Shown: positions 1-5,526 of the stretch, piece after piece
Layout: the number at the start of each line of letters is the position of its first letter
How positions within the stretch are numbered: position 1 is the first letter of the stretch
IMG/VR virus record: IMGVR_UViG_3300045988_004234
Location: 1-5,526 of that record
Source: a virus
Length of the DNA: 5,526 nucleotides
Reading direction: 5' to 3' (one strand)
Made by a program: the position numbers and the translations under genes
Notes under the pieces: model-generated
Databases searched by the model: none
Told to the model about the DNA's origin: nothing
What the model saw: only the letters and a program-made list of their open reading frames with translations

Positions 1-79
1 CATAGATTTCCTTATTGAGAATAGCTTGCTCGCCGATGTTTGCCAGTACCGGCCAGTAGTAGTCATATCGTCCGGTGCG
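1..79. repeat. Terminal direct repeat, copy 1: assembly overlap marking a closed circular 5,447-nt genome
   Basis: Bases 1-79 (catagatttccttattgag...catatcgtccggtgcg) read identically to 5448-5526. The repeat lies inside the capsid reading frame, which continues seamlessly across the junction. Confidence 0.95.
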
Positions 80-1327
80 ACTCCACATGCGGTCGATACC
101 CTGCTGGTACGTCTGGTCAGTACGGACAACTGCCAGACCCATGATAAAGCCGTGTTCCGTAAAGGACTTAGTAAACATAGGTTTGTTCATTGTGGTCACA
201 CTCAGCGCCGCCGTGTTGCCCTGCGGGCTTGTGCTGTCGGTCGAAGAGGTCTGGATAACCTGTGACACGTTGATAGGTAGTCTGTAGCCTCCCAGATACT
301 CCGGAATTTGCATTCGGCTGTCGGGTGAGATAACTCCAAAGTGCTCTCTCAGAACTTCGCGGTATCTCGTGCCGCCTCGTGCGTCTTTTTCCAACAGTTT
401 CTGGATTTGGAAAGCCTGACGCAGCTGGTTGATGGTTGTTGCGTTTACGCTGCTGAGGTCTGCCATGAGGTAATGGTCTATTTCCTTCCCGTTTATTGCT
501 GGCGTGTCCGCTCCCTGTACTCTGTACGTTCCCACGTTTTGTGTGTACTGTAAGCCAAATTTTGCGTTGTAAGTATTTCCGTTCGCTGTGTATTGCCTTG
601 CGTATATGTCATTTTGACTCACTGTTTTAAGGTCGTCTTCGTATGGCAGCACAGGAGCATTTCCACTAAGAGGCAGAGCAATCGGTTCACCTTTCTGAGG
701 TTCTGGCAGCGCCCCGGTGTAGTAGTCAAACACCTTTGCGGCCTTAAGAGGCTTTGCCAAAGTGATGGCGCTGTCGTTGGTTTTGCTACCGTCGTTTTTG
801 CCGGTTGTGGTTGCGTCTGTCACCTCTACAAGCGTTGGTTGTGTGACGTTCTGGTTTCGAAACCACTCGTTGTAGATAAGGCCATAGGCTCGGCCCGGCA
901 GAGCGCTCACGCTGATGCCCTCAACCTTGGTCGGTAGCCCCAGATAGTCTGCAAGCGTACCCTCAGTCCATCCGCCTTTTGGTGCCGTCACCTGCGGGAT
1001 GCTGTACTCTGTTTTAGGCGTCCATGCGGTTTCTTTGTTTTCCCCCATAAACTCCTTCCAGTGTTCCCAGAGTAGCCGGTTGGGAACGAAGAAGAAGTAA
1101 AAGTCGCAGAAAGCGTTGTCCATCACAGGAAAGATTGGCGTTGCCATACGCATGACACAGGCCGTGTCGATTTCGTGCGTATCTCCGGGTAATCCCTCAT
1201 CCAGATAAATCGGGATGAGGTCGCCGGTGTTAAAGGTGGTTTTGTTGTCACTGTTGCGCTGAAATCTGCTTCGGCTCACTCCTACCTGTGGATTCTGTGC
1301 AAAGTTATATTCACTGTTGCGGTTCAC
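1..1327 (-). CDS. VP1: Major capsid protein VP1 (phiX174 F-like), N-terminal 442 codons; continues at 5447 by circular wrap
   Basis: The minus-strand frame is open from GTG at 1327-1325 to base 1 with no stop. AGGAGG lies at 1340-1335, 7 nt upstream, and the start forms a GTGA overlap with the VP3 stop. No ATG lies between the upstream in-frame TGA and this GTG. My translation is MNRNSEYNFAQNPQVGVSRSRFQRNSDNKTTFNTGDLIPIYLDEGLPGDTHEID...CDFYFFFVPNRLLWEHWKEFMGEN...INQLRQAFQIQKLLEKDARGGTRYREVLREHFGVISPDSRMQIPEYLGG...GIDRMWSRTGRYDYYWPVLANIGEQAILNKEIY. These are the conserved blocks of the Microviridae F/VP1 capsid family. It is absent from the ORF track only because it has no stop inside the window. 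Confidence 0.93.
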   Translation of the reverse strand, partial: MNRNSEYNFAQNPQVGVSRSRFQRNSDNKTTFNTGDLIPIYLDEGLPGDTHEIDTACVMRMATPIFPVMDNAFCDFYFFFVPNRLLWEHWKEFMGENKETAWTPKTEYSIPQVTAPKGGWTEGTLADYLGLPTKVEGISVSALPGRAYGLIYNEWFRNQNVTQPTLVEVTDATTTGKNDGSKTNDSAITLAKPLKAAKVFDYYTGALPEPQKGEPIALPLSGNAPVLPYEDDLKTVSQNDIYARQYTANGNTYNAKFGLQYTQNVGTYRVQGADTPAINGKEIDHYLMADLSSVNATTINQLRQAFQIQKLLEKDARGGTRYREVLREHFGVISPDSRMQIPEYLGGYRLPINVSQVIQTSSTDSTSPQGNTAALSVTTMNKPMFTKSFTEHGFIMGLAVVRTDQTYQQGIDRMWSRTGRYDYYWPVLANIGEQAILNKEIY

Positions 1328-1800
1328 TCTGCTCCCTCCTTTTTCTCTGTCGTGTTTTCAGCCGGCTTTTCTTCCTTCAGAAGGCCCATTTTATCGGCCC
1401 ATTCTATTGTGCCGTAGGCCATGACGTACTTTTCCACGTCGTTGTCCCATTTGTTTTTGACTTCGATAGGCAGCGCTTCAAACTGCTTTTTTGCGTCCTC
1501 TATGCGGTTGTACCATGTGTGATAGTCCGTTGGCACGTCGGTGATGTCCACCATCTGTGCACTGTTCTGCCATTCCTGGCCGCCCAGCGCCGTCGGGTCG
1601 TAGGTCGCCCGCTTGATAATGTTCTCGATTTTGGTTTCCTCTAGTCGGCTCTGGATGAGTGCATAGACGTCGTTTTCGCCGGTTTTTACCAGCTCCCTGC
1701 CGGTTTCGGTTACTTTGTACTCGTATTCGGGTTCGTGCCCGTTCCCGGTCAGACTCGTATGCCTCACGTGGCCGCTGTATGCGCTTCTGAACTCACTCAT
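1324..1800 (-). CDS. VP3: Internal scaffolding protein VP3 (gokushovirus type)
   Basis: From ATG 1800-1798 the product is MSEFRSAYSGHV...DAKKQFEALPIEVKNKWDNDVEKYV.... The N-terminal F-x-SAYS motif and the C-terminal F-x-x-LP...F/W-x-N block are typical of gokushovirus VP3. GAGGG lies 8 nt upstream of the ATG. The track's longer version starts at GTG 1815, which has no SD and is less likely. Stop TGA 1326-1324 overlaps the capsid GTG. Confidence 0.8.
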   Translation of the reverse strand: MSEFRSAYSGHVRHTSLTGNGHEPEYEYKVTETGRELVKTGENDVYALIQSRLEETKIENIIKRATYDPTALGGQEWQNSAQMVDITDVPTDYHTWYNRIEDAKKQFEALPIEVKNKWDNDVEKYVMAYGTIEWADKMGLLKEEKPAENTTEKKEGAE

Positions 1801-2035
1801 TTGGCTTGCCCTCACACACCAGCATTTTGGTGTTATCGATAATCTGGCCGGTTTCGTCCTCCATGGTGCAGATGTAGTACAGCTGGAAGTCCTCCGGCTT
1901 CATGCTGATAAAGCTGTCTTTGTTTTTCTGCTGGCTCTCAAAGAGTCTGCTTGCAACAGCGTCGTTCTGCTGCTCGAAAAGTCCGCTGTAGGACTTGGCG
2001 ACTTTGTCGTAGATTGCATAATAACGTTTGAGCAT
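1793..2035 (-). CDS. VP5: VP5-like small non-structural protein
   Basis: 80 aa, MLKRYYAIYDKVAKSYSGLFEQQNDAVASRLF...KPEDFQLYYICTMEDETGQI. This fits the pattern I recall for gokushovirus VP5/ORF5: Y-x-I/V-F/Y-D-x-K...Y...F...A-x-R-x-F...P-E/D-D-x-x-L...G. Its ATG overlaps the upstream TAA (TAATG) and its position just before VP3 is consistent. Confidence 0.65.
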   Translation of the reverse strand: MLKRYYAIYDKVAKSYSGLFEQQNDAVASRLFESQQKNKDSFISMKPEDFQLYYICTMEDETGQIIDNTKMLVCEGKPNE

Positions 2036-2154
2036 TACAGTCTGGTGCCTCCTCTCATGTTCTTCGGACTTACGTTAACGGCCTTGGTTTTCTTCGCCGT
2101 CTGGGTAAAGATTTTTTTGTCCTTACTGCTGGTCATTTTGGTACGTTTTGCCAT
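2035..2154 (-). CDS. Small highly basic DNA-binding/packaging protein (phiX174 J / gokushovirus ORF8-like)
   Basis: Hand-translated 39 aa: MAKRTKMTSSKDKKIFTQTAKKTKAVNVSPKNMRGGTRL. It has 12 K/R against 1 acidic residue and ends in the RGG-x-RL motif characteristic of microvirus DNA-binding proteins. AGGAGG lies 8 nt upstream of ATG 2154. It is below the ORF-track size cutoff. Confidence 0.75.
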   Translation of the reverse strand: MAKRTKMTSSKDKKIFTQTAKKTKAVNVSPKNMRGGTRL

Positions 2155-2221
2155 TGCTTTCGTCCTCCTTGTCGCGCAACGCGTGGTAAATCGCGTCCAG
2201 CTTTTCTAGAATCTCCATCAT
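2123..2221 (-). CDS. Possible 32-aa acidic ORF (hypothetical)
   Basis: ATGATG at 2221-2216 overlaps the TGA of the 78-aa ORF (ATGA coupling). The product is MMEILEKLDAIYHALRDKEDESNGKTYQNDQQ. It fills an otherwise non-coding gap in a compact genome, but it has no SD, is very short and overlaps the J-like start. Confidence 0.25.
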   Translation of the reverse strand: MMEILEKLDAIYHALRDKEDESNGKTYQNDQQ

Positions 2222-2454
2222 GATTTTGATGGCGTTTTTGACGTCTTTGATACTGATGATTGCCATTTGTTGAGTACCCTTTCTGCCATTTGGCTTTTGT
2301 ATTTGTATATTTCTTCTACGATGGCTTTCGCCTCATCTACAGTATACGCTTTTTTGAGTTGCCTGTAAAGTTTTTTGATGATGTATTCATATTCATCCTC
2401 TGTTTTTGGTCCTCTGTATCCTTTGTACAGCTGGTAGTATGCTCTGTTGTCCAT
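2218..2454 (-). CDS. Hypothetical protein, 78 aa (accessory, no family recognised)
   Basis: Track ORF MDNRAYYQLYKGYRGPKTEDEYEY.... AAGGAG lies 7 nt upstream of ATG 2454. It is on the same strand and tightly packed with its neighbours. Confidence 0.7.
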   Translation of the reverse strand: MDNRAYYQLYKGYRGPKTEDEYEYIIKKLYRQLKKAYTVDEAKAIVEEIYKYKSQMAERVLNKWQSSVSKTSKTPSKS

Positions 2455-2465
2455 TTTTGTCTCCT

Positions 2466-2642
2466 TTATATTATTTCGCAGTCTTCCCAGTCTTCATCGG
2501 TTTTTTCGATTCTTTGTAGTACCCAGTGCCACGAGTCTTCGATATACTTTCCTCGGATTTGGTAGGTGTATTTTCCTTTCTCCACTTTGTGTCCAGCTTC
2601 CAGATGGTTTAGTTCTTCTCTTGTAAATCTAGGCATTTTCAT
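2466..2642 (-). CDS. Hypothetical protein, 58 aa; first gene after the promoter
   Basis: Hand-translated: MKMPRFTREELNHLEAGHKVEKGKYTYQIRGKYIEDSWHWVLQRIEKTDEDWEDCEII, stop TAA 2468-2466. The RBS context is GAAAGGAAGGGATTAAA-ATG. It is just under the track size cutoff. Confidence 0.65.
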   Translation of the reverse strand: MKMPRFTREELNHLEAGHKVEKGKYTYQIRGKYIEDSWHWVLQRIEKTDEDWEDCEII

Positions 2643-2666
2643 TTTAATCCCTTCCTTTCTATGATT

Positions 2667-2695
2667 ATTTTATCATATTTTTTGAAAAAAGTCAA
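2667..2695 (-). promoter_or_regulatory. Sigma70-type promoter driving the minus-strand gene chain
   Basis: The minus strand reads TTGACT (2695-2690), a 17-nt spacer, then TAAAAT (2672-2667) preceded by TGA (TG-extended -10). An A/T-rich UP-like stretch lies upstream, and the promoter sits about 25 nt before the first RBS. Confidence 0.7.
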
Positions 2696-2708
2696 GGTTT
2701 TTTGAAAA
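2678..2708. repeat. Two copies of the 11-mer TTTTTTGAAAA bracketing the -35 hexamer (possible operator)
   Basis: Exact copies at 2678-2688 (inside the promoter spacer) and 2698-2708 (just upstream of -35), 20 bp apart centre to centre. Related TTGAAG copies lie at 2713-2718 and 2728-2733. Confidence 0.6.
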
Positions 2709-2733
2709 TAATTTGAAGAATTTTGTCTTGAAG

Positions 2734-2773
2734 GTCATGCGCTAGGCGCGGTGCGCCGTGCGAAGAGCATGAC
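2734..2773. other. GC-rich nested hairpin
   Basis: Outer stem GTCATGC (2734-2740) pairs with GCATGAC (2767-2773). Inner stem GGCGC (2745-2749) pairs with GCGCC (2753-2757) across a 3-nt loop. It forms a GC island in AT-rich surroundings. Confidence 0.6.
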
Positions 2774-2811
2774 GTAACTTTTCGGTTTCGCTCGTCGGAC
2801 TGCCTTTATTT

Positions 2812-2990
2812 GAGTTTTCAACACTTTCAACACTTTCAACAGGTTTTCCACAAAATGTTGCACAAAGACTTTTGTGCATATTGCTACACTTTCAACAATT
2901 CAACAAGTTTTCAACAAAGTTTTCAACAATGAGATTTGCTTATTTTTTACGTTGTTGCGTTACAAATTTATACTTTTCAACTTTTCAACA
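2812..2990 (+). repeat. Iteron array: 7 perfect and 2 one-mismatch copies of TTTCAACA, all in one orientation, in three clusters
   Basis: Perfect copies start at 2816, 2825, 2834 (9-bp tandem TTTCAACAC), 2890, 2909, 2921 (12-bp tandem AGTTTTCAACAA x2) and 2983. One-mismatch copies start at 2898 (ATTCAACA) and 2975 (TTTCAACT, part of the 8-bp tandem CTTTTCAA x2). Confidence 0.9.
2859..2878. other. Perfect 8-bp palindrome/hairpin between iteron clusters
   Basis: TGCACAAA (2859-2866), loop GACT, TTTGTGCA (2871-2878). Confidence 0.7.
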
Positions 2991-2994
2991 GCCC

Positions 2995-3016
2995 CTACTA
3001 CTACTACTACAACAAG
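2995..3016. repeat. Trinucleotide microsatellite (CTA)5 followed by (CAA)2
   Basis: ctactactactacta caacaa g read directly, immediately right of the last iteron. Confidence 0.9.
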
Positions 3017-3044
3017 TTATATATAATAGATTATGTTTGTAAAT

Positions 3045-3084
3045 ACACGTGCGTGCGTGCGCGTTTCGCGCGTGCGTGCGCGTG
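3045..3084. repeat. Two alternating purine-pyrimidine GC-rich tracts (Z-DNA-prone) forming an imperfect hairpin; contains a duplicated 14-mer
   Basis: 3045-3063 (acacgtgcgtgcgtgcgcg) and 3067-3084 (cgcgcgtgcgtgcgcgtg) alternate Pu/Py without a break and flank a TTT. GCGTGCGTGCGCGT occurs at 3051-3064 and 3070-3083. Folding 3046-3063 onto 3067-3084 gives 13 Watson-Crick plus 5 G-T pairs on the plus strand. Confidence 0.85.
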
Positions 3085-3107
3085 AGCGTAATTTAGCTTA
3101 TGATTTG

Positions 3108-3134
3108 CCTCGTACCTCGGTAGCCCCTACGAGG
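3108..3134. other. Hairpin, 7-bp stem
   Basis: CCTCGTA (3108-3114) pairs with TACGAGG (3128-3134) across a 13-nt loop. A competing CCCC (3124-3127) / GGGG (3133-3136) pairing is possible. Confidence 0.5.
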
Positions 3135-3145
3135 GGCGTATACGA

Positions 3146-3187
3146 AAGGGGTCTCCCGTGGCGACAGGAGACCCCTTCTTGTTTTTA
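3146..3187. terminator. Intrinsic-terminator-like hairpin, potentially bidirectional (the better U-tract is on the plus strand)
   Basis: Perfect 11-bp stem AAGGGGTCTCC (3146-3156) / GGAGACCCCTT (3167-3177) with a 10-nt loop. The plus strand continues CTTGTTTTTA. The minus strand continues only TCGTATACG, giving TTT when the last stem bases are counted. Confidence 0.6.
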
Positions 3188-3228
3188 TGATGCTCTTAAT
3201 TAGCCGTGGATAGCTGTGAAACTTGGGT

Positions 3229-3265
3229 GTGGGCCTAATCCTTATCTTGATAGGATTAGGCCCAC
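3229..3265. other. Perfect 14-bp hairpin with 9-nt loop, 5 nt downstream of the Rep stop codon
   Basis: GTGGGCCTAATCCT (3229-3242) pairs with AGGATTAGGCCCAC (3252-3265). The loop is TATCTTGAT. No U-tract follows on either strand, so it is not a canonical terminator. Confidence 0.85.
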
Positions 3266-3270
3266 TGACA

Positions 3271-4293
3271 CTATAACAGCCCTCTGGCTGTTCTAAACTT
3301 TTGCTGTTTTGTTGCTTCTTCCACCTTTGCCTCTTGTTCGATGGTTAGCCCTGTATTGCTCATTTTGAGCTTTAGCGCGTTGATTGCGCTTGATTGCCTT
3401 TTGCGTTTCGTTTCCCATAGGTCTTCCGGATGCTCACTTTCGTACTTTTTATCAAAGTACCTCGGTATCGGCCTTTTTTTGCCGTTAAAGTATAGTCCAT
3501 CATCTGCGTACATCTTCTCTTTGTGGCTCGTGTAGTAGTCGTAGCCTAAACCCGGATTCCTCGACATACAACAATAAGGCGGCGTTAAGCCTAGCTCCCT
3601 ATATCTTTTGTTGTCGTTTCCATATGTCTTTTTGGTGACGTATCCTGCCACATAAGCCATCGTTTCCGGTGACGCTTCTGCAATGATGACATTACCCATG
3701 CCCCAGATTTTGTCTATCTCTTCGCTTTCGAAGTACGGATTATCACCCCTTTTTTTCTTGAGGTCTGGAATTTCCAAACCATAATAAATGCCGTGGTGAT
3801 GCGGTCTGCCCGTGTTTTCGCCGTATTCGCCACAATAAAAATATCTTAGGTCTAAGCCCCATTTATCGGACGTTTCTTGCTTTTTGCGCAGTCTCTTGTT
3901 AAAGCGCACCATGTCTTCTTGTAGCAGTATTTGTACCACTTCCGGCGCGTCTCCGGTTGTCCACTGGTGTGTTGCACCTCTTATGATTTCGCCGGTTGCT
4001 CTTACCATGCCCGGCACGTACTCTTGATTCCAGGTCAGAGTTAAAAACCATACCGGTGACAGTGTTTTTGACTCCATCAGCATTCTTGTCTCCCAGTCTT
4101 GTCGCTGTCTGAGTCTGCATCCTAGACATTTGCCACATGGCAGTAACATCACGTCTGTCCTGTACGCGATACTCTCATACGTTGCTGTTGGATTGTGCGC
4201 TCTTTCGCGGTACGTCTCTAGGGTCATGATTGACCCTGTTATGTTATGGTCGTTTGGGTTGTATACCCTTATGAGTGGTCTTGCACAACTCAT
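3271..4293 (-). CDS. VP4: Replication initiation protein VP4 (HUH rolling-circle endonuclease, phiX174 A-like)
   Basis: The 340-aa track ORF carries CGKCLGC near the N-terminus, FLTLTW (motif 1), [11 protein letters not shown] (HUH motif) and [11 protein letters not shown] (Y-x-x-x-Y double-tyrosine catalytic motif). AGGAGG lies 9 nt upstream. There is an ATGA overlap with the VP2 stop. Confidence 0.93.
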
Positions 4294-4928
4294 TTAAAAC
4301 TGCCTCCTCTGCTCCCGCCGAAGCCGTCTTTATCTCTCTTGCCACTTGTTGCGGTTTGTTTGCCGCTGTTGTTGTTTTGGTTTAACCACTGACTTAAATC
4401 CGGAAAGTCCGTTTGATAGCTGTTGTAACCGCTGCTGTGTTGCTCTCCGTGCGAGTCTGTCCAAGACCAGCTTTCGGCTTTGGTCTTGCTGTAGTTTGCT
4501 ACTGTGCCGGAGATTGTCGGCATACTAGCTGATTGTGTCCCCACACTTGGCGCGCTTATAGAGCTTTGCCCGATTGAGCCTTGTGCCCCGCTCGGTGTGC
4601 TTGCGCCGCCCTGCTGATAGGCGAGTATAGGATTAAGCCCCGCTGCTTTCATGTCTGCCATAGCCCTTTGATAGCTCGTGTTACTCATGCGTTCCTGCCA
4701 TGCCCTGTTTGCGGCCGCCTCTGCTGAGTTGTAAGACATTGCTGCATCCTGCTGGATGCGATTATAAACGCCCTGCTGGATAGCTCCCAGAGTGTTTAAG
4801 CCCAGAGCCAAGAGGCTGTTCTTATCGTTTTGCTGACTCTGCATTCCCTGCGCTTGCTGGCTTTGCCCAAGAAAGTATTTTGCAAGCTCTTGCGTTTGTC
4901 CCATATTGACACCGCTTTCGCCGGTCAT
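4290..4928 (-). CDS. VP2: DNA pilot / minor capsid protein VP2 (phiX174 H-like)
   Basis: The 212-aa track ORF carries the conserved core [32 protein letters not shown] and a low-complexity Q/G/S-rich remainder. Neither ATG 4928 nor ATG 4904 has a recognisable SD, so the true start is uncertain (see findings). Confidence 0.85.
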
Positions 4929-4958
4929 TGTTGACCCGCTTGCGCCTGGGCTTGTCTG

Positions 4959-5093
4959 TTATCCGCTTGAGCTTGTTGCTCCGCTGCCGGATGTGCCTTT
5001 GAGTGCGTTGAATATGCCTGTTCCGGCGTTTATGAGTGTGCTCACGCCGCCCAGTAATTTTGCGCCTGTTGCTAACGCTGCTAAAATTGACAT
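4959..5093 (-). CDS. 44-aa Gly/Ala-rich hydrophobic mini-ORF, in frame with VP2 across a TAA; candidate pilot-protein N-terminal transmembrane module
   Basis: Hand-translated codon by codon: MSILAALATGAKLLGGVSTLINAGTGIFNALKGTSGSGATSSSG, stop TAA 4961-4959. It resembles the glycine-zipper N-terminal TM segment of phiX174 H and many VP2 proteins. It fills the VP1-VP2 gap. Confidence 0.55.
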   Translation of the reverse strand: MSILAALATGAKLLGGVSTLINAGTGIFNALKGTSGSGATSSSG

Positions 5094-5096
5094 ATA

Positions 5097-5123
5097 CTAA
5101 AACAGCCGGGTTTTGCCCCGGCT
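5097..5123 (-). terminator. Hairpin plus short T-tract just after the capsid stop (attenuating terminator and/or translational structure)
   Basis: The minus strand reads AGCCGGG-GCAAAA-CCCGGCT (5123-5104) followed by GTTTTAG. The stem is 7 bp and GC-rich, and the hairpin starts 11 nt after the capsid TAA. Confidence 0.5.
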
Positions 5124-5133
5124 TCCTCCTTTC

Positions 5134-5526
5134 TTAGTGATGGTCGATGAGTCCCGGAATACTGTAGACCGGCATGCATCGCGTTGTTTTGTTCATGAAA
5201 TAAAAGTCTGCAATGAAGTCCGGCTGAGACTGTACTGCAAGAGTCCGCTTCATCTCGGCTTCGCCCTGTTCCATCCAATCGGTGCTCAGAGTAGGCAGTG
5301 CGTTGTAGTCCTGTGCATAGTGCCATGCGTCGAGACTCTGTTGTGCGTTGCTTCGGAACAGGCCGGTAACTTTGCTCGGCTTATACCGATAGTCGGCCCA
5401 TGCTTCCTGGTAGCCGAATGCTTCATTGTCCTTTGCGTTGCCCTGTGCATAGATTTCCTTATTGAGAATAGCTTGCTCGCCGATGTTTGCCAGTACCGGC
5501 CAGTAGTAGTCATATCGTCCGGTGCG
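5134..5526 (-). CDS. VP1: Major capsid protein VP1, C-terminal part (5448-5526 duplicates 1-79)
   Basis: The same frame crosses the junction through a split codon G|CA (base 1 plus 5447-5446). It reads ...AQGNAKDNEAFGYQEAWADYRYKPSKVTGLFRSNAQQSLDAWHYAQDYNALPTLSTDWMEQGEAEMKRTLAVQSQPDFIADFYFMNKTTRCMPVYSIPGLIDHH and stops at TAA 5136-5134. The joined CDS (1327..1 plus 5447..5134) is 1,641 nt, 546 aa. Confidence 0.93.
   Translation of the reverse strand, partial: RTGRYDYYWPVLANIGEQAILNKEIYAQGNAKDNEAFGYQEAWADYRYKPSKVTGLFRSNAQQSLDAWHYAQDYNALPTLSTDWMEQGEAEMKRTLAVQSQPDFIADFYFMNKTTRCMPVYSIPGLIDHH
5448..5526. repeat. Terminal direct repeat, copy 2 (duplicate of 1-79)
   Basis: Exact 79-nt identity with the window start by direct comparison. 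Confidence 0.95.

What the first reader, a model, noticed from the sequence alone, without database searches (positions are those of the whole stretch)
2812..2990. Dense one-orientation iteron array (TTTCAACA x9) in a virus family not known for iterons
Seven perfect and two near-perfect copies of one 8-mer lie within 180 bp, all in the same orientation. They are organised as tandem 9-mers, tandem 12-mers and tandem 8-mers. A given 8-mer is expected roughly 0.1 times per strand in a sequence this size, and I did not spot copies elsewhere in the window. Such arrays typically titrate a sequence-specific DNA-binding protein. One precedent is Rep binding at the bind locus of pMV158-type rolling-circle plasmids, and CRESS-virus origins and transcription-factor arrays behave similarly. 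The phiX174-type origin model has no equivalent, so this could be a distinct origin or control module.
Basis: partly seen in the sequence, partly recalled or inferred. Interest (0 to 1): 0.7.

Follow-up and report, generated by a model that had tools for sequence, protein, structure and literature searches.

The report
Host-type DnaA origin module in microvirus
The repeated 8-mer is a cluster of binding sites for the bacterial replication initiator DnaA, and with neighbouring (TAG)5 repeats and an AT-rich tract it forms a copy of the unwinding unit of bacterial chromosome origins inside a small single-stranded-DNA gut phage, which suggests that the phage uses the host initiator to start replication.

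Summary
TTTCAACA occurs 7 times exactly (0.18 expected), plus 3 near-copies, all on one strand at 2816-2990 and nowhere else in this 5447-nt circular gokushovirus genome.

The array is an origin-type protein-binding module, but the repeats are not Rep iterons. As 9-mers they read TTTTCAACA/TTTTCCACA, which are DnaA boxes. The clostridial consensus TTATCNACA is established experimentally.

The array ends in box-box-GCCC-(CTA)5-AT-rich. This matches the bacterial basal unwinding system (BUS: DnaA boxes plus DnaA-trios) in order, polarity and spacing. A scan of bacterial genomes for this composite returned at least 120 hits (about 0.6 expected). Of these, 103 lie at dnaA/dnaN in one fixed geometry, with the same 4-nt spacer and 8-9-nt box offset as the phage.

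The cassette is present in more than 100 gut gokushovirus genomes, in two clades whose Rep proteins are only about 45% identical. It is inverted as a unit in a third clade and absent from classical gokushoviruses. It is unannotated in all 47 GenBank records that hold it, and I found no literature on it.

Most likely function: host DnaA-ATP binds the boxes, oligomerises onto the trios and melts the adjacent AT-rich tract of the double-stranded replicative form. What follows the melting is unresolved.

The parts
2815..2852 (+). Distal DnaA-box cluster. TTTTCAACA (2815-2823), CTTTCAACA (2824-2832) and CTTTCAACA (2833-2841) abut at a 9-nt period. TTTTCCACA (2844-2852) is a perfect TTWTNCACA box.
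   Evidence: In relatives, TGTGGAAAA and TGTTGAAAA interchange at these positions.
2856..2881 (.). Palindrome whose arms are box-like 9-mers in opposite orientation: TGTTGCACA on the + strand (2856-2864) and ATATGCACA on the - strand (2873-2881). It forms an 8-bp hairpin (2859-2878) when single-stranded.
   Evidence: terminator-like hit; box scan; dG -7.7, z -2.4. It is present in only some relatives.
2889..2928 (+). Middle DnaA-box cluster: CTTTCAACA (2889-2897), AATTCAACA (2897-2905, weaker), TTTTCAACA (2908-2916) and TTTTCAACA (2920-2928). Start-to-start periods are 8, 11 and 12 nt.
   Evidence: This four-box cluster is the most conserved part of the array across 104 unique phage modules.
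2974..2990 (+). Trio-proximal box pair of the unwinding unit: TTTTCAACT (2974-2982) and TTTTCAACA (2982-2990), offset by 8 nt. They have 3 and 2 mismatches to TTATCCACA. The second has 0 mismatches to the clostridial-type TTWTCNACA.
   Evidence: The same 8-nt offset pair occurs in 50 of 120 chromosomal origins and 82 phage modules. In most relatives the proximal box is TGTGGAAAA.
2991..2994 (.). GC spacer (GCCC) between the proximal box and the first trio.
   Evidence: The spacer is exactly 4 nt in 114 of 120 bacterial origins and 88 of 91 phage modules. The literature gives the GC-rich region as 4 bp on average (PMC8287927).
2995..3009 (-). Five consensus DnaA-trios. They read 5'-TAG-3' x5 on the - (coding) strand, i.e. 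3'-GAT-5', and (CTA)5 on the + strand.
   Evidence: (sequence). The three box-proximal trios are at least 90% conserved in both Rep clades. Consensus and polarity come from PMC8287927 and PMC8235120.
3010..3018 (-). Microvirus-specific invariant AACTTGTTG on the coding strand, directly 5' of the trios. It shares AACTTG with the phiX174 origin core CAACTTG^ATA.
   Evidence: It is at least 90% conserved in both Rep clades, whereas the equivalent bacterial flank is only AT-rich. It is absent from the dsDNA-phage modules. The phiX174 origin was verified. Its function is not established.
3017..3045 (.). Short AT-rich tract at the position of a DNA-unwinding element.
   Evidence: The least stable 24-mer of the whole genome is 3018-3041 (dG -21.7, against a genome mean of -32.2 with sd 3.1).
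3046..3085 (.). Alternating purine-pyrimidine GC repeats (CGTGCGTGCGTGCGCGT x2) bounding the AT-rich tract. This element is optional in relatives.
   Evidence: It is not a stable hairpin in this genome.
3229..3265 (.). 14-bp perfect hairpin just after the VP4 stop, with the conserved loop ATCAAGATA on the coding strand. It is a candidate Rep origin or complementary-strand origin. It is context for the cassette, not part of it.
   Evidence: I3; dG -16, z -7.7. The same loop sits on unrelated stems in other gokushoviruses, including ones without the cassette.
2667..2695 (-). Sigma-70-like promoter (TTGACT-17-TAAAAT with an extended TG) for the downstream small-ORF/VP3/VP1 operon. It is context for the cassette.
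   Evidence: 10 of 12 matches. Equivalent ttgac..tataat elements occur in relatives.

Best explanation
The array is a cluster of binding sites (DnaA boxes, 5'-TTWTCNACA-3' on the window + strand) for the host replication initiator DnaA. Together with the adjoining 4-nt GC spacer, five consensus DnaA-trios and the AT-rich tract, it forms a chromosomal-type basal unwinding system (BUS) carried by the phage.

Proposed mechanism, acting on the double-stranded replicative form:
1. DnaA occupies the co-oriented boxes.
2. The trio-proximal box pair (2974-2990) directs ATP-DnaA to oligomerise onto the (TAG)5 strand.
3. The oligomer melts the adjacent AT-rich tract (3017-3045), which is the weakest duplex in the genome.
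4. The upstream boxes raise local DnaA occupancy, as the distal boxes of B. subtilis incC do.

Shown here: sequence identity, order, polarity, spacing and conservation of every BUS element, and the chromosomal location of the same composite in bacteria.

Inferred: DnaA binding itself, the unwinding, and what the opening is used for. The opening could load the host helicase to replicate the replicative form. It could instead expose single-stranded DNA for the HUH Rep protein VP4, or license replication according to the host's DnaA-ATP status.

The likely host is a gut member of the Clostridia whose origin uses the same A-at-position-6 box variant.
For: 1. Box identity. The 9-mers are TTTTCAACA, CTTTCAACA and TTTTCCACA. 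Eleven matches within 1 mismatch of TTWTCNACA/TTWTNCACA lie in 2815-2990, 10 of them co-oriented, against a maximum of 6 per 200 nt in 300 shuffles. In relatives TGTTGAAAA alternates with TGTGGAAAA, and in some with TGTGGATAA (= TTATCCACA), at homologous positions. T. tengcongensis (Clostridia) DnaA boxes have the consensus TTATCNACA, and its TTATCAACA-rich oriC is bound and unwound by its DnaA (PMC1888806; oligos).

2. BUS architecture. The order box pair, GCCC, (CTA)5, AT-rich tract matches the published order and polarity. The C. difficile trio 5'-CACCTACTACTATTACTACTATGA-3' resembles the window's GCCCCTACTACTACTACTAC.

3. Chromosomal counterpart. Scanning one genome per bacterial species for TAGTAGTAG-N2-8-TGTKGAWAA-N1-5-TKGAWAA gave at least 120 loci (about 0.6 expected) from many phyla. 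In 103 of 120 the site adjoins dnaN and/or dnaA in a single geometry (dnaN on the trio side, median 76 nt away; dnaA on the box side), with Pfam confirmation.

4. Quantitative match. The spacer is 4 nt in 114 of 120 bacterial and 88 of 91 phage modules. The box offset is 8-9 nt in bacteria and 8 nt in phage. The least stable 24-mer of the phage genome abuts the trios.

5. Independence from phage proteins. The cassette is in essentially all complete genomes of two clades with 44-47% identical VP4. No small ORF is cleanly co-inherited with it.

6. Cassette behaviour. The whole unit is inverted relative to the genes in KT264800, MG945867 and KT264801.

7. Host clue. The oriC of a Clostridia MAG (L234, next to dnaN) has (TAG)5-GGGC followed by nine co-oriented boxes, six of them TGTTGAAAA. 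It is the best-aligning bacterial origin.
Against: - No binding or unwinding was measured. Everything rests on sequence.
- The published BUS search rule is permissive and would fire by chance several times in 5 kb. The case rests on the much stricter composite and its chromosomal counterpart.
- Most phage boxes carry A at position 6 (304 T-type versus 152 G-type on the trio strand). This is the minority type in the bacterial sample (45 versus 367) and a mismatch to the E. coli consensus.
- Phage arrays are almost purely one-oriented (456 forward, 15 reverse). Bacterial origins are mixed (412 forward, 266 reverse).
- Some boxes abut at 8-9-nt periods, so not all can be occupied at once.
- The AT-rich tract is short (about 20-30 nt) and clamped by GC repeats. 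That may be too small for helicase loading.
- A rolling-circle phage with its own Rep has no textbook need for DnaA. Classical gokushoviruses and several gut ones lack the cassette, so it is not essential to the family.
- KT264799 keeps only the trio-proximal part.
Confidence: 0.72

Rival explanations
1. DnaA binds the array, but the purpose is not origin opening. The cluster would act as a decoy that titrates host DnaA, like datA or the B. subtilis DnaA-box clusters. That would arrest host initiation or let DnaA regulate phage transcription.
For: About 11 boxes per genome, multiplied by many replicative-form copies, would be a large DnaA sink. The boxes lie upstream of the operon promoter at 2695-2667. 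Most are the probably weaker A-at-position-6 variant.
Against: Titration does not need trios, an exact 4-nt GC spacer, an 8-nt-offset proximal pair or the least stable duplex of the genome next door. All of these are conserved in more than 100 genomes. In KT264800 the array is inverted and more than 300 nt from the promoter, which argues against positioned transcriptional control. KT264799 retains just the trio-proximal part and has lost the bulk of the array. This reading is not exclusive of the main explanation.
Confidence: 0.12
2. The repeats are iterons for the phage Rep protein (VP4), as in the bind locus of pMV158-type plasmids or CRESS-virus origins. They would position Rep next to its nick site.
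For: The repeats are direct and lie in the only large non-coding region, close to the VP4 gene. A microvirus-specific invariant AACTTGTTG, resembling the phiX174 nick core, abuts the module.
Against: The motif is unchanged between clades with 44-47% identical VP4. It is the same as in bacterial chromosome origins and in dsDNA phages that have no VP4. It interchanges with canonical DnaA boxes. The units are 8-9 nt, not the 17-22 nt typical of iterons. Gokushoviruses with homologous VP4 lack the array.
Confidence: 0.06
3. The module acts on the incoming single-stranded genome as a complementary-strand origin. An example would be a DnaA-dependent primosome assembly site, with a DnaA box presented in a hairpin, like the R6K A site (from my own knowledge of the ABC primosome).
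For: A palindrome with box-like arms exists inside the array (2856-2881). In some relatives TGTGGAAAA and TTTTCCACA can pair. A microvirus must prime complementary-strand synthesis somewhere.
Against: Ten of 11 boxes are co-oriented and cannot pair with each other. The palindrome is not conserved across relatives. The cassette is inverted relative to the genes in three records, which would put the other strand in the virion if the coding strand is always packaged. The BUS geometry is a duplex-DNA feature.
Confidence: 0.05
4. A phage-encoded small protein reads the array, for example the 47-aa ORF at 2266-2123 or the VP5-like 80-aa 'DNA binding protein'.
For: The 47-aa ORF has tblastn hits in 82 of 94 cassette-bearing genomes. 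By eye, KT264800 has a weak look-alike (ELLDKIYHLIDK against the window ORF's LEKLDAIYHALRDK), but this similarity was not tested statistically. The 80-aa ORF matches phrog_1670, 'DNA binding protein'.
Against: Distribution is incomplete: 11 close relatives have no hit to the 47-aa ORF, and the VP5-like ORF also occurs in cassette-less genomes. Neither explains the identity with DnaA boxes, trios and chromosomal geometry. The other small ORFs next to the array differ between relatives.
Confidence: 0.04
5. The array is slippage-generated low-complexity DNA with no function.
For: Copy number and spacing vary between relatives.
Against: The motif, its orientation and the flanking trio-spacer-box geometry are conserved across more than 100 genomes from different hosts and continents.
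Confidence: 0.01

Closest known systems
[quoted passage not shown]
   Same: It has the same elements in the same order and polarity. It has the same 4-nt GC spacer and the same 8-9-nt offset of the two proximal boxes. The consensus 3'-GAT-5' trios number 5, where at least 3 are required. The weakest duplex lies on the far side of the trios, and further co-oriented boxes lie upstream.
   Different: It sits in a 5.4-kb single-stranded-DNA phage that encodes its own HUH Rep, not between dnaA and dnaN. Its boxes are mostly the A-at-position-6 variant and almost all one-oriented. The AT-rich tract is short and GC-clamped, and a phage-specific invariant AACTTGTTG abuts the trios. The unit occurs in either orientation relative to the phage genes.
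Thermoanaerobacter tengcongensis oriC (clostridial DnaA boxes TTATCNACA)
   Same: The box variant with A at position 6 (TTATCAACA) is experimentally bound by DnaA and supports ATP-DnaA-dependent unwinding of a nearby AT-rich region (PMC1888806).
   Different: The phage boxes have T at position 3 (TTTTCAACA). The Tt-oriC arrangement differs, with 12 boxes in two groups and an AT cluster 25 bp from box 8.
Plasmid/phage origins that combine their own initiator with DnaA boxes (e.g. P1 oriR, pSC101, R6K, RK2; from my own knowledge)
   Same: A mobile replicon recruits host DnaA through boxes near its origin while also encoding its own initiator.
   Different: Those are theta replicons whose own Rep binds 17-22-bp iterons and does the opening, with one to a few DnaA boxes as helpers. 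Here there are no Rep iterons, the initiator is a rolling-circle nickase, and the DnaA part is a complete trio-containing unwinding unit.
phiX174 viral-strand origin (30-nt CAACTTG^ATATTAATAAC... inside gene A)
   Same: It belongs to the same virus family and has an HUH Rep. AACTTG next to the trios, and ACTTGAT/CTTGATA on the complement of the hairpin loop after VP4, resemble the phiX174 nick core.
   Different: The phiX174 origin has no DnaA boxes, trios or repeats and lies within a coding region. The resemblances here are 6-10 nt and their strand assignment is unresolved.
pMV158 bind locus / CRESS-virus iterons
   Same: These are direct repeats in the origin region of a rolling-circle replicon.
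   Different: Those repeats are read by the replicon's own Rep and co-vary with it. Here the motif is invariant across divergent Rep proteins and identical to host DnaA boxes.

Membership tests
Basal unwinding system (BUS) of bacterial oriC | A DnaA box with at most 2 mismatches to TTATCCACA lies within 0-16 bp of the trios. | tested here: met
   TTTTCAACA (2982-2990) has 2 mismatches and lies 4 bp from the first trio. In most relatives this box is TTTTCCACA, with 1 mismatch.
Basal unwinding system (BUS) of bacterial oriC | A second, co-oriented box with at most 4 mismatches lies adjacent to the first. | tested here: met
   TTTTCAACT (2974-2982) has 3 mismatches and is offset by 8 nt. The same offset occurs in 50 of 120 chromosomal examples.
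Basal unwinding system (BUS) of bacterial oriC | At least 3 DnaA-trios (NAN, consensus 3'-GAT-5') lie on the strand that runs 5'-trios-boxes-3'. | tested here: met
   Five exact TAG repeats lie on the - strand at 2995-3009. The polarity matches '5'-tail encoding DnaA-trios' and the box, GC-rich, 5'-CTA-3' order.
Basal unwinding system (BUS) of bacterial oriC | A GC-rich spacer of about 4 bp separates the proximal box from the trios. | tested here: met
   The spacer is GCCC (2991-2994). A 4-nt spacer occurs in 114 of 120 bacterial and 88 of 91 phage modules.
Basal unwinding system (BUS) of bacterial oriC | An AT-rich unwinding element lies distal to the trios. | tested here: met
   The least stable 24-mer of the genome is 3018-3041. 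The tract is shorter than in bacteria.
Basal unwinding system (BUS) of bacterial oriC | It is located in a chromosomal origin, typically dnaA-dnaN. | tested here: not met
   It lies in a phage genome between VP4 and a small-ORF operon. It is therefore a BUS-type module, not a chromosomal oriC.
Basal unwinding system (BUS) of bacterial oriC | DnaA binding and ATP-DnaA-dependent strand separation that require the boxes and trios. | not testable with these tools
   This needs EMSA or footprinting and P1/KMnO4 or BHQ strand-separation assays.
Rep-binding iterons (theta plasmids; pMV158 bind locus; CRESS/geminivirus iterons) | The repeat sequence is specific to, and co-varies with, the replicon's own Rep. 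| tested here: not met
   The same motif occurs in clades with 44-47% identical VP4, in dsDNA phages and in bacterial oriC.
Rep-binding iterons (theta plasmids; pMV158 bind locus; CRESS/geminivirus iterons) | The repeats are physically bound by the Rep protein. | not testable with these tools
   This needs EMSA with VP4.
Spo0A-box arrays (0A box TGTCGAA, as used by phi29; from my own knowledge) | The core TGNCGAA is present. | tested here: not met
   TGTCGAA occurs 0 times in 104 phage modules, against 686 TGTTGAA and 145 TGTGGAA.
Described RNA families / tRNA | A match to an Rfam model at its gathering score, or a tRNA. | tested here: not met
   The only hit is a sub-threshold LhrA match (20.6 bits against a gathering score of 100) at 3143-3306, and there is no tRNA.

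The most novel reading that the evidence does not exclude
These gut gokushoviruses are dual-origin replicons. Besides the Rep-dependent rolling-circle origin (probably the conserved ATCAAG-loop hairpin), they carry a complete DnaA-dependent, chromosome-type origin acquired from, or modelled on, the oriC of their clostridial hosts. This origin would let the double-stranded replicative form fire like a mini-chromosome, with theta-mode, DnaA-ATP-gated, plasmid-like carriage. Alternatively, it would make Rep nicking conditional on host initiation potential. Its box dialect (TTTTCAACA) would then be a readable host-range signature for otherwise host-less gut microviruses.
Probability: 0.3. Interest if true: 0.9.

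Novelty: new variant of a known kind. Interest (0 to 1): 0.8.

Why it matters
- Microviridae are the textbook example of Rep-driven rolling-circle replication, with no role for the host initiator. A complete DnaA-box/DnaA-trio unwinding unit conserved in more than 100 gut gokushovirus genomes would mean that a large, abundant clade of human and animal gut phages has wired host DnaA into its replication.
- As far as I could find, this would also be the first description of this unit in single-stranded-DNA phages. The scan also picked up a few dsDNA-phage contigs with similar modules.
- It gives a directly testable handle on how these uncultured phages start replication.
- It offers a possible link between phage replication and host growth state or persistence.
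- It offers a new kind of host-prediction signal, the match between phage and host DnaA-box dialect and origin layout. Gut gokushoviruses largely lack known hosts.
- For replication biologists it provides a compact, naturally minimised, orientation-independent BUS of about 230 bp on which to test the rules of DnaA loading.

Tried and rejected
- Rfam at permissive E-value and tRNA scan of the whole window gave only a sub-threshold LhrA hit at 3143-3306. Rejected.
- A coding explanation for the array fails. Only short unconserved ORFs overlap it, and relatives differ by copy-number changes.
- Spo0A 0A-boxes: 0 occurrences of TGTCGAA.
- -35-like TTGAAA promoter repeats: there is no consistent -10 partner. 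The only good promoter-like site is at 2695-2667.
- Rep iterons: there is no co-variation with VP4.
- A positioned transcription-factor array for the downstream promoter is contradicted by the inverted cassette in KT264800.
- A phage-encoded reader: no ORF is cleanly co-inherited with the cassette.
- Direct capture from the L234-type oriC: L234 is the best of 119 bacterial origins, but only about 3 sd above the mean. Acidobacterial origins score nearly as well, so the alignment is dominated by shared box arrays. Not shown.
- DNA similarity to plasmids: none.
- AACTTGTTG as the Rep nick site remains possible. It is weakened by the cassette inversion and by a better-distributed candidate, the ATCAAG-loop hairpin.
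- The original DnaA-trio paper (PMC4913881) was not held in the library. Polarity was taken from three other papers and from the bacterial survey.
- My first automated BUS detector missed 29 of 70 Rep-selected genomes because their proximal box was TGTTGAAAT-type. Inspection showed that the module is present in all but partial or broken contigs.
Full report
**1. The observation**

The window is a complete circular gokushovirus genome of 5447 nt with a 79-nt terminal redundancy. All genes are on the - strand:
- VP1: 1326 through the junction to 5137.
- VP2, the pilot protein: 4928-4290.
- VP4, the Rep protein: 4293-3271.
- Several small ORFs.
- VP3.

The finding lies in the only large non-coding region (2643-3270). 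TTTCAACA occurs 7 times exactly, all on the + strand between 2816 and 2990. The expected count is 0.18, and no shuffle out of 200 reached 7. Three one-mismatch copies lie in the same stretch.

**2. Conservation**

Eight GenBank relatives at 80-84% identity come from pig, dog and human faeces. Seven of them carry the motif downstream of VP4, always as TGTTGAAA on the coding strand, with 1-8 copies. The eighth is a partial record that ends before the region.

**3. What the alignment revealed**

Reading the non-coding regions side by side showed two things.

First, TGTTGAAAA alternates at homologous positions with TGTGGAAAA. The complement of TGTGGAAAA, TTTTCCACA, is a perfect DnaA box (TTWTNCACA). 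Some genomes have TGTGGATAA at these positions, which is exactly TTATCCACA.

On the + strand it reads TTTTCAACT-TTTTCAACA (2974-2990), GCCC (2991-2994), (CTA)5 (2995-3009), CAACAAGTT, and then an AT-rich tract. (CTA)n is the complement of 3'-GAT-5', the consensus DnaA-trio.

The literature defines the bacterial basal unwinding system (BUS) as follows:
- One or two co-oriented DnaA boxes, with at most 2 and at most 4 mismatches.
- A spacer of at most 16 bp that includes a GC-rich element of about 4 bp.
- At least 3 NAN trios.
- An AT-rich unwinding element.

The order is box, GC-rich, 5'-CTA-3', DUE, with the trios on a 5' tail relative to the boxes (PMC8287927, PMC8235120, PMC7561715, PMC10721633). 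The window meets each sequence criterion.

**4. The chromosomal counterpart**

The published rule is permissive, so I searched for the strict composite directly: TAGTAGTAG-N2-8-TGTKGAWAA-N1-5-TKGAWAA. The search covered one genome for each of 185,579 bacterial species. About 0.6 chance hits were expected. The hits came from Clostridia, Streptococcus, cyanobacteria, Chloroflexota, Acidobacteriota, Poribacteria, candidate phyla radiation (CPR) lineages, Nocardiopsis and others.

With the trio strand oriented as +, 103 of 120 loci had dnaN and/or dnaA alongside. dnaN started directly on the trio side in 85 loci, at a median of 76 nt. dnaA lay directly on the box side in 71. Examples were confirmed by Pfam. 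This is the classical dnaA, boxes, trios, DUE, dnaN layout.

The fine structure matches the phage:
- The distance from the TAG run to the proximal box is exactly 4 nt in 114 of 120 bacterial origins and in 88 of 91 phage modules.
- The start-to-start offset of the two proximal boxes is 8 or 9 nt in bacteria and 8 nt in phage.
- In the window, the least stable 24-mer of the whole genome (3018-3041) directly flanks the trios.

The A-for-C change at box position 6 looked at first like a weakness. It is in fact the experimentally established dialect of a member of the Clostridia. T. tengcongensis DnaA boxes have the consensus TTATCNACA, and its TTATCAACA-rich oriC is bound and unwound by ATP-DnaA. 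TGTTGATAA also sits among TGTGGATAA boxes in many of the chromosomal hits.

**5. Distribution among phages**

A pattern scan of IMG/VR returned more than 119 loci. About two-thirds were 5.3-6.1-kb microvirus contigs with the same cassette.

A Rep-based sample that did not depend on the pattern gave 70 loci. It showed the cassette in essentially every complete genome of two clades whose VP4 proteins are 82-98% and 44-47% identical to the window's.

Across 104 unique modules:
- TGTTGAWAA occurs 304 times and TGTGGAWAA 152 times in the forward orientation.
- Only 15 boxes are reversed.

The trios nearest the boxes, the spacer and the proximal pair are at least 90% conserved in both clades.

In KT264800, and by strand of match in MG945867 and KT264801, the entire cassette is inverted relative to the genes.

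Chp2, phiMH2K, SpV4 and three other gut microviruses have no such module.

Forty-seven GenBank phage records hold the cassette, all Microviridae apart from one unannotated 13-kb 'Bacteriophage sp.' record with a short partial match. In all of them it is unannotated or labelled 'hypothetical protein'. No plasmid matches it.

Full-text searches found no paper linking Microviridae or gokushoviruses with DnaA boxes or trios. That library omits most subscription journals.

**6. Rivals**

- Rep iterons fail the co-variation test.
- Spo0A boxes are absent.
- No phage ORF is cleanly co-inherited with the cassette. The 47-aa ORF comes closest, at 82 of 94 genomes.
- A positioned transcription-factor role, or a role on the packaged single strand, fits poorly with the inversion of the cassette and with the co-orientation of the boxes.
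- DnaA titration cannot be excluded as an added effect. It does not explain the conserved trios, spacer and weak duplex.

**7. Mechanism**

The best-supported reading is that host DnaA binds the boxes on the double-stranded replicative form. The proximal pair then loads ATP-DnaA onto the (TAG)5 strand, and the short AT-rich tract melts. Binding and melting are inferred.

What the opening serves is open. There are three candidates:
- Loading of the host helicase, giving theta-type amplification or plasmid-like carriage of the replicative form.
- Access for VP4, which as an HUH enzyme needs single-stranded DNA.
- Coupling of phage replication to host DnaA-ATP levels.

Two phage-specific features bear on this question.

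The first is an invariant AACTTGTTG that abuts the trios. It is conserved in phages but not in bacteria and shares AACTTG with the phiX174 nick core.

The second is a hairpin just after VP4 whose loop, ATCAAG(T/A)N, is conserved on completely different stems. It is found even in gokushoviruses without the cassette. In KT264800 the loop complement is CAACTTGATA, identical to the phiX174 core.

The hairpin is the better candidate for the family-wide Rep origin. That would make the DnaA cassette an accessory module. The strand on which these motifs lie is not what the phiX174 model predicts, and this remains unexplained.

**8. Host**

Among the sampled chromosomes, a Clostridia MAG (L234) has (TAG)5-GGGC followed by nine co-oriented boxes, six of them TGTTGAAAA, and no reversed box. 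It is the best-aligning origin. It is only about 3 sd above the mean, so direct capture is not shown. Other origins that use the T-type box belong to Roseburia, Lachnospiraceae, Acutalibacteraceae and other gut Clostridia. A clostridial host is a reasonable inference, not a result.

**9. Verdict**

The finding is real and more interesting than proposed. It is one half of a chromosomal-type DnaA unwinding module embedded in a rolling-circle single-stranded-DNA phage. The module is widespread in gut gokushoviruses and apparently undescribed. It is a new variant of a known kind of element. All functional steps still need experiments.

Noticed in passing
window 3229-3265 (also L319 3530-3561, L321 ~5007, L322 ~1785, L009 ~3229): A perfect 14-bp hairpin lies just after the VP4 stop (dG -16, z -7.7). 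Its loop, ATCAAG(T/A)N, is conserved on completely different stems across gokushoviruses, including ones without the DnaA cassette. The loop complement is ACTTGAT (CAACTTGATA in KT264800), which equals the phiX174 nick core, but it lies on the non-coding strand. It is a candidate family-wide Rep origin or complementary-strand origin.
   Followed up: partly
window 3010-3018 (- strand AACTTGTTG): This 9-mer is at least 90% invariant immediately 5' of the trios in both Rep clades. It is absent from bacterial and dsDNA-phage versions of the module. It moves with the cassette when the cassette is inverted (KT264800). No explanation so far accounts for its conservation.
   Followed up: partly
window 3046-3085: Two copies of an alternating purine-pyrimidine GC repeat (CGTGCGTGCGTGCGCGT) clamp the AT-rich tract. 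By composition they could form Z-DNA. In MG945391 the equivalent is a long perfect palindrome. The element is present in some relatives and absent in others.
   Followed up: no
window ~3086-3228: This stretch lies within an optional ~190-nt insert that also carries the GC repeats at 3046-3085. It holds two GC-rich hairpins (3122-3140; 3146-3177, dG -14.4, z -5.5). The insert is present in the window, MT135258, MG945136, MG945391 and MG945199. It is absent in MG945135, MG945157, KT264798 and KT264799. The stems differ in sequence between relatives but still pair.
   Followed up: partly
window 2734-2773: An imperfect hairpin (GTCATGC...GGCGC ACC GCGCC...GCATGAC; z -3.0) lies between the array and the promoter. 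It is highly conserved in seven relatives and lost in KT264799. Its function is unknown.
   Followed up: partly
window 4959-4961 (- strand): VP2 (the pilot protein) is interrupted by an in-frame TAA where relatives have TAC (Tyr). This splits it into a 44-aa ORF and a 212-aa ORF. It could be a sequencing error, a defective genome or readthrough.
   Followed up: partly
L119 (140-kb contig), L093/L121, L046, L099: Contigs that are not microviruses carry the same trio-spacer-box unit with further DnaA boxes. L119 encodes gyrase-like topoisomerase subunits and an RNA ligase. L093 encodes a chaperonin-family protein and a PD-(D/E)XK nuclease. L046 and L099 were not annotated. BUS-type modules may therefore be used by other phages too.
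   Followed up: partly
window 2266-2123 (- strand, 47 aa): This small helical ORF has tblastn hits in 82 of 94 cassette-bearing genomes of both Rep clades. By eye, KT264800 has a weak look-alike. It matches no known family.
   Followed up: partly
L234 (CAMHLN010000058.1) ~1940-2240: The chromosomal oriC of an uncultured Clostridia MAG uses mostly TGTTGAAAA boxes, all co-oriented (9 forward, 0 reverse). This origin layout is unusual compared with the other 119 sampled origins and is the closest to the phage array.
   Followed up: partly

Follow-up and report, generated by a model that had tools for sequence, protein, structure and literature searches.

The minus strand between positions 5093 and 4290 of the window, by which the whole 5526-nt stretch of DNA analysed here is meant, raises the question of whether the pilot protein VP2 of this virus is encoded in two pieces separated by a single in-frame TAA, or whether one ordinary gene has been interrupted. 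The second reading is very probably correct: the region is best read as a single gokushovirus VP2 gene in which a private, very recent C-to-A change, or else a base-call or assembly error, turns the TAC codon of Tyr45 into TAA, and not as an evolved split.

In order to place the locus, the gene content of the window was compared with that of related viruses. A 79-nt terminal direct repeat indicated that the contig is circular, its unique sequence amounting to 5447 nt. The window represents the genome of a gut gokushovirus with all of its genes on the minus strand (Table 1). Megablast matches were gut gokushoviruses from the faeces of pigs, dogs, and humans, with 81-85% identity across 83-93% of the window, and the nearest genomes had approximately 92% nucleotide identity. 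The gene order of gut Gokushovirinae has been described as VP4-VP5-VP3-VP1-VP2 (PMC3394797), and the position of VP2 in the window, directly after VP1 and before VP4, follows this order in the gene map, in the annotated relatives, and in that description. Exact-sequence look-ups returned no identical record for the 212-aa VP2, its 204-aa alternative start, the 44-aa mini-ORF, or VP4. Furthermore, no close prophage was found among 185,579 species genomes scanned; the best match of that scan was 57% identical over part of the protein and lay on a contig of 5.8 kb from a Prevotella MAG bin.

Table 1. Position of genes and local features in the window, with VP2 sites numbered by codon from ATG 5093.
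Feature	Position	Strand	Description
VP1 (major capsid)	wraps across window ends; TAA stop 5136-5134	-	GTG start after AGGAGG
AGGAGG Shine-Dalgarno (SD)	5125..5130	-	31 nt upstream of ATG 5093; conserved in most relatives
Hairpin AGCCGGG-GCAAAA-CCCGGCT	5104..5123	-	7 bp, GC-rich, terminator-like; between SD and ATG 5093; followed by U-run 5103-5094
VP2 (DNA pilot / minor capsid)	5093-4290	-	267 sense-codon positions (codon 45 is TAA) plus TGA stop
Codons 1-44 (mini-ORF)	4962..5093	-	hydrophobic glycine-zipper-like VP2 N-terminus (residues 1-31) and start of S/G/T-rich linker
In-frame TAA, codon 45	4959..4961	-	private C-to-A at third codon base (G-to-T at plus-strand position 4959)
Codon 49, CCA (Pro)	4947..4949	-	also private, CAA to CCA (Q49P; T-to-G at plus-strand position 4948), 11 nt past the change in codon 45
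Ten linker codons, TAA to Met55	4929..4958	-	normally part of VP2; relatives read YQTSQGASGST in one continuous frame
Met55 ATG	4926..4928	-	conserved internal VP2 methionine
ATGA overlap	4290..4293	-	VP4 start ATG 4293-4291 over VP2 stop TGA 4292-4290
VP4/Rep	4293-3271	-	Pfam REP_ORF2-G2P
Non-coding region, then small ORFs	after VP4/Rep		non-coding region of 630 nt
J-like ORF	2154-2035	-	39 aa
ORF5/VP5	2035-1793	-	Pfam Phage_ORF5
VP3	1815-1324	-	Pfam Chlamy_scaf

The reading frame itself is simple. ATG 5093 opens a minus-strand ORF of 44 codons (5093-4959; product MSILAALATGAKLLGGVSTLINAGTGIFNALKGTSGSGATSSSG) with TAA 4961-4959 as its terminator, ten in-frame codons (4958-4929) follow, and ATG 4928 opens a 212-aa ORF that ends at TGA 4292-4290; the sequence at the TAA site is GGATAACAGACAAGCCC. 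The first-pass annotation had placed the ORF, the stop, and the ten-codon gap exactly to the base, and reading the frame directly bears out its statement that one in-frame TAA separates an N-terminal module from the rest of VP2. Its description of the mini-ORF as the hydrophobic N-terminal module of VP2 is likewise upheld. The 19-residue window starting at residue 3 had a Kyte-Doolittle value of 1.69, the peak of the whole protein, and the mean for residues 1-31 was 1.27; this segment is the sole hydrophobic stretch of VP2 and contains small-xxx-small spacings. An N-terminal transmembrane-like segment is listed as characteristic of VP2-like proteins (PMC3394797), and one is predicted in the window VP2 by Kyte-Doolittle hydropathy only.

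Family comparisons joined the two pieces. With the TAA read as Tyr, residues 2-267 of the fused protein matched positions 2-285 of the 287 in PHROG 8742 (E 2.4e-90), a profile labelled 'pilot protein for DNA ejection', and the mini-ORF alone matched positions 2-43 of the same profile. Relatives were gathered from 80 IMG/VR loci with the fused protein, nine ENA/Logan contigs, and seven further GenBank records. For the count at codon 45, loci were retained where VP2 was at least 70% identical and covered the site, giving 69 loci with 62 distinct VP2 sequences (GenBank, IMG/VR, ENA, Logan). Codon 45 was TAC (Tyr) in 69/69, and an in-frame stop anywhere in VP2 was found in none of them. The uninterrupted VP2 frame that the window lacks at TAA 4961-4959 was thus present in every one of these loci, and the alignment proposed in the first-pass annotation showed homologues to be contiguous across this point in all 69. 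The opposite outcome considered there, a conserved separate mini-ORF, was seen in none of the 69: a separately terminated N-terminal ORF was not found in any frame, and the segment was fused to VP2 throughout. A DNA pattern with N at both private sites had no match in IMG/VR and matched one further contig in a metagenome collection, which has TAC as well.

The relatives encode a contiguous VP2 of 267-271 aa in the same place between VP1 and VP4, and those that are annotated carry a single VP2 of 816 nt beginning 38-45 nt past VP1. Since the mini-ORF and the downstream piece align end to end with the contiguous protein in every relative, the two-piece arrangement in the window is not a chance juxtaposition. 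Tyr45 is invariant within a linker that otherwise varies (SSSGYQTSQ, SADSYNRAH, AANSYNQAH, and others), and position 55 is Met in nearly all relatives. Taken together, the sequence comparison indicates that the window carries a disrupted copy of a Gokushovirinae VP2 family member.

The real start of VP2 is ATG 5093. From the VP1 stop to this start the sequence reads TAA-GAAAGGAGGA-AGCCGGGGCAAAACCCGGCT-GTTTTAGTAT-ATG and includes a hairpin with an RNA fold of -19.8 kcal/mol (z -3.0), which was also picked up by a terminator scan. The hairpin was kept across 42 distinct intergenic sequences, in which two layouts of the SD were observed. The SD stands before the hairpin in most relatives, the window included, while in seven (L088, L033, L038, L028, L034, L045, and L039) AAAGGAGA follows the hairpin at normal spacing to the ATG. 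In 16 diverse relatives the stem does not vary, so covariation provided no evidence for or against the hairpin. The true start is easily overlooked because its SD lies 31 nt upstream, beyond the conserved hairpin, and this layout may be the reason gene callers miss it.

ATG 4928 is the conserved internal Met55 and not the start of VP2. The first-pass annotation had reported that this ATG has no SD. A weak match is indeed what was measured (-5.2 kcal/mol to the anti-SD, compared to -11.4 to -12.1 kcal/mol for VP1, VP4, ORF5, and the J-like gene), although the argument built upon it is moot because the codon is internal. The protein search also yielded several clusters (173-231 aa) whose sequences begin at Met55, Met84, or Met95, and some of these clusters hold dozens of member sequences on full-length contigs. 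That such short entries represent recurrent splits of VP2 was considered and rejected: the contigs of P0077, P0080, and P0086, when read, showed an open frame running on contiguously upstream, and the short length of these three entries is therefore a start-codon choice of the gene caller. In L085, L086, and L090-L095 the open upstream frame encodes a normal N-terminus with TAC at codon 45. The start of L087 adjoins an unrelated junction, as does P0074 in its contig. For this clade, a number of public VP2 entries with a length of 208-231 aa, beginning at Met55 or later, are start miscalls of an intact gene of approximately 267 aa.

The age of the lesion was approached through selection on VP2, and its reality through private changes. 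The window VP2 had a dN/dS of 0.07-0.095 against its nearest relatives (dS approximately 0.33-0.54), comparable to the 0.07-0.09 observed among the intact relatives themselves. Compared to the closest relatives, codons 1-44 carried 0-2 amino acid differences, and codons 45-54 only Y45* and Q49P. Neither half of VP2 has decayed, and the TAA is therefore extremely recent, if it is real at all. Among sites that do not vary across 20 relatives, 10 changes in VP1, VP2, VP3, and VP4 were private to the window, those in VP2 being Y45* and Q49P only. The same leave-one-out count gave 2-61 private changes for the relatives, and the window was the only one with a private stop. Seven of the ten altered the protein compared to 44% in the pooled relatives, a difference that was not significant (one-sided p 0.09). 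Eight of the ten fell into four tight pairs (VP1 codons 45/55 and 132/134, VP2 codons 45/49, and VP4 codons 332/335); four adjacent pairs lay within 30 nt where 0.69 were expected (p ~0.002), and similar clustering was observed in the relatives L009 and L033. A test for phasing-type error, in which the new base equals that of a neighbour, was not significant (6/10 versus 46%, p 0.29).

Absence of premature stops was used by Kirchberger and Ochman as a sign of intact gokushovirus genomes (PMC7062461). All other genes in the window are intact, which together with the typical private load argues mildly against a generally error-ridden assembly, while the clustering of private changes lends mild support to errors at the read level or to multi-base events; the two indications conflict. 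The closest VP2 relative, L088 (Pilon-polished and long-read-looking by contig name), has VP1 split in two ORFs and a shortened VP4 with no stop in VP2, an example of how genes of this clade are broken by errors. The odds are about even between a real ochre mutation that makes the genome defective and a consensus base-call or assembly error. An unsampled sub-lineage may also carry the TAA stably.

VP2 is contiguous and has TAC at codon 45 in 69/69 relatives, which leaves no place for programmed read-through, for a separate gene encoding a membrane peptide, or for a two-piece pilot as a conserved feature. Among the four explanations put forward in the first-pass annotation, a recent nonsense mutation or defective genome is retained on this evidence, and read-through, a two-piece pilot, and an independent peptide are set aside; the assembly error that it also named survives beside the nonsense mutation, the TAA being private and found in 0/69 relatives. 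Tolerated or programmed read-through of the UAA, by a near-cognate tRNA-Tyr or in an ochre-suppressing host, would have to yield enough 267-aa VP2 for a viable genome, and is judged very unlikely. Its appeal is that the stop is in frame with a fully intact frame downstream and that a near-cognate or ochre-suppressor tRNA-Tyr at UAA would restore the wild-type residue. Few copies of the pilot may also suffice, as phiX174 H is present at about a dozen per virion (PMC3394797). The stop occurs in 0/69 relatives, however, hence nothing about it is conserved or programmed, and TAA ends three other genes of the window at their normal ends. The window encodes no suppressor (a tRNA scan found no tRNA genes in it) and had no Rfam family matches. 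UAA, moreover, is normally the most efficient bacterial stop. A functional two-piece pilot, in which a 44-aa membrane peptide acts with a soluble 212-aa part produced by termination and re-initiation at Met55 30 nt further on, would draw on the conservation and proximity of that codon, on its frequent choice by gene callers in relatives, and on the HGEGGS sub-clade, where GAAGGCGG just upstream of Met55 looks SD-like by eye. The split is present in none of the 69 relatives, the SD match before Met55 in the window is weak at -5.2 kcal/mol, and the residue lost, Tyr45, is invariant. Furthermore, N-terminally deleted phiX174 H proteins reportedly inhibit infection, as the title of a 2009 study by Ruboyianes et al. 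(listed among the references of PMC3394797) has it, and by analogy an N-terminal deletion of this pilot would probably be harmful; a working two-piece pilot is accordingly a highly improbable reading.

An independent gene for a small membrane protein, acting in lysis or entry and preceding a shorter VP2, is scarcely credible, even though the peptide is hydrophobic, is approximately the size of a single-gene lysis peptide, and opens with an ATG of its own behind an SD. Its homology lies with the first 43 positions of the VP2 family profile, and in 69/69 relatives it forms part of VP2, with no separately terminated copy in any frame. Reassignment of TAA to a sense codon in the host has a vanishingly small chance of being correct. 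Nothing speaks for an alternative code beyond the in-frame stop itself. VP1, the J-like ORF, and orf58 all terminate at TAA where their counterparts in the relatives end, and codon 45 in the relatives is TAC rather than TAA. The remaining genes stop at TGA or TAG, and the standard genetic code applies. Global reassignment had already been considered unlikely in the first-pass annotation on the ground that TAA ends the J-like protein and the capsid (VP1, 5136-5134); both ends are seen in the window, and orf58 adds a third.

The preferred reading, a single VP2 gene with a private lesion at codon 45, allows the consequences of a real TAA to be outlined. Translation would start at ATG 5093, with the intergenic hairpin bringing the AGGAGG close, and would halt after 44 residues, freeing a hydrophobic N-terminal fragment. 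The remaining 222 codons would then be translated only if a near-cognate tRNA occasionally read through the stop, restoring Tyr, or if ribosomes weakly re-initiated at Met55, 30 nt further on; re-initiation would give a pilot protein that lacks the membrane segment. Such a genome would presumably need VP2 in trans from a co-infecting wild-type phage, or an ochre-suppressing host. That the TAA is both real and stably carried, whether as a circulating gut ochre mutant sustained by tRNA-Tyr read-through or a suppressor host, by a working two-piece pilot through re-initiation, or by long-term complementation, is considered very unlikely. The main value of the locus is one of quality control: a single VP2 at 5093-4290 should be annotated and flagged as disrupted at codon 45, and annotation as a short VP2 with a new small ORF is not warranted. 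If the TAA were the majority allele in the reads, the window would represent a natural conditional-lethal pilot mutant and offer a handle on complementation and suppression in gut microviruses.

Comparison with known systems is consistent with this reading. The window VP2 resembles other Gokushovirinae VP2 proteins (MG945135, MG945157, KT264798, and KT264799) in its placement between VP1 and VP4, a length of 267-271 aa, a hydrophobic N-terminus, an S/G/T linker, and a conserved core; its amino-acid identity to the nearest database proteins is 84-98%, and it differs from the family by TAA for TAC at codon 45 and the private Q49P, and by nothing else. The N-terminally truncated public entries (e.g. 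P0074 and P0082, 'MAG TPA: minor capsid protein', 208-231 aa) share the Met55 of the 212-aa ORF, but only the window has a real stop in the frame. VP2 is taken to fulfil the role that H has in phiX174 (PMC11980548, PMC3394797). No Pfam family reached E 0.01 for VP2, searching PDB sequences with a profile returned no relevant relative, and an AlphaFold2 model of the contiguous homologue P0002 (35-sequence alignment) had a mean pLDDT of 35.9, with unreliable helices drawn at 64-77, 89-104, and 123-150. By these searches VP2 appears to have no detectable sequence link to phiX174 H, and the functional analogy comes from the literature only. Conditional-lethal nonsense (amber and ochre) mutants of the phiX174 pilot gene H belong to classical phage genetics. 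They share with the window a single-base change from sense to stop in the pilot gene and the expected dependence on a suppressor host or on complementation, whereas the change described here is known from a metagenome-type assembly alone. The lesion is of an already known kind, a classical nonsense mutation in a pilot gene.

Ten sites that are invariant in 20 relatives across VP1, VP2, VP3 and VP4 carry substitutions private to the window, and eight of these ten fall in four tight pairs, with members 6-30 nt apart. The number of adjacent pairs (4 observed versus 0.69 expected, p ~0.002) indicates clustering, and one pair includes the in-frame TAA of VP2. Comparable clustering of private substitutions was found in two related loci, L009 and L033. 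Errors at the read level, mutation events that change several bases at once or the import of short patches could each account for the clustered pairs. Gene breakage through sequencing error in this clade is illustrated by the closest VP2 relative of the window (98% amino acid identity), contig L088 (ENA ERZ1694257, 6283 nt), which comes from a Pilon-polished, apparently long-read-derived assembly. Its VP1 is in two pieces (194 and 352 aa) and its VP4 is cut to 270 aa, while its VP2 lacks its stop and extends to 278 aa. With regard to the assembly of the window itself, an exact 79-nt direct repeat is present at the termini and shows that the contig is a complete circle, with 5447 nt of genome; an overlap of this length hints at short reads assembled with a k-mer size of 79.

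Coordinates of features in and around the structural genes of the window (SD, Shine-Dalgarno sequence)
Feature	Position	Strand	Basis
Private-substitution pairs	VP1 codons 45/55 and 132/134; VP2 codons 45/49; VP4 codons 332/335
VP1-VP2 intergenic stretch with SD and hairpin	5094-5136	minus	comparison with relatives L001-L089
Several candidate hairpins, perfect or near-perfect	3090-3265, directly 3' of VP4 stop	minus	sequence read by eye
GTTGAAA repeats	2816-2989	minus
Terminal direct repeat	1-79 = 5448-5526		exact match

Nucleotide conservation across 4930-5136, which comprises the VP1-VP2 intergenic stretch and the first ~54 VP2 codons, was far above that of 4290-4929. Synonymous codon differences to relatives numbered 0-4 in VP2 codons 1-44 versus 33-56 in codons 55-267. 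This conservation could mark a recombination block or, alternatively, the nucleotide sequence as such may be under constraint. The true VP2 start, ATG 5093, has its SD 31 nt upstream; a GC hairpin of 7 bp, which is conserved, and a U-run lie in between. Unlike in the window, the SD lies 3' of the hairpin at normal spacing to the ATG in seven of the relatives compared. The hairpin could bring the distant SD near the VP2 ATG, forming a 'split' ribosome-binding site, and together with the U-run it could double as a terminator after VP1.

Many public VP2 entries of the clade are 173-231 aa long and begin at an internal methionine, Met55, Met84 or Met95 (proteins P0074, P0077, P0080-P0086 and P0088-P0090; loci L085, L086 and L090-L095), and some carry the name 'minor capsid protein'. 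The frame upstream of these short entries is open and encodes a normal N-terminus. These entries are systematic start-codon miscalls, and the membrane segment is lost from them. In a further relative, L120 (GenBank MG945391.1), the VP2-like feature is just 630 nt and the VP4-like feature 1230 nt, lengths that suggest an altered VP2/VP4 junction or a different 3' end.

Directly downstream of the VP4 stop, the candidate hairpins read by eye were GTGGGCCTAATCCT...AGGATTAGGCCCAC, GGGGTCTCC...GGAGACCCC and GCCCCTCGTAGGGGC, with a (CGCA/CGCG)-rich tract, also seen by eye, 3' of them. The non-coding stretch that separates VP4 from the small ORFs (2712-3085) contains eight GTTGAAA repeats, compared to 0.9 expected, a count reached in 0 of 200 shuffles. 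Within the window, matches to more distant gokushoviruses are confined to this region (78-90% identity, megablast matches H12-H20), where the matched stretch carries no annotation. With its repeats, the region could represent a module, iteron-like or regulatory, common to several lineages.
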